DNA from: Anaerolineae bacterium
GTDB lineage: Bacteria > Chloroflexota > Anaerolineae > B4-G1
NCBI GenBank assembly: GCA_046760785.1
Contig: JBHIET010000008.1
Span: 414 to 64,413, forward strand
Direction of reading: 5' to 3'
DNA: 64,000 nucleotides
In this document: positions 1 through 64,000 of the stretch, piece after piece
Position numbering within the stretch: the stretch's first letter is position 1
Layout of the letters: every line of letters begins with the position of its first letter
The notes under the pieces: generated by a model
What the model was told of the DNA's origin: nothing
Seen by the model: only the letters and a program-made list of their open reading frames with translations
The model's database searches: none
Made by a program: the position numbers and the translations under genes

Positions 1-1
1 C

Positions 2-1195
2 AGCCAGCAAGCGGCGGAGGCAACGCCTACCGGTGGGGTCGCCACTCCCACCGTGGAGACAACTGCCGTCCAGCCCACTCCCACCAGCGTCGCAGCGCTC
101 CCTACCGTCCCCTCGGCGGAGGAAGTCTTTGGCTATGGCATTGCCGCCCACGGCATCGTGGGTAACGCGGACTACACGATGGGACAGGTGCAGAGTCTGG
201 GCCTGGGTTGGGTCAAGCAGCAGGTGGAATGGGCTGTCTTTGAGGGCAATCAAGGACAGATGGACTGGAGCGGCTTCGACTGGGTAGTGGAGGCCGCCAA
301 CGAGCGGGGCATCAAGGTTATGTTCAGCGTGGTGGATGCACCCCACTGGTCGCGCTCTTACTTCGACGATAATGTGCAAGGTGCCCCCCCGGATGATCTG
401 ACCCGATTGGCCGACTTCCTCGGACACATGGTGGAGCGTTACCAGGGCCGTGTCCACGCCATCGAGGTCTGGAACGAGCAGAACCTGGACCGTGAGTGGG
501 ATACCGCCGAGGGGGTCAACGCCGGGCAATACGTCGAGATGCTGCGGCTGGCCTATCAGGTCATCAAGAGCCGCGACCCCAACATTATCGTCATCAGTGG
601 CGCACTTTCGCCCGTAGGGGCCACAGCCACCGATCCCAACAACCCAGATCGTATCATCTACATGGACGATTTCGCATACTTCGATCAGATGATTGCGGCC
701 GGCTTCCTTGACTACTGCGACTGCGTGGGCGCGCATCACAATGGAATCAACATGCCGCCCAACGTGGCGTGGGACGAGGGGTACGATGACCCAACCGCGA
801 CGAACTTTCGTGGGCCCTTCGACAATCCCGACCATAGTTGGTCCTTCAAATCCACTCTATGGGGCTACCACGACCGCATCGCGGCGGCCGGGAGCGATAA
901 GCCGCTCTGCGTGACGGAATTCGGCTGGGCTACGAACGAGGACCTGGGCGGCCACCCGCCGGGCTTTGAGTTTGCGCTGGATAACACGCTCGCAGAGCAG
1001 GCGCAGTGGGACGTGGAGGCGTTCCAGTTGATGCGCCAGTGGGGCTTCGTACGGCTGGCTTTCCTCTGGAACCTGGATTTCGCCAACAAGTGCAACCGCG
1101 ATCCCACCGACCCCAACGCTCCCTACAGCCTCGTGAACTTCGATGGTGCGCCCCGCCCGGCCTTCGGGGCCATCAGCGAGATGGAAAAGCCCTGA
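2..1195 (+). CDS. Glycoside hydrolase, GH5-like (clan GH-A cellulase-type fold); 5' end runs off the window
   Basis: The frame of track ORF 53..1195 stays open back to nt 2 (SQQAAEATPTGG...). Motifs VWNEQN (acid/base Glu) and CVTEFGW (nucleophile Glu) are present. Confidence 0.7.
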   Translation, partial: SQQAAEATPTGGVATPTVETTAVQPTPTSVAALPTVPSAEEVFGYGIAAHGIVGNADYTMGQVQSLGLGWVKQQVEWAVFEGNQGQMDWSGFDWVVEAANERGIKVMFSVVDAPHWSRSYFDDNVQGAPPDDLTRLADFLGHMVERYQGRVHAIEVWNEQNLDREWDTAEGVNAGQYVEMLRLAYQVIKSRDPNIIVISGALSPVGATATDPNNPDRIIYMDDFAYFDQMIAAGFLDYCDCVGAHHNGINMPPNVAWDEGYDDPTATNFRGPFDNPDHSWSFKSTLWGYHDRIAAAGSDKPLCVTEFGWATNEDLGGHPPGFEFALDNTLAEQAQWDVEAFQLMRQWGFVRLAFLWNLDFANKCNRDPTDPNAPYSLVNFDGAPRPAFGAISEMEKP

Positions 1196-1206
1196 CCCAA
1201 TTGACA

Positions 1207-2394
1207 ATGAACAGTGAACAGTCCCGCCGCCGGCGCCGGGTTGCCAGTCCCACACCTCTGGGGTCTGCATTTCTGGTTCTTGGCCTTCTGCTTTTGGCCT
1301 TGGGATTTGGGGTTTGGGATTTGGGATCTGGGATTTCCTCCACTCCCCCCACGCCCACCTCCTGGCCCCGCGCCCGCCTGGCATCTCCCGAATACGGCAT
1401 GCAGGCTTTCCTGTGGTGGCACGAAGAGGCAGCCGTGCGCGACCTGGAGTTGATCCACGATGCCGGCTTTACCTGGGTCAAACAGCAGGCGAACTGGAGA
1501 GATGTCGAGGGAGCCAGCAAAGGTGCTTACAACTGGTACTTCACCGACCGCATCGTCGCCGATGCAGAACAGTTTGACCTGAACGTACTCTTCCGTCTCG
1601 ACCGTGAACCGGCATGGGCTGTGCCGCCCAGGGGGTCGCGCTCCGACAATGGCCCCCCGGAGAATCCACAGGACTTTGGGGATTTCTGCCACGCCATGGC
1701 CGGCCGGTACCGGGGGCGCGTGCGGGCCTACCAGGTGTGGAATGAACCCAACCTGGCCCGCGAGTGGGGAGGATGGCCTCCCAATCCAGCCGAGTACGTC
1801 GAACTACTGCGCGCATGCTACATCGGCATCAAGACCGCTGACCCGGACGCGCTGGTCATCTCGGCCGGACTCTCGCCCACCGGTAATGGCCCGCCTGAGG
1901 CAATGCCGGATACCGACTACCTCATTGCTATGTACGAGGCCGGTGCCGCTCCCTATTTCGATCTTTTGGGAGTGCACGCCCCAGGCTTCAAGTATCCGCC
2001 GGAGATCTCACCTGCAGAAGTCGCTGCCAAACACGATGGGCATCGCTTCTTTTGCTTCCGTCACGTCGAGGATATGCGCGAGATCATGTTACGCTACGGT
2101 GATGGCCATAAGCAGATAGCGATCCTGGAGATGGGCTGGACCACCAATCCGGTACATCCCGACTATGCCTGGTACGCCGTCACCGAGGAGCAGAAGGCGG
2201 ACTACCTGGTGCGGGCCTTCCGCTACGCCAAGGAGAACTGGTCTCCCTGGATCGGGCTGATGACGGTGATCTCTATCGCAGACGTCCGCTGGACTGAGGA
2301 TGACGAACAGTACTGGTGGGCCATAACTGAGCCGAGCTGGCCCGAGACCCGAGTGCGCCCGGCCTACGAAGCATTACGTGATATGGAGAAGTAG
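1207..2394 (+). CDS. Membrane-anchored GH5-like glycoside hydrolase (paralog of the upstream gene)
   Basis: ATG at 1207 lies inside track ORF 1006..2394. The product starts MNSEQSRRRRR followed by the hydrophobic anchor LGSAFLVLGLLLLALGF. Motifs VWNEPN and ILEMGW are present. Confidence 0.7.
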   Translation: MNSEQSRRRRRVASPTPLGSAFLVLGLLLLALGFGVWDLGSGISSTPPTPTSWPRARLASPEYGMQAFLWWHEEAAVRDLELIHDAGFTWVKQQANWRDVEGASKGAYNWYFTDRIVADAEQFDLNVLFRLDREPAWAVPPRGSRSDNGPPENPQDFGDFCHAMAGRYRGRVRAYQVWNEPNLAREWGGWPPNPAEYVELLRACYIGIKTADPDALVISAGLSPTGNGPPEAMPDTDYLIAMYEAGAAPYFDLLGVHAPGFKYPPEISPAEVAAKHDGHRFFCFRHVEDMREIMLRYGDGHKQIAILEMGWTTNPVHPDYAWYAVTEEQKADYLVRAFRYAKENWSPWIGLMTVISIADVRWTEDDEQYWWAITEPSWPETRVRPAYEALRDMEK

Positions 2395-2447
2395 GGGCAG
2401 AGCTTGCCCCTGCCTGACCTGGACGACCGCAAGGATCGCCTCTGCAG

Positions 2448-3509
2448 ATGGTAGTGATTGACGGCTCTCACGGCGAAGGTGGCGGGCAAGTGCTGCGCAC
2501 CGCCCTGGCGTTGGCTGTACTCACCGGGCAGCCGATGCGCATCGAGCACATCCGCGCCGGGCGCAGGAAGCCGGGCCTCCGACCCCAGCACCTTACCGGA
2601 GTGCGAGCGGCCGGGGCCGTGTGTGAGGCCCGCCTGGAAGGGGCCGAGTTGGACTCTCAGATGCTCACCTTTGTCCCTGGCGGCCCGGCTCGCCCCGGCG
2701 AGTACGTCTTTGACGTGACCGAAGTGGCCCGGGGCGGTAGCGCCGGGTCCGTGGGCCTGGTGTTGCAGACAGTACTCCTCCCATTGGCGCTGGCAGGCGG
2801 AGAATCACGCCTGACGCTGCGGGGTGGGACGCACGTACCCTGGGCCCCGCCGGCATCCTATCTGGAGCACGTCTTCCTGCCCACCTTGGCGCGGATGGGC
2901 GTGCGCACACAGATAGAGCTGGTGCGCTGGGGTTTCTACCCGGCGGGCGGTGGAGAGATGCGGGTACGGATTGCGGAACGGGAGGGACCGCTATCCCCCA
3001 TCCTACTGACCGAGCGCGGGGAGCTGCAGCGGGTCTGGGGTACGGCGGCGGTGATGAACCTGCCAGCTCACATCCCGCAGCGCATGGCTGCCCGCGCCCG
3101 CAACGTGCTGGCGGAGGCGGGCCTCCAGGCGCAGGTGGAGCCCCTTCGATTGCGCGGGGCGGGGCCGGGGGCCGGCATCTTCCTGTTCGCCGAATACGCG
3201 CACACTACTGCTGGCTTCACCGCTTACGGACGCAAGGGGTTGCCGGCCGAGCGCGTGGCCGAGACAGCCTGCAAGGATCTGCTGGCCCATCATCGCTCCG
3301 GCGCTCCGGCCGATCTATACCTGGCCGATCAATTAGTGCTGCCGATGGCACTGGCAAAAGGGGAATCGCGGGTCATCACCTCGCAGGTATCCCAACATTT
3401 GCTGACCAACGTCTGGGTCGTGCCCCAATTCCTGGCGCGGGAATTGAGCGTTGAAGGAGAATCAGGAGTGCCGGGGGCGGTGGTTGTGAAGGGAGTAGAG
3501 CATGATTGA
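2448..3509 (+). CDS. rtcA: RNA 3'-terminal phosphate cyclase
   Basis: Full-length resemblance to RtcA: IDGSHGEGGGQVLRTALALAVLTGQP, IRAGRRKPGLRPQHL, YLADQLVLPMALA, HLLTN. Confidence 0.9.
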   Translation: MVVIDGSHGEGGGQVLRTALALAVLTGQPMRIEHIRAGRRKPGLRPQHLTGVRAAGAVCEARLEGAELDSQMLTFVPGGPARPGEYVFDVTEVARGGSAGSVGLVLQTVLLPLALAGGESRLTLRGGTHVPWAPPASYLEHVFLPTLARMGVRTQIELVRWGFYPAGGGEMRVRIAEREGPLSPILLTERGELQRVWGTAAVMNLPAHIPQRMAARARNVLAEAGLQAQVEPLRLRGAGPGAGIFLFAEYAHTTAGFTAYGRKGLPAERVAETACKDLLAHHRSGAPADLYLADQLVLPMALAKGESRVITSQVSQHLLTNVWVVPQFLARELSVEGESGVPGAVVVKGVEHD

Positions 3510-4458
3510 AATCGTCTTTCTGGGCACTTCAGCGTCGGCTCCCTCGATCCATCGTGGGCTCTCGGCGCAGATTGTTCTTTACAGGGACTACCGCTTTCTG
3601 GTAGATTGCGGCGAGGGGACACAGCGGCAGATTCTGCGCAGCGGCCTGGGCTTCAAGCGGCTCAATAGAATCCTCCTCACCCACGGTCACCTCGACCACA
3701 TCCTGGGCCTGGGGGGGCTGATCTCCACCTTCGCCCGCTGGGAGGCGGTTGATCACCTCGAGATTTACGGCGGCAGTTGGGCGCTCGAGCGCGTGTGCGA
3801 CCTGATCCACGGCGTCGTGCTGCGAGGGGCCGAGCCCCCGATCAAGATTGATCTCATTGAGGTGTGCCCTGGGGTCGTCCTGGAGGATGACAACTTTGAG
3901 GTCGTGGCCTTTCCAGTCGTCCACCGGGGGCCTTGTCTGGGTTACCTGTTCCGTGAAAAACCGCGCCGGCCGTTCCTCAATGAGCAGGCAGAGGTGTTGA
4001 GAGTGCCACGAGGGCCAGAACGGCGACGGCTGGTTGCCGGTGAGTCGGTGACATTGCGCGATGGTCGCGTGGTTCGCCCTGATGACGTGCTCGGCCCACC
4101 GCGACCAGGTGCGATTTTGGCCCACGTGGGCGACGCAGGGCGCACCGAAAACCTGGAGATAGCCGTGCGCGGGGCCGACCTGCTGGTCATTGAGGCCACG
4201 TACTTGCGGCACGAGGCGGATATGGCACGTCGTTTCGGTCATCTCATGGCAACACAGGCGGCCCGGCTGGCCCGGGACGCAGGAGTCCATCGACTGGTGC
4301 TGACCCACATCTCGCGGCGCTATCGCGAGGCAGAAATTCTGAATGAAGCGCGGGCTATCTTCCCTGACACGGTCGTCGCCCGCGATTTCGACCACTTCCG
4401 CGTGTTGCGCAGAGATGTGAAATGTGATACGTACGACGTGAGGGCTTGCCAGTTGTGA
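3502..4458 (+). CDS. rnz: Ribonuclease Z / metallo-beta-lactamase fold tRNA 3' endonuclease
   Basis: N-terminus MIEIVFLGTSASAPS and the LLTHGHLDHILGLGGL motif. The ATG at 3502 overlaps the rtcA stop by 8 nt. Confidence 0.85.
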   Translation: MIEIVFLGTSASAPSIHRGLSAQIVLYRDYRFLVDCGEGTQRQILRSGLGFKRLNRILLTHGHLDHILGLGGLISTFARWEAVDHLEIYGGSWALERVCDLIHGVVLRGAEPPIKIDLIEVCPGVVLEDDNFEVVAFPVVHRGPCLGYLFREKPRRPFLNEQAEVLRVPRGPERRRLVAGESVTLRDGRVVRPDDVLGPPRPGAILAHVGDAGRTENLEIAVRGADLLVIEATYLRHEADMARRFGHLMATQAARLARDAGVHRLVLTHISRRYREAEILNEARAIFPDTVVARDFDHFRVLRRDVKCDTYDVRACQL

Positions 4459-4496
4459 ACAGAGAGATTATAATCGGACAAAACGAAGGAGGAAAT

Positions 4497-4793
4497 ATGC
4501 CATCGTACCGCAGGGCCAGCATCCGGGAGTTGGCTTCGGCTGCCTATGAGTTGGATGCAGGTGTCGTTGAGGGACGCCTGGGCCGTGGCGAAGACGATCG
4601 CTGGACCATAAGCGATAGGAAATTGAGCGACTGGCTGGCCCAGTACGATGGTCAGGAGATCGTCCTCATCGTCGCTTCATTGGAGGATGACCGCCCTCTT
4701 CCCCCCAAGGTCTGCCGCACCTGCGGCACCGAATACGTGGGCATCGAGTGCCCGCGCTGCCGTGAGGCCCGCATCCGCCTGCGAGGTCGCTAA
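4497..4793 (+). CDS. Hypothetical small protein with C-terminal zinc-ribbon (CRTCG...CPRC)
   Basis: ATG at 4497 is preceded by GGAGGAAAT. The C-terminus reads CRTCGTEYVGIECPRCREARIRLRGR. I recognise no family. Confidence 0.5.
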   Translation: MPSYRRASIRELASAAYELDAGVVEGRLGRGEDDRWTISDRKLSDWLAQYDGQEIVLIVASLEDDRPLPPKVCRTCGTEYVGIECPRCREARIRLRGR

Positions 4794-4833
4794 GTACAGC
4801 CTTCCACAAGTTCGTTCCCAATTTGTCCGGTGC

Positions 4834-4983
4834 CAGCGCGGGGCTGAAGACCCCGCGCTGAAAGAACGAAGCCCCTTCGGGGCTGAATCAGGGCCGCTCT
4901 AGCCCGTAGGGCTTTGCTCTTTCAGCCCGGAGGCTTCGTTGCGAGCTCAGCCGAGCGGTTCAGCTCCGGGCGGCGTGGCGAAC
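4834..4983. repeat. GC-rich structured intergenic repeat, family A copy 1 (second copy at 58109..58220)
   Basis: Starts with a 10-bp hairpin, CAGCGCGGGG-ctgaaga-CCCCGCGCTG. It shares the blocks gctgaaagaac, gggctttgctc, agccgagcggtt and ggcgaac, in the same order, with 58109..58220. Confidence 0.6.
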
Positions 4984-5088
4984 GGGAGACTCGGAACGAA
5001 TCTATTATACGAGGAGGTAACAAGGCTGCTCCTTGCTTGTAGATGCTGCGATCCGTCGCGTGCCTTTTGCGCTTCCTGACCGAATCTC

Positions 5089-6597
5089 TTATCGCTTATC
5101 CTGCCGCCCTTGCCGGACGGTCTCCGGCACCCGGGAAATCCGGGGAGTGTGCACCTGGCGTGACACAAAAGTCTGCCCCAACCCCAACCCAGCCACCGTT
5201 CCGAACGCGGCCGCGTACAGTAGCATGAAGGGGATCACCCCATAGCGCCCGGTAGCAAAGGCCACGCCCGCCGTGACCAGCGCATAGAGCGCCAACACGG
5301 CCTCACCGACGGTACTGCTGTCCATCTGGAGTCGGTAATCGCTATCGGTCCAGCGACCGGTTCGCCCCTCGAGCCGGAACTTGGGCGTGCGGGCAAATGT
5401 GCCACCCCAGCGAGTCAGCCCGCGCCAAACCGCCTGTGCATTGCACCACGCGATGCCAATCCCGACCAGCGCCAGCAACGGGAAAGCCCGCAGCAATCGC
5501 CGCCCCCAATCGGGGTACAACTGGTGTTGGGAAATGGCGTAGACCAGTGGCGGCCCTATAAACATCAGCCCCAGTCCACTGAGAGGAAGTTGCGCAGAAT
5601 CGGATGCCAGGAGCATAGGGAGTGAGAGCAGCAGAAGCAGTACCATCAGCGCGTGGGCCAGGTAGCTGCTCAGGTGTATCAGCGCCATCACCTTCTGTTC
5701 CCATCCAAACTGCCGGCCGCGCATGATGGGGCCAGTCAGCTTGCGCAAGGCTTGTACTGACCCCTGCGCCCAGCGGGACTGCTGCCGCTTGAACGCCGCG
5801 ATCTGGGGAGGTACCTCGGCTGGCGCGTCCACCCCTGGCACATAAATGCATTCCCAGCCGGACAACTGAGCTCGATAGCTCAAGTCCAGGTCCTCGCACA
5901 AAGTGTCAGATTGCCACCCGCCGGACTCCTCGATGCAGCGTCGTCGCCACACCCCGCCTGCACCATTGAAGCTCATCAGTAACCCGGAGCGATTCCTCCC
6001 TGTTTGTTCGACGACGAAATGGCCATCGAGTGCCAGCACCTGGGCGCGGGTCAGGGGGGAGTAATCGGCGTTGAGGTACGACCAGCGCGTCTGCAGTAGC
6101 CCCAGTCGCGGGCGCGCCAGGAAGTGCGGGATCGTCTGGAGCAGGAAGTCGGGATGGGGACAGAAGTCAGCGTCGAAGATGGCGACGTACTCACCACGGG
6201 CCTGCGAAAGGCCCCAGGCCAGTGCCCCGGCCTTGAAGCCGTTCCGCTCGGGCCGCCGCAGAACCGCGATGTCTATCCCCCGCTCACGGTGTAGCGCCGC
6301 CCGCGCACGAGCCAGGCGCGTCGTTTCATCGGTCGAATCATCCAAGACCTGGATCTGCAAGCGGTCGTGGGGGTAGTCAAACGCAGCTACACGGTCTATC
6401 ACCCGCTCAACCACGTGAAGCTCATTATATACCGGCACCTGCACGGTGACCGGCGGCAAGGCAGACCGATCTATGGAGGGAGTGGGAACCACCGCCCGCC
6501 GGTGGCGCAGGTAGAGGAAAGCCAAGATGAAGGAGTTCAACCCATAGACCGCCAGCGAGAGGGCGATCAGCGCATGTATGAATACCAGGAATGTCAC
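5089..6597 (-). CDS. Processive family-2 glycosyltransferase (CslA/BcsA-like beta-glycan synthase), multi-TM
   Basis: Motifs VPVYNE, VLDDSTDET, FDADF (DxD) and QQSRWAQG (QxxRW), with N- and C-terminal TM segments. The GTG start at 6597 overlaps the upstream cyclase stop (GTGA). Confidence 0.85.
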   Translation of the reverse strand: MTFLVFIHALIALSLAVYGLNSFILAFLYLRHRRAVVPTPSIDRSALPPVTVQVPVYNELHVVERVIDRVAAFDYPHDRLQIQVLDDSTDETTRLARARAALHRERGIDIAVLRRPERNGFKAGALAWGLSQARGEYVAIFDADFCPHPDFLLQTIPHFLARPRLGLLQTRWSYLNADYSPLTRAQVLALDGHFVVEQTGRNRSGLLMSFNGAGGVWRRRCIEESGGWQSDTLCEDLDLSYRAQLSGWECIYVPGVDAPAEVPPQIAAFKRQQSRWAQGSVQALRKLTGPIMRGRQFGWEQKVMALIHLSSYLAHALMVLLLLLSLPMLLASDSAQLPLSGLGLMFIGPPLVYAISQHQLYPDWGRRLLRAFPLLALVGIGIAWCNAQAVWRGLTRWGGTFARTPKFRLEGRTGRWTDSDYRLQMDSSTVGEAVLALYALVTAGVAFATGRYGVIPFMLLYAAAFGTVAGLGLGQTFVSRQVHTPRISRVPETVRQGRQDKR

Positions 6598-8306
6598 TTC
6601 AATCCTAGCAGCTCATACACGGTGATCGGCTTGCTGAAGCCCTTTGCCGCTATGGGGGGAAGTGGTCGTGCCTTGATGTACTCTTGCGCCCGCCGGTAGG
6701 CTGTATGCGAAAGCAAGATCTGCCCCGGTGCTGCTGCCTCTTGTAGGCGGCTCGCCAGATTGACGCTGGAACCGATGGCGGTGTAGTTCATCTGTTCTGC
6801 AGTGCCAATGTTGCCCACCACCGCGTCACCAACGTTGATGCCCACTCCGTAGAAAAGCTGGTAGGCCGGGGGCAGCCGCTCATGAAGCAGGGTGACCCCC
6901 TCCTGTATCTTCAGCGCCGCCCGCACTGCACGCAGGACGTGATCTGCCTGGCGAAGTGGCGCGTTGAAAAGAGCGACCACTTCGTCTCCCAGGATCTTAT
7001 CGAGCGTTCCATCCTCAGCCAATACTGCCTTGGCACCGATGTCCAGGTACTGGTTGAGCACCTCCACCAACGCCTCGGGGTCGTGCTGGCGGCTGAAGTC
7101 AGTGAAGCCACGGATGTCCGCAAACAGACTGGTGATCTCCTGCCGCTGCCCGCCCAGCTTCAGTTCTGCGGGATCGGGTGGTAACTGCTCGATCACGGCT
7201 GGCGAGACGTAGCGTCGGAACATCTGATAACGCGCTTCCAGCCGGCGTTGCTCCGTGAGATCGTCCACCACAATGGCGACACCTTGCATCTCATCCTCAG
7301 CATCCTTGAGAGGAGAGAGACTGGTGCGCAGGATGACCTGTCCACACTCGGGGAGCGACATCTCACGCTCGAACTCCACCACTGGCTTGCCATATTCTTT
7401 GACTTCATCCACGACCGGCCGCAGTTCGCTCGCCAGCGCCGGAAGTGTATCAGTGAAGCGTGAGCCAACGACGTCAGCCGCCGGTTTCCGCAGGACGCGC
7501 TCGGCGGCCCGATTGAAAAGCGTAATCTGCTCCTGAACGTCGGTAGTGATGACACCACTGGTGATGGAGGCAAAGACGTTGTCCATCAGCGCCTTGGCAC
7601 TGGAGACACTCTCGAACAGGCGGGCGTTTTCGATGGCTACGGCTGCCTGACCGGCAAAGGCGGTGAGCAGATCACGGTCCCGATCAGAGAAGAGGCCGGT
7701 GAGAATACGGTTGTCAGCGTAGATCACACCGGTGATCCGCCCACGGTATCTGAGCGGCACGCACAGGATGGAGCGCAGGTTGTAACCAATGACGCTCTCC
7801 TGCGATTTGAAACGTGGGTCCATCTGCGCGTTGGTCGTGACGATGGGCTCTCCGCTGGTCGCCACCTGCTTGACGATGCTCCGGCTGATCTCAAACGAGG
7901 ATGAAGCGATGGTCTCGCGGTCCATATTGCGGGCGGCTACAAACTCCAGTTCGCCCGTGTCCGGGTCCACGAGCATCAGGAAGGAACGTTCGGCCCCCGT
8001 CAGACGGATGATCTGGTCCATCACCTCGTTCAGCACCTCCGTCGGGTCGAGGGAGGAGCCAATAGCGCGGCCGATGTCGTACAAGGCTGCCAGTTCCTCC
8101 CGCTCGGGTGCCTGGGTTGTCAGTTCCTGTTCGAGGTGCGCCAGCACACTCTGAAGCGCTGGAAGATGCTGCACAAGCTCCGCCGCAGCCGGGGTGCCAG
8201 CCTTACGGTACTGGTCAATGATGCGGGAGATGTTTGCCAGACCCTCACGAAGGAGAACGATGTCCCCCTGGCCCGGAAACTTGGTCTCGGAAGAGTGCTC
8301 GGCCAT
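6594..8306 (-). CDS. GAF + PAS sensor class III adenylate/guanylate cyclase
   Basis: C-terminal cyclase motifs ITSLFADIRGFTDFS, KILGDEVVALFNAP and VGINVGDAVVGNIG. A GAF-like region (LMLVDPDTGELEFVAARN) and a PAS-like region sit upstream. The start is ambiguous: ATG 8306 (MAEHSSETKF) or GTG 8390. Confidence 0.8.
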   Translation of the reverse strand: MAEHSSETKFPGQGDIVLLREGLANISRIIDQYRKAGTPAAAELVQHLPALQSVLAHLEQELTTQAPEREELAALYDIGRAIGSSLDPTEVLNEVMDQIIRLTGAERSFLMLVDPDTGELEFVAARNMDRETIASSSFEISRSIVKQVATSGEPIVTTNAQMDPRFKSQESVIGYNLRSILCVPLRYRGRITGVIYADNRILTGLFSDRDRDLLTAFAGQAAVAIENARLFESVSSAKALMDNVFASITSGVITTDVQEQITLFNRAAERVLRKPAADVVGSRFTDTLPALASELRPVVDEVKEYGKPVVEFEREMSLPECGQVILRTSLSPLKDAEDEMQGVAIVVDDLTEQRRLEARYQMFRRYVSPAVIEQLPPDPAELKLGGQRQEITSLFADIRGFTDFSRQHDPEALVEVLNQYLDIGAKAVLAEDGTLDKILGDEVVALFNAPLRQADHVLRAVRAALKIQEGVTLLHERLPPAYQLFYGVGINVGDAVVGNIGTAEQMNYTAIGSSVNLASRLQEAAAPGQILLSHTAYRRAQEYIKARPLPPIAAKGFSKPITVYELLGLK

Positions 8307-8389
8307 TGTATTGCCATTATACCGCACTTTTCTCTCAAGCAAAAGCTGTCCTACGTGCGTACGGATGATATGGGGCACGAGTGAGCGCA

Positions 8390-9163
8390 CTATGTTAAAA
8401 TGTCAGACGCACGCATCGCGGCCAACAACTCGTCGTGAATCAAGCCGTTCGTCGCCAGGCAACCTGGCAAGTCCACGCGGTACGGCTCTCCCTCCAATGT
8501 GGTGCATCGCCCTCCTGCCTCGGCGATCATCAGCACCCCGGCGGCAGCGTCCCAGGGCTTCAGCGCCAGGTGGAAGTAGGCATCCAGCCAGCCTGCTGCC
8601 ACATAGGCCAGCCCCAGCGTCGCCGACCCCAACACGCGAACTGTGCCACAGCGTGGAGCAACCCGGCGCAGGTAAGCCAGCACCCACTCGCGCCCTTCAT
8701 CGTCGTGCGTCCAGTCCAGCCCTACCAGCGTATGATCCAGGCGCGCCACGCGGCTGACGTGTATCGGCGCGCCGTTGATCGTGGCCCCGCCACCCCGCTC
8801 AGCCACGAACGTCTGATCCCGCAGCGGGTCGTGGATGACGCCGATGAGCGGCTCGCCTTCCTCAAGAACGCCGATGGAGACGGCGAAAACAGGGACACGG
8901 TGTGCGTAGTTGGTCGTCCCATCCAGCGGGTCCACGATCCAGGTACACCGGCCGCCGATTTGGCTGTCCCCCGCCTCCTCGGAGATGATGGCGTGATCGG
9001 GAAAGCGAGCGCGGATCAGGTCCAGTATGGCAGCTTCTGCAGCGGTGTCCGCATCGGTGACAATGTCACGGTAGCCCTTAGGGATGACGTTGCGCTCAGC
9101 CGGATAGCGCTTAGCGATCACCTGACCGGCCCGCTGGGCTGCCTCGATCGCGGTCTTTAGCAT
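8390..9163 (-). CDS. Inositol monophosphatase family protein (SuhB-like)
   Basis: Motifs ISEEAGD, WIVDPLDGTTNYAH and GSATLGLAYVAAG. Confidence 0.85.
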   Translation of the reverse strand: MLKTAIEAAQRAGQVIAKRYPAERNVIPKGYRDIVTDADTAAEAAILDLIRARFPDHAIISEEAGDSQIGGRCTWIVDPLDGTTNYAHRVPVFAVSIGVLEEGEPLIGVIHDPLRDQTFVAERGGGATINGAPIHVSRVARLDHTLVGLDWTHDDEGREWVLAYLRRVAPRCGTVRVLGSATLGLAYVAAGWLDAYFHLALKPWDAAAGVLMIAEAGGRCTTLEGEPYRVDLPGCLATNGLIHDELLAAMRASDILT

Positions 9164-9541
9164 CTACGTTCTCCAACATATCATTTCACGCATCACGTTT
9201 CACGCGGGTGGGCGGTTGTCGCGCCGCACGAAGCGGCAATCTCACACAGCCGATTATACGACAGGTACCAGGGATGACAAGCGACTTGGTCCTCCCTGCA
9301 TTTCAGATGCCTCGGGTGTTCCAGGCTGACAATGCCGGCGACCTGCATACCACGTTTCAGTTCAACATGTCGGGCGAGGGGGGGATCAATTCGATTGCAC
9401 TTCCCGATTTCTGAAAAATGTGCTAAAATACAACCGTCGTTGGCCGGGCAACACAAGCCACATCGTAGCCCATAGATATTGAGCCCTTATTGGTTATGGC
9501 CTGCGAGGAATGTTTGCCATCTGTGTTCAGGAGGGCAGAGA

Positions 9542-9766
9542 ATGTCTGAAGAACAAAAGAAGAACACAAGGCTGCTGGCTTTCTGGTTGTTCGGCACGGT
9601 GATGATCGTCTTTGCGGCGATCACGGCTTACATCTTCCTGTTCACCGCAGGGGTCTTCCCGATGTGGGCGGCCATCAAGGTTGGCTTCCCCATCTGGGGC
9701 ATCACGGCCCTGGCGGCCATCATCATCTACGCCGGATACTACTTCTACACCAAGCGTAAGAGCTAG
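9542..9766 (+). CDS. Small two-TM membrane protein, hypothetical
   Basis: ATG at 9542 follows GGAGGGCAGAGA. There are two hydrophobic spans (LLAFWLFGTVMIVFAAITAYIFLF and FPIWGITALAAIIIYAGYYFY). Confidence 0.5.
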   Translation: MSEEQKKNTRLLAFWLFGTVMIVFAAITAYIFLFTAGVFPMWAAIKVGFPIWGITALAAIIIYAGYYFYTKRKS

Positions 9767-10025
9767 GCCACCAGCCTGGCAACTCAAATCTGATCTGTCT
9801 CCGTCCCCCAACTACGCCAGAGGTGCGGTTCGGGGGGCCGGTTAGTGCTGTCCGGGTGTCGTCAGCCATTCGTCCTGTTTGGCCAGCCTTCCGATGGCAG
9901 TGCGAGGAACCGGTGATGGCGATCACAGGGACAGTCACCTCGCGTCCACCGAGTTCGGCACGCACAGTCTCTCCTGCTACGTAGAAGCCACAGAAAAAGC
10001 TCCCTGTCTCTGCGCGAGGAGCACA

Positions 10026-11003
10026 ATGCACAACGGAATCACGGACGTAGAAGGTATCAAGGTAGGTCACCACACCGACCGGGAGGGCATCACCGGCTGT
10101 ACGGTGGTGCTCTGCGAAGGCGGGGCCGTGGGCGGCGTGGACGTGCGGGGCTCCGCGCCCGGCACCCGCGAGACCGACCTGATGCGCCCGATGAACCTGG
10201 TTCAAGAAGTTCACGCCGTGCTGCTCACCGGTGGCAGCGCCTACGGCCTGGACGCGGCAGGCGGCGTTATGCGCTGGCTGGAGGAGCGGGGCGTTGGCTT
10301 CGATGTCGGCGTGGGGGTGGTGCCTGTTGTGCCAGCGGCAGTGCTGTTCGACCTGACCATCGGTGATCCCAGGGCCCGTCCCGACGCCGAGGCAGGCTAC
10401 CAGGCTTGCCGGTCGGCAACCGATGGGCCGGTGGCCGAAGGATGTGTTGGCGCAGGGACGGGGGCCACGGTGGGCAAGCTACTGGGAGCTAAGTTTGCCA
10501 CCAAAAGCGGCCTGGGCACGGCCAGCGTCAAGATCGGCAGGGGACTCGTCGTGGGGGCCATCGTCGCCGTCAACGGTTTTGGCGACGTGGTAGCTCCAGA
10601 CACCGGCGCGATCCTCGCCGGCACGCGCAAGCCGGTGGTCGGCGGGTTTGTGAATACCGCGAAGCGAATGCAGGGCGACCTGGGCCAGACGGTCCTCGGC
10701 CTTGCCAGCACCACGCTGGCTGTCGTCGCCACCAACGGTTACCTGACGAAAGAGGCGGCAAACAAGGTGGCCCAGATGGCCCACGACGGCCTGGCGCGAA
10801 GCATCCGGCCGGCGCACACCATGTTTGACGGCGACACGGTCTTTGCCCTGGCCACCGGCAAGCCACCCAGAAAAGGGAAAGGGGCCGACGTCTCGGTGGT
10901 TGGCACCGCCGCCGCCGAGGTGCTGGCGCGGGCCGTGGTGCGGGCGGTGCAGCAGGCGGAGTTCCTGGGTGGCGTCCCGGCGGCCCGTGACTTGAAGTCG
11001 TGA
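10026..11003 (+). CDS. P1/S58 family peptidase (DmpA / L-aminopeptidase-D-esterase type)
   Basis: MHNGITDVEGIKVGHHTD, GCTVVL and DVRGSAPGTRETDL. The ATG at 10026 lies inside the longer track ORF 9879..11003. Confidence 0.8.
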   Translation: MHNGITDVEGIKVGHHTDREGITGCTVVLCEGGAVGGVDVRGSAPGTRETDLMRPMNLVQEVHAVLLTGGSAYGLDAAGGVMRWLEERGVGFDVGVGVVPVVPAAVLFDLTIGDPRARPDAEAGYQACRSATDGPVAEGCVGAGTGATVGKLLGAKFATKSGLGTASVKIGRGLVVGAIVAVNGFGDVVAPDTGAILAGTRKPVVGGFVNTAKRMQGDLGQTVLGLASTTLAVVATNGYLTKEAANKVAQMAHDGLARSIRPAHTMFDGDTVFALATGKPPRKGKGADVSVVGTAAAEVLARAVVRAVQQAEFLGGVPAARDLKS

Positions 11004-11130
11004 GGCATGTAGTGTGAGGCGCGAGAGAGATGGTCAGCCTCGCGCATCGTGCTTTATGGCCACGTTTCACACATTGTGCTTCAAGGCCCCAGCACCTCGA
11101 CAGTCCCCACAGCAGCGTGGTCAGGAAACG

Positions 11131-11688
11131 CTATACACTCGACCCGCCGGAGCGGCGGGCGATTTGCTTCCAGGCGGCGACGACGGCGACGGCGATGACG
11201 ACCGCCACGATGATCTCCGGGATGCCGTGGGTGACGGCGATGGTAGCCGCCAGACTGGTATCCATATAGCCACGCAAGACCGCCAGGCTCAGCACGAGGA
11301 TGGTGTTCGTCGCCGTGCCGACGGCCGCGCCCACCCCGACAGCCGTGAGTTCGTTGATCCGCTTCAGGCTGGCGTAGGCGAAGTAGGCCGTCACGCCAAT
11401 GAACAGGCGAGGGACGATGGCCACCAGGGGATCCTTGAAGAGAGGGGTGGTCGCCCGCAGGAAGCTGAATAGGCCAAAGAAAAACCCAATCAATCCCCCC
11501 ACCGGCCAGCCCTCCAGTATGCCGCCAATAATGGCCGGGATGTGCAACGTGGTGGCATTGACACCGGTGGGAAAGGGAATGAACCCGCCGACGGGCAACA
11601 TTCCCAAGAGCACCGTGATGGCCACCATGATGCCGGTGACGACGATTCTGCGTACGAGAACCGTCGTCGTCTGTCGAGTAGTCTCCAT
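11131..11688 (-). CDS. ECF transporter substrate-capture (S) component, substrate unknown
   Basis: A 185-aa polytopic protein sitting last in an EcfA-EcfT operon. It contains GVNATTLHIPAIIGGIL and small-residue-rich helices. Confidence 0.7.
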   Translation of the reverse strand: METTRQTTTVLVRRIVVTGIMVAITVLLGMLPVGGFIPFPTGVNATTLHIPAIIGGILEGWPVGGLIGFFFGLFSFLRATTPLFKDPLVAIVPRLFIGVTAYFAYASLKRINELTAVGVGAAVGTATNTILVLSLAVLRGYMDTSLAATIAVTHGIPEIIVAVVIAVAVVAAWKQIARRSGGSSV

Positions 11689-11698
11689 GATTCTCCTT

Positions 11699-12592
11699 TC
11701 AGATGTGGATTATAGAGCCAAACCAGGCCATCAGCACCTGGTCGAGAGCAGCGAAGTCAACTCTCAGCATGAAGATACAAAACACAGCGGCTGCAGCCAG
11801 GGCCAGGTAGTCAGCCAGCCGAGCGCGCGGCCCCGTCCGTCGGGTGCGTCCTTTCCCGCCGGTGTAGCCCCGCGCTTCCATCGCCACAATCAGGGCCTCG
11901 GATCGGCGCAGGCTGACGAGGAAGAGCGGGATCAAGAGCGGCAGGAGACGGCGCGTCGTCTGAATGAAACGGAAACGGCCGGCCGTACCGAAGTTGGCAC
12001 CCCGCGCGACCTGGGCCTTGACGATCCGCTCCATCTGCAGAGCCAGCGTGGGGACGAAGCGCAGCGCGATGGTCACGACCAGCGATAGTTCGTGGGCTGG
12101 GACTCCGATGCGTTGCAAAGGTGCCAGCAGCCCCTCGGTTCCGTGCACCAACTCGGTCGTCGTCGTCGAGAAGGTCAGCAGGCTGGTGAGCACGATCAAC
12201 TCAACCAGGCGAGCGGTCGAGACGATGATGAGTCGCAGTGTGCAATCCGTCAATTCCACGAAAGCCCACTGGAAGATGGGATTGCAGTCTCCGGTCAGGC
12301 CCAGAGGCCGGGGCGGCAACAGAACCTGAAAAAGGGCCAAGAATGCGAGAACGGGCAGGGCCGGGCGCACGCCCTGCAGTGCATAACCAAGAGGAACGCG
12401 GGTGATGGCCACCAGCAGCAGGACGACCAGCAGCAGGATGGCGTTGGCCAGATATGCATTGCTGAAGGTCACCGCCACGACCACCAGCGCGAAGGCCAGC
12501 AGCTTGAAGCGCGGGTCCAGCCGGTGCACGACAGAGCCGCTAGGCAGGTACTGGCCGATGGTAATATAGCGCAGGAACTCAAACTCGCTCAT
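11699..12592 (-). CDS. ecfT: ECF transporter transmembrane (T) component, EcfT/CbiQ family
   Basis: Multi-TM protein with a coupling-helix Ala-Arg-Gly type motif (IVAMEARGY). Its ATG overlaps the upstream ATPase stop by 4 nt. Confidence 0.8.
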   Translation of the reverse strand: MSEFEFLRYITIGQYLPSGSVVHRLDPRFKLLAFALVVVAVTFSNAYLANAILLLVVLLLVAITRVPLGYALQGVRPALPVLAFLALFQVLLPPRPLGLTGDCNPIFQWAFVELTDCTLRLIIVSTARLVELIVLTSLLTFSTTTTELVHGTEGLLAPLQRIGVPAHELSLVVTIALRFVPTLALQMERIVKAQVARGANFGTAGRFRFIQTTRRLLPLLIPLFLVSLRRSEALIVAMEARGYTGGKGRTRRTGPRARLADYLALAAAAVFCIFMLRVDFAALDQVLMAWFGSIIHI

Positions 12593-14379
12593 CGTCTCAA
12601 CTCCCGACTTCTCTCTGATGAAAAGGAGAGATAGGAGAGAATCGCTGCCTCGGCTTCGTCGAGCGTTAACACGCCCAATGGCACAGGCAGGCCACGGTCG
12701 CGGAGGGCCGCCATCACCGATACGGCCGCGGGGACATCTAACCCCAGGTCCCGCAGTTGCTCGACCTGGGAGAAGACCCAGCGCGTCGGCCCTTGCAGCG
12801 CTACCCGGCCTTCCTCCAACACGTACACCCGGTGAGCCACGGCAGCGACGTCATCCATGTTGTGGGTGGCGATGACCAACGTCATCCCCTGCTGGCGGTT
12901 CAGGCGGCGCAGGGTGGCAAGCAGGTCGCGGCGTGCCTGGGGGTCCAATCCCGCCGTGGGCTCATCCAGAAGAAATAGCCGGGGGCGCAGGGCAAGGACC
13001 CCAGCCAGCGCGGCCTTGCGCCTCTCCCCACCCGATAAGCTCTGGGTGAAGCGGTCCTTGTAAGCCAAGAATGGGAGTCCCGTCGTCTCCATCGCCCAGC
13101 GGACACGCTCACGGACAGCCTCCCGGTCCAGCCCGATTTGGCGCGGACCGAAGGCCACGTCGTCACCGACGTAGGTGTCGAAGAGTTGCTCCTCTGGCCG
13201 CTGGAAGAGTATGCCGACCTGTTGCCGCAGGAACTGCCGGTTGGTCTGGTGAATGCTCACGTCCTGCCCGGCTACGAACACCTGCCCCGCCTGCGGCCGC
13301 AACAGACCCGCCGCGTGCTGCAATAGGGTAGACTTGCCCGATCCGGTCGAGCCAAGCAGCGCCACCACATCCCCGGCGTGCACCTCCAGATCCACCCCGT
13401 CCAGGGCTACGGAGGCGAGGGGGGTATCTACCAGGTAGGTATGGTGCAGGTTACGGATGGCGACGATGGGGTGGTCATTGGAGCAGGGTAGTAGGCGAGC
13501 AGAGGAGCAAGAGGGCAGAGGAGCAAAAGAGCAAGGGAATCTAGACGCGAGAGCGTCGACTAATTCGTCCAGGGTGAGCAGGCCAGACGGAAAACCGGGA
13601 CAGTGGCTAGCCAGTTGGGCCGCCAGGGCAGCCAGCGGCGGCGGCTCCAGCCCCAGCGAAAACGGCAGGTTTAGGTCGGTGAAAAGAGAGCGAGGTGGCC
13701 CATCGAAAGCGACGCGGCCTTCCGCCAGGACAATAACCCGCTCGGCCAGCGCCGCCTCGCTCATCCAGTGGGTGATCAGGACAATGGTGATACCTTTGGC
13801 CTGGAGCCTGTGCAGAAGGGCTAGCACTTCCCGGCGACCGGCAGGGTCAAGCATGGCGGTGGCCTCATCCAACACGAGACATCGGGGGTGCACAGCTAGC
13901 GCTCCAGCGATGGCCACGCGCTGCTGCTGTCCAACGGAGAGAAGGTGAGGTGGACGGTGGCGTAGGTCCCACATCCCCACAGTCTTCAACGCCCAACGCA
14001 CCCGACTCTCAATCTCCCCGGCGGGCAACCCTTGGTTCTCCGGGCCGAAGGCCACGTCGTCCTCCACCGTTGTTGCCACGATCTGGTCTTCCGGCTGTTG
14101 AAAGACCATCGTCACCTGGGAGCGGATAGCAGGCCAGGCATCCCGGTCACGTGTGTCCAGGCCGGCCACCCGAACCTCCCCCTGGGTGGGCAGGAGCAGC
14201 GCGTTGAGGTGGCGGGCGAGGGTGGTCTTACCAGAGCCATTGACACCGACCAGGGCAACAAATTCGCCGGAGCAGAGCGTAAGGCTCGCTCCCCGCAGGG
14301 CGTTGATGGGGCTTGCAGCGTTCCCTTCGTAAGTGTGGTGAAGATCGCTGATTTCGATTAGCAGTTGATCACCGAGCAT
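12589..14379 (-). CDS. ecfA: Fused tandem ECF/ABC ATPase (EcfA1-EcfA2 in one chain)
   Basis: Two Walker A motifs (GVNGSGKTT, GSTGSGKST) and two signature motifs (LSVGQQQRVAIA, LSGGERRKAAL). I place the start at ATG 14379 (MLGDQLLIEISD). The track start at 14412 lies inside a terminator hairpin. Confidence 0.85.
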   Translation of the reverse strand: MLGDQLLIEISDLHHTYEGNAASPINALRGASLTLCSGEFVALVGVNGSGKTTLARHLNALLLPTQGEVRVAGLDTRDRDAWPAIRSQVTMVFQQPEDQIVATTVEDDVAFGPENQGLPAGEIESRVRWALKTVGMWDLRHRPPHLLSVGQQQRVAIAGALAVHPRCLVLDEATAMLDPAGRREVLALLHRLQAKGITIVLITHWMSEAALAERVIVLAEGRVAFDGPPRSLFTDLNLPFSLGLEPPPLAALAAQLASHCPGFPSGLLTLDELVDALASRFPCSFAPLPSCSSARLLPCSNDHPIVAIRNLHHTYLVDTPLASVALDGVDLEVHAGDVVALLGSTGSGKSTLLQHAAGLLRPQAGQVFVAGQDVSIHQTNRQFLRQQVGILFQRPEEQLFDTYVGDDVAFGPRQIGLDREAVRERVRWAMETTGLPFLAYKDRFTQSLSGGERRKAALAGVLALRPRLFLLDEPTAGLDPQARRDLLATLRRLNRQQGMTLVIATHNMDDVAAVAHRVYVLEEGRVALQGPTRWVFSQVEQLRDLGLDVPAAVSVMAALRDRGLPVPLGVLTLDEAEAAILSYLSFSSERSRELRR

Positions 14380-14563
14380 CAAAAAATGCCTTCCGTAGGG
14401 ATCGGAAGGCACGGGGCGGCAAGGGGAAACAAAACGACGGAGCGGGCTCCGTCGGCAGACGATCCTTCCTTCTGCCGTCTCGGTCGCCTCAACGATCCCA
14501 GCGGCACCGGAAAGCGGTGCGTTTGGCTGTTAGATAAGACTCACGGCCTCGTGGGTCCGTGGC
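14380..14563 (-). promoter_or_regulatory. Structured ~185-nt 5' leader of the ECF operon with two tandem terminator-like hairpins (riboswitch/attenuator candidate, class unassigned)
   Basis: Minus-strand RNA hairpins: CACGG..CCGUG; GCACCG-cuuuc-CGGUGC; GGCAGA..UCUGCC. Then GACGGAG-cccg-CUCCGUC followed by GUUUUGUUU (14427..14453). Then GCCUUCCG-aucccua-CGGAAGGC followed by AUUUUUUG directly before the ATG; its 3' arm contains the only SD-like GGAAGG. Confidence 0.5.
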
Positions 14564-14569
14564 GGGTAT

Positions 14570-14597
14570 ATTATACCAGAGAAGGACAGGATGACAA
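14570..14597 (-). promoter_or_regulatory. Sigma70-type promoter of the ECF operon
   Basis: On the minus strand: TTGTCA, 16-nt spacer, TGgTATAAT (extended -10). Confidence 0.6.
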
Positions 14598-14724
14598 GGA
14601 GATCACGCTGGGGACAGGATGACCTCACCGCTACCACGGGGAGCGTTTTCCTTCGCCGCGCCGCATCTACCCCCCTTCCCCACCCCCTGCCTCCTCCCGT
14701 TCCCCCCTGCTGGGGGGGGACTGA

Positions 14725-15851
14725 GGGGGGAAAGCCACCCCCACCCCCATCCCGCCCGCCCCCCAGGCAGAGCAGCCCAGCTACACCGTCCAACGCGGCA
14801 CGGTGACCCGCGCGCTCGAGTTCACCGCCCGCGTCGCGCCCGTGCAGCAGGCCGACCTCTTCTTCCGTGCCGACGGCCACCTCAGCCGCCTGCTCGTCCA
14901 GCGCGATGAGCGCATCCGTGAGGGCGACCTCCTGGCCGAGCTGGAGATGGCCGACCTGCAACGTCAACTGGAAGCCGCCCAACTCGACCGGCAGCAGGCG
15001 CAGAGCTGCGGGCGCAGATCGAGCTGACCCGCTGCCAGGAAGCGCTGGCCTACGCCGAGCAAGAGTACCGGGAGGCGCTCGACCGGCCCTGGGATCCCCA
15101 GGAGGTGCGCGACGCCTGGGCTCATCAGGCGACGGAGGCGCAGCGCAATCTGGAAATCGCCCAGGCAACTTACGACGCCGCCGTGACGGAACGCACCTAC
15201 ACCCTACGCCAACTGGAAAACCAGGTCGCCCAGGTGCAACTGGAATACGAGACCGCGCTGGCCGGCCCCGACCCCCGCCTAGAGCAGACGGTGCGCCAAC
15301 TGGAGGCCCAGGTGGCCGAGCACCAGATCGTGGCCCCTTTCGACGGCGTCGTGCTGGCCGTCTCGGCCGCGCCCGGCGATAGCGTCCCCGCCTACCAGAT
15401 GGTGCTCGTCGTCGGCGACCCCTCGGCGCTGGAACTACGGGCCGAACTCTCCGCCGAGCAGATGAGTGACCTGGCCGTGGGGATGACGGCCACCCTCGCC
15501 CCGGCCGACTACCCCGGCCAGACCTTCCAGGGCCAGGTGTGTCAACTCCCCTACGGCTGGGGCGGGGACGTGGAGGAGACCGACCGCTCCGTCCACATCA
15601 CCCTGGGCAATGCTGCTCCCGCCCTGGAACTGGGCGCACTGGTGCGGGCGACCATCGTCCTCGAAAAGAAGGATGGCGTCCTCTGGCTGCCCCCGGCGGC
15701 GCTTCAGACCTTCCACGGCCGCACATTCGTCATCCTCCAGGAGCCGGACGGCACCCAGCAACGCGTGGACGTGACCACCGGCATCGAAAGTGACGAGCGG
15801 GTCGAGATCGTATCGGGGCTCGAAGAGGGACAGGTTGTCCTGGGGCCGTGA
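14725..15851 (+). pseudogene. HlyD/MacA-type membrane-fusion (periplasmic adaptor) protein, disrupted
   Basis: Typical MFP sequence (AEQPSYTVQRGTVTRALEF, IVAPFDGVV, beta-barrel/MPD tail) is split over two frames, with a shift at about 15000 (frame 1 to frame 3). No start codon or TM anchor is present. The N-terminal region is replaced by a C/G-run palindromic repeat at 14640..14760. Confidence 0.7.
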
Positions 15852-15928
15852 TCGGGACGGGCCTCTTCTTTGACCGGAGACGGTGAACGTGTTATACTGG
15901 TGTTAGACTACTATAGCGAGGTGCGACG

Positions 15929-16324
15929 ATGATTTCTGCACGTGTTCTGGAAACCATCAAACCATTGGTAGCACAATTGACGCCGGTCGAGCGACTGGAA
16001 TTGATCCACTGGATTACCGGTGAAGGGGTCAAGCTGGATAAAAGTGGCCGGGCCGCAGAGAAAACGCCGCAGGATAGCTGGCGTGCCCAGATCAGCGCCG
16101 AGGCCGAAGCCTGGTACGCCCGGCCGGACGAAGACCGACAGCCCTACCTGGGGCAATACGTGGCTGTGAAGGCTGGACGGGTGATAGATCACGATTCGGA
16201 TCGAGTGGTGCTCTACTTCAGGGTACGAAACCAATATCCAAATACCCCGGTGCTCATCACGTCCGCAGAAGCACGCCGTCCACGTGAGTTTCTCGTCCTT
16301 AGCCCCCGTCTGGAGCATGACTGA
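15929..16324 (+). CDS. Hypothetical protein (C-terminal YLGQYVAVKAGRVIDH motif, DUF5678-like)
   Basis: ATG at 15929. The stop lies 2 nt before the start of the next small ORF. The family assignment is from memory of the motif only. Confidence 0.45.
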   Translation: MISARVLETIKPLVAQLTPVERLELIHWITGEGVKLDKSGRAAEKTPQDSWRAQISAEAEAWYARPDEDRQPYLGQYVAVKAGRVIDHDSDRVVLYFRVRNQYPNTPVLITSAEARRPREFLVLSPRLEHD

Positions 16325-16326
16325 CG

Positions 16327-16509
16327 ATGGGATACCCGTACGACCACAGTTACTCCCCACCCATCCCCACACTGGAGATTGCCTTGCGGCTATCAGGAAA
16401 TGATGCTAGCGTCGGCCCTCTCCGCGCCATCGTAGATAGTGGCGCGGATGCCACGCTGATCCCTACATCCCATCTGGGTGCCCTGGGGGCGCGAGCCTGG
16501 GCAGCCTAG
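16327..16509 (+). pseudogene. Retropepsin-like (clan AA) aspartic protease, C-terminally truncated fragment
   Basis: Active-site context LRAIVDSGADATLIP. Only about 60 aa remain, whereas members of this family that I recall are over 110 aa. The ORF ends inside the 5' region of the next GT2 gene. Confidence 0.55.
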
Positions 16510-16519
16510 CTCCTCAGAT

Positions 16520-17410
16520 GTGAACATCAAGCTGAGCGTCCTCATCACGGCCTTCCGTGAGGCAGCGACCATCGGCCCGGCCATTGAGGCGTTCCTGTCC
16601 CAATTGCCTGAAGATGCCGAGATCCTGGTCATATGCCCTGATCCCGTGACGATTGCCGTGGTGGACGATTACGCCGTCCGCTACCCGGCTGTGCGGCACG
16701 TGGCCGACCCGCAGCGGGGCAAGCCGACTGCACTCAATGCCGGATTGAAGATGGCGCGGGGAGACATCGTGGTGCTTAGCGACGGGGACGTGGTCGTGTC
16801 CGAGGACGCGCTGGCCCCGCTGCTGGCTCCCTTCGAGGAGCCACAGGTGGGAGCAGTGAGCGGGCATCCCATCAGCCTCAGTCCCCGCGACACCGTACTG
16901 GGCTACTGGTCGCACCTGCTCGTTGAGGGCATCCACCAGATGCGGTTGACCCGTGACCGGACCGGTCAATTCCTCGTCTGTTCCGGCTACCTCTTCGCTT
17001 TCCGCCGCGCTCTGATCGAACGCGTGCCCGAGGACGCGCTGGCGGAGGACGCCGCGATCTCGCACCACATCGCCCGCCGGGGTCACCGCATCCGTTACGC
17101 GCCTCAGGCGCGCGTCTTTGTCAAGTACCCCGCCACCTACCGGGACTGGCTGCGACAGAAAGTCCGCTCCACCGGCGGCTATGCGCAGGACTACGTGCGC
17201 AAGTCGCCAGTACGTATGCGTTCACTGTGGCTGGAGATTCTCAACGGCACACAACTGGCCCTGCGTCACCCCCGTAACATGCGCGAGTTTCTCTGGACGC
17301 TGCTCCTCTTCGCCGCCCGATTGCACCTGTGGCTGCTCGTGTTCGTCAACGTGCGGCTGTTCCGTCGTCCCCTGAGTACCCTGTGGCAACGAGTTGAGAC
17401 AACAAAGTGA
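16520..17410 (+). CDS. Family-2 glycosyltransferase
   Basis: GTG at 16520 gives VNIKLSVLITAFREAATI. Other features: KPTALNAGL, VLSDGDVVV (DxD) and C-terminal TM helices. Confidence 0.75.
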   Translation: MNIKLSVLITAFREAATIGPAIEAFLSQLPEDAEILVICPDPVTIAVVDDYAVRYPAVRHVADPQRGKPTALNAGLKMARGDIVVLSDGDVVVSEDALAPLLAPFEEPQVGAVSGHPISLSPRDTVLGYWSHLLVEGIHQMRLTRDRTGQFLVCSGYLFAFRRALIERVPEDALAEDAAISHHIARRGHRIRYAPQARVFVKYPATYRDWLRQKVRSTGGYAQDYVRKSPVRMRSLWLEILNGTQLALRHPRNMREFLWTLLLFAARLHLWLLVFVNVRLFRRPLSTLWQRVETTK

Positions 17411-17565
17411 TCTACGACACTTGTAGTCTCCTCGTTCCTGGGACTGAGCAGGCGCGGTTTATGATAGAAATCGCGGCTACTGTCTCTCATTGTGGTAATC
17501 AACCTACAACATCGCCCCACCAGTCTTATTCCAGGCTACTTTATGTATACTAAGGGCCAAAAATC

Positions 17566-17594
17566 TTGACGAGAGAGGACGATTGTGTTATAAT
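17566..17594 (+). promoter_or_regulatory. Near-consensus sigma70 promoter upstream of yceD-rpoD
   Basis: TTGACG (17566-71), 17-nt spacer, TGtTATAAT (TATAAT at 17589-94). Confidence 0.65.
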
Positions 17595-17686
17595 GTGCAC
17601 AATTCATGAGCCACCGAAAGCCTCGCCAAGTCGGGCATCAGGGGCGGTTAGCTACACAGTGACCGTGGGGTTATCTCTAGCTACTT

Positions 17687-18226
17687 ATGGTTCGTTTTGA
17701 TGTTTCTGCCCTTATCAGAGCCCGGCTTGGTACGTCGCTCACCTTTGACGTGGACGCCGGACCTCAGGGCTTGATCGGCGGCTCGGCTGAGGCTTTGATG
17801 CCGAGCTCAGCCGAAGCGCTTGCCGAAGTCCCGGAGGTGGTTTATATCCGCGGGGCCATCCAGGTGATTCGTGTTCAGGGCGGTCTGCTTGTCCAAGGCG
17901 CCATGGAACTACAACTGCCACTGGAATGCGTCCGTTGTCTGGAGTCCTTTGTTTTCACTACTACCCTGGAGTTGGAAGATACGTTTCGCTTACCGGGAGC
18001 GAGTCTGAGGCCAGAGACATCTTACGCGGTGGGCGATGATGGATGGCTTGACCTGACCCCCTTATTGCGCGAGCAATGCTGGCTGAGCATTCCGATGAAA
18101 CCCCTCTGTCGCCCTGACTGTTTAGGATTATGCCCGCATTGTGGCGCGAATCTCAACTCCGAGTCGTGTACCTGCGAAGACGTGAAAATCGATCCACGTC
18201 TGGCGTTATTGAAAGAGTTGCTGTAA
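17687..18226 (+). CDS. yceD: DUF177/YceD family protein (23S rRNA accumulation protein)
   Basis: C-terminal Cys cluster [17 protein letters not shown] and [11 protein letters not shown], typical of YceD. Confidence 0.8.
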
Positions 18227-18242
18227 TAAGAATAGGAGTTCT

Positions 18243-19415
18243 ATGGATCTAGATGTAGTTGGCGAGCTGTTGGAGAAGAAGGCGGAAGTTCAGGGCTACC
18301 TGACCACTGACGACATCCTGGACCTACTACCAGAGGTCGAGGAAAGCCTGGAGCAACTTGAGGAGATCTTCATCTTGTTGCACGAGTCGGGAATCGAAGT
18401 ATACGACGACAATGTCGATGCGAATGCAGAGGAAGAAGGGCAAGCGATAGGTGTTAAGATCAAAGCATACGAGACGAACGGTGATGAAGGCTACGATTTG
18501 AGCGGGATATCCAGCAACGATACAGTAGGTTTGTATCTCAGAGAGATGGCCCGTGTGCCTCTTCTGACAACTGAAGAGGAGATTCGGCTGGCCAAGGCCC
18601 TCGAAGCAGGACGCAGGGCCCAAGAGATTCTGAACAACGACGGGGATGACCCAGAGAAGTGCACGGAGCTCGAGCGGCAGGTTGAGGAGGGACTGGCCGC
18701 CCGAGAGCATCTGATTAAGGCGAACACTCGCCTGGTGGTCAGTATCGCCAAGAGGTACATAGGGCGTGGTGTGCCATTTCTGGATCTGATCCAGGAGGGC
18801 AATCTGGGTCTGATGAAGGCTGTGGGGAAGTTTGACTACAGCCGTGGGTATCGCTTCAGCACCTATGCCACGTGGTGGATCCGTCAGACGATCACGCGGG
18901 CGATTGCTGACCAGGGGCGTACAATTCGTGTGCCGGTTCATATGTCGGATCGCATCCGGCGGCTCTATAATACGGCCCGACAGCTCGAGCAGGAGCAGGG
19001 TCGCCAGCCGACGCCGGAGGAGATCGCGGCTGAGATGGACATAGAACCACGTAAGGTGCAATGGATGCTCAGGGTCTCGTGGCGACCGATGAGCCTGGAA
19101 CGTCCAGTTGGCGAAGACGAGGACAGCGAACTGGGAAGCTTTATCGAGGATGAGACGACCCCTACGCCAACGCAGGGCGCTCATCAGCATCTGCTCGGAG
19201 AGAAGGTCGAACAGATGCTGTCCACGCTGAGTCCGCGTGAGGCGCGCATCCTGCGGCTCCGCTTTGGGCTCCTCCACGGGCGCAGTTACACACTTGAGGA
19301 AGTTGGCCAGAAGTTCGGGCTCACGCGGGAGCGCATCCGGCAGATTGAGGGCAAGGCACTGCGCCGGCTGCGCCACCCCCGCCGCAGCCGCCAGTTGCGG
19401 GATTACCTGGGGTAG
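18243..19415 (+). CDS. rpoD: Primary (group 1) RNA polymerase sigma factor
   Basis: Region 1.2 [12 protein letters not shown]. Region 2: [48 protein letters not shown]. Region 4: [25 protein letters not shown]. Confidence 0.9.
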
Positions 19416-19541
19416 AGGGATGAACGTGGTGCTATATCGCTTAGTCATGACCATGATGATGTACAGCCTGCCGTGGCGGGTGGGAGGGGAGGTTCTCTGC
19501 CCGCGATAGGCCATTGCGCGCTCCGGCCTCACGGCAACACA

Positions 19542-19570
19542 CCGCCAGCCTCCGCTGGCGGTTTTCGTTT
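19542..19570 (+). terminator. Intrinsic terminator after rpoD
   Basis: CCGCCAGC-ctcc-GCTGGCGG followed by TTTTCGTTT. Confidence 0.6.
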
Positions 19571-19624
19571 GCTATCACTATGCCTTTGTGCCAGAACACA
19601 ATTTGCTATTTAAGGAGGAATACG

Positions 19625-21415
19625 ATGTCCAAACATATTCTCGTCGCTATCGCCTGGCCTTATGCCAGCTCCAAGATCCACACCGGAAACGTCACCGGCT
19701 CCCACCTTCCCGGAGACATCTGCGCCCGTTACCACCGCTTGGCCGGCGACCACGTGCTGATGGTCTCCGGCTCCGATTCCCACGGCACGCCCATCACCGT
19801 CGTCGCAGATAGAGAGAACAAGTCCCCCCGCGAGGTCTTCGAACACTTCCATCACGACTTCCTGAAACTGTTTCAGCGGTTAGGTATCAGCTATGACCTG
19901 TTCACGCACACGGATACAAAGAACCATCATCGCGTTGCTCAGGACTTCTTCCTCGCGCTGTTGGGGAAAGGCTATCTCTACAAACAGGTACAGGAGCAGA
20001 TGTACTCTGAGGCGCAGAAGCGCTTCCTGCCCGATCGCTACGTGGAAGGCACCTGCCCGGTGTGCGGATACGAGGCCGCGCGGGGTGACCAGTGTGACCA
20101 ATGTAACACGCTGCTGGACCCGAAGGAGCTGATCAACCCGCGCAGCAAGATTGACGGGAGCACGCCCGTCCTCCGCGAGACGGAGCACTTCTTCCTCGAT
20201 CTGCCCAAACTGGCTCAGGCAGGGTTGGCCGACTGGCTCCAGCAGGGCAAAGAACACTGGCGGCCTAACGTGATCAACTTCGCCCGCCGCTACGTAGGCG
20301 AGGGATTGCAGGGCAGGCCCATCACCCGCGACCTGACCTGGGGTATCCCGGTGCCCGTGCCCGGATGGGAAGACAAGTGCCTCTACGTCTGGTTCGAGGC
20401 GGTCATCGGCTACTTCTCCGCTAGCCGGGAGTGGGCACATAACCAGGGTCAGTCCGAGGCGTGGAAGGATTGGTGGTACGACCGGGGGGCCAAGACGCTC
20501 TACTTCATCGGCAAGGACAACATCCCCTTCCACGCCGTCATCTGGCCGGCGGAACTGATGGGGGTAGAGCGGCTCTACGAGGACGACTCGTCCAAGCGGC
20601 TCAACCTGCCCTATGACGTGCCAGCCAACGAGTTCATGAACCTGGAGGGACAGAAAATCTCCGGCAGCCACAACTGGGCCGTGTGGATGGACGAAGCGCT
20701 CGACCGGTACGACCCTGACGCCCTGCGCTACTACCTGACGGTGGCGATGCCGGAGACGCGGGATACCGACTGGCTGTGGGACGGCTTCGTGCGCCGCAAC
20801 AACGACGAACTGGTGGCCACCTGGGGCAACCTGGTCCACCGGGCACTGACGTTTGCCTACAAGCGCTTCGACGGGCAAGTGCCCGCGCAGGGGCCATTGG
20901 AGGACGTAGACGTTAACCTTCTAACCCAGATCAAGGCGGGCTTTGAGCCCATCGGCCAGTTGATCGCTGGCTGCAAGTTCCGTGCTGCGCTGGGCGAAGT
21001 GATGACGCTGGCGCGGGAGGCCAACCGCTACCTGGAGGAGAAAGGCCCCTGGTTTCAGATCAGAGAAGATCAAGAGGCTGCCGGCACGACCATCCACGTC
21101 GCGCTCAAGGCCATTGACTCGCTGAAGGTTCTCTTCGCCCCCTTCCTGCCCTTCTCGTCCGAGCGGTTGCATCAGTACCTGGGCTACGAAGGAACGCTGT
21201 TCGGGCGGTCGTACACGGCCACCTTTGAGGAAGAGGGTGGGCGGATCCACGAGGCGCTATGCTACGACAGCAGCCGCGCAACAGGTGAGTGGAAGCCGAG
21301 CCAGTTACCCCCAGGCCAACCGCTGCGCCGCCCCGAGCCGCTGTTCAGGAAACTGGACGAAAGCGTGATTGAGGAGGAGAGAGCCCGCATCGGCGCTGGA
21401 AGGTCACCTGTATAA
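19625..21415 (+). CDS. metG: Methionine--tRNA ligase
   Basis: ATG at 19625 follows AGGAGGAATACG. Features: AWPYASSKIHTGNV, zinc knuckle CPVCGY...CDQCNT, and a KISGS (KMSKS-type) loop. Confidence 0.9.
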   Translation: MSKHILVAIAWPYASSKIHTGNVTGSHLPGDICARYHRLAGDHVLMVSGSDSHGTPITVVADRENKSPREVFEHFHHDFLKLFQRLGISYDLFTHTDTKNHHRVAQDFFLALLGKGYLYKQVQEQMYSEAQKRFLPDRYVEGTCPVCGYEAARGDQCDQCNTLLDPKELINPRSKIDGSTPVLRETEHFFLDLPKLAQAGLADWLQQGKEHWRPNVINFARRYVGEGLQGRPITRDLTWGIPVPVPGWEDKCLYVWFEAVIGYFSASREWAHNQGQSEAWKDWWYDRGAKTLYFIGKDNIPFHAVIWPAELMGVERLYEDDSSKRLNLPYDVPANEFMNLEGQKISGSHNWAVWMDEALDRYDPDALRYYLTVAMPETRDTDWLWDGFVRRNNDELVATWGNLVHRALTFAYKRFDGQVPAQGPLEDVDVNLLTQIKAGFEPIGQLIAGCKFRAALGEVMTLAREANRYLEEKGPWFQIREDQEAAGTTIHVALKAIDSLKVLFAPFLPFSSERLHQYLGYEGTLFGRSYTATFEEEGGRIHEALCYDSSRATGEWKPSQLPPGQPLRRPEPLFRKLDESVIEEERARIGAGRSPV

Positions 21416-21434
21416 CACGATACCCTTTGGTAGT

Positions 21435-21574
21435 GCATTTCAATTTGGGGGCGAACCCTCCCGCAGGTTCTGATGGCACAGCGAATGCTCGCCTGGGGCG
21501 CTAAGCAGAGCTATATGGAACGAGAGTTACGTTGGCAACCTGCGGGAGGGTCTGTAGCCCCAGGACTGAAATGC
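21435..21574. repeat. ~140-nt element closed by a three-segment long inverted repeat (MITE or structured RNA candidate)
   Basis: Three arm pairs: GCATTTCA / TGAAATGC, TGGGGC / GCCCCA, and ACCCTCCCGCAGGTT (21455-69) / AACCTGCGGGAGGGT (21537-51). They flank a ~67-nt centre. Confidence 0.5.
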
Positions 21575-21594
21575 GCCCTAGTACAGAGGCGCTA

Positions 21595-21623
21595 TTGACA
21601 CGAGTGCTGGCTTGGGTTAGAAT
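21595..21623 (+). promoter_or_regulatory. Sigma70-type promoter of the lipoprotein gene
   Basis: TTGACA (21595-600), 17-nt spacer, TAGAAT (21618-23). Confidence 0.6.
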
Positions 21624-21681
21624 AGTTGGCAGGTAGGAACATCCGTTGACGAGCAGCGACCAAAAGAAAAGGAGAACGAAC

Positions 21682-22386
21682 ATGAACAAGCGAACCCGGA
21701 GAGTCATAGGCGTATCCGTCCTGCTGATGGTAACAGCACTGGCGTGCACCTGCAATATTCCCTTCCTGCCGGGAACAGAGACGCCGCCTCCCCCTCCACC
21801 TTCGGCAGAGACACCACCTCCACCCCCACCCAGCGCTCTTTTCCAGGACGATTTCAGCGACATGGGCTCCGGCTGGGAGGTGGGGGACTATGAGGGTGGC
21901 AGCGTGGGCTACAAGGATGGCGCCTACTCTGTAAGAAGTGAGGAAGACGGCAGTGTGATGTGGGGCGTGGCTAACCGCTCTTTCGACGATCTCGTCATCG
22001 AGGTGGACGCCACCCAGATCTCAGCTCCGGCCAACAACAACAATGCCTACGGTGTGAAATGCCGCGAACAATCAGATGGCGATGGGTACGGATTGATGGT
22101 CAGTGGTGATGGGTACTACTCCATTCAAATAGTGGTGGATGGAGATTGGGAACCGCTGGTGGACTGGACCACGTCAGACGTCATCCAGCAAGGAAATGCT
22201 GCCAACCACATTCGGGCGGTGTGTGACGGGTCCAAGTTGGTGCTATTTGTCAACGGCCAGTTGCTGGCCGATACGACGGACAATACCTATACTGAAGGAG
22301 ATATCGCCCTGGCGGCAAGTACGCTGGAGGACGAGCCCACAGAAGTCCACTTCGACAACCTTGTGGTGCATAAGCCGCAGCGGTGA
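21682..22386 (+). CDS. Secreted lipoprotein with Pro-rich linker and LamG/DUF1080-like jelly-roll domain
   Basis: The signal plus lipobox reads MNKRTRRVIGVSVLLMVTALAC. This is followed by two ETPPPPPPS repeats and then FQDDFSD..GW..GYKDGAY. The domain call is tentative. Confidence 0.6.
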   Translation: MNKRTRRVIGVSVLLMVTALACTCNIPFLPGTETPPPPPPSAETPPPPPPSALFQDDFSDMGSGWEVGDYEGGSVGYKDGAYSVRSEEDGSVMWGVANRSFDDLVIEVDATQISAPANNNNAYGVKCREQSDGDGYGLMVSGDGYYSIQIVVDGDWEPLVDWTTSDVIQQGNAANHIRAVCDGSKLVLFVNGQLLADTTDNTYTEGDIALAASTLEDEPTEVHFDNLVVHKPQR

Positions 22387-22406
22387 GGCTCTTTGCCCCG
22401 TATGGC

Positions 22407-22435
22407 GACCCTCTCGTCGAGAGAGGGTCTTTTTT
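22407..22435 (+). terminator. Intrinsic terminator after the lipoprotein gene
   Basis: GACCCTCTC-gtcga-GAGAGGGTC followed by TTTTTT. Confidence 0.7.
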
Positions 22436-22503
22436 GTGTTGGGGGAGGCTCTTTCGCAATTCAGGCAAAGCGGGAATCTACGCTTGCTTATCCCCCTCTT
22501 CCC

Positions 22504-22567
22504 CCCTCCCTTTCTCCCCAGTTCCCTCCCTCGCTTGCGGGGGAGGGAACTGGGGAGAAAGGGAGGG
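22504..22567. repeat. Perfect 27-bp inverted repeat (REP-like hairpin)
   Basis: CCCTCCCTTTCTCCCCAGTTCCCTCCC (22504-30), 10-nt spacer, GGGAGGGAACTGGGGAGAAAGGGAGGG (22541-67). Confidence 0.85.
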
Positions 22568-22603
22568 GGTCTGGGGAGTTGGAGCAAACGTTGCGCGTAG
22601 GGC

Positions 22604-22632
22604 TTGGAAAGTAGGTTGAGTGATGGTACAAT
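22604..22632 (+). promoter_or_regulatory. Candidate promoter of gmk
   Basis: TTGGAA, 17-nt spacer, TGgTACAAT. Confidence 0.5.
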
Positions 22633-22674
22633 ACAACCTAAAATATATCAACGCACTGCCAGTAGGAGTGACCA

Positions 22675-23295
22675 GTGAGAGAACACTCACCCTATCAATT
22701 TGGGCGCCCGCCGCTGCTCATCGTCATCTCTGGCCCGGCGGGCGTAGGAAAAGATACCCTGCTCCGGCGCGCGAAGAAGCGCGGCTGTCCATTCCACTTC
22801 GTCGTCACCGTCACCGACCGCCCGCCGCGTCCGGGTGAGGTTCACGGCGTGCACTACTTCTTCGTCACCACCGAGGAATTCACCCGCATGATCGAACAAG
22901 ACGAACTGCTGGAGCACGCTGTCGTCTATGGACAGCACAAGGGCATCCCCAAGCAGCAGGTGCGCGAGGCACTGGTCAGTGGCAAGGATGTCATGATGCG
23001 CATTGACGTGCAAGGCGCGGCCACCGTCCGACGACTGGCGCCGGAGGCCGTATTGATCTTTCTGATCGCCTCTTCAGATGAGGAACTGGAACAGCGGTTG
23101 CGCAAAAGGAGAGGCGATTCACCCGAACAGCTCCAGAAGCGCATCGCTACCGCCCGCGAGGAAATGAAGCGACTGCCTGAGTTCGACTACGTCGTCGTCA
23201 ACCGCGACGGGGAGCTGGACCGGGCGGTGGACGACGTGCTCGCGATTATCCAGGCCGAGCACTGCCGCGTCAAACCACGCGTGGTGAGGCTATGA
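22675..23295 (+). CDS. gmk: Guanylate kinase
   Basis: P-loop [11 protein letters not shown], then [18 protein letters not shown]. The start (GTG 22675) is uncertain. Confidence 0.85.
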
Positions 23296-23501
23296 GCAAG
23301 CAAATCTCCCTTGAGGTGTACGTCGGTGACAAAGTGCGCATGCGCAAACCTCACCCCTGTGGAGGGTACGAATGGGAGGTGACCCGAACTGGTGCCGACA
23401 TCGGCCTGTGCTGCTTGACCTGCGGCCGGCGCGTTATGCTCCCGCGCAGCAAGTTTGAGAAGCGAGTTAGGCAAATTATTCGTATCGACTATCTCTCCTG
23501 A
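23292..23501 (+). CDS. DUF951 family small protein
   Basis: [34 protein letters not shown]. There is a 4-nt overlap with gmk. Confidence 0.7.
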
Positions 23502-23655
23502 TCCTTATTATTAGAATGTAATTGCCGGCGCGGTCGATAGCTGACTAGAGGCGCACCGCGTAGGTTGCGATGGGGCGCGGAGTGTGTTATCCTGGTCTTG
23601 GTGAGAGACGGGAACGCACTGGGGGCCGGAGCGTCCGGGCGAGCCGACGCCGCCT

Positions 23656-24242
23656 ATGGGAAGGCTTCACCTACCAAGCCCGTGGTCGTTATTTGGCTCC
23701 CCGTCGGACATCTCATCTCAACAAGCCATCGAACGGTACATCGCTATCGACGCTCACAAACAGTACGTCGTCGTGGGCGGTCTCAATGCTCACATGGAGA
23801 TCGTCCTGCCCCTGCGCAGAGTGGACATCAGTCGTTTCTCGGAGTGGGCGCAGAAGCACCTCAGGCTCACCGATGCCGTGGTCATCGAGGCCACTGTCAA
23901 CACCTGGACCCTCTACGACATCATCGCGCCGCTGGTAGGTAGGGCCGTCGTGGCCAATGCCTACCAGGTCAAACTCATCGCCGCCGCCAGGGTCAAGACC
24001 GACAAGCACGACGTCTGGTCCCTGGCCCGCCTCCTCGTCGCCGATCTGATTCCCGAGGTCTGGGTGCCGCCGGTCCACGTCCGCGAACTCCGCGCTCTCA
24101 TCTCTCACCGTCGCCGCCTGATCCAGATCCGCACGCGGGCGCGAAATCGGCTGCACAGCCTGACCCACCGCCACAATCTCATCCCACCCACAGGCAGTCT
24201 CTTCGCTCCCAAACATCGCGATTGGTGGCTCTCCCAGGATCT
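23656..24242 (+). pseudogene. IS110-family (DEDD) transposase, N-terminal half only
   Basis: IAIDAHKQYVVV, VVIEATVNTW, VKTDKHDVWSLARLL and ELRALISHRRRL. The reading frame is cut at 24243 by the IS1-like element, and no C-terminal half follows it. Confidence 0.75.
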
Positions 24243-25114
24243 GGTAGTGTCCCTTAATCGTGTTGGTGGTATAATGCCCCCACACTAGAGGTTCAGGGGG
24301 TGGAAATGGAACATCCACGGTTGGTTTCGGCTGGTTCCTTCTGCTGGAACCCGGATTGCCCGGATTACGGTAAGGTTGATTATGGCAATATCATCAAGTT
24401 CGGTCGAACGAACAAAGGCACACAGCGGTACCAGTGTAAGACGTGTGGCAAGACACACGTAGAGACCAAGGGCACAGTCTTCTATGGCCGTCATCACTCG
24501 CAAGAGACCATTCTGGAGTGCTTGGCCTGGTTAGCCGAGCGGAACAGCCTTGGCAGCCATTCATCGGGTGAAAGGGATCAAGGAGGATACGGTGCTGGCC
24601 TGGCTGAGGGAAGCAGCCAAGCACGTTGAGGCGATCGAGGTACTGCTGTTGGCCAATTACCACCTGACGCGCGTGCAGCTCGATGCCTTGTGGACCTACG
24701 TAGGGCACAAGGGCGAAAAGGGGGGCGTCCTGAAGAAGATGAACGCGGCACCTTCTGGAAGGTGATCTATGGTGACCCGGAGGAAGTGCTTGACTCACTG
24801 GGTGGACACACAGCCTATGTCGAGCGCACGAACCTGACAAGCCGCCAGATGAATGGTCGGTTGGTCAGGAAGACACTTTCCTTACTCCAAGGAGCTGGAG
24901 ATGCTCGAAGCCTCCTGCGCTTGGGAAGACTGGGTCTACAACCTGACACGCCCTGTCAAGACACTCCGAGTTGAGGTCAACGACGGGCAGTGCCGATGGC
25001 AGCCTCGTTCACCAGCTATGGCTGCTGGCTTGACGGATCATGTCTGGACTGTTAAAGAGCTGCTAATGACAGTTGTGGCTCCTGATGCCACCAACACAGA
25101 ATAGGGAGACTACC
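24243..25114 (+). mobile_element. Decayed IS1-family-like insertion sequence (872 bp) with 27-bp imperfect terminal inverted repeats
   Basis: IRL is GGTAGTGTCCCTTAATCGTGTTGGTGG (24243-69). IRR (25088-25114) reverse-complements to GGTAGTCTCCCTATTCTGTGTTGGTGG, a 21/27 match. An InsA-like zinc finger (CPDYG..QRYQCKTCGKT), an [13 protein letters not shown] and [19 protein letters not shown] are spread over frames 3,1,3,1. The central catalytic part appears deleted. Confidence 0.7.
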
Positions 25115-25186
25115 CACTGTTACTCCCTCACTAACTCCCAATCAACTCACCGGTCTGCCATTCTCCAACGTACTCCTCTCGAGTTC

Positions 25187-28075
25187 CTACAGCCCCTCCT
25201 TAGCAACCAGCTCGCGCCCCAGGTCGATTAGCTCCTGCACGGTAGTGATGAACCCCTGGGCGGCCTCAACGCTGGGCGGCGGGGCTTCCTCGTCCTCGGC
25301 GGGTGGGGCGGTGAGGGCGCGGGCGCGGTCCACGCGGGCGGCCAGGTCGGTGGGAACGCGGCCGGGGGCGACCAGTTCCGCCTCCACCAGGCGCGGGGAG
25401 GGTAGTTTTTCGTCAGGCGCTTTGTCCTTAACCAGCGAGATATGCGCGCTCAGCGCCCACCCCAACGCCTGACGCACGGGGCGCATCACCTCCTCCGGGA
25501 AGCCGCCCTCTAGCACGACGGACGCCAATTTGAGTCGCTTGTCGGCGGTATCGAAGCCTTTGTTGGCGCGGCGCAGTTTCTTTTCCAACGCTTTCCGCGC
25601 GTCGTCGCGGGCTGGAGCAGGGATGGCCGGGGCCTGGTAGACGGTGGCCGGTTCGGCCGTCTGCTCCATCACCCCGCCGGTAAGGGCAGCGAGTGCCCGA
25701 TAGCCCTCCTGCTCCATCAGTAAGAGACCTGGCGCGGGGAAGTCGCCGTAGTGTTCGTTCAGCAGCGCTTCGACCTTGGGGCGTAGCTTGGCCGGTTCGC
25801 GATCCACGACGACGATGATGTTCCCGTCTGCAGGAGCGGTGGGAAGTTGCGGAGCCTCCCTGACCAGAAGAACACGGCCCGGATAGCGACCCACCAGCAG
25901 GTCGGCGAAGCCCTGCAGCGTCGGCATAGGCGGGGGGACGGCTTCCGGCTCTGCCTCCGGCGGGACGGCGGTCGGTTCGAGCACCAACTCCGGCCTGATC
26001 GCTTCCCGCGCACCCAACATCACCTCGAGCCGCTGCAAGACGCCCTGTCCCGCGTCCTTGAATGAGAGGTCGGTGACGTCGCTATCCTCGTTGAGCGCTG
26101 CGTCGAAGATGGCCCGCTTGGCGGCCAGGGTGTCGAGCATGCGCTCCTCAATGGTGCCTTTAGCGATCAGGTTGACGACGTTGACGGGACGCGGCTGGCC
26201 GTGACGATGCGCGCGGGCGATGCGCTGGCCGAGTACTGCCGGGTTCCACGGCAGGTCGAGGTTGACGACCATGCTGGCCGCTTGCAGGTTCAGTCCCACG
26301 CCGCCAGCATCGGTGGAGAGAAACACCTTGCATTGGGGGTCTTCAAAGAATTGCTCGATGAGCGCGCCGCGCTTCTTGGTGGGCACAGCGCCGCTCAGCT
26401 TGACCCAGCCCAGCTTGAGTTTTTCCAGCATCGGTTCGGTCAGGTCGAGCATGCGCGTCCACTGACTGAAGAGGATCGCTTTGTGGCCGTTGCTGGCGAC
26501 CTCCTCGTCGAGAATCTCGCGCAGTTCACGCAGCTTGGGGGCGGTCTTCTCCCGATCTTGGGGTTTAATCTCCGGATCGTGGAGCGCCAGGGCGTTGCAG
26601 ATCAGGCGCATCTTGACCAGGCATCCCAGGAGAATCTGGTGTTCCTCCGGTGAGAGGGGACGTCGGCGGGCCTGGGCCATCAACTTGGCGACCCGATGCT
26701 CGTACTCACCGTAGGCCTTCCACTGGGGATCGGTCATCTCGACGAAGAAGTTGCTGTCAATCCGCTCCGGCAGGTCGAGCAGCACCTCCTCGCGCACGCG
26801 GCGCAGGACGTAGGGCGCGATGCGGTGGCGTAGCTCATCCAGGTTCTTGTAGCCCAGCACTTTGTAGGAACCGGAGGGCCGCCGTTCGGTCTCGTAGTAA
26901 CGTTGATTGAAACGCCACAACGGGCCGAGGATGGTGGGATCAATGAACTGGAAGATCGAGTAGAGTTCGTCCAGCCGGTTTTCCAGCGGGGTGCCGGTCA
27001 GGACGAAGGCATAAGGGCTGCGCAATCGCTTGACCTTATCGGCGGTTTTCGTGCGCCAGTTCTTGATTCTCTGGGCCTCGTCGAGGATCACCAAGTCGAA
27101 CTCGCGCTTGGTGATCTCTTCTTCGTCGAAGCGCACCAGTTCGTAGTTGATGATGTTGAAGAACTGGGGGTCTCGGTAAAGCTGACGACGCTGAATCGGA
27201 TTCCCCTCAATGACCTGGACAGACAATGACGTGAAGCGCTGGATCTCCCGTGCCCACTGGTGCTTGAGCGAGGCAGGGGTGACGACCAACACGTGTTGAA
27301 TGTCGCGCAGTTGTTTGAGCAGGGTGGCGGCAGCGATGGCTTGGATGGTCTTGCCGAGGCCCATGTCGTCGGCCAGCAACGCACGCCGGCCGAAGGTCAG
27401 GTGGAGCACCCCCTCCTCCTGGTAGCCGTAGAGCGGCGTCGAGAGGACGCTGAGCGAGCGGTTGCCCTGTTCCACCTGGTCAAGGAACCACTGCTTCTGC
27501 TGTTGAACCGCCTCGATGTCCTGTTGGTTCTTCAGGTAGTCGTGTACCGCCTGATCCACGTGAATTTGATCGCGGTCGCGTTTGGGCAACCGATTCAGTT
27601 CGCTGAGAAACGCGGGCAGGCTCTGAGTGACCTTGCCCTGTAAGACCCCCTCGGCGTCGAAGTAACGGGTCAGCAGTGTGTGCAGTCGCTTGCGCTCCGG
27701 GAAGGGCAGGGTGACGCGGACGGTAGTACGCTCGGCGTGGTGGACGTACATCTGGGCGATGGGCGGAGCCTGGGCGACGAATTCATCCCACTGGTCGGCG
27801 AACTCCTCCCCCAGGTTCGCCAGCACACCTTCGATGTGCTTGCACGTACCGATGGTGTTGGTGCGGTAATCGGGGCAGGTGCAGGTGTTGAGCCGCTCGG
27901 TGAGTGAGCGGACCTGAACGGTGTAGACTCGCTCGGACGTGGATGTGACTTCAAAGGTGCTATAGACCGGGTGTCGGCCCTGGTTGACGATTTTGGCAAG
28001 TTCCTCTAAGCCGCGCCTGCGGCGGCGCTCGATCTGCTCTTGGAGCATATCGGTTTGTTGTTGGGTCTTGTTCAC
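25187..28075 (-). CDS. SWIM zinc-finger SNF2-family ATPase/helicase
   Basis: GTG at 28075 lies 6 nt after AGGAGG. SWIM motif CTCPDYRTNTIGTCKH. SNF2 motifs LADDMGLGKTIQ, DEAQRIKN, LTGTPLENR, FSQW and QRIARAHRHGQ. A ~290-aa C-terminal extension has no family I recognise. Confidence 0.85.
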   Translation of the reverse strand: MNKTQQQTDMLQEQIERRRRRGLEELAKIVNQGRHPVYSTFEVTSTSERVYTVQVRSLTERLNTCTCPDYRTNTIGTCKHIEGVLANLGEEFADQWDEFVAQAPPIAQMYVHHAERTTVRVTLPFPERKRLHTLLTRYFDAEGVLQGKVTQSLPAFLSELNRLPKRDRDQIHVDQAVHDYLKNQQDIEAVQQQKQWFLDQVEQGNRSLSVLSTPLYGYQEEGVLHLTFGRRALLADDMGLGKTIQAIAAATLLKQLRDIQHVLVVTPASLKHQWAREIQRFTSLSVQVIEGNPIQRRQLYRDPQFFNIINYELVRFDEEEITKREFDLVILDEAQRIKNWRTKTADKVKRLRSPYAFVLTGTPLENRLDELYSIFQFIDPTILGPLWRFNQRYYETERRPSGSYKVLGYKNLDELRHRIAPYVLRRVREEVLLDLPERIDSNFFVEMTDPQWKAYGEYEHRVAKLMAQARRRPLSPEEHQILLGCLVKMRLICNALALHDPEIKPQDREKTAPKLRELREILDEEVASNGHKAILFSQWTRMLDLTEPMLEKLKLGWVKLSGAVPTKKRGALIEQFFEDPQCKVFLSTDAGGVGLNLQAASMVVNLDLPWNPAVLGQRIARAHRHGQPRPVNVVNLIAKGTIEERMLDTLAAKRAIFDAALNEDSDVTDLSFKDAGQGVLQRLEVMLGAREAIRPELVLEPTAVPPEAEPEAVPPPMPTLQGFADLLVGRYPGRVLLVREAPQLPTAPADGNIIVVVDREPAKLRPKVEALLNEHYGDFPAPGLLLMEQEGYRALAALTGGVMEQTAEPATVYQAPAIPAPARDDARKALEKKLRRANKGFDTADKRLKLASVVLEGGFPEEVMRPVRQALGWALSAHISLVKDKAPDEKLPSPRLVEAELVAPGRVPTDLAARVDRARALTAPPAEDEEAPPPSVEAAQGFITTVQELIDLGRELVAKEGL

Positions 28076-28136
28076 TTGGTTCCTCCTGAATATCACGAGG
28101 TCTGCTGGAATCCCTGTTCCGTAAATCAGTGCCGTA

Positions 28137-28165
28137 ATGATAGCACAGTATTTGCAAATCATCAA
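28137..28165 (-). promoter_or_regulatory. Candidate own promoter of the SNF2 gene
   Basis: On the minus strand: TTGATG, 17-nt spacer, TGcTATCAT, within the 195-nt gap after the type IIG gene. Confidence 0.55.
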
Positions 28166-28270
28166 ACAGATGAGGACATGTTTCGTGCGTCCACGGGCGT
28201 GCGGGGAGCAGGGCTTCGTGGCCACACCTGGGGGGCCGATTCCCTCAAATCTGTATCTCTGAGTTTCGTT

Positions 28271-31200
28271 CTACACTTGTGAACGACCCTCCACCACTGC
28301 AATCTCCTCCTCCGTCAACCCATACAACTGGTACACGATCTGGTCAATGAGCCGGTCGGTGGCCTCTATGCGGGCCAGCAGTGGGCGCAGCGTCTCCATC
28401 GAGGTCTCCCAGGCGGTGCGAATCCTGGCGGCGGGTTCGTTCTTGTAGGTGTCCACGTCCAGGGCCACGTTGGGCAGCTTGCGCTGGTTGCGCTTGAGGA
28501 TGCGCTCCATCTCGGTCCAGTCGTGCTCGTAGTAGTTGCGCAGGTTGGTCTTGAGCGCCCAGTCGTCAATGGGCCGACCGGTGTAGCCGGCGAGCCAATC
28601 GAGGAAGGAGCGCACCTCGACTTGCTTGGCCTTGTGCATCTCGATCATGCGCTCGGCCAGGTGGGCCAGGATGTCGTGGACGACGTCGGATTGCTCAGGC
28701 TCCGCCGAGAGGCGGGCCTGTACCCAGCGCCCGAACTCTGAATCACGAAAAGCGCGAGAGTCCGCGAAAGGCACGAAACCTCCTTTCGCGTTTCGCGTGT
28801 TTCGCTCCATTTCGCGGGCTTCGTGGTCCAACCCCTCCTCCACCAGTCGCTCTCGCTCCTCCGGCGGGGTGGTGAATGCGATGCGGCGGATGGGCAGATT
28901 CCGAGTCTCGGCCAATACGATCTTTGGGAAATCATCTCTGAGTGCTATGGCGGAACCACGGATGTGATAATGTGATAGAATTCGCGAGTTCACGATGGCT
29001 AAAAGGTAGCCTAATGAGTAGCTGCCATCTTTGACGAGAAGGCTTTGATGGGACTTATTTGTTACAAAATCCTCGTTAACCATCACTGCTTGTAGTCGAA
29101 ACTGTCTACTGATCAGTTCGCGGAGAATGATACGCGGTCCTCGGAAGTACCTCGGCGGTTTGTATTCGGCTATTGATTCGTCATACCTCACGAATCTATT
29201 GCCAGAAATCTCGTAGTAGTATCGACGCAGTTCCCCATCCAGAGCCAACTTGTAGGTTTCCTCAAGTCTCTGTTCTTCCAGGTGGAAGGGAGTGATGCCC
29301 CGTTGAACATCTGCTATTTCCCCCAGCGGCATCGAGCAGGCAACAGTTTTCTGAGCGACCTTCAGATCCTCCTTACCGAGGAAAGACAGAAAGGCTAGTT
29401 CACCGTTTGGATCAAGGTCGCCCGAGAACCAGCTTGCATAATCTACTCTGTATGATCTCGAATCATCGTCATTGATTTGGCTCAGATACTCGCGGCGATT
29501 AAATGTCAGAATCTTTACGGTCCCGCTGATAATCTCAGGAGCGTCGTCCAAGGCATTTTTTCTTTCGACAACTGCAATTGTGGAATCAACGTAGGCGTCA
29601 GGAAATACATCGTATGGTAAGTTCACTATTCTGCTCAAAGCAGACTTTCTTAATACTAGCTCTCGGAAAGGAACATATGATTTTCCTGTCTGCCAACCAC
29701 TGGGCACAATATAGCCTAAGCGCCCTTGCATTCTCAGAATAGCTATTCCTTGCTCAGTGAACGTTGCAAAGCTATCTAAGGTCGCCTGCGTTGAGTCAAA
29801 TGACAATCGCAGGTAGTTATGTTCGGGTCTTGATAGGCTAGCCCCCCATGGCGGATTCCCCACCACCGCATCAAACCCCGCCGCGTCGCCCTTGTGCCGA
29901 CCATACTCGTCGAAGAAGACCTCCGGGAACTCGATCTCCCAGTGGAAGAAGCGCTTCTCCTTCCAAATCTCGTGGGCACGCTCCAGCACCGCCTCCGCCT
30001 GGGCTGCCTGCAACAGCACCGGCTTGCCCTGGACGTACTGCACGCAGGCGTTGTACAACTCCGGCGTCAGCTCCAGCCCAAAATAGCTCGCCGTCCACAG
30101 GTCAGCGATAGCGCGCCACTTGCGCCGCTCCTGTTCCACGGTCTCCTCAAACAGCCGCTCCTTCTCCTTCACGCTGATGAGATCGGCTGTCTCATACTCC
30201 TGAATCTGGCGCATGGCCCCGACCACGCGGTACATGTCCTGGGTAAAGGCGCTTTCGTCCCACATGGCAAGCTGCGAGACCTCCGAGGTTTCGGAAACCT
30301 CGGAGGTCTTTCGCGCCTTTCGCGCCTTTCGCCCCTTTCGCCCCTTTCGCGCCTTTCGTGTCCCCTTTCTCACCGGCAACGCCTGCAGATCGGCCACCCG
30401 CGCCCCGATGAGCGAGTTCCCGCAGCGCAGGTGGTGGTCCAGGAACGAGAGCGGCTTCCCTTTGGCGACCGTCGTCAGCCACAGGCTGAGCTTGGCCAGC
30501 TCTACCGCCAGCGGGTTCAAGTCCACCCCGTAGATGCAGCGCTCGACCACCCGCCGCCGCCAGTAGCTCAGTTCGCTTTCCTCGTCGCCGTCGGCCAGCG
30601 GTTCGGTCACCACCCCGGCCTCGACGATGCGCCGCGCCAGGTAGTCGGTGGCCTCTACCAGGAAATGCCCGCTCCCCATGGCCGGATCGAGGGCGTTCAG
30701 AGCCAGGATGCGGTCGGCAAAGCTGTTCTGCAAGCGGGCCAATTCATCCTTGTATGCTTTTGTCCGCCGCGCCCTGCCTTTGTTCTTCTCCTTCAGTGCC
30801 GCGATCTCTTGCTCCACCGCCTCGGCCTGAGCGTCGGCCAGTGGCCCCAGCGTCTGCTCGACGATGTACTTGACGATGTAGTCAGGCGTGTAGTAGCTGC
30901 CCGTCGCCTTCCGCTCCCCCCGGTCGGTGACCAGGTACACCTGTCCTGCGGGGATGCGTTCCACCACCTTGTCCTTGCCCGCCTCCGCCGCGGGGATGAT
31001 CTCCTCGGTCTTCTTTCTCCCCCTCCTGACGACGACCATCTCTTCAGCAGCATAGGCCATCCGGTACTCCAGCAATCCCTCGTAGATACTGCCCAGGTGG
31101 CGGATCTGCAAATCGCGGTAGTCTACGAAGCTCAATCCCAGGCCCAAGCCCAAGCCCAAACTCCGGCCTTGCCCCCGTCCGGCCTCGGCGCGGGCCAGCA

Positions 31201-32392
31201 GGTCAATCGCCTGAGCCAGGTATCGGTCGCCGATGGTGCGTTCCTCCAGGAAGGGATACCGGTGGGGATCGAACAGACGGCCATCGTAGGCCGGAACGCC
31301 CAACGTCTCCTGTCCGCTGTAGATGATGTCGAACAGGGTGCGCAGGTCATCCCAGATAGTGGCCTTCTTCGCCAGGTAGACCACCCCCTCATCCAGCTTG
31401 TGGGCGATGTCCTCCTTGAGCGCCTTCAGGCTGTACTGCCCGGCGTAGCTGGGGTTATCGTCCACAGGCAGCAATCCCCGGCTCTCGGCGTAGAGCAGGA
31501 ACAGCAGGCGATACAGCAGGATGAGGCAGGCGTCGTGGATGTCGGTGAGATCGGTAGCAGGGTCGAGGGCCTGTTCGGGATCGTCAACCGGGTAGTCGAG
31601 GAAGCCCTGGGCCAGGAGTCGCAACGCCTTGTAGACTCGCTCCTTTAACTCGTCGCCGACCTGTACGGCGTAGGCTGTGCTCTCGGCCAGCACCTCGTCC
31701 AGCCAACAATGCCCCTCGGCGTCAGGACGGAAGGCAGCGGCGCGGAAAAAGAGATAGAAGTAGCGGAAGGCAGCGACGTCCCCCTGCTCGATCAATTGAA
31801 CCAGATCCACCTCGTAGAAGACGTCCAGGCGGAAGCTCGTGTCCTGGTGGTAGATCCGCCAGCGCCGCCCGTTGGAGACCACTCCCCAGGCACACCCTGT
31901 CCGTCGCAGGTAGTAGTCAATCTGGTAGCAGGGGTTGGCGTTGGTGAAGGCATCGGGTGCGCCATCCAATAAGCGCTTGTCGAGGGGGCGATCCCAGCGC
32001 TTGGCGTCGCCCACAGCCAGGACTGTCTCCCAGAAGGCGGGGGTCCCCCACGCGGGGGCAGCAGCCTGCTTGGCCGGCTCGTCGGAGAAGAAAGCATAAT
32101 CAGGCGTGCCCAATGCACCGGTCAGAGGGGGCTGAACGTGATAGACGTGCCCCAGGACGCTGAGGGTCGGACGAATCCACTCCTGCTCCAGGGCGGCCTC
32201 GCTGTAGTGGGGTAGCGCGTCTTCCAACTGTGAGTACAACTCGACGATGGCGTCCAAGGCTTGCTTGGCCTCTGCTTCAGACTCACGCCATATAGCTTGG
32301 TCGGGCAGCACCTGGTTGAGGAAATGGTCAGAGAACAGGTAATGGTTGCGGTGGGTTTCCAAAGGAAGGGCAAGTTGGCGAGTCTTGGACAT
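28271..32392 (-). CDS. Single-chain type IIG/IIL restriction endonuclease - N6-adenine DNA methyltransferase (Eco57I/BpuSI/MmeI-like architecture)
   Basis: N-terminal PD-(D/E)xK-like motif (PDYAFF...VGDAKRW); SAM motif LDPAMGSGHFL; HLRCGNSLIG; catalytic VVGNPPWGAS. A TaqI_C-like specificity region (LLAIVNSRILSHY) and the tail YQLYGLTEEEIAVVE are also present. Confidence 0.85.
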   Translation of the reverse strand: MSKTRQLALPLETHRNHYLFSDHFLNQVLPDQAIWRESEAEAKQALDAIVELYSQLEDALPHYSEAALEQEWIRPTLSVLGHVYHVQPPLTGALGTPDYAFFSDEPAKQAAAPAWGTPAFWETVLAVGDAKRWDRPLDKRLLDGAPDAFTNANPCYQIDYYLRRTGCAWGVVSNGRRWRIYHQDTSFRLDVFYEVDLVQLIEQGDVAAFRYFYLFFRAAAFRPDAEGHCWLDEVLAESTAYAVQVGDELKERVYKALRLLAQGFLDYPVDDPEQALDPATDLTDIHDACLILLYRLLFLLYAESRGLLPVDDNPSYAGQYSLKALKEDIAHKLDEGVVYLAKKATIWDDLRTLFDIIYSGQETLGVPAYDGRLFDPHRYPFLEERTIGDRYLAQAIDLLARAEAGRGQGRSLGLGLGLGLSFVDYRDLQIRHLGSIYEGLLEYRMAYAAEEMVVVRRGRKKTEEIIPAAEAGKDKVVERIPAGQVYLVTDRGERKATGSYYTPDYIVKYIVEQTLGPLADAQAEAVEQEIAALKEKNKGRARRTKAYKDELARLQNSFADRILALNALDPAMGSGHFLVEATDYLARRIVEAGVVTEPLADGDEESELSYWRRRVVERCIYGVDLNPLAVELAKLSLWLTTVAKGKPLSFLDHHLRCGNSLIGARVADLQALPVRKGTRKARKGRKGRKARKARKTSEVSETSEVSQLAMWDESAFTQDMYRVVGAMRQIQEYETADLISVKEKERLFEETVEQERRKWRAIADLWTASYFGLELTPELYNACVQYVQGKPVLLQAAQAEAVLERAHEIWKEKRFFHWEIEFPEVFFDEYGRHKGDAAGFDAVVGNPPWGASLSRPEHNYLRLSFDSTQATLDSFATFTEQGIAILRMQGRLGYIVPSGWQTGKSYVPFRELVLRKSALSRIVNLPYDVFPDAYVDSTIAVVERKNALDDAPEIISGTVKILTFNRREYLSQINDDDSRSYRVDYASWFSGDLDPNGELAFLSFLGKEDLKVAQKTVACSMPLGEIADVQRGITPFHLEEQRLEETYKLALDGELRRYYYEISGNRFVRYDESIAEYKPPRYFRGPRIILRELISRQFRLQAVMVNEDFVTNKSHQSLLVKDGSYSLGYLLAIVNSRILSHYHIRGSAIALRDDFPKIVLAETRNLPIRRIAFTTPPEERERLVEEGLDHEAREMERNTRNAKGGFVPFADSRAFRDSEFGRWVQARLSAEPEQSDVVHDILAHLAERMIEMHKAKQVEVRSFLDWLAGYTGRPIDDWALKTNLRNYYEHDWTEMERILKRNQRKLPNVALDVDTYKNEPAARIRTAWETSMETLRPLLARIEATDRLIDQIVYQLYGLTEEEIAVVEGRSQV

Positions 32393-32698
32393 ACTATTCC
32401 TATTCCTTCAACGCGACCTTGCGCCACTTGGCAACGGGGAGGGTAAGTCGGATTGGCAATCCGACCCACATTCCCCTGAATTATTGACTGGACATTGGCG
32501 TTTTTGGTTCGTAGTAACGGCTTTAGCCGTCCTGACGGCTCCAAAGCGGCTGAAGCCGCCACTACAAGCCCAACATCTTGGTTTTTGTGGTCTACAATCC
32601 CCAGATGTGGGCATTCCAAAAATTTGCCAGACTCCAGTTATTGAGCCAGTTATTGAGAACGTACTTCGTCGTCATCCGTTGATGTCCTGGCATCCGTG

Positions 32699-33598
32699 TT
32701 ACGAAGCCGGCACGATCACCTGCAGCCGGCCTGGCAGGATCGTGTATTCGACACGAGTTGCAGACAATTCAAACAGTTCACCATCCGCCTGGATGGGTGT
32801 GGGCGGGTCGCACTCGATGGTCAGACGGGTCGTGCGGGCGTAGGTGACCTCTGGTCGCTCGACATGGCTGCCGTCGAACGTGGTCGGCAGCAACCGCAGC
32901 AACTTGAGCCGTCCCAGTTTGCCGGCGAACACGAAGTCGAGGTAGCCATCGTCCGGCTCGGCGCGGGGCGTCATCCAGAACGCCCCCCCGGTGCGGCGGG
33001 TGTTGCCCACGGAGACCAGCGCGATGGGCCCCTCGTACTCTCCATCGTCCCAGGTGAGCCGCATGTGCCAGGGCTTGTGACCGAGGATCGCCTTGAGCGC
33101 GGCCAGGATGTAGCGTGGTACGCCTTTGATCCGCTTCATCGCCACCTGCGCGATGGTCACCATCGGTTCCAATCCGACCGCCGAGTTGTTGTCAAAGAAA
33201 CGACCGTTGACGCACCCCACGTCAACGATGCGCGTGTGTCCCGTCAGGATGACGCGGCAGGCCGCTTCAACCCCCTTTTTCAGGCCGAGCATTTCGGCGA
33301 AATCGTCGGCTGAACCGAGCGGGATGATGCCCAGCGGGCCAGCCACCATGCTGCCTGTGGTCCGCATCAGGCCGTTGACCACTTCGCTGACGCTTCCGTC
33401 GCCGCCAGCGGAGACGATGGGGGAGAAGCCTGCCAGCGCTGCCTCCCGCGCCAATTCGATGCCGTGGTTTGGCCCCTCGGTGATCACCAGTTCATAGTCC
33501 AGACCGATCCTCCGGCACGCGCACTCGATGTCGGGGATGGCAGCTTTGGCCTTCCAGCGGCCTGCGTATGGATTGACGATGATTTTGGCTGTGGTCAT
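32699..33598 (-). CDS. Diacylglycerol/lipid kinase family protein (YegS/BmrU type)
   Basis: ATG at 33598 follows GGGAGGG. Sequence features: KIIVNPYAGRWKA and GGDGSVSEVVNG. Confidence 0.8.
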   Translation of the reverse strand: MTTAKIIVNPYAGRWKAKAAIPDIECACRRIGLDYELVITEGPNHGIELAREAALAGFSPIVSAGGDGSVSEVVNGLMRTTGSMVAGPLGIIPLGSADDFAEMLGLKKGVEAACRVILTGHTRIVDVGCVNGRFFDNNSAVGLEPMVTIAQVAMKRIKGVPRYILAALKAILGHKPWHMRLTWDDGEYEGPIALVSVGNTRRTGGAFWMTPRAEPDDGYLDFVFAGKLGRLKLLRLLPTTFDGSHVERPEVTYARTTRLTIECDPPTPIQADGELFELSATRVEYTILPGRLQVIVPAS

Positions 33599-33681
33599 TT
33601 CTTCTGCCCTCCCAGCGTCTATGATAGCGAAGATTATCTTTCTGCGCAAGTGCTGGCTGGTCGAGAGTGTCCATCAGTGGC

Positions 33682-33710
33682 TTGACGAAAGCGGTGGTTT
33701 GCGCTACAAT
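33682..33710 (+). promoter_or_regulatory. Sigma70-type promoter of rplY
   Basis: TTGACG, 17-nt spacer, TACAAT. Confidence 0.6.
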
Positions 33711-33802
33711 AGCGCGGCCTTGTGGGCGGGCTCAAGCCCTGCCCATTTGACTGAAACGGTAGTTCTACCGCCAGATAAGGGCGGATGTTGGGGAGGTGAT
33801 GG

Positions 33803-34483
33803 ATGGCTCAACGGACAGAGCAAGTTGAGTTGATGGCCAAAAAGCGCACGGTGCTGGGCAAACAGGTAAAACAACTGCGCCGGCAGGGATGGGTACCATG
33901 TGTGATGTATGGGCATAATTTTGACCCGGTGTCTTTGCAGTTGGAAGCGCGGAGGCTGAGGCAGGTGCTCTCGGAGGTCGGTGGTAGCCAACTCGTCAGC
34001 ATCAAGATCAAAGGAATTAAGCAGCCCGAGATGGCCCTCGTGCGTGACTTGCAGCGCGACCCCATCAAGGGTACACTGTTGCATGTGGACTTCTATCGCG
34101 TGATGATGACCGAGCGATTGACGGCTGAGGTGCCTCTGATGACTGTGGGGGAATCTCCGGTCGTGGAGCGGAATGAAGGAATCCTGCTGTACGGTATCTC
34201 CACTGTCGAGGTTGAATGCTTGCCTGGTGACCTGGTAGACGCGATCGAGGTGGACCTCTCGGACCTGGTGGAGGTTGATCAGGCGTTGCACGTGCGTGAT
34301 CTAGCTGTCCCTGCTGGCATAGAGGTTCTCACCAGCCCAGACGAGATGATCGTGCATGTGGTTCCGGTGAAGGAGGAGGAAGAGGAAGAAATCGAGGAGA
34401 TAGAGGTGCCCGGGGTCGAGGAGGTTGAGGTCATCGCGGAAGCCCGGGCAGAAGAGGCAACGGACAAAGATGAAGAGCGATGA
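33803..34483 (+). CDS. rplY: 50S ribosomal protein L25 / general stress protein Ctc, with acidic tail
   Basis: KRTVLGKQVKQLRRQGWVPCVMYG and LLHVDFYRV, with a C-terminal E-rich extension. Confidence 0.85.
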   Translation: MAQRTEQVELMAKKRTVLGKQVKQLRRQGWVPCVMYGHNFDPVSLQLEARRLRQVLSEVGGSQLVSIKIKGIKQPEMALVRDLQRDPIKGTLLHVDFYRVMMTERLTAEVPLMTVGESPVVERNEGILLYGISTVEVECLPGDLVDAIEVDLSDLVEVDQALHVRDLAVPAGIEVLTSPDEMIVHVVPVKEEEEEEIEEIEVPGVEEVEVIAEARAEEATDKDEER

Positions 34484-34505
34484 TCAGCGAAGCAAGAGGC
34501 GAGTC

Positions 34506-34540
34506 GAAGGCAGTGCATTAGCCTGCCTTCTCTTTTTATT
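34506..34540 (+). terminator. Intrinsic terminator after rplY
   Basis: GAAGGCAG-tgcattagc-CTGCCTTC followed by TCTTTTTATT. Confidence 0.7.
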
Positions 34541-34548
34541 CTTGGTTG

Positions 34549-34711
34549 GTTACTACTCAGGCTGCGCCGGTCGAGTAGGCGCGAAGCGCCGTATCGAGAC
34601 CAAGCGGCCTATGCTGAGCCGCTTGCTTGGTTTCGATATACTGCTCCCTCTGGTCGCAGCTACTCAACCAGCGCTCGCTCGCCCGATACTGCATCCAGCC
34701 TGAGCAGTAAC
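34549..34711. mobile_element. MITE-like element (163 bp) with 16-bp TIRs and 8-bp target-site duplication
   Basis: TIRs GTTACTACTCAGGCTG / CAGCCTGAGCAGTAAC match 15/16. The element is flanked by CTTGGTTG at 34541-48 and 34712-19, and its interior is strongly palindromic. Confidence 0.7.
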
Positions 34712-34740
34712 CTTGGTTGTATCCCCTCAACATAGAGAAA

Positions 34741-34900
34741 TGCATTGCGTTAAAAGTGACACGCCGATTTCCTGGAGCTCGCAGCCCTCATCCCCAAGGG
34801 CGTCGCAGGCGTGAGTCTCGCCCATACTGTGTGTGCTCGCTGCAAGCGACGCCTCCGAGACGGGGCTTGAGCAAGCACGTGCGACTTTTGCCCTAATGCG
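34741..34900. repeat. GC-rich structured repeat, mosaic family B copy
   Basis: Shares cagccctc, agggcgt, tctcgcc and gacgcc(t/c)ccgag..acgggg blocks with 46032..46209 and 53785..53936. The ends are GCATT..AAAAGT..CACG inverted. Boundaries are approximate. Confidence 0.4.
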
Positions 34901-34905
34901 GACAA

Positions 34906-35745
34906 ATGCTACCTGATCTTCACGAGGAGCTAGCCCTATACGTCACTGGCTACACCCGTGTGGCAGGCCTGGACGAGGCGGGGCGCGGCGCATGGGCCGG
35001 GCCGGTCTGTGCGGCGGCAGTGGTGCTTCCGCTAGACCGGCCCGATCTGCTCGATCTGCTGGCCGATGTGCGCGACTCCAAGCAACTGAGCCTGGCTCAG
35101 CGGGAGGCGCTTATGCCATCTATCCTAGAGGTGGCGGAGGCAGTGGGAGTGGGATGGGCCACGCCCGCTGAAGTGGACGAGATGGGGATTCTCCCAGCCA
35201 CGCGGCGTGCGTTTGCCCGCGCCGTGACCGGCCTGGACGGACGGGTAGACGCGTTACTCGTGGACTACGTACGTCTGCCCAACCTGGACCTGCCCCAGCG
35301 AGCGTTGCCGAAGGCGGACACTCACTGCCTGAGCGTCGCCGCCGCCAGCATCGTCGCCAAGGTGGAGCGGGACCGGTTGATGGTTGCGCTGGACGAGGAT
35401 TTCCCTGGCTATGGCTTCGCCCGCCACAAGGGGTACGGCACGCGCCAGCACCGGGAGGCGTTGGCCCGGCTGGGTCCTTCACCTATCCACCGGCTAAGTT
35501 GGCGGCCAGTGCGGACAATGCAGGGCTTTCCCAAAGTAAGTCGGATTGCCAATCCGACCTGCGGCGCGTCGCGTTGTACAGCACGTAAGAGCACGTCCAT
35601 ATCACCAAACGTGGCCGGCGAGAAAGTCGGATGCGACTTTGGGAAAGCCCTGCGGACAATGTCAGAATGCTTGACAAATCTGAATTTTTATAGTAATATC
35701 GTAAACGAAATTAACTCCCCGCTCTTGCCCGGCAAAGGCGGGTAA
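34906..35745 (+). CDS. rnhB: Ribonuclease HII, with C-terminal region expanded by an in-frame MITE insertion
   Basis: AGLDEAGRGAWAGPV, DSKQLS and HRLSWRPV. Codons after ...WRPVRTM are contributed by the element at 35521..35652. Confidence 0.85.
   Translation: MLPDLHEELALYVTGYTRVAGLDEAGRGAWAGPVCAAAVVLPLDRPDLLDLLADVRDSKQLSLAQREALMPSILEVAEAVGVGWATPAEVDEMGILPATRRAFARAVTGLDGRVDALLVDYVRLPNLDLPQRALPKADTHCLSVAAASIVAKVERDRLMVALDEDFPGYGFARHKGYGTRQHREALARLGPSPIHRLSWRPVRTMQGFPKVSRIANPTCGASRCTARKSTSISPNVAGEKVGCDFGKALRTMSECLTNLNFYSNIVNEINSPLLPGKGG
35521..35652. mobile_element. MITE-like element (132 bp), perfect 17-bp TIRs, 9-bp target-site duplication, inside the rnhB 3' end
   Basis: TIRs CAGGGCTTTCCCAAAGT (35521-37) and ACTTTGGGAAAGCCCTG (35636-52). 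The TSD CGGACAATG occurs at 35512-20 and 35653-61. Confidence 0.8.
35671..35699 (+). promoter_or_regulatory. Sigma70-type promoter upstream of the NYN remnant / GT4 genes
   Basis: TTGACA, 17-nt spacer, TAATAT. Confidence 0.6.
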
Positions 35746-35800
35746 TTACCCCCAAGGGGCTGCATTTGTCAGCCCCTTGGCACGTATTAGGAGGAGTAAC

Positions 35801-36113
35801 GTGGCCGAGCGCGTCGCAATCTTCATTGATGGTAGCAACCTATGAACCACGGGAAAACACTGTCGTGGAAAAAGGCGTGGATATCGCCATTGTGGTAGAC
35901 ATGCTTCAATTAGCATACCGTGATGTGTACGACACTGCCATTCTAGTAAGCGGAGATGCGGACTTTGCAGCCACTGTAGAAGCGGTCCAAGATCTGGGCA
36001 AGCACGTCGAAAACGCGATGGGGCGGACTGGACAGTCAAGGCTGTTGCGCCAGACCTGCGACCGCTTCATCCCGCTGACAAAGGATTTCCTGCAAGATTG
36101 CTGGCTCCCATAA
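35801..36113 (+). pseudogene. NYN/LabA-like (DUF88) nuclease-domain gene with internal deletion and frameshift
   Basis: GTG at 35801 follows AGGAGG and encodes VAERVAIFIDGSNL, then TGA. A different frame continues EKGVDIAIVVDML..YDTAILVSGDADFAATVEAVQDLGKHVE. I judge roughly 70 aa between the two conserved blocks to be missing. Confidence 0.6.
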
Positions 36114-36127
36114 GACAGAGTGAAAAC

Positions 36128-37237
36128 GTGCATCTGGCCCTCGTCCACGACTGGCTCAATCAGATCGGCGGGGCGGAGGACGTCCTGGAGACGCTCGTCG
36201 AGATGTTCCCCCACGCCCCCATCTACACCTCGATGTACTGGTGCGAGGGGATGCCCCCCGCCTACCGCACCTGGGACATCCGCACTACCTGGATGGATCG
36301 TCTGCCAGGCATTTACTACCACCACCAGCCTTACCTGCCCCTCTACCCTCTCGCCTTCACCCGGCTCGACCTCTCCGGCTACGACTTTGTGCTGAGCAAC
36401 AAATCCGGCTTCTGCCACGGGGTGCGGACCGGCGAGGCAGTTCACATATGCTACTGCCTGACTCCCACGCGGTACGTCTGGGACTTTGACGCCTACGCCG
36501 CCCGGGAGGCGATCCCGCTGGCGCTAAGGATCACGCTGCGCCCCCTGATCGCTCTCCTGCGCCGTTGGGACTACCAGGCTGCGCAGCGAGTGGACCACTT
36601 CATCGCCATCTCCCGCGAAGTTCAGGCCCGCATCCGTCGCTACTACGGTCGCGACTCGGTCGTCGTCCATCCGCCGGTGGACATTGCACGCTTCCACCCT
36701 GCGTCAAGCTCAGGGCATCGCCCCGCTGCCACCCACGACGGCTACTACTTGATCGTCTCTCGCCTCATCCCCTACCGCCGCATAGACCTGGCTGTGCACG
36801 CCTTCGACCAACTGGGGCTGCCACTGGTCATCGCTGGCGACGGGCGGGACCGGCCCCGACTGGAGGCTCAGGCCCGTCCCAACGTTACCTTTCTGGGCCG
36901 TGTGCCTGATGAGGATTTACCCGATCTGTATGCCCGTTGTCGGGCCTATGTCCTGCCAGGTGTGGAGGACTTCGGCATCGCGCCGGTTCAGGCCCAGGCG
37001 GCCGGGCGGCCCGTCATTGCCTACGGTGCTGGTGGCGCGCTCGACACGGTCGTCGAAGGAGAAACTGGTGTCCTTTTCCACGAGCCCACCCCCGAGGCGT
37101 TGGCTGCGGCCGTGCGCGCCTTCGATCCCGACGCTGTGGACCCTGACGCCTGCCGCGCCAACGCAGAGCGGTTCGCGGTGGAGGTTTTTCGAGAGAAACT
37201 GAACCGGTTCATGCGAGACGAAGTGGCAAGGGGATAG
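36128..37237 (+). CDS. GT4 (GT-B fold) glycosyltransferase
   Basis: VHLALVHDWLNQIGGAEDVL at the N-terminus. C-terminal GVEDFGIAPVQAQAAGRPVIAYGAGGALDTVVEGETGVLF. The start (GTG 36128) is uncertain. Confidence 0.75.
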   Translation: MHLALVHDWLNQIGGAEDVLETLVEMFPHAPIYTSMYWCEGMPPAYRTWDIRTTWMDRLPGIYYHHQPYLPLYPLAFTRLDLSGYDFVLSNKSGFCHGVRTGEAVHICYCLTPTRYVWDFDAYAAREAIPLALRITLRPLIALLRRWDYQAAQRVDHFIAISREVQARIRRYYGRDSVVVHPPVDIARFHPASSSGHRPAATHDGYYLIVSRLIPYRRIDLAVHAFDQLGLPLVIAGDGRDRPRLEAQARPNVTFLGRVPDEDLPDLYARCRAYVLPGVEDFGIAPVQAQAAGRPVIAYGAGGALDTVVEGETGVLFHEPTPEALAAAVRAFDPDAVDPDACRANAERFAVEVFREKLNRFMRDEVARG

Positions 37238-37285
37238 GGGAAAAGCCTGACAGTCCCCTTGTCCCAGATCGAAGGAGCACAACGT

Positions 37286-37978
37286 ATGGAGTTGAGAACC
37301 TATTGGACGATACTGACCCGCCGTTGGTGGCTCGTCGTTGCCCCGGTGCTGGTAGTGCTGGCCTACACCGTGGTCACCTACCGACCGCCTGCAACGAGCT
37401 ACCAGGTAGTAATGCGCTTTGCCGCTGGCACTTCCCCCGCCGGGCTGAGCCTGGACTACGACCGCTATTATCCCTGGCTCACCTCCGAGTACATCGCCAA
37501 CGGCCTGGCCGACGTGGCCGAGACCGGAGCCTTCGCCCAGGCCGTCGCCTCGCGGTTGGCCGAAGCAGGGCATGAGGTCACGCCCGAAGCAATCCAGCCC
37601 CGTATTGTCACTGACAATGCCCAGTCCATCCTCGTCGTCTATCTCACCTGGCCGGACGCGGAGCAGATCGTCGCCGTGGTCGAGGCCATCATCGCCGAAC
37701 TGACCGCAAACAGTGCAGCCTACTTCCCCCAATTGGAAGGTGTAGAGCCGGCTGTCCGCCCGCTGGATGCGCCCGTGCCTGTGCAGCTCCCTCCTGAACT
37801 GCGCACTCAGTTGATGGGCCCGGCGATCAAAATCGGGCTGGCAGCGGGTCTAGGCGTCGCGCTGGCGCTCCTGTGGCACTACCTGGATCCCACCGTCCGA
37901 GAGGTTGCGGAACTGGAGGACTTGGGGTTAGTCGTATTGGCAGAAATACCGCGCTGCCGCTGGCGGAAATCCCAATGA
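37286..37978 (+). CDS. Wzz/GumC-like polysaccharide chain-length determinant (no kinase domain)
   Basis: ATG at 37286 follows GAAGGAG. N-terminal YWTILTRRWWLVVAPVLVVLAY TM and a C-terminal TM, IKIGLAAGLGVALALLWHYLDP. Confidence 0.65.
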   Translation: MELRTYWTILTRRWWLVVAPVLVVLAYTVVTYRPPATSYQVVMRFAAGTSPAGLSLDYDRYYPWLTSEYIANGLADVAETGAFAQAVASRLAEAGHEVTPEAIQPRIVTDNAQSILVVYLTWPDAEQIVAVVEAIIAELTANSAAYFPQLEGVEPAVRPLDAPVPVQLPPELRTQLMGPAIKIGLAAGLGVALALLWHYLDPTVREVAELEDLGLVVLAEIPRCRWRKSQ

Positions 37979-38006
37979 CCAAATCCTAACCTGGGCGAGC
38001 CAGACA

Positions 38007-39632
38007 TCATCCCTCGCCGTACACAAGCCGCCCACCGATCATCGTCGCCATCACCTGTGTCTCCACAATCGCCATCGGGTCACAGGTGAAGATGTCTTGG
38101 TCGAGCACGACCAGGTCGGCCAGTTTCCCCGGGGATAGCGATCCCATCCGATCCTCCAGGCCGACGGCTTGCGCGGCGCCCAGCGTGTAGGCGTGCGCTG
38201 CCTCCTCCACCGTCAGCCGCTGCTGGGGATACCAGCCCTGTGGGCCAGGGGAGCCGTCGGCGCGGCACCGCGTCACGGCGGCGTGGATGCCCACGAAGGG
38301 GTTGAGATCCTCCACAGGGCAATCGGACCCGAAGGCCAGCACCGTGCCCGCCTCCAGCAGGCTGCGCCAGGCGTAAGCGGTGGCACAGCGGTCGCCCCAA
38401 TACCGGTCGGCCATCTCGTAATCCTGCGTAGCGTGGATGGGCTGCATCGAGGCCACCACGCCGAGCGCAGCCAGGCGGGGTACATCGTCGGGGTGGAGCA
38501 GTTGCACGTGTTCGATGCGGTGCCTGTTGGGGCAGGGGCAAGCTCGGCCCCTACATCGCTCGCCCTCATCGGCCAGCACGTCCAGCACCATGCGATTGGC
38601 CCGGTCGCCGATGGCATGCACGGCCAGCGGTAGCCCGCCCGCCCCCGCCTGGCGGACCAACTCGCGTAGTGTGTCTTCATCTATAGTCGAGATCCCCACG
38701 TTCTCCGGCTGCCCCTCGTAGGGGGCTAGCATCGCCGCCGTGCGGGGCCCTAATGCACCGTCTACAAAGACCTTGATCCCGCCGAGCCGCAGCCAATCGT
38801 CGCCCAGCCCCGCCCGCAAGCCGATCTCCAGTGCGCAGTCGAGCGCGTCGGCAGGGATGTATTTGACCACCCGCAGGCCCAGTTCGGATCGGGCGTGTAG
38901 CCGCTGGTAGGCAGTGAAGGCCGGAGGGCCGTCCACGTCGTGTATGCACGTCAGCCCTACGCGCCACGCACTTGGAAACGCCTCCCGCAGAGCGCTATCC
39001 ACCACCTCCGCTTCGGGCGGCGGAACGAGGTCGGCGACCAAATCCATCGCGCTGCCCTCAAAGAGCATCCCGTCCAGGCGGCCCTCGGCGTCGCGCCCGA
39101 TGCGCCCGCCGGGCGGGTCGGGCGTCTCGGCGGTGATGCCGGCCAGCCGCAGCGTGCACGAGTTCGCCACCAGCGCGTGGCCGCTCTTGGCCCTCAGCAT
39201 GACCGGGCGATCTGGCGCCACGCTGTCCAGCTCGGCGGCGGTGGGGAAGCGGCGCTCAGGCCACCGTTCCTGGTCCCACCTGCGCCCGACGACCCATCTA
39301 CCTGGCGCCGTTCCCCGCGCCCGCACCGCCACCAACGCCAGCATCTCGCTCAGCGACGCCGCCTTGGATAAGTCCAGCTCGCGCAGGCCCAGAGCGTACC
39401 AGGTGAAGTGAATGTGGCTGTCGGTCAGTCCGGGGAGGACGCAGCGCCCGCCCAGGTCGAGCACCTGGCCGCCAGGAGCCAGGAGATCGCCCAGGCGGTG
39501 CCCTGAGCCTGTCGAAGGGTCGTCTCCTACGGCCAGGATGCGTTCCCCTGCGATAGCCAACGCCGAAGCTCTAGGGCGCTCGGCATCCATCGTGTATATT
39601 CGTCCGTTGATCAGCAGTTTATCCGCCAGCAT
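38007..39632 (-). CDS. Amidohydrolase family metal-dependent hydrolase (Amidohydro_3 / YtcJ-like)
   Basis: ATG at 39632 follows GGAGGTCAG. Sequence features: LLINGRIYTMD, GLTDSHIHF, LAVHAIGD, HRIEHVQL and FGSDCPVE. The track's longer N-terminus runs through non-coding repeats. Confidence 0.8.
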   Translation of the reverse strand: MLADKLLINGRIYTMDAERPRASALAIAGERILAVGDDPSTGSGHRLGDLLAPGGQVLDLGGRCVLPGLTDSHIHFTWYALGLRELDLSKAASLSEMLALVAVRARGTAPGRWVVGRRWDQERWPERRFPTAAELDSVAPDRPVMLRAKSGHALVANSCTLRLAGITAETPDPPGGRIGRDAEGRLDGMLFEGSAMDLVADLVPPPEAEVVDSALREAFPSAWRVGLTCIHDVDGPPAFTAYQRLHARSELGLRVVKYIPADALDCALEIGLRAGLGDDWLRLGGIKVFVDGALGPRTAAMLAPYEGQPENVGISTIDEDTLRELVRQAGAGGLPLAVHAIGDRANRMVLDVLADEGERCRGRACPCPNRHRIEHVQLLHPDDVPRLAALGVVASMQPIHATQDYEMADRYWGDRCATAYAWRSLLEAGTVLAFGSDCPVEDLNPFVGIHAAVTRCRADGSPGPQGWYPQQRLTVEEAAHAYTLGAAQAVGLEDRMGSLSPGKLADLVVLDQDIFTCDPMAIVETQVMATMIGGRLVYGEG

Positions 39633-39696
39633 CTGACCTCCAGTGTGTCTTTGTTTTCCTCGAGACCTTTTATATTCATTATAGAGGGAAAGACAG

Positions 39697-39863
39697 CGGT
39701 TGCGCTTTTCGTAACCACCGCGTAACCGGGTCGTAATCACCTTCGACAGGCATCTCCCCCAATCGTAACCAGTCCTCAACTTGGTTACGATCCGGCCAGG
39801 CGAGTCATCCTCTACCGAGCCGCGGTAGCTCACCGGCGTAACCACCTCCCAAGTCGGTTACGC
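39697..39863. repeat. CGTAACC(ACCT) unit array, left block (3 tandem 11-bp units plus 2 GTAACC/GGTTAC hairpins)
   Basis: Forward units at 39710, 39721 and 39732 with 11-bp spacing. Hairpins CGTAACCA-10 nt-TGGTTACG (39764-89) and GCGTAACC-12 nt-GGTTACGC (39836-63). Confidence 0.75.
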
Positions 39864-39909
39864 TTATGCGGTGCTCGTCAGGTTCTCCCTTCGCGGCTAG
39901 AATATCGTC

Positions 39910-41247
39910 GCACGACGCCATTCTCCAACCGAATTCTAGCACAGTTTCCCCCTCTGAAACAGGTTTTCACCGCGTTTTGGCGGGCTATGACCCCACAACG
40001 CTGCCGTAAGCGGCCCAACCTGAGCCAACTTGGTCGGCATCCCCACCTGCTTCCCGCCTTCGTCCGCCAATCTGCTGTGGCGATGCGCTACCTCCACCTG
40101 CTGGCGCCGCTCGACTGGGAACGCTTCCCCGAGCGCGACCTGCAGACCGACTGGGGGCAACCCACTGTACCATTCGCCTCTTTCACTGCGGCCTGTTTGG
40201 TCAAGCTCGATCAACGCCTGGTCTATATGTCGCACCTGCGTCAGTACTTGATCGAGCATCCTGCGCTGGTGTGGATTTTGGGCTTCCCCGTGGTGCCTTC
40301 ATCCCATACCCCTTGGGGCTTCGATCTCAAGGATTATGTCGAGAACCGCTACGACAAGACCAGGCAGCCCTGCGGCGATCCGGACTGTCGCCTGGGCTGC
40401 AAACGCCGCCGCAACCAGCGCGCATCATCCAAGGAGCCGCCTCCCACACCGGCCGACAATCCCCTGCCAGCCAACACCCTCCCCGTCGGCGAGTTCTACT
40501 GGGGCTACGCTTCCGGTGTCGTCGCTACCCGAGTGCCCGGCTGGGGTGAGTTCGTCCTGGCTGAACTTACTCTGCCTTTCGACCAACCTGACGTGGCCTA
40601 CTTCCATCCGTTGATAGCTGACACCGAGCGCAGGCTGGGCTTCCGTCCCCAGTACGGGGCTTTCGACGCCGCCTTCGACGCTTTCTACGTCTACGAGTAC
40701 TTCCATCGAGACGGCGAACCTATCGAGGCAGCCTTTGCCGCCGTTCCCCTTTCCAAACGGGGCGGAAAACGCCGCCGGTTCGACGCTCAGGGGCTGCCGC
40801 TGTGTGATGCGGGGCTGGCGATGCCCCTCAAGCTCACGTTCATCTGCCGCACCACCCGCTTCGAGCACGAGCGCGGCCGCTACGTCTGCCCCCTCATCTT
40901 CCCCGAACCGACCGGTGAAGCTTGCCCCATCCAGCACAAAAACTGGCCCAAAGGTTGCATCACCACGCTCGCTACCAGCGTCGGTGCACGTATCCGCCAC
41001 CAACTCGACCGCGAGAGCGAGATCTACAAGGAAATCTACAGGCAGCGCACCGCCACCGAGCGCATCAACTCCCAGGCGGTGGAACTGGGCAGCGAGCGAC
41101 CCAGGCTGCGCAACGGGCAGGCTATCGCCAACCAGAACTCGCTCATCTATGTGCTGATCAACCTGCGCGCTTTGCAGCGCGTGCGGCGGAAGAAGGCTGA
41201 GCGCAATTCCTCAGCCTGATTCGATTGTATAAAGTACGGCGTTGTGC
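39910..41247 (+). mobile_element. IS4/IS5-superfamily insertion sequence (~1.34 kb), boundaries approximate
   Basis: The left end is GCACGACGCC (39910-19). The right end GGCGTTGTGC (41238-47) reverse-complements to GCACAACGCC, a 9/10 match. It encloses a single transposase ORF. I see no clear TSD. Confidence 0.6.
39987..41219 (+). CDS. DDE transposase (DDE_Tnp_1 type with DUF772-like N-terminal region)
   Basis: SFTAACLVKLDQRLVYMSHLRQYLIEHPALVWILGF, GAFDAAFDAFYVYEY and YRQRTATERINSQ..ELG...PRLRNGQAI.NQNSLIYVLINL (YREK-type C-terminus). The start could instead be 40083. Confidence 0.8.
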   Translation: MTPQRCRKRPNLSQLGRHPHLLPAFVRQSAVAMRYLHLLAPLDWERFPERDLQTDWGQPTVPFASFTAACLVKLDQRLVYMSHLRQYLIEHPALVWILGFPVVPSSHTPWGFDLKDYVENRYDKTRQPCGDPDCRLGCKRRRNQRASSKEPPPTPADNPLPANTLPVGEFYWGYASGVVATRVPGWGEFVLAELTLPFDQPDVAYFHPLIADTERRLGFRPQYGAFDAAFDAFYVYEYFHRDGEPIEAAFAAVPLSKRGGKRRRFDAQGLPLCDAGLAMPLKLTFICRTTRFEHERGRYVCPLIFPEPTGEACPIQHKNWPKGCITTLATSVGARIRHQLDRESEIYKEIYRQRTATERINSQAVELGSERPRLRNGQAIANQNSLIYVLINLRALQRVRRKKAERNSSA

Positions 41248-41261
41248 ACTCCTCGCGCCCG

Positions 41262-41370
41262 GCGTAACCACCTCGTAACCACCTTGGTCTGGTGTCACCA
41301 CCTCGGCGTAACCAGGTTGAAACTGGTTACGCTTTTTCGTAGCTACTCCGTAACCACCTCGTAACCGGCT
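41262..41370. repeat. CGTAACC(ACCT) unit array, right block
   Basis: The sequence GCGTAACCACCTCGTAACCACCT begins at 41262. The hairpin GCGTAACCAG-gttgaaa-CTGGTTACGC followed by TTTTT lies at 41306-38. CCGTAACCACCTCGTAACCGGCT begins at 41348. Confidence 0.75.
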
Positions 41371-41417
41371 AAACCTGGCCCGACCCTCATTATACATCCC
41401 CTTCTGCAATCCGCAAT

Positions 41418-41446
41418 TTGCCATATCCTCACAAGCGCGGTATACT
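41418..41446 (+). promoter_or_regulatory. Candidate smc promoter
   Basis: TTGCCA, 17-nt spacer, TATACT, 15 nt before the ATG. Confidence 0.5.
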
Positions 41447-41461
41447 CGCGCCTGGAAACCT

Positions 41462-44400
41462 ATGTTACTCAAGCACCTCACACTTCAGGGGTACAAATCC
41501 TTTGCCACCAAGACCGAGTTTCTGTTCCCTACTGGCATCACGGCCATCGTCGGCCCGAATGGCTCGGGCAAGAGCAATATCGCCGATGGGATTCGATGGG
41601 TGCTGGGCGAGCAGAGCATGCGTGCGCTGCGGGGCAAGTCCACCGCCGACATGATCTTCGGGGGCGGACGACGCCGCGCCCGGGCCGGTATGGCCGAAGT
41701 CTCCTTGACGCTCGACAATTCCAGCGGATGGCTACCTATAGAGTTTGGCGAGGTTGCGATCGCCCGCCGTGCCTATCGCTCCGGCGAGAACGAGTATCTC
41801 ATCAACGGGTCGCGGGTTCGGCTGCGCGACGTCAACGAGTTGCTGGCGGAAAGCGGCCTCAGCCAACGCGCCTACACTGTCATCGGCCAGGGGTTGGTGG
41901 ATGCGGCGCTCTCGCTGCGACCCCAGGAGCGGCGCGCACTCTTTGAGGAGGCCGCCGGTATCAGCCTCTACCGCGCCCGGCGGGAGGACGCCGTCCGGCG
42001 ATTGGACGAGACACAGCGCAACCTGGAGCGCGTTCACGACATCATTAGTGAGATCACCCCACGCCTGCGTCGGCTGGAGCGGGAGGTGGAGCGGGTAGAG
42101 GAGCATCGCCGACTGACGGCTCACCTGGAGCGGTTGCAGCGCACCTGGTATGGCTATCAGTGGGGATGCCAGCAGGCCGCGCTGGATCGTGTCCTGAAGA
42201 GAGCCTCCGTCCTGGAATCCAGCCTGGAGGCACAGCAGCGGGAAGCGTCTGAGTTGAGCGAACGACTGATCCAACTGCGCCGGCAGGAGGGCGAACTGCG
42301 CGCCAGGCTGCGCGATTGGCACCGCGAAAGTGCCGATCTTCACGATCACGCCAACGATGTGCAGCGCGAACTGGCCGTGGCAGAGGAGCGTACGCGGTTG
42401 TGGAAAGTCCGGCGCGAGGAACTGCTGGCCGAACTCGAGCCGCTGAGCGGCCAACAAAAGGCGCAGGCAGAGAAAGCCGCCCAAGCTCAAGCTCAGGTGG
42501 AGCGACTGGAACGCGAGCTGGTGGAGCGCAAGACCCGCTTGGCGGACCTGGAGCAGGAATGGGCGACCGCAAAGGAACAGGCTCAGGAATCGGCCCGGCA
42601 GCACGCCCAGGTGGAGCAGGAGGTGCGTGTCCGCCGCGCGAGGCTGGAACGTCTGAATCAGACACTCATCGAAGCCCGCGCGGAGGCAGCCCGTCTGGCG
42701 GGTGAGCAGGAGGCGCTCAGCCGGACGCACGACGGGTGGTTTGCTGACGATGCTGGCGTCCAGGCGTTGCCCTTCGACAGGCTCAGGACGTTGCTCCAGG
42801 CCGATCTGGATGGCGTCGTCGGGCCGCTGGCAGCGTTGATTCGGGTGATTCCTGAGTGGCAGCACGCCATCGAAGCGGCGCTGGGCGCTGACCTGCGGGC
42901 TATCGTTGTGGAACGTGCTTCCGTCATCGAGAAGGTGCACCGGCTCCTCGAGTCTGCAGGAGGACGGCTGACGCTGCTGCCGCTGGATAGCCTTCGCCCA
43001 GCCCCGCCGTTGCCCCCGACCGCTCTCCGCGCCGCCGACGTCGTCACCTGCGACGAGGGTGTGCGACCGGCGGTTGAGGCGTTGCTGGGGGCTGTGGCCC
43101 TGTGCGACGACCTGCAATCGGCCCGCGCGCTGCTTCCTGCTATGCCCCCGGGGAGCCGCTGCGTCACCGCCACGGGCATCGTCCTGCGGGCCGATGGCGC
43201 GCTCTCGGTGGGACAGGCCAGGACAAGCGCCATCTCTGCCGATGAGTGTGCGCAATTGAGTGAGACCCGCCAGCGCTGCCAGGAGATCGAGGGGCAGCAG
43301 CGGACAGAGGCCGAACGGATCGTGGCGCTGGAGGCTGAGTTGGAAGGATTGTCCAAGCAGGCAACCGCTGCCAGGGAGGAGGCGGCGCGCATCGTCCGGG
43401 AGACGCTGGGGAAGGCTCGCACCGAGGTCGCGGTGGCCGAGGAGGCGCTGCGCAACCAGCAGACAGCTCTACAGCGGGAGACGGCGCTGCTGGAGCCGCT
43501 TCAAACGCAGGGGGCGGCACGCCGCCAGCGGGTGAAGGAACTGGAGGCCGAGCACGCTGCCATCGTTGCCCACGTCAGGGAGCAGCGCGTAGCAGCCTCG
43601 GAGATGGAGGCTCAACTACGTCAGGTGCGCGAACGCATTCAGCCGGCTGAGGAGAAACTGATACGGTTTCGCGATGAACAGATGGCGCTGGAGGAGCAGG
43701 AGCGACGTGCCCGCGACCGGGTGCACGATGCGGAGGGTCGTCTCGGCCGCGCCCAACTGGAGGTCGCCCGCTGCCGGGACGAGCTCCAGTTGCTGGCCCG
43801 ACGCATTGAGGAAGACCTGGGGCTGGTCGAACTGGAACTGGCGGAGAGCGTCACGGCACAGACCCCGTTGCCGCTGCAACCGCTGGTCTCCCATCTCCCC
43901 GTCGTCGAGGAATTGCCCAGAGGTTTGCAGGAGGAGATCCAGCGGATCAAGGCCCGCCTCCGACGATTTGGGTCGGTCAATCCCAATGCCCCTGCCGAGC
44001 ATGCCGAGGTACAGGAGCGGCATCGCTTCCTCAGCGAGCAAGCGGCCGACCTGGAGACGGCCTCGGCCCAATTGCGCCAAGTGGTGGCCGAATTGGACGA
44101 ACTGATGGAGACCGCCTTCCGGGAGACGTTCGATGCGGTGGCGACCAGCTTCTCCGAGACCTTCACGGCCCTGTTCGACGGTGGCGCTGCCCGGCTGGAG
44201 TTGACCGAGCCCGACGACCTGATGAATACTGGCGTGGATATCATCGCCCGGCCTCCGGGCAAGCGCGCGCAGCGGTTGGCGCTCCTCTCCGGTGGGGAGC
44301 GGGCATTGACCGCGACCGCGCTCCTGTTCGCCCTTCTCCGCGTCAGCCCGACCCCCTTCTGCGTGCTCGACGAGGTGGACGCAATGCTCGACGAGGCGAA

Positions 44401-44560
44401 CGTGGCCCGCTTCCGCACTCTGCTGGAGGAGTTGGCACAGCAGACCCAGTTCATCCTCATCACCCACAACCGGGTCACCATCGAGGCCGCCGATACCCTG
44501 TACGGCGTTTCGATGGGTGCGGATGGAGTCTCGCAGGTGGTGTCGCTCAAGTTGGATTAG
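41462..44560 (+). CDS. smc: Chromosome segregation protein SMC
   Basis: Walker A GPNGSGKSN, long coiled coils, hinge region, LSGGERALTA and FCVLDEVDAMLD. Confidence 0.9.
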   Translation: MLLKHLTLQGYKSFATKTEFLFPTGITAIVGPNGSGKSNIADGIRWVLGEQSMRALRGKSTADMIFGGGRRRARAGMAEVSLTLDNSSGWLPIEFGEVAIARRAYRSGENEYLINGSRVRLRDVNELLAESGLSQRAYTVIGQGLVDAALSLRPQERRALFEEAAGISLYRARREDAVRRLDETQRNLERVHDIISEITPRLRRLEREVERVEEHRRLTAHLERLQRTWYGYQWGCQQAALDRVLKRASVLESSLEAQQREASELSERLIQLRRQEGELRARLRDWHRESADLHDHANDVQRELAVAEERTRLWKVRREELLAELEPLSGQQKAQAEKAAQAQAQVERLERELVERKTRLADLEQEWATAKEQAQESARQHAQVEQEVRVRRARLERLNQTLIEARAEAARLAGEQEALSRTHDGWFADDAGVQALPFDRLRTLLQADLDGVVGPLAALIRVIPEWQHAIEAALGADLRAIVVERASVIEKVHRLLESAGGRLTLLPLDSLRPAPPLPPTALRAADVVTCDEGVRPAVEALLGAVALCDDLQSARALLPAMPPGSRCVTATGIVLRADGALSVGQARTSAISADECAQLSETRQRCQEIEGQQRTEAERIVALEAELEGLSKQATAAREEAARIVRETLGKARTEVAVAEEALRNQQTALQRETALLEPLQTQGAARRQRVKELEAEHAAIVAHVREQRVAASEMEAQLRQVRERIQPAEEKLIRFRDEQMALEEQERRARDRVHDAEGRLGRAQLEVARCRDELQLLARRIEEDLGLVELELAESVTAQTPLPLQPLVSHLPVVEELPRGLQEEIQRIKARLRRFGSVNPNAPAEHAEVQERHRFLSEQAADLETASAQLRQVVAELDELMETAFRETFDAVATSFSETFTALFDGGAARLELTEPDDLMNTGVDIIARPPGKRAQRLALLSGGERALTATALLFALLRVSPTPFCVLDEVDAMLDEANVARFRTLLEELAQQTQFILITHNRVTIEAADTLYGVSMGADGVSQVVSLKLD

Positions 44561-44654
44561 CGGTAGTGCGCCGAGACGGGAAAGAGTGTCAACGCCCTGA
44601 TCAACAACCTGACGCGAGCCTTGCAGAAGGCGCGCGGAGCGAGGAGAAAGCCGG

Positions 44655-45683
44655 TTGCTAACCGCCAATAGTCAAAAGCCAACTGCCAACTGCCAACAGC
44701 CAACAGCTAGCGGCCACATCGCCATCCTGACCACTGGCGGCACCATCGCCATGCAGTACGACGCTGCGGCGAGTGGGGCCGTGCCCACGCTGGGGGCCGC
44801 CGATTTCACCGCCGCGCTGCCTTCGGGCCTGCCGGAACTGCGAACCGAGGAACTGGTCAACCTGCCCAGCTCCCACTTTACGCTGGAGACGCTGCAGACC
44901 ATCTGCGAGCGGGTGGCCGCGCTGGCAGCAGAGCCGGACGTGCAGGGCATCGTCATCACCCACGGTACCGACACTCTGGAGGAGACCGCCTACCTGCTCG
45001 ACCTGACCGTGCCGGGGGAGAAACCCATCGTGCTCACCGGCGCGATGCGCACCGTCTCCGACGTGGGTTACGAGGGCTACGCGAACCTCCTGGCTGCCGT
45101 TCGCGTCGCGGCTGCACCGCAGGCGCGAGGGCTGGGCACAGTCGTTGTCCTCAACGACGAGATTCACGGTGCGCGGCACGTCACCAAGATGCACACGCTC
45201 AGCCCGGCCACCTTTCGGTCGCCCGGCTGGGGGCCGCTGGGCCGCGTGGAGGGGGACGGGGTCATCATCGAGCGCAGGCCGGAGCGACGTGTGCTTCCCT
45301 GGCATGGCCTGGAGCCGCGCGTACCGCTGATCAAGCTGGCGGTGGGTATGGAGCCTGACCTGCTGGAGGACGCGCTGGCGCGAGATGTCCGGGGCGTGGT
45401 CGTCGAGGCGCTGGGCGGGGGGCGCGTGCCCACGTGGTGGTTGTCTCCCATCGAGCGAGCGCGGAGCCGGGGCGTGACCGTGGTGATCGCCAGCCGCTGT
45501 CCCTCCGGCCGGGTGTGGGATGGTTACGGCTATCCGGGAGCGTACCACACCCTGGCCGACCTGGGGTGCCTGTTTGCCGAGGGGCTGAACGGGCAGAAGG
45601 CGCGCATCAAGTTGATGGTCGTGCTGGCGGCTGCGCAAAGCGCCGACGAGGTGGCGGAACTGTGGGGGAAGGTGGATCGCTGA
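44655..45683 (+). CDS. L-asparaginase (type I-like)
   Basis: IAILTTGGTIAM and HGTDTLEETAYLL. The only in-frame start after the stop at 44610 is TTG 44655, which has GAGGAG 9 nt upstream. Confidence 0.8.
   Translation: MLTANSQKPTANCQQPTASGHIAILTTGGTIAMQYDAAASGAVPTLGAADFTAALPSGLPELRTEELVNLPSSHFTLETLQTICERVAALAAEPDVQGIVITHGTDTLEETAYLLDLTVPGEKPIVLTGAMRTVSDVGYEGYANLLAAVRVAAAPQARGLGTVVVLNDEIHGARHVTKMHTLSPATFRSPGWGPLGRVEGDGVIIERRPERRVLPWHGLEPRVPLIKLAVGMEPDLLEDALARDVRGVVVEALGGGRVPTWWLSPIERARSRGVTVVIASRCPSGRVWDGYGYPGAYHTLADLGCLFAEGLNGQKARIKLMVVLAAAQSADEVAELWGKVDR
44678..44705 (+). repeat. Heptanucleotide tandem repeat, 4 units, within codons 8-17 of the asparaginase ORF
   Basis: GCCAACT GCCAACT GCCAACA GCCAACA. 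Confidence 0.9.
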
Positions 45684-45688
45684 ACTCA

Positions 45689-46027
45689 TTGGAACTGGCC
45701 CGGCGTATCGTGGAGCTGATCGCCGATAAAAAGGGCGAGGATGTGTTGTTGCTCGACATTCGGGACATCTCCATTCTGGCTGACTACTTTGTCATCGGCA
45801 GTACGACCAGCGAGCGACAGGCGAAGGCTATCGTCGAGGACGTGAGGCAGGAAGCGAAGGAGGCGTTCGACGTCAGACCGCTGCACATTGAGGGGGAGCC
45901 CACCAGTGGATGGATTCTGATGGATTATGGCAGCGTCGTCGTCCACCTGTTCACGCCGGAGATGCGGGCTTACTACGATCTGGAGGCCCTGTGGCGGGAT
46001 GGGCGAATCGTGGTGCGGATGCTGTGA
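45689..46027 (+). CDS. rsfS: Ribosome silencing factor RsfS (iojap-like)
   Basis: LELARRIVELIADKKGEDVLLLDIRDISILADYFVIGSTTSERQ and WILMDYGSVVVHLF. The proposed start is TTG 45689. The track ORF start at 45434 overlaps the asparaginase gene. Confidence 0.8.
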   Translation: MELARRIVELIADKKGEDVLLLDIRDISILADYFVIGSTTSERQAKAIVEDVRQEAKEAFDVRPLHIEGEPTSGWILMDYGSVVVHLFTPEMRAYYDLEALWRDGRIVVRML

Positions 46028-46031
46028 CTAA

Positions 46032-46209
46032 CTTGACAATGTCACATTCGGCCGGAGGCTCTCAGCCCTCGTCTCCGAGGGCGTGTCCTCTGGGCAAATC
46101 TCGCCTGAGACGCCCCCGAGGCTTCGTCCTGAGGCTCAGCCCGAAGGGACGGGGGCTACGAGCACTGGCGAGCAGGTGTAGCTTGCCTTATGTTAACTGA
46201 TATTGTCAA
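46032..46209. repeat. MITE-like structured repeat, mosaic family B copy
   Basis: The ends are TTGACAATGTCA / TGATATTGTCAA, flanked by ACTAA on both sides. The interior shares gagacgcccccgag and acgggggctacgagc with 53785..53936. Confidence 0.5.
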
Positions 46210-46224
46210 ACTAATCCGCCGTGA

Positions 46225-47616
46225 TTACTTTACCGTCAGCGCGTCGCTTTCCGACCGGCCCCACACCTCTGGCGCGTACATCAGATAGACCTGGACCGGC
46301 AGTACGTGAAAGTCGCCATCGTGAGTCGCGCGGGCCAGGTAGGTGTAGACGTGCCGCCCTCGCTCAAGCTGTGTGTTGAAGAAGACCACCCTGTCGTCCA
46401 ACACGTCCTTGCGGTTGTAGCCGTACTCCCGCCAGTGCCTGCCCTCCCCCTCACCGGCGACGAAGCTCGTCGTCGCCAGTCGCTCGTTCAGCCCCTCGAA
46501 GCCCGCCGGCAGCGGGTCCTCGACGATCACGTACCACATCTCCTCCGGTGCTTCGACCGTCAGCCGCACCTGCACCAGGTCGCCGCGGGTGACGCTGCTG
46601 ATGGGCCGGCCGGTGGTCGGGTCGAGGTACTCGCGAGTGACGCTGATTGCGCCTGCGGCCTTGATCCGTTCGCGTGCGACGTACATACGGCTCAGCAGCG
46701 TGTAGTAGAGTGGTCCTTCCCCCCGCTTGAGGATGCGCACGCGGTTGCGGCCCGGCCGGAGGGAAGCGGTCGGGATGGTGATGACTGCCTGGCCGGAGGA
46801 GAGAGGGCCTGAGTGCAGCAACTCGCCGTTGAGGTGGACTTCATAGGTGTAGTCGGCGGCGGACTCGCGGCTGGCGACGACATAGTCGGAGAGTGCCAGC
46901 AGCGCGAAGGCGGTCTCCTGCGTGGTCCCCCAACTGGCGCCTTGCCGCTGTCGCATCAGCCAACGCACCACTTTGGGCACGAGCGGGTTTTGCGGGTCCA
47001 CCCGCGCCAGTCCGTCGAGCGCCATCGCCGTCGTGCGCGTCGTCGAGGCCATCGTCTTCTGCCGGTAGACGCCGTCCTCCAGGCCAGTCGGCCAATACGC
47101 CTCGTCCTCCGTCACCACCGCCTCGGCGGCCAGTTCCGCTACCAGTGCCCGCGCCCTTTCCTCGTCGCCCAGGTGCGTCAGCGCCACCGCCAGCGCCGCC
47201 CGGCTGAAGGGGTCGAGCGTCGCGTCGTCGGCCAGCGTGCGGGTGGGGGTGATCTCGCCATACCCGGCCACGGCCAGCGCGTAGAGGGAGTAGGCGCGCG
47301 TGCGCACGTCCATCCCGTCCAGTTGCCCCCGCAGCCAGTCCGCCCCCCGCCCGATCACCCCCTCGTCCACGGCAAAGCCCGCGTCCCGCGTGGCCGCCAG
47401 CCCAAAGAGGACGTAGGCGGTCTGGTAGGGGTGTGAGGTGTCGTCGAACCACCAACCCCAGCCGCCGTCGTTGTGTTGGAAGCCGTACAGTTTCTGCAGG
47501 CCCAGTTCGACCATCGGAGGCAGGTCGGCCTCCAGTCGCTCGTTCCGCACGCCCAGTTTGTCGAACGCTTGCGCCACCAGCGCGTTGGGGAGCACACGGC
47601 TCATCGTCTGCTCCAC
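46225..47616 (-). CDS. Alpha-2-macroglobulin family protein, C-terminal part (thioester-domain remainder and C-terminal domain)
   Basis: Begins (GTG)-EQTMSRVLPNAL immediately after an in-frame TGA. It continues QHNDGGWGWW with terpenoid-cyclase-like TED repeats. Confidence 0.8.
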   Translation of the reverse strand: MEQTMSRVLPNALVAQAFDKLGVRNERLEADLPPMVELGLQKLYGFQHNDGGWGWWFDDTSHPYQTAYVLFGLAATRDAGFAVDEGVIGRGADWLRGQLDGMDVRTRAYSLYALAVAGYGEITPTRTLADDATLDPFSRAALAVALTHLGDEERARALVAELAAEAVVTEDEAYWPTGLEDGVYRQKTMASTTRTTAMALDGLARVDPQNPLVPKVVRWLMRQRQGASWGTTQETAFALLALSDYVVASRESAADYTYEVHLNGELLHSGPLSSGQAVITIPTASLRPGRNRVRILKRGEGPLYYTLLSRMYVARERIKAAGAISVTREYLDPTTGRPISSVTRGDLVQVRLTVEAPEEMWYVIVEDPLPAGFEGLNERLATTSFVAGEGEGRHWREYGYNRKDVLDDRVVFFNTQLERGRHVYTYLARATHDGDFHVLPVQVYLMYAPEVWGRSESDALTVK

Positions 47617-47619
47617 TCA

Positions 47620-50600
47620 GCCGAATGGGTAGTCAATCAGATACTCCAACCCATCCAGGAGGCTGGAGACGATGGAGGCCGCGAGGCGGATTTCGACGTC
47701 CGAGACGTCGGTGAGTAGATCTGACGGCGCCAGCACCCATTCGCCGACCTCAGTCTCGACTGGGCCGGAGGCGGTGTACAGGTCGGGCATGGCGAGGGGG
47801 AGGATGGGCAGTGAGAGCGCGACCGCGTCCCGGCCGGCCTCGCCGACGACGCCGACGGTCACCTGCGCCTGGCCCAGCCTCGTCGCGATCACCGGCCAGC
47901 CAACGACGGCCGTTCCTCCGGCCTCGACGTACACCTCCTGGGTCGGTTCCGCGTCGTCGAGCGTCAATCCCGTCAACTCGACCCGCGCCGTGACCGTCAT
48001 CCCCGCGTCGGTATAGTTGTGGACGATGGCCCGCAGTGTGACGCGGTCGCCCTGCACCAGGAAGCGAGGCAGGAGCGGGCGCACCAGCAGTGGCTGGGCG
48101 ACGGTCACCCTGGCCGTCTGCTGGCCGACTCGGGTATCCGCCGTGACCGCCCGCACGACCGCCCGCCAGGAGGTGAGCGAATCTGGGAGGCGGACGTGCA
48201 CGTGGGCCACGCCGTTCTCGTCGGTCTCGATGGCCGGGTCCCAGAAGGCGGTGTCGGGAAAGTCGGCGCGGGGGCCGCCGGAGCCGAGGTCACCACCACC
48301 GCCACCGCCACCCATCCCGCCGCCCAGGTAGCGTGTGGGCTGCAGGGAGTCGAAAGTGCGCACCAGGTCGGCGCGGGGGGCGTAGAAGGCGTCAAAGATG
48401 GGGGGCGTCTCGTCCTCGGCTAGGGCGAAAATCGCCTCGTCCACCAGCGCCAGTGAGAACTGGGCTTGCACCGGGTTGCCCAGCGCGTCGCTCACTTGGA
48501 CGGTGAAGAGGGCCTCGTCGCGGGGGGCGTACTTCTCCCGGTCGGGGGTGATGCTCACCGTCAGCCGACGGTCCTCGGCGGGCACGAGGAGTTGAGTGCG
48601 GGCGGTGAGCAATCTCCCCTCCGGGCGCGTCCGGTACCAGTATTCGTTCTCCACAGGCTCGGCCCACACTGCGACGGCGACGTGGACGTTGGGGACGTCG
48701 TCGGGGAGGATCTCGGCCGGCAGCGTGGTCATGCCTTTCTCCAGATGGACGACGGCCTCGCGGCGGGTGGTGCCGCGCTCAAAGGTCAGCAACGCCGGGC
48801 CGCTCACCGGCGAAACGATGACCAGTTGGGCCACGTCGCCCGGCCTGTACTCGGCGCGGTCGGCGCTGATGCGCAGTTCGTCACTCTGGCCGGTGTACCA
48901 CGGGGCGCTGTCGTCGTAGACCCAGAGGTAGGTGCCGGCGGATACGGGCCGCTCTTGTTCGTCGCTCCCTTCGGCGCGGACCTGGTACCAGCCCTGTTCG
49001 GTCACGTGGAGCGTCGTCGCCGCTTCGCCCCGCGCGCCGGTGGTCACCCGCGTCCGGGCGACCGGGTTGTCGTAGGTGCCGGTAGCGGGGTTCCAACCGT
49101 ACACGCCGACGGTGACCTCGGCTCCGGCCAGCGGCCGGCCGTGGTAGTCGCGGGCGAGGAGGCGGACGGGGATAGGCTCGCCCGGCTCGTAGCCGTACCG
49201 TTCGATGTCCAGATGGAGGCCGAAGGTGGCCGGGTGGATGACGACGCGAGCGTGGTCGCTTACCGCCAGGCCGCTCTCGTCGCTCACCGTCGCCTCGATG
49301 CTCCAGGTTCCCCGATCGTCGTTGGGCTGCGTCGGGAGAGTGATGGTGAGGAGGCCGTTGCTATCTGTGCGGCCAATGCGCCGCAGCTCATTTTTGGGGT
49401 AGGTGTAATGCTCCCCGTCCCACCACGGATCGCCGTAGGCGACGTAGGGCAACACTGTGACACGGGCGTTGGCGACCGGCTCGCCGAAAAAGTAGCGCGC
49501 TGCGACGGTGACGGTGAGCGGGTCGCCGGCGATGATTTGATCGTCGTAGGGAGTGACGGCCACTTCATAGTCGGGCTTGCGGTAGGCTTCGACCTTGAGC
49601 GATTGGCGGCTGGTCTCGCCCAGCGCGGCGACTTCGACGTGGTAGGTGCCGACGGTGCCGTCTTCGGCCAGTTCGAAATCAGTGTAGACGGCGCCAAAGT
49701 CGTCGGGTGTGAGGTTGCGGACGGCAAGCACGTTGTCGCGGGCGTCACGCAAACGGACGGTGACCTCGGTGTCGGGAGGGATGAGGCTGTAGGCGGCGTC
49801 GTCGTCGCGGCGGAGCACCGCCCGCACGTGCACCGTCTGGCCGGGACGGTAGATGGGGCGGTCGGTGTAGGCGTAGATGCGGACGGTCTGGCTGCGAGGG
49901 GGCGACTTCCACCACCACGACCAGCCGCCCTCCTCCCACTCGTTGCTCAGTCCGCTGACGGTGAGCTCGTTCCCCAGCCGACCGACGACGATGAGCGGCT
50001 GGGGGTCCACGGTGATGGTTGTGCGCAAGAGGCCGCGCTCCTCGGTGTTGCCCTCGGCGACGAGCGTGCCGTCCCGGTCGTAGACGCGCACCTGCATACC
50101 GGGCACGGGGCTGTGGTTGGCCATCCGCGTCCCCCAGACGAGGACCTGGTGTTGCGCGTACGCACCCCGGCCCACACTGCTCTGCTTCACGACGAGGGCG
50201 TTCCGGCTGAGGACGATGATGAGCTGGTCGCTGATCGTGCCGTAGCGCGCCTCCAGGACGTAAAGCCCCGGCGGGAGATCGGCCGGCAGCGCAACTTCCG
50301 TCCTCCCAGGGTCCTGCCGCCAGCGGGTGATCAGTGGGAGGTCGGCCGTCTCGACTGAGCGATCCTCGGAGGGGCCAATGCCCCGGAAGGCGGAGCAGTA
50401 GCGGTCGAGGAACTGTTCCAGGCTGAGGTCGTAGACGCGCAACTCTATCTGCTGCGCGACTTTGGCCTCCAGTTGTACCGTTCGTTGGCCGTCGGCGTCC
50501 ACCACCTGGACGTTGGGGCCATAGCCGAAGGAGACCCACCCCTCCACCGGCCTGGCGTGGAAGGTCCAGCCGTAATCGCGGCGCAGCACTGCTTCGCCAT

Positions 50601-51549
50601 CGGCGGTGCGGGCGGAGGCGGCGAGAGTGATGTGGTACGATGTGCCGTTTTCGAAAAAGTCATCCGGTTGGAAAATGAGCAGGGAGTCGTTCTCCCAGCG
50701 CAGGCTGCCGGCTACGGTTGGTGTGATGGCGAAGGCAGCCTCGACGCTGGCCCGCTCCATCGGTGCGCCGAACTGCACACGGATGTTGGCGTCGGCCGGG
50801 GCGTGGCTGCCGTGGGATGGGTAGACGGAGAGGATGCCGTTGCCGGTGGTGAACCACCAGCGCGCACTGCCGTCCACCGGCGTGCCGCTCCTATCGCGCA
50901 GGCCGGGGCCGACTTGTACGTGGTAGGTCGTCTCTATCTCCAGTGGCGCGGCCGGCTCGAAGGTTAGAAGGCGGTCTCCTTCCCATCGGAAGGTGCCGTT
51001 GACGGTTGGGGTGATGGTAAAGTTGGCCTGCACGCTGGCCTGGTCTACCGGAAAGCCAAAGTGCAGGCTGATGGCGGTATCGCATCTTGCTCCCTTGCTG
51101 GAGAGAGGCGGGGATTGGTATCGGATCAGCGGCGGCGTGCTAAAGCTGGAAAAGAACGTTTTGCCCAGATGCACGGTATAGGAGGTTTCGGGTGCCCAAC
51201 CGGGCCGGGGGATGAAGACGAGAGTGCGGTCATCGCGCCACGTCGTCTGCCCCTCGGTCGGCGGCTCGATGGTGAGCGAGGCGGTCTGCGGGTCTACCGG
51301 CCGCTCGTGGGTGATGACGAGGGGGGTGTGAAGGTTGTCCAGGCGTGCTCCGAGGCCGGGTTTGATGCTCACAATCTTGGGAGAGGTGAGAGGGTGGGAT
51401 TGCGGGCGCGGCAGCGGTGAGCGGAAGTGGGTTGTCGGCGCGGGCAGGGGGGAGGACCAGGGCGCAGGCTCACCCGAACAGGCCGCCAGGCAGACGACCA
51501 GGAGGAGGGCCGAGATGACCTGATGGGAGGGAGTGTAGCGGCTTGTCAT
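47620..51549 (-). CDS. Alpha-2-macroglobulin family lipoprotein, N-terminal part (Ig-like and MG domains) ending at an in-frame TGA
   Basis: ATG at 51549 follows AAGGAG. Lipobox ALLLVVCLAAC, then repeated Ig-like/MG domains. The ORF ends ...LEYLIDYPFG-TGA, where homologs have the CxEQ thioester Cys. Confidence 0.8.
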
Positions 51550-51746
51550 CGCTGGACTCCTTGAGTTGGCTGGTACCCCCATCGCGGGGGCTGGGACTGA
51601 ATCTAGGCAAGTTTAACATATCACATTCGTCGTGGACTTGCGTGACGCTCGGCCTACGCTTTGCGTCGTTCGATCCGCCGCTTGCCAACCGTTTCTCGGA
51701 CGGAAAACCGACGGCAGCGACCGGCACCGGTATCCGGTAACGGCGC

Positions 51747-52460
51747 TCAGTGTGATTGGCGTGTCTCCCACCAGCGGGGCAGCAGTTCGGCGGCCGGGCC
51801 GCGCAGCACCTCGTGAGCGTGGGCCGAGAGGGGGGTCTCGGCGGGGTTGACCTCGACCAGGTGTGCGCCGTTCCTCAGCGCCACCAGCGGCAGCGAAGCG
51901 GCGGGCTGCACGACTGCCGAGGTGCCGATCACCAGCATTAGCCAGCAGCGCGCCGCCGCCGCCCACGCCGCCTCCAGCACCTCCTGCGGCAGCGATTCTC
52001 CGAACCAGACCACGTCAGGTCGCAGTAGCCCGGCGCATTCGGGACAGCGAGGGGGTATCTCTGGTAGCGGCGCCCGGCGGTCCTCGCTCACTTTCCCACA
52101 GCCGGTACAGCGCACGCGCCACAGGTTGCCGTGCAGTTCCAGCACGTTGCGGCTACCGGCTGCCTGGTGGAGACCGTCCACGTTCTGCGTGATGAGGGTG
52201 AAACCGGGCAGCGCCGCCTCCATCTCCGCCAGCGTCTCGTGGGCCGCGTTGGGCACACACGCGCCGATCAACCCTCGCCGCCAGTCGTACCACTCCCACA
52301 CCAGCTCCGGATCGCGGCGGAAGGCTCCCGGCGTCGCTAGTTGCTCTGGTCGAAAGTTGCGCCACAGACCACCCTCGCCTCTGAAGGTGGGCACGCCGCT
52401 TTCGGCCGAGATGCCGGCACCGGTAAGCACGGCTACCGGCCCCTGGATGAGTTTGGACAT
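51747..52460 (-). CDS. cobB: NAD-dependent protein deacylase, Sir2 family
   Basis: ATG at 52460 follows AAGGAG. Sequence features: GAGISAESGVPTFRG, QNVDGLH, and the zinc ribbon CTGCG...CPEC. Confidence 0.85.
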   Translation of the reverse strand: MSKLIQGPVAVLTGAGISAESGVPTFRGEGGLWRNFRPEQLATPGAFRRDPELVWEWYDWRRGLIGACVPNAAHETLAEMEAALPGFTLITQNVDGLHQAAGSRNVLELHGNLWRVRCTGCGKVSEDRRAPLPEIPPRCPECAGLLRPDVVWFGESLPQEVLEAAWAAAARCWLMLVIGTSAVVQPAASLPLVALRNGAHLVEVNPAETPLSAHAHEVLRGPAAELLPRWWETRQSH

Positions 52461-52526
52461 GGCCGGGCTCCTTACCAAAAAGGGGCGCGGTAGGCACCCC
52501 TACTGGTTTGTGCGTTGAAGAGTTTC

Positions 52527-53531
52527 TTACTCGCCCTCACCCTCACCGGGGGATTCAGGCAGCGCTGGCGTCTCTTCCTGGCCCCCGAAGGAGGGTAGAG
52601 GCATCAGAGGCGTGATCCCCTCGCTCGGCAGTATACCCCACTGGATGTCTTCCAGGTTGCGGACAAATTCCCATTGGACAAGCTCAGGGTACCCTTTCAG
52701 CGCCGCGCCGCGCGTTTCAATGCTGTATGCTTCGGCGTCTGCCAGGAGGCGCTGCCGTTCTGCCTCTGCCGCTGCCTGTAATTTGATCCTTTCGGCGTCT
52801 GCTTCCGCCAGCCGTATCTGCCGTTCCTTCTCGTACTCGGCGGCGTCGGCCTGGTATTGGGCGGTCTCAATGGCTTCCTGGGCGATCTGCTGTTGCTCAA
52901 TGGCTCTGATATAATCCTCATCGAACTCCACCTTACGGACGAGAAACTCATCAAGGAAGACTCCGTACCTTCCAAACTCCTCCGCCAATGCATCCTGTAC
53001 CGCGAATTCATACTCAAAGATACCCTCGCCGCTGTACAGATCCTCGGCGGCATAATTCTGCGCCCAGAGACGCGCCAGGTTTCTGGAATGGGCCTTCACG
53101 ATGTTCTCCACAACCTCTCGTGGGCGGCCGATGTTCTGCACGATGTCCACAGCCCCCTCAGCCGGTATGCGGAACAGCACAGTGTATTTGATGGTGATTT
53201 GCTGACCGTCTATTGTTTGTGCGTTTACAGGATAATCTCGATAGTCAGCACCCGACAACTCCGGATTGTCACTGGTCTCATACGACTGAACGACAGTAGG
53301 AATGACCACCACTTGGTCAATAAACGGCGTGCGCCAGTGAAGACCTGGTTCAAAAACCTGCCCTGTCAATCCTCCAAATCGTTTGACCAGCGCCACCGTT
53401 CCAGCTTCGACGGGCGTGTAGGCCAGTCCAACAACAATCACGCCGAAAATGAGCACGGCCACCACTATGACTATTGTAATCGGCACTCCCAGCGGAATCG
53501 TTCTGCCTCTCCTTGTGCCCATTCGTGTCAT
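52527..53531 (-). CDS. SPFH/Band 7 (prohibitin-like) membrane protein
   Basis: ATG at 53531 follows AAGGAGG. An N-terminal TM is followed by VKRFGGLTGQVFEPGLHWRTPFID and an Ala/Glu-rich coiled coil. Confidence 0.8.
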   Translation of the reverse strand: MTRMGTRRGRTIPLGVPITIVIVVAVLIFGVIVVGLAYTPVEAGTVALVKRFGGLTGQVFEPGLHWRTPFIDQVVVIPTVVQSYETSDNPELSGADYRDYPVNAQTIDGQQITIKYTVLFRIPAEGAVDIVQNIGRPREVVENIVKAHSRNLARLWAQNYAAEDLYSGEGIFEYEFAVQDALAEEFGRYGVFLDEFLVRKVEFDEDYIRAIEQQQIAQEAIETAQYQADAAEYEKERQIRLAEADAERIKLQAAAEAERQRLLADAEAYSIETRGAALKGYPELVQWEFVRNLEDIQWGILPSEGITPLMPLPSFGGQEETPALPESPGEGEGE

Positions 53532-53784
53532 TTCGCACCTCCTTGTGCATAACACTCACAGCCCGCACCGCTGTGCTCAGTGCGGGCTTGAGTGATCGGG
53601 GCGATCGCCTTCATGTGCGTCCGCCCGAGTGGATTACGGACGATACTATTCAAATGAGAGCCTTTCGCAATTCAAACTGCCAGACTGCGGAAGTCTCGAA
53701 GGTGCTCCGCCTGGTGGCTTTTGACGCCACATGGGACTGATTCTGCCTTCGAAATGCCAGACGGCAGACTTCCGCAGCCTTTTG

Positions 53785-53936
53785 GTAACTACTCACCCCA
53801 AGCTCCAAGTCCCCGTCCCGGGGACGTCGTATGCGGTAGATGACCACTTTGCCGTGCCGTTTTGCGCTCGAGACGCCCCCGAGACGGGGGCTACGAGCCT
53901 GGAAAACGATCTACGCTGCTCAGGCTGAGTAGTGAC
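53785..53936. mobile_element. MITE-like element related by its termini to 34549..34711
   Basis: TIRs GTAACTACTCA / TGAGTAGTGAC match 10/11. The 8-bp flanks are GCCTTTTG (53777-84) and GTCTTTTG (53937-44), a 7/8 match. Confidence 0.55.
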
Positions 53937-53950
53937 GTCTTTTGGACAGA

Positions 53951-54412
53951 TTATGAAAGGGTCTCTTCAAATATCCAGCGCTCGGTGTCTCGCTCGTAGG
54001 AGAGAATTTCCTCTTCGGTGAAGAAGAGTGGCACCTCGAAGGCCGCCGTCTCCGGCCCGTCTGAACCGTGCACCAGGTTGCGCCCGACCTCCAGCCCAAA
54101 GTCGGCGCGGATGGTGCCGGGGGTGGCCTCGGCGGGGTTAGTCGCTCCCATTGTGCTCCGCACGATCTCGATAGCGTCGTTTCCTTCCAGCACCATCACC
54201 ACGACCGGGCTGGAGGTGATGTAACGGATCAAGGGTTCGTAAAATGGCTTTCCTTTGTGAACGGCATAATGGCGTTCCGCTAATGGTTCGTCAATCTGCA
54301 TCAGCTTCATCCCTGCGATGCGCAGTCCCCGTCGCTCGAAACGGGTGACAATCTCTCCGATGAGCCCACGCTGCACGGCGTCGGGTTTGATGATAACCAG
54401 CGTACGTTCCAA
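53951..54412 (-). CDS. ndk: Nucleoside-diphosphate kinase
   Basis: MERTLVIIKPDAVQRGLIGEI and NLVHGSD. Confidence 0.9.
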   Translation of the reverse strand: MERTLVIIKPDAVQRGLIGEIVTRFERRGLRIAGMKLMQIDEPLAERHYAVHKGKPFYEPLIRYITSSPVVVMVLEGNDAIEIVRSTMGATNPAEATPGTIRADFGLEVGRNLVHGSDGPETAAFEVPLFFTEEEILSYERDTERWIFEETLS

Positions 54413-54436
54413 GTTTTCCCCTTTGTGTTCTGTGTC

Positions 54437-56734
54437 CTACAGGGCTTCCAGTGCCTGACGGTAGGTGTTCAATGCCTTCTGTAGTTGGCCGTCTTTCATA
54501 TAAGCGTCACCCAACGCCCGCTGAGTCCTGACATCGAACCGCCGCTCCAGGTATCCCTCCAGGTCTGGGATCACACTTTCGAGGAGCTTGCCGGAACGGA
54601 TCACGCGGGAATAGGCCTCCAATGCTTCCTTACACTCATCAGCCTGCCACAGCGTCCGCGCCAATGCCAGCCAGGCTTCATAATCGCGGGGGTGCTCCTT
54701 CAGATAGGCCCGCTCAGCGGCGAAGGGTTCGACAGGGACCTCGGCAGTTGGGATTTCCGGTTCTACCGTCGGTAACTCTATCACAGGCGGGGCCTCCACC
54801 TCCTCCATCATACGTGCCCACTCCGGCGCTTCGGGTGGGGCTTCCTCTGCCGGGATGGCTTCGGGCGGGGCCTCCGGCTCACCGAACGCCGTCCAGCCGA
54901 ACGCTTCCTCCATACGCGCCCACTCCGGGGCTTCGGGTGGGGCTGCCTCTTCTATTGGCACGGCTTCCTCCGCTGCCATGATGGCTTCGAGTGGGGCCTC
55001 CGGCTCACCGAACGCCGTCCAGCCGAATGCTTCTTCAGCCGAGGGAGCTACGGCCTCCTCCGGCACCGCCTCGACTGTCGGCGGCGCGAGCTCCGGTGCG
55101 GCCTCTTCGGGAGGTCGCTCCACGGCCTTGGGACGGCCCATGATCTCGGCCATGCGCTCCTCGGTCTCCGCTTCGATCTGTGCCCGCAGTTCTTCCTCCT
55201 TGCCTTGTGCCAGTTGCTCCAGCCAAGCCAGGGCCTCGTCGCCAGAGGGCATCTCCTCGCCCTCCAACCACGCTGGCAAGGGGGCTTCCTCGGCAGCGGG
55301 GGCAAGTGCCTTCACCTCTTCCGGTGCTTCCGTTGGGGGGATCTCTTCCACCGCTGGGGCAACCTCCTCTGGCGCTGGTGCTTCCTCAACTTCCTCAGTG
55401 AGTTGTTCGCGCAGGCCGACCAGCCAGTCTGGAGGCTGTTCTGCAAGTGAAGTGGCAGGTGCTATCTCCTCACTGGCTGCTTCAACTCCTAGTTCAGCCA
55501 ACCATTCTGGAATTTCCTCCTCCACCTCCTCGCGCGGAACGGCTGGTGCTTCCGCCTCGACGGTGGGTTCAATGTCCAGTTCAGCCAACCACTCGGGGGT
55601 CTCCTCCTCCTCGCCAGCTAGCTCGAGGCCCAGTCCGCCCAGCCATTCTGGGGCCTCTTCCTCGGCCATCGCTTCTGGCTTCCCCTCGGCGAGCTCTTCT
55701 TCACCGGCGCTTGTCAGCCAGGCAGGGATTTCCTCTGCCGGAACGGGGATCGCTTCCTCTGGGGGTTGTCCTTCCAGCGGCTCAGCGGAGCTGGGTGGTG
55801 CAGGCATCTCGGCTTCCTCGCCCATGGCGATCTCCTCCAGCCAGGACGGGATCTCAATCTGCGCTTCCAACCCTGCGGTGATGTCAACCAGCGCGGCTTC
55901 CTCTGTCGTCAGCGGCACCCCTTCCTCGGCCATCCAAGCTGGGCGCTCTTCCTCGGTCGGAGGCTTATACTCCAGGGGGGCGATCTGCACCTGTCGTGCT
56001 GGCAATGGCGAGGCAGTTCCGAAGAATTCTTGTGCCATTCGATTCTCCGGGTCGAGCGCTTCGGCCCGCCGCAGGTACACCTGTCCTTCCTCACGACCGC
56101 CACTCGTCCAAATCGCTCCCAGGATCAAGTTGGCTTTGAGGCAGTAGGGCAGTTCATCCAGTATCTCTTGGCAGACTTCTGAGGCCTCCAACCGCTGCTC
56201 ATTACGCCAGAGTGCTTCAGCCAGCGCGACGCTCAGATCCACCCGTTCAGGATGTTCAGCCAGCAGGGTACGAAGTTCGCTGATCGCTCGTGAGAGCAGA
56301 TCGCCCTTGAGGTAGAGCCGAGCCAGTGCGGCGGGAGTAAGTGATGTGCGCTGGGGTTCGACACCGTCTCGCCGGCCGTAGAGTTGGCGTAACTCCTCTC
56401 CAATCGCCTTGCTGTCGGCGGTCACTTCGAAGGCACGTTCCAGGTACCACACCGCTGCATCGAGTTTATCGCGATTGTTATACACCTCGCTCAATCCCAC
56501 CCATGCGATCATATTCTCAGGGTCGGCGCTGAGCACGCGGCGGAACATGTCGGCGGCATACTCGTCCTGCCCGGCTTCCAGCATCGCCTTGCCCAGCAAC
56601 TGGTAGGTCGCTATGTGCTTGGGGTATTGCTTCAAGACGTGCTTCCCGTGGGCCACAGCCTCCGCATAATGGCCGCGTTCAATCGTGCGCTGAATCTGCT
56701 CGCAATATTCCCGAAGGGAAATCTCACCCATCAT
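54437..56734 (-). CDS. TPR-repeat protein with long acidic Glu/Pro/Ala-rich repeat core
   Basis: TPR-like N- and C-terminal blocks. The centre carries repeated (I/A/T)PEWL(A/G)(E/G)LG and duplicated MEEAFGWTAFGEPEAP units. The start (ATG 56734 or 56731) is uncertain. Confidence 0.7.
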   Translation of the reverse strand: MMGEISLREYCEQIQRTIERGHYAEAVAHGKHVLKQYPKHIATYQLLGKAMLEAGQDEYAADMFRRVLSADPENMIAWVGLSEVYNNRDKLDAAVWYLERAFEVTADSKAIGEELRQLYGRRDGVEPQRTSLTPAALARLYLKGDLLSRAISELRTLLAEHPERVDLSVALAEALWRNEQRLEASEVCQEILDELPYCLKANLILGAIWTSGGREEGQVYLRRAEALDPENRMAQEFFGTASPLPARQVQIAPLEYKPPTEEERPAWMAEEGVPLTTEEAALVDITAGLEAQIEIPSWLEEIAMGEEAEMPAPPSSAEPLEGQPPEEAIPVPAEEIPAWLTSAGEEELAEGKPEAMAEEEAPEWLGGLGLELAGEEEETPEWLAELDIEPTVEAEAPAVPREEVEEEIPEWLAELGVEAASEEIAPATSLAEQPPDWLVGLREQLTEEVEEAPAPEEVAPAVEEIPPTEAPEEVKALAPAAEEAPLPAWLEGEEMPSGDEALAWLEQLAQGKEEELRAQIEAETEERMAEIMGRPKAVERPPEEAAPELAPPTVEAVPEEAVAPSAEEAFGWTAFGEPEAPLEAIMAAEEAVPIEEAAPPEAPEWARMEEAFGWTAFGEPEAPPEAIPAEEAPPEAPEWARMMEEVEAPPVIELPTVEPEIPTAEVPVEPFAAERAYLKEHPRDYEAWLALARTLWQADECKEALEAYSRVIRSGKLLESVIPDLEGYLERRFDVRTQRALGDAYMKDGQLQKALNTYRQALEAL

Positions 56735-56816
56735 ATCCTCCCCTTTCCCACTCGAGTACAAGTCAGGTATAGTTTGTCATTGCTCACTAAGATTATGCAA
56801 CGTCTCGCGCAAAAAG

Positions 56817-57845
56817 TCAATCCAGACCATGCATTCCTTTCAGGCGTGTGACCAGCGCATCTACCGGCCGTTCGGGGCGCGGGGAGGGGCCTAAAGGGTC
56901 GGCGATGGTCCCTTCTCCTAGCATAGCGTAGAAGGCATTGAGCACGCCGTAGGCCAGCACGTCCAATTGGTAGCCGCCCTCGAGTGTGAACACGATCTGT
57001 CCATCGCACAACTGCTCGGCCATGCGCACCAACTCCTGCCCCAACCATGCATAGCCGGTCAGTGAAAGGTTCATCAGCGCCAGTGGGTCGCTCCAGTGAG
57101 CGTCGTAACCGGCCGAGACCAGGATCAGATCGGGACGGAATTGCTCCGCCAGCGGCCAGACCAGCTCGGCAAACACCTGCGCATAGCCTCCATCGCCGAC
57201 GCCCGCCGGCAATGGGACGTTGAGCAGTGTTCCCTCGCCAGCGCCGCGTCCCGTCTCGTTCCACAGGCCGGTGCCTGGGTAGTACGGGTACTGATGGGAA
57301 GAGAAGTAGAACACGGCTGGATCGTCGGCGAAAGCATCCTGAGTTCCGTTGCCATGGTGCACGTCGAAGTCGGCGATGAAGATACGCTCTACCTGCCCCC
57401 CCGCCAGTGCGGCCCGCGCGGCCACGGCAACGTTGTTGAAGAGGCAGAAGCCCATCGCACGCGTGGCCGTGGCGTGGTGGCCGGGTGGACGCACCAGGGC
57501 GAAGCCGTTGGCAACCTCGCCTGCCAGCACCGCCTCCACTGCCTGCACGACCCCACCGGCGGCCATCAGTGCCGCGTCGAATGAGCGGGGGGAGACGTAA
57601 GTGTCCGGGTCAAGGTGGCCACCGCCTGCCTGGGCTACACGTTGTACCCGTTCGATGTGCACTGCTGTGTGCACGCGCTGCAATTCCTCAATCGTCGCCG
57701 GGCGGGGCTTCAGGGGCTTCAGACGCGCCAGCATCCCCTCGTCCTCCAGCGTCTTCAGGATGCGCTTCAGCCGCCGGGCGTTCTCGGGGTGGGAGGGCAG
57801 GTCGTGCTCAAGGTAGATTGGATCATAGACGTAGGCTGTGTCCAT
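56817..57845 (-). CDS. Histone deacetylase-family (AcuC/AphA-like) deacetylase
   Basis: VRPPGHHA, DFDVHHGNGTQ and SAGYDAH. Confidence 0.85.
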   Translation of the reverse strand: MDTAYVYDPIYLEHDLPSHPENARRLKRILKTLEDEGMLARLKPLKPRPATIEELQRVHTAVHIERVQRVAQAGGGHLDPDTYVSPRSFDAALMAAGGVVQAVEAVLAGEVANGFALVRPPGHHATATRAMGFCLFNNVAVAARAALAGGQVERIFIADFDVHHGNGTQDAFADDPAVFYFSSHQYPYYPGTGLWNETGRGAGEGTLLNVPLPAGVGDGGYAQVFAELVWPLAEQFRPDLILVSAGYDAHWSDPLALMNLSLTGYAWLGQELVRMAEQLCDGQIVFTLEGGYQLDVLAYGVLNAFYAMLGEGTIADPLGPSPRPERPVDALVTRLKGMHGLD

Positions 57846-58108
57846 AGTTCCTCTCTTATGCGGTTTCTTCCAGGCCGAGGCTCAGTTGTGTCGCAACGGC
57901 GGGTGACTTGCTATTGCCGACCGAGAGGCGTGTCTCTGCCATACCGGTTGTACGCGCGGCCGCGTGGATCTCCCCCCAACTTACAAAGTGCTCGTCGTAA
58001 TATTCAATGGGATACTTGCCGCGCTGAACGAGTTTCTCGTGGCTGGGCAAATGTCCCAACTCGTTTCAGGTATTGGTGGTGTCCCCAGAGTGTTGGTGGC
58101 TCAATCCC

Positions 58109-58220
58109 GCCCGGACGTGAACGTCCGGGCTGAAAGAACAAAGCCCTGCGAGCTGGAATCCAGCCCCCGGAGGGGGCTTTGCTCACTGAGCCGAGCGGTT
58201 TAGCGCCCGGCGGGGCGAAC
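58109..58220. repeat. GC-rich structured intergenic repeat, family A copy 2
   Basis: Hairpin GCCCGGACG-tgaa-CGTCCGGGC, followed by gctgaaagaac, gggctttgctc, agccgagcggtt and ggcgaac in the same order as 4834..4983. Confidence 0.6.
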
Positions 58221-58387
58221 AAGCAACATCAACACTCAAGAGGGGCGCTATCGATTTGTACATCTAACTCTATTGTATCATCGGACGGTGCTTTGAGCAA
58301 CCCAATTGACCCGCGCCCGCATGCTTTGACAACCCAGGCTGCCCAGTGTACAATCTTGCCACCGTTTTGACTTGAGGAGGCATCCAA

Positions 58388-59278
58388 TTGGGGAAACCGT
58401 TTAACTACGGCGGGCAGGCGGTCATCGAAGGGGTGATGATGCGTGGATCGCGCGTGATGGCGGTCGCACTGCGCCATCCAGAGGGGTACATCGTCGTGAA
58501 GACGGAGCCGCTCAACGAGGCACTCTACCGTGGCCCTATCAGCCGCATCCCTTTCCTGCGTGGGCTGGTGATGCTGTGGGACGCTCTCGGTCTGGGGGCC
58601 AAGGCGCTCATGACGTCGGCCGACGTGGCAGTTGGCGAGGAGACGTCGCTTTCAGGCCCTGGCGTCTGGGGGATGATTGTTGCAGGGATTGGCATAGGAA
58701 TCGGGCTTTTTATGGCGCTGCCTTCTTTCCTGGCGGGACTGGTTGCTCCATATCTGTCTTCGGAGTGGTTGACCAGCCTGCTGGAGGGAGTCGTCCGGCT
58801 GCTCCTGATTTTGGGCTACATCTGGGTCGTCGGGCGTCTGCCAGATATACAGCGTGTGTTCGCCTACCACGGCGCGGAACACAAGACGATCAACGCCTAC
58901 GAAGCGGGGGCGGGACTGACCGTGGACGACGTGCGTTCCTTTTCGACGGCCCATGCCCGCTGCGGCACTGCCTTCCTTCTTACGGTGGTCGTGCTGACGA
59001 TCTTGATATTCGCTCCCTTCAAACAGCCGTCGCTGATCTGGCGTCTGCTCAGCCGGATCGTGTTGCTCCCGGTCATCGCCGGCGTTTCCTACGAGTTCAT
59101 CCGCCTGACCGCGCGCTTTGCCGAGCACCGTTGGATGCATGGGCTGATCGCGCCGAACTTGGCGCTCCAGCAGTTGACGACCCGCGAGCCGGACGACGGG
59201 ATGCTGGAGGTGGCGATCACGGCCCTAAAGGCCGTGCTGATGGACGAGGGGGTTACCGTTGGCGAGGCAGCAGGATGA
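58388..59278 (+). CDS. DUF1385 family membrane protein
   Basis: TTG at 58388 lies 7 nt after GAGGAGG. Sequence features: YGGQAVIEGVMMRG and YHGAEHKTINAYE. Confidence 0.75.
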   Translation: MGKPFNYGGQAVIEGVMMRGSRVMAVALRHPEGYIVVKTEPLNEALYRGPISRIPFLRGLVMLWDALGLGAKALMTSADVAVGEETSLSGPGVWGMIVAGIGIGIGLFMALPSFLAGLVAPYLSSEWLTSLLEGVVRLLLILGYIWVVGRLPDIQRVFAYHGAEHKTINAYEAGAGLTVDDVRSFSTAHARCGTAFLLTVVVLTILIFAPFKQPSLIWRLLSRIVLLPVIAGVSYEFIRLTARFAEHRWMHGLIAPNLALQQLTTREPDDGMLEVAITALKAVLMDEGVTVGEAAG

Positions 59279-60192
59279 ACGAGGATAGGATGGACGTCCT
59301 GACCGCGATCCGACGGCGGATGAGTGTACGCAGTTACGGGGATCGCACGGTGGAGCCGGCCCTGCTTGAGCGCTTACTCGCTCTGGCAGGCACGGCCGAC
59401 CACCTGACCGAGGTGCCCCCGCGTGCCGCGCTGGTCAGCGGCGTAGAGCGGACGCACCGTATCCTCACCTACATGATCGGCTTCTACGGGCTGGTGCAGA
59501 ACCCGCCTCATCTGCTGGTGGGCGTGTTGCCTGAGGAGAGCGGCGCGGCCCGGCTCGATCTGGGATATGTGTTGGAACAGGTGGTGCTGGAGGCGACCCG
59601 GCTGGGGTTGGGCACCTGCTGGGTGACCGGCTCATACGACGCGCAACGCGCCGGAGAGGCCGTGGGGCTGGCACCGGGGGAAGTGGCGGCAGCAGTCTGT
59701 GCGCTGGGTTATCCCGATGAGGGTCGTTGGGGCCGCTTCCACAGCCGTACCGTGCGTCAGTTGGCCGGTGGTCATCGACGCAAACTGCTGGCGGAAATCG
59801 TCTTCTCCGGCCGCTGGGGGGAGCCCTGGTCGCCAGACGGGGCTGATCCGGCATTGGTGGGCGTCTTGGAATACGCCCGTCTGGCCCCCTCGGCCAGCAA
59901 TCGCCAGCCGTGGCGCTTCATCGTCGGGCCAGACCGCGCGGTGCTCGCACTGGTACGAGCTGCGCCCATAGACGGGGGCATCGTGATGGCTCACTTCGCG
60001 CTGGCCTCCGCCGCGTTGGGGCGCGCGGGGCAATGGGAGGTGCGGCTGGGAGACGCCACCCTGGCGCGGGAGTGCAAGTTGCCGAAGGGGGTGATCCCCG
60101 TGGCGACCTTCGACTTGATTTCGATACGGCCTCGCTCCGCTCGGCCTACTCAATCGGCGCCTCGGCCCATCGTTGAGCGATCAGGTGGCTAG
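59275..60192 (+). CDS. Nitroreductase family protein
   Basis: ATG at 59275 overlaps the DUF1385 stop (ATGA). Sequence features: RRMSVRSYGD and LAPSASNRQPWRF. Only this part of track ORF 58576..60192 is credible. Confidence 0.75.
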   Translation: MNEDRMDVLTAIRRRMSVRSYGDRTVEPALLERLLALAGTADHLTEVPPRAALVSGVERTHRILTYMIGFYGLVQNPPHLLVGVLPEESGAARLDLGYVLEQVVLEATRLGLGTCWVTGSYDAQRAGEAVGLAPGEVAAAVCALGYPDEGRWGRFHSRTVRQLAGGHRRKLLAEIVFSGRWGEPWSPDGADPALVGVLEYARLAPSASNRQPWRFIVGPDRAVLALVRAAPIDGGIVMAHFALASAALGRAGQWEVRLGDATLARECKLPKGVIPVATFDLISIRPRSARPTQSAPRPIVERSGG

Positions 60193-60199
60193 AAGACCC

Positions 60200-63100
60200 T
60201 CAAGACTCCAGCGTCGGGGGCAGCGACAGGGTGAAGGTGAACGTTGTGCCGCTCTCAGAGCTGCTTTCCAACCAGATGCGCTCCCCGTGCGCTTCCATAA
60301 CCATTTTGCAAAAGGCCAGGCCCAGCCCGCTTCCGCGTTCGGCGTGCTGACCGGTGACGAATTTCTGGAACAACCGGCTTTGAACCTCAGGTGGGATGCC
60401 TGGGCCGGTGTCGCTGATGGAGATGAGGAGCCGAGACCGATCTGAGGTATCGGCCCTGGCCATCACCCGTACTTCACCGCCGGCCGGTGTGAACTTGACG
60501 GCATTGCCGACCAGGTTGTGCAGCACGCGCTCGATCAGTCCTGCGTCGGCCCAGACCGGGGGCAGAGTGGACGGCACATCACTTTCCAGATACAGGCCCT
60601 TATTGGCGGCCAGCGCTAACTGTGTGTCCAACACGTCGGTGACGAGATCGGCCAGCGATATCAGTGTATGCTCCAATGGCATCTGCTGGCTCTCCAGCCG
60701 GTTCATATCCAGAATCGCGTTGACCAATTGCAGCATCCTGTCTGTGTTGCTATGGGCAATCTCCCACAGTTGCTGCTGACTGGGCGAGAGGACATCGGCG
60801 ATGCGCTTATCCAGGAGGGCCAAAGCGCCGTAGATGGCGGTGAGCGGATTGCGTAGGTCATGCACCATCGTATGCACGAGATCATCGCGCATTCTTTCCA
60901 GCGACCGCTCTTCGGTAACGTCGTGCAACACGAACAGCCGGCCGAGCGGTGTCTTATGGGCCATCACGGGCAAGTTCAGCCAGTGAATCGTATGAGGAGG
61001 CACCTCAAACTCACCTTCTCCAGATGGCTCGTCACCTGCCCGACCCCGGCGCATTTCGGCCAGGGTCGTTCGCACGGCGTCCGGAGCGTGGTGCCGCATG
61101 GCGATCAGGGCGTCTTGCAGAGGCCGGTTAACCCAGTCCTCGGGTCGGCCAGGGAGGCGCAAGAGATCAAGCGCGGGCGCGTTGACAACCAACAAGTGCT
61201 GATCCATTCCGACAAGGATGATTCCATCCCGACTGGACTCGATCAACGCCTGCAGGCGGCTTCGTTCATCCGCGACGGCCTGGAACAACCGGACATTGGC
61301 CATGGCCGTGGCTATTTGTTGGCCGATGGCCACTTGCAACGCCTGGCTCTCGGCCGAAAGATCACGCGGCCGGTGGGCGAACAGGCTCAGGGTGCCGAGC
61401 GAGCGCTCCTGGTGCAAGAGAGGGATGCCAGAGTAAGCACGCATGCCCAGGGCCCTCATCTCGCCGACAGCCAGCGGTACTTCCTGCTCGAGTTTCCTCA
61501 ACGTCGGTGTCTCGTCTTCGATGTCGCTCACTGCCACAGCTTTGCCCTGGTCGTGGACGTAGGCGCACAACGTGCCTTCAAGACCCTCCTGCTGAAGCCG
61601 GTTGGATACGATGGGCGGTAGGCCTCGCTCGGCTGCTAGATATAAGCGGCCATCAGTCGGGTCGACCAGGCCAATCAGCCCGGCCTCAAAATCGAGCGAG
61701 GTCAGCGCCGAATCTAGAGTCTCCGAGAGCACGTCTTTCAATACCCACGACCGGCTGATCGCGCGTGCGACGGTGTACAGCGCGCCCAGGTCGGTGGCAT
61801 ATTGGCGTATCTCGGCATAGAGCCGGGCGTTGTCCAGCGCCAGAGCGATGGCTTCGGCCAGGGATTTAGCCAGCAGGATGTCATCCTCGTCGAAGGCGCC
61901 TGATTGGTCACTTGCCACATCGAGCACGCCCAGCACCCGTTCGCCGCGCCGCAAAGGGATGGCCAATTCACTATGGTGGGCAGGGTGGGCCTCCACGTAA
62001 TCCGGGTCGGTGCTTATGTCGGGCACGTGCTGTGTCTGAGCCGTGCGGAAGGCCCGCCCGGTGACACCCTGCTCAATGGAAAGGGACTCGCCCTCGGTAG
62101 CGGGTAGCACTCCAGCCGCTGCCTGGACGACCAGATGAGTCGCTGTGTCATCGGGCAGGAGGATGGCGACAGCGGGCCAGCCCGTCAACCGAGCGACGGC
62201 GTCCACTGCTACGTGTGCTATGGCCTCCTGGTCGAGATGCCCCCCCACAGCGCGCAGGACTTCGTAAAGCGTAGTCTGACGGGTCGCCAGATGGCGCTGC
62301 TCGTCGTACATCTGCGCGTTGCGCACGGCCAGCATGATCTGGCTGGCGGCTGACTGTACCAGGTAGGCATGTTCGGTGTTGAAATGATTCGGTGTCGAAT
62401 GCATGAGGGTGAGAACGCCCAACACTGCCGACCCGCTCACGATCGGAATGGCCAGGGCGGAGCGGGCTGTGTATGGCACGTCGGATAACTCCAGCCAGCG
62501 GTCGTCGAGAGAAGTGTCGTGGACCAGTGCGGGCTGGCGGTGATGGACGACCCAACCAGCCAGTCCTCCCTCCATCACACGTTTCACGAGGTCCTGCTGT
62601 TGCGCTGGCGTCGTTTCCTCGCGTGCTAAGATGCTATGAGTCACGACACCCGTTCCGTCCAATAGAAACATACTGCCTTGTTCGGCCCCTGTGAGAGTGG
62701 CGGCCATGTTCAGTGCACTCTCCAGGGTGGCCTCCAGAGATAGGGGTTTAACCGTGGCACGAGCCATGGCCACCAAGCTTTCGAACAATTGCTTCTGGGC
62801 CATCAAGCTCGCTTCGGCCCGTTTACGTTCTGTGATGTCGTATAAAACAATCAACCGGCCTATGAGACGACCGCGTCGGTCGTAGAGGGGGGAGATGTGC
62901 ACGTCATAACTGCGCTGGGTTTTACCTTCCCCCAGGGCGATTTCGGTGTGTACCTCGGTTTCGTTGCGACAGTGCTCGACCAGGTCCGGCCTGTCGGCCA
63001 ATATCTGGGCGATCGGCCGTCCAATCACCTCTGAAGTTGACCGGCCGAGGATGTTTTGCGCGGCCGGGTTGATGTCCAAAACACAGTTCTGCACATCCAG

Positions 63101-63847
63101 CACGAGCACACCGCCGCTCATGCTATCCACAACTGCGTTGCGCGCTACCGGCACAATATCGAACAGTCGGAAGCGGGAGACGCCCCAGACTACCATCAGG
63201 CCAGCTACAGTAAAGGCGAAGGGGGGCAGGTCCAGGGGAGAAGGGATCAAGTTGGAGAGCACTTGCCCCACGAACGGCACCAGCGAGCCAGCCAGCAAAA
63301 CACCAGCCTGCCCACGACGCGGATGCGGTGCCCTGATGAACGCTTGAGCGAGCAGAAATGCGCCAAACAGGAGCAACACGTAGGTATATACAGCATGAAT
63401 GCTGTGCCACACGCCATAGGTCGCATCCCACACCAAGAGTGAACCACTGGCCTTTAGTCTGACCTCGATCCACATCAAGTGGTGAACTTCGTTGGTCCAG
63501 ACCACCAGCAGCGTGACCAGGGGTTCGACTATCAGTGCGGCCACGTTGCGGGGAGGCAACCACTTTTCGCGGCCAGTGTATTGGAGCACAAAAACAAGCC
63601 AGGCCGTCGGCACGGTGACAATGCCCACGTATCGCGCCTTGGCCCACAAGAGTTTGGCGAACAGGGTCTCGCTTCCCAGCCGCAGCGCGGACGTCAGCGA
63701 CCATTCGGCCACGGCCAGCATAAGCAATGTGAACGATGCTGCCCCGGGAGCCGCACGACGTCTCCATGAGTAAATGGCAAGCCCGGCCGAGATCGCCGTC
63801 GCTATAAGCAGCGGGAACACAAGAGGTGTAGTCTGCCAGTTCATCAT
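60200..63847 (-). CDS. Multi-sensor hybrid-type histidine kinase (N-terminal 7TM-like domain, PAS, several GAF, PAS, HisKA, HATPase_c)
   Basis: ATG at 63847 follows AGGAG. The H-box is VHDLRNPLTAI. The ATPase motifs are NLVGNAVKFT, DTGPGIP and GSGLGLAF. There are multiple GAF-like blocks. Confidence 0.85.
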   Translation of the reverse strand: MMNWQTTPLVFPLLIATAISAGLAIYSWRRRAAPGAASFTLLMLAVAEWSLTSALRLGSETLFAKLLWAKARYVGIVTVPTAWLVFVLQYTGREKWLPPRNVAALIVEPLVTLLVVWTNEVHHLMWIEVRLKASGSLLVWDATYGVWHSIHAVYTYVLLLFGAFLLAQAFIRAPHPRRGQAGVLLAGSLVPFVGQVLSNLIPSPLDLPPFAFTVAGLMVVWGVSRFRLFDIVPVARNAVVDSMSGGVLVLDVQNCVLDINPAAQNILGRSTSEVIGRPIAQILADRPDLVEHCRNETEVHTEIALGEGKTQRSYDVHISPLYDRRGRLIGRLIVLYDITERKRAEASLMAQKQLFESLVAMARATVKPLSLEATLESALNMAATLTGAEQGSMFLLDGTGVVTHSILAREETTPAQQQDLVKRVMEGGLAGWVVHHRQPALVHDTSLDDRWLELSDVPYTARSALAIPIVSGSAVLGVLTLMHSTPNHFNTEHAYLVQSAASQIMLAVRNAQMYDEQRHLATRQTTLYEVLRAVGGHLDQEAIAHVAVDAVARLTGWPAVAILLPDDTATHLVVQAAAGVLPATEGESLSIEQGVTGRAFRTAQTQHVPDISTDPDYVEAHPAHHSELAIPLRRGERVLGVLDVASDQSGAFDEDDILLAKSLAEAIALALDNARLYAEIRQYATDLGALYTVARAISRSWVLKDVLSETLDSALTSLDFEAGLIGLVDPTDGRLYLAAERGLPPIVSNRLQQEGLEGTLCAYVHDQGKAVAVSDIEDETPTLRKLEQEVPLAVGEMRALGMRAYSGIPLLHQERSLGTLSLFAHRPRDLSAESQALQVAIGQQIATAMANVRLFQAVADERSRLQALIESSRDGIILVGMDQHLLVVNAPALDLLRLPGRPEDWVNRPLQDALIAMRHHAPDAVRTTLAEMRRGRAGDEPSGEGEFEVPPHTIHWLNLPVMAHKTPLGRLFVLHDVTEERSLERMRDDLVHTMVHDLRNPLTAIYGALALLDKRIADVLSPSQQQLWEIAHSNTDRMLQLVNAILDMNRLESQQMPLEHTLISLADLVTDVLDTQLALAANKGLYLESDVPSTLPPVWADAGLIERVLHNLVGNAVKFTPAGGEVRVMARADTSDRSRLLISISDTGPGIPPEVQSRLFQKFVTGQHAERGSGLGLAFCKMVMEAHGERIWLESSSESGTTFTFTLSLPPTLES

Positions 63848-64000
63848 ATTGGCTCTCCTGCCCGTGGCTACCCGCCCTCCTGGCGGGACGGCGGCCGCAA
63901 CGCTCCGATGCCTCCTCCATAGCAGCAAGACGGCGCCCCTCCGCACCTATGGTTATTATACACAGATTGCCAGAATGTGCGAACAGTGATCGTTGAAGTG

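Follow-up and report, generated by a model that had tools for sequence, protein, structure and literature searches.

The locus described here raises the question of whether an in-frame TGA at the thioester cysteine codon of an alpha-2-macroglobulin (A2M) gene from uncultured Chloroflexota interrupts the gene or is decoded as an amino acid. The thioester protein family includes complement C3/C4, A2M and the insect TEPs; the Gln of the thioester motif is the acyl partner in A2M/C3 proteins and, to our knowledge, the thioester-forming Cys is present at this site in every known A2M relative. In the window, by which we mean the entire 64-kb stretch of DNA analysed, the minus strand reads CTG ATT GAC TAC CCA TTC GGC TGA GTG GAG CAG ACG ATG AGC, or L I D Y P F G * V E Q T M S. 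A sequence-only reading of this DNA had drawn attention to the stop codon and to the two ORFs flanking it in the same frame (47617..51582, with a gene-caller start at 51549, and 46225..47616, both on the minus strand), which it took to form one complete A2M of about 1.77k codons. On both points it proved correct. The TGA is located at 47619..47617, and the gene, when read through, occupies 46225..51549 on the minus strand, with 1774 codons and a TAA stop. The Pfam domains of the joined translation (Big_5, bMG3, MG2, A2M_BRD, A2M, TED_complement and bMG10) make up the complete architecture of the family, that is an array of MG domains, a bait-region domain, an A2M domain, a thioester domain (TED) and a C-terminal MG domain. 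Gene finders call it as two pieces, P0049 (1310 aa) and P0001 (459 aa). An ATG at 51582, upstream of the gene-caller start, provides an alternative start.

The lipobox rule for lipoprotein signal peptides is well established, and by this rule the translation of the A2M gene begins with a predicted lipoprotein signal peptide with the lipobox L-A-A-C (MTSRYTPSHQVISALLLVVCLAAC, 51478..51549, minus strand). As read from the translations, this export signal is confined to the N-terminal piece and is missing from the C-terminal one. The TED_complement match marking the start of the thioester domain covers 47326..47673 on the minus strand (residues 1304-1419 of the 1785-residue translation from 51582), and the TGA, as residue 1322, falls 18 residues into it, at a position that aligns with the Cys of the GCGEQ motif of TEP1 (2pn5), a thioester protein of solved structure. 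As encoded, the C-x-E-Q motif thus has TGA for its Cys codon and would become U-x-E-Q if UGA were read as selenocysteine (Sec), while GAG CAG (47608..47613, minus strand) encode the Glu and Gln of the motif, both of which are retained in every Sec-type sequence (E 21/21, Q 21/21). A genome-wide reassignment of UGA was rejected, since 22 of the 46 ORFs in the window terminate in TGA. The window has a GC content of 62% and contains many long spurious ORFs, which makes a scan for further TGA-interrupted ORFs uninformative.

We propose that the TGA is a Sec codon and that the gene encodes one exported, lipid-anchored A2M of about 1774 residues with the sequence YPFG-U-VEQ at its active site, a reading to which we assign a probability of roughly 0.78 from sequence comparison. 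The argument starts from the relatives of the gene. Alignment of orthologues, suggested in the sequence-only reading as a way of seeing which codons occupy the site, revealed a stop in 32 related loci, TGA in 32/32 cases and never TAA or TAG, and TGC or TGT in about 135 others (133 in the main set, with 3 further loci), with a downstream nucleotide block accompanying only the TGA. This is the Sec/Cys pair looked for in a selenoprotein gene, an in-frame UGA aligned with the conserved Cys of homologues, and the UGA-bearing orthologues have an intact coding sequence on both sides. The 32 TGA-type loci correspond to 23 distinct sequences from three lineages, down to about 37% amino acid identity, and include seven GTDB species representatives. 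A main TGA clade holds 20 of 21 distinct sequences, a TGA-type pair (L102/L172) is nested among Cys-types, and another (L174/L175) has only 37-40% identity to all others. The A2M gene of the window recurs identically in an independent assembly seen in three samples. There are no further stops in at least 250 codons upstream and about 460 codons downstream of the TGA, and dN/dS ratios of 0.17-0.52 upstream and 0.13-0.44 downstream, at dS values of 0.33-1.3, indicate purifying selection on both halves. Two more divergent 'fragment' proteins were examined in search of a variant SECIS: P0372 was rejected as a divergent TGA-type fragment, being a Cys-type gene cut by the contig end, and P0400 was left out of codon typing as its contig ends 9 nt upstream.

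The second line of evidence is a 16-nt block, U GAGC CGUGU GCUC CC, which constitutes a candidate SECIS core at 47588..47603 on the minus strand (nt 17-32 when the U of UGA is nt 1). It is invariant and present in 32/32 TGA-type loci and 0/133 Cys-type loci. Its 12-mer AGCCGTGTGCTC occurs in 29/29 stop-type and 0/133 Cys-type loci as well as in the later-added L172, L174 and L175, and a search of 1.7 Mb gives 33 copies of the exact 15-mer, of which 32 lie 16 nt after a TGA. Among 95 invariant amino acid columns with at least four-fold degeneracy, just four keep a single codon; these are positions +6 to +9 (AGC CGT GTG CTC), all within the block, and CGT represents 7.5% of the Arg codons in these genes. 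The Cys-type genes either lack the 12-nt block or carry it with 1-8 mismatches. Even those encoding the same MSRVLP peptide vary at the synonymous sites of the block (GTT CTT in L149, GTT in L170, CGC GTC CTT in L171 and CGC..TTG in L082). The constraint on the nucleotides is therefore lost without the TGA, since Cys-types keep the same peptide while its synonymous sites drift. A conserved TGA followed by a block that is invariant only alongside it is the pattern by which Sec codons are normally recognised when sequences are compared, and makes the TGA-type A2M a strong selenoprotein candidate in which Sec insertion is strongly indicated, though short of proof.

Which structure the block might adopt is less straightforward. 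Two hairpins downstream of the UGA had been pointed out in the sequence-only reading, with the reservation that neither fits canonical SECIS spacing well. Both are present where they had been placed, but the 5′ arm of the first is not conserved and the second (AACGC...GCGUU) was rejected as its codons vary synonymously. The first, hairpin A (47589..47614, minus strand), pairs G6..G15 with C22..C31 around an AUGAGC loop and is the MFE structure in many relatives, with energies of −10 to −19 kcal/mol. Across the alignment 90.1% of its cells are paired, with no compensatory change and with pair 9-28 broken in 10/19 sequences. The reservation about spacing was justified for both of them; hairpin A departs from the bSECIS model in spacing (12 nt) as well as in the rule for the loop G. 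A different hairpin within the same sequence does fit. This proposed SelB-binding apical stem-loop, hairpin B (47590..47602, minus strand), consists of a 4-bp stem, G18-A19-G20-C21 with G27-C28-U29-C30, and a 5-nt loop, C22-G23-U24-G25-U26. It is smaller than the two hairpins noticed earlier, had gone unseen, and is the better SECIS candidate. The bSECIS model stipulates an apical loop of 3-9 nt, an upper stem of 4-16 bp, a distance of 16-37 nt between UGA and loop, a loop with G as its first or second nucleotide and G or U after it, and an MFE of −7.5 kcal/mol or lower (PMC13188914). Hairpin B agrees with its rules for loop (CGUGU, G second and then U), stem (4 bp) and spacing (18 nt) and falls short of the energy threshold, with a ∆G of −3.8 kcal/mol on its own. 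It is 100% paired across the Sec-type sequences, but, as the block is the same in all of them, it leaves no room for covariation. Hairpins A and B share one 3′ strand and are mutually exclusive; A is favoured thermodynamically and would account equally well for three of the four synonymous constraints. RNAalifold gave a weak and different consensus for 19 Sec-type sequences (−6.6 kcal/mol, no covariation), and the folding energy of the region is by itself no better than that of shuffled sequences (z = −0.38). The signal beyond chance comes from the comparison with relatives and not from the fold. Rfam had no matches in the whole window at gathering thresholds and, in a 300-nt region at E values up to 10, two chance matches only.

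Hairpin B shares several features with the minimal SECIS of E. coli fdhF (17 nt, nt 15-31 after UGA). Both are small apical hairpins starting about 11-14 nt after the UGA, with a U17 on the 5′ side, G23 and U24 in the loop and a similar stability (−4.2 kcal/mol for the fdhF nt 15-31 hairpin). Placed side by side with NC_000913.3, U17, G23 and U24 of the block lie at the same distances from the UGA as the fdhF residues whose roles have been described (PMC8659212). The two differ in that fdhF has a GGUC loop on a 6-bp stem, compared with the 5-nt CGUGU on 4 bp here. In the fdhF pairing (nt 15-19 with 28-31) U17 is bulged within the helix, whereas here the helix is formed by nt 18-21 and 27-30 and U17 flanks it just 5′. 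A G15-C31 pair is possible in most Sec-type sequences, though not in all. Unlike in fdhF, no conserved lower helix was found when hairpin B was forced with its flanks, and its 3′ strand can instead be taken up by a longer alternative hairpin. This competition might be resolved during translation. With UGA in the ribosomal A site, the 5′ arm of hairpin A, just downstream, would sit in the mRNA channel and the freed 3′ strand could then fold into the small hairpin GAGC-CGUGU-GCUC. Hairpin B would present U17, G23 and U24 at the fdhF distances, allowing SelB with Sec-tRNA(Sec) to bind and to deliver Sec.

It might be argued that the gene is truly split, an exported N-terminal protein with the MG domains and bait region ending at the TGA and the C-terminal TED and MG10 being produced, if at all, by reinitiation at a downstream ATG. 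In that case the role of the conserved block would lie in termination or reinitiation. Two ORFs are indeed called by gene finders everywhere, and in the window a GGAG is found 6 nt upstream of an ATG five codons after the TGA. However, the GGAG is missing from the half of the sequences that carry GAA, and in L088 the ATG is replaced by CTG, so that reinitiation is not conserved; the invariant block moreover lies 3′ of the ATG and not at a ribosome-binding position. A split at this point would cut the TED domain 18 residues in and would leave a lipoprotein and a C-terminal piece without signal peptide. Nor would it be expected that the stop is always TGA, or that in all sequences the four codons between stop and ATG stay in frame with the xEQ kept. 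We consider a split gene improbable on these grounds, even though it would sit well with the searches for Sec machinery. ARAGORN detected no tRNA-Sec, either in the 64 kb of the window or in the related loci (the A2M flanks, about 1.7 Mb), Pfam no SelA, SelB or SelD in 39 of the 46 window ORFs, and tblastn with the E. coli SelA, SelB and SelD no match in about 1.6 Mb of related loci. Within this scope the searches count against a Sec codon. Sec use as such is known in the phylum Chloroflexota.

UGA could also be recoded to an amino acid other than Sec, either to Cys by a tRNA-Sec-like tRNA-Cys(UCA) together with a SelB paralogue, or to Trp or Cys by SECIS-independent near-cognate read-through. 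There is a precedent in the selC* tRNA-Cys(UCA), for which decoding of UGA as Cys has been demonstrated in combination with selB*/cysS* (PMC5389517). A system of this type also needs a SECIS-like element and the conserved block therefore does not separate Cys from Sec insertion. Yet selC* has been reported in Firmicutes, Thermodesulfobacteria, Nitrospirae and Proteobacteria and not in Chloroflexi (PMC5389517), a UGA-encoded Cys has no evident gain over the TGC or TGT used by about 135 related loci, and with a Trp in this position no thioester could form, although its Gln partner is conserved. Non-Sec recoding is on balance improbable as well. As for the suspicion, voiced in the sequence-only reading, of a recent nonsense mutation or a sequencing error, to which a pseudogene and a fault of assembly may be added, a single TGY-to-TGA change would suffice and many of the sequences are from metagenome assemblies, but it can be excluded because the same codon recurs in 32 loci of three lineages from many samples and assemblers, an identical copy exists in an independent assembly, other stops are absent on both sides, dN/dS is well below 1 in both halves at dS up to 1.3 and the block is linked to the TGA.

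If the TGA is indeed a Sec codon, what would the selenol do? As the Gln is kept in every Sec-type sequence, it would most likely form an intramolecular selenoester with this residue, presumably a more reactive form of the A2M thioester, which would bind an attacking protease through a covalent link. The odds seem to us about even that a Chloroflexota A2M clade uses encoded Sec in this way, as an internal Sec-Gln selenoester serving as a higher-energy version of the thioester warhead, with a 16-nt recoding element identical across lineages. A natural protein selenoester of this type is not known to us, and the literature searched contained none. Peptide ligation makes use of synthetic selenoesters because they react fast (PMC10946927), which suggests that proteases could be trapped more quickly by a Sec-A2M, or under cooler or more acidic conditions. 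Identity of the element between proteins sharing only about 37-40% of their residues would suggest that SelB recognises the SECIS with unusual sequence specificity or, alternatively, that there is a mobile TGA-plus-SECIS cassette, which may move between A2M genes by recombination.

The A2M fits the family-defining pattern of known prokaryotic selenoproteins (119 families/subfamilies, PMC13188914 Table 1; BSepDB), namely a Sec/Cys pair with homologues and a UGA followed directly by a stem-loop in the coding region. It is possibly a family new relative to the searchable inventories, with a selenoester as a possible product, since A2M, thioester or TED proteins are absent from the 2026 list of 119 families (PMC13188914) and from the other selenoproteome literature searched. 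Redox proteins with UxxC/CxxU motifs make up most of the known families, and Sec is the redox centre in most characterised members (2026 review, PMC13188914), whereas in the exported, protease-trapping A2M Sec would carry an acyl group and, if the selenoester reading holds, be a case of non-redox, extracellular Sec use. If confirmed, this would be a new selenoprotein family, each of whose genes is at present broken up by gene finders into a pair of 'hypothetical' ORFs in dozens of publicly available assemblies, and it would offer a natural experiment on why thioester chemistry uses sulphur. Its compact, invariant SECIS would be a tractable model of SelB recognition outside Proteobacteria and Firmicutes and could help to engineer Sec insertion because it encodes only M-S-R-V-L-P. 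As the case shows, C-terminal fragments that all start just past a conserved Cys are also an effective search route to missed selenoproteins.

With YfhM/ECAM-type bacterial A2M (E. coli YfhM, PDB 4ZIQ/5A42; Salmonella A2M, PDB 4U48) the protein shares the lipoprotein signal, the MG array, the bait-region domain, TED and MG10. Its TED aligns to the solved chains and the Y-P-x-G-[C/U]-x-E-Q motif retains the Gln; it differs in the TGA at the Cys codon, and with E values of about 1e-9 to 1e-10 its sequence identity to these solved chains is low. It has no match among the NCBIfam models. The Cys-type Chloroflexota A2M (e.g. P0011/L170, L149, P0002 and P0016) belong to the same family with the same architecture and 45-55% identity across the region, and differ in having TGC or TGT, no intact block and varying synonymous sites. 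Two of them, L170 and L149, adjoin the Sec clade and encode the same MSRVLPNAMV peptide. A difference between the two types is also seen at position −2, which is Phe in 20/21 Sec-type sequences compared with Tyr in 115/123 Cys-type sequences.

The alpha-2-macroglobulin (A2M) gene of the window (46225..51549, minus strand) carries an in-frame TGA at 47619..47617, read directly from the sequence, where the minus strand runs CTG ATT GAC TAC CCA TTC GGC TGA GTG GAG CAG ACG ATG AGC (L I D Y P F G stop V E Q T M S). The ORFs on both sides of the stop share a single reading frame, and their joined translation has the full bacterial A2M architecture in Pfam (Big_5, bMG3, MG2, A2M_BRD, A2M, TED_complement, bMG10), with an N-terminal lipoprotein-type signal that ends, as read from the translation, in the lipobox L-A-A-C. 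The stop is located at residue 1322, within the Pfam TED match (residues 1304-1419), and comparison with solved structures aligns it to the Cys of GCGEQ in TEP1 (2pn5); further matches of the site region are E. coli YfhM (4ziq, 5a42), Salmonella A2M (4u48) and human A2M and C4. The sequence-only reading, which had placed the TGA at the thioester Cys codon of one complete A2M made up of both flanking ORFs, was thus correct on both counts. The protein has the architecture of the family and lacks the thioester Cys; no NCBIfam model matched it. UGA is the normal stop in 22 of the 46 window ORFs, so it has not been reassigned genome-wide.

We compared the site with the DNA of relatives at 80 species-representative genome loci, 80 metagenome loci and several loci obtained via exact protein matches. 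The Cys codon is replaced by a stop in 29 loci, to which L172 and L174/L175 were added later, and this stop is always TGA, never TAA or TAG; 133 Cys-type loci have TGC (89) or TGT (44) at the same position. Seven of the TGA-type loci belong to species representatives in GTDB, MAGs designated Chloroflexia or Anaerolineae, and protein identity among the main set's 21 distinct TGA-type sequences is 44-99.7% (median 49%). The window MetRS is at most 89% identical to any database entry, its named matches being uncultured Thermoflexia, Anaerolineae and Chloroflexota MAGs.

Alignment of the TGA-type sequences revealed an invariant block, U GAGC CGUGU GCUC CC, at nt 17-32 counted from the U of UGA (47603..47588, minus strand). 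Codons +6 to +9 are AGC CGT GTG CTC in all distinct TGA-type sequences without exception, while the equally conserved residues Y-4, P-3, G-1, E+2, P+10, N+11, V+14, A+17, F+18, L+21 and G+22 show synonymous variation. Only 5 of 133 degenerate columns with an invariant amino acid have an invariant codon in the codon alignment, four of the five being the consecutive codons +6 to +9; when only the 95 columns with at least 4-fold degeneracy are considered, these four are the sole ones. CGT accounts for 7.5% of the Arg codons in these genes and CTC for 22% of the Leu codons; given the peptide, the four block codons have a joint probability of 0.0034 in each independent lineage. Of the TGA-type loci, 29/29 contain the 12-mer AGCCGTGTGCTC, as do the three further ones (L172, L174, L175), compared with 0/133 Cys-type loci, which differ by 2-8 mismatches. 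The 15-mer TGAGCCGTGTGCTCC occurs 33 times in the ~1.7 Mb of fetched DNA, with a TGA exactly 16 nt upstream in 32 cases; the lone copy without it lies in the truncated or chimeric L162. This 1-kb metagenome contig (region 1-110) carries the exact block and downstream A2M sequence, with unrelated sequence upstream and TAA CCG replacing TGA GTG, and is either an assembly chimera or a rearranged copy. The constraint is gone in Cys-type genes encoding the same peptide (L149, CGT GTT CTT; L170, CGT GTT CTC; L171, CGC GTC CTT; L082, CGC GTG TTG). Two of these, L170 (3359-3420) and L149 (about 316-380), lie beside the TGA-type clade with the peptide MSRVLPNAMV and a block that differs by one or two synonymous changes (GTT for GTG, CTT for CTC); either they reverted recently from Sec to Cys and their SECIS is decaying, or they represent a pre-SECIS state.

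Both hairpins initially noted downstream of the TGA are present in the sequence as described. The first (hairpin A) pairs nt 6-15 with nt 22-31 around the loop AUGAGC, and many sequences have it as their MFE structure (-10 to -19 kcal/mol). Changes in its 5' arm are, however, uncompensated: pair 9-28 is broken in 10 of 19 sequences, 6-31 in 5 and 15-22 in 2, and only the ACG-to-GUG variant still pairs, by wobble pairs. The bacterial SECIS model has a loop of 3-9 nt, a stem of 4-16 bp, a UGA-to-loop distance of 16-37 nt, an MFE of -7.5 or lower and a G at loop position 1 or 2, usually with G or U after it (PMC13188914). Hairpin A fails the loop-G rule and, as had been suspected, the spacing (12 nt). 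The second hairpin is not supported, its codons varying synonymously. A smaller hairpin within the block itself (hairpin B), whose formation excludes hairpin A, pairs G18-A19-G20-C21 with G27-C28-U29-C30 around the loop C22-G23-U24-G25-U26; it agrees with the model in loop, stem, G followed by U and spacing (18 nt) but not in energy, -3.8 kcal/mol alone. For comparison, nt 15-31 of E. coli fdhF (GGUUGCAGGUCUGCACC, from NC_000913.3) fold at -4.2 kcal/mol with the loop GGUC at 22-25. This segment makes up the minimal SECIS, whose conserved bases are U17, G23 and U24, the first two being contacted by SelB (PMC8659212). In the A2M block, U17, G23 and U24 occupy exactly matching positions.

A fixed M-S-R-V-L peptide leaves C21, U24, G27 and C30 as free third positions, and each fits hairpin B (C21-G27, G18-C30, U following G23). 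Hairpin A explains U24, G27 and C30 equally well, and C21 carries little information, since AGC is the prevailing Ser codon here anyway. Since the block never varies, covariation cannot choose between the two structures. A small point in favour of hairpin B is that G25 is replaced by U in two same-peptide Cys-type genes and never together with TGA, even though hairpin A would be improved by this change. In the 'TEQ' subclade (L001/L008/L009/L012/L090), nt -12..+7 form a separate 6-bp hairpin (CCGUUC-GGCU-GAACGG) that partly sequesters the UGA and is absent from the window's subclade.

Given what is known of the ribosome footprint and the example of E. coli, both hairpins could take part in decoding. 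Ahead of the ribosome the mRNA would be folded as hairpin A; when the UGA enters the A site, the 5' arm of this hairpin would be pulled into the mRNA channel, and the freed 3' strand could then form hairpin B for SelB. We propose the A2M with Sec at the thioester position as a candidate new selenoprotein family; it shows the comparative features of a selenoprotein gene and largely agrees with the SECIS model. No selA, selB, selD or tRNA-Sec was found in the window or in the fetched loci, which comprise A2M-gene flanks, not genomes. Selenoproteins (PMC1794560) and a tRNA-Sec with 8/4 structure (PMC5389517) are documented in Chloroflexi, and Dehalococcoidia are selenoprotein-rich (PMC13326102). 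Recoding of the UGA to Cys by a tRNA-Sec-like tRNA-Cys(UCA) is possible and known elsewhere (PMC5389517), but it has no report from this phylum, and inserting Cys via UGA would have no evident advantage over TGC.

The protein database contains no full-length U-containing entry and lists all TGA-type genes as two fragments. The closest relatives found with a site-spanning query (52-66% identity) are dozens of ~465-490-residue proteins corresponding to the post-stop part only, nearly all starting MSRVLPNA…, that is, at the first ATG downstream of the stop; relatives' proteins spanning the site with a Cys are at most 55% identical. A functional split gene is nevertheless unlikely because the stop cuts the TED domain, export is possible for the N-terminal piece only, the in-frame xEQ residues between stop and ATG never vary, the Shine-Dalgarno-like GGAG lacks conservation and in the TGA-type L088 the ATG is replaced by CTG. 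In the window, the ATG five codons past the TGA is preceded at a distance of 6 nt by a GGAG (47606-47614), and some reinitiation could therefore occur in this gene; the GGAG arises from the V-E codons, occurs in Cys-type genes too and disappears when GAA encodes Glu. Between pairs of sequences, dN/dS ranges over 0.17-0.52 in the upstream 250 codons and 0.13-0.44 in the downstream ~457 codons, at dS 0.33-1.3, which together with the recurrent TGA indicates that both gene halves have long been maintained as coding sequence with the TGA in place. A sequencing or assembly error, a pseudogene or the recent nonsense mutation considered in the sequence-only reading is refuted by these ratios on both sides of the stop, by the recurrence of the TGA and by an independent Logan assembly contig, seen in three samples, that carries an identical copy of the gene with its TGA.

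Neighbour-joining of the C-terminal region groups 20 of the 21 distinct TGA-type sequences in a single 23-tip clade, with three Cys-types nested inside. L102 and L172 (72% identical to each other) are placed within a Cys-type clade, and their identity to Cys-type genes is almost as high (67-69%), while L174/L175 (…YPYG-TGA-AEQT-ATGAGCCGTGTGCTCCC…) are only 37-40% identical to all other sequences. The TGA and the identical block (16-17 nt) occur in all three lineages (in the two smaller ones at L102, 163..; L172, 3243..; L174, 5693..), which suggests either an ancestral Sec with many Cys replacements or a TGA-plus-block cassette moved between A2M genes by recombination. Residue -2 is Phe in 20/21 Sec-type versus Tyr in 115/123 Cys-type sequences (YPFG-U versus YPYG-C; window 47620-47631), Tyr being retained in the L102 and L174 lineages; the Phe may accommodate a larger atom or be merely phylogenetic. 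Some relatives, including the Sec-type L027 and L109 (downstream ORF of about 690 aa), have an extension of ~200-300 residues past MG10, which in the proteins P0249, P0317 and P0330 contains a 'DFDRDC' motif.

The simplest model for the proposed Sec-A2M would be a Sec-Gln selenoester replacing the Cys-Gln thioester, since the motif Gln is kept in all Sec-type sequences. Synthetic selenoesters are used in peptide ligation for their high reaction rates (PMC10946927), and by analogy a Sec-A2M could plausibly act as a faster or more sensitive protease trap. A 2026 review tabulating 119 prokaryotic selenoprotein families and subfamilies, including those annotated only in GenBank, lists no macroglobulin, thioester, YfhM or relevant Pfam accession (PMC13188914). 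The BSepDB, deep-Sep and 2022 review papers mention neither macroglobulin nor thioester, and full-text literature searches returned nothing relevant linking the terms selenoprotein and macroglobulin.

Elsewhere in the window, an Eco57I/MmeI-like type IIG restriction-modification methyltransferase (1373 aa; 28271-32392, minus strand) has as its neighbours a SNF2-family helicase (1012 aa; 25187-28225, minus strand) together with a transposase fragment of the IS110 family (23656-24288). The G+C content falls to 0.54 at 28-30 kb compared with about 0.62 elsewhere in the window, and 23656-32392 looks like a horizontally acquired defence island.
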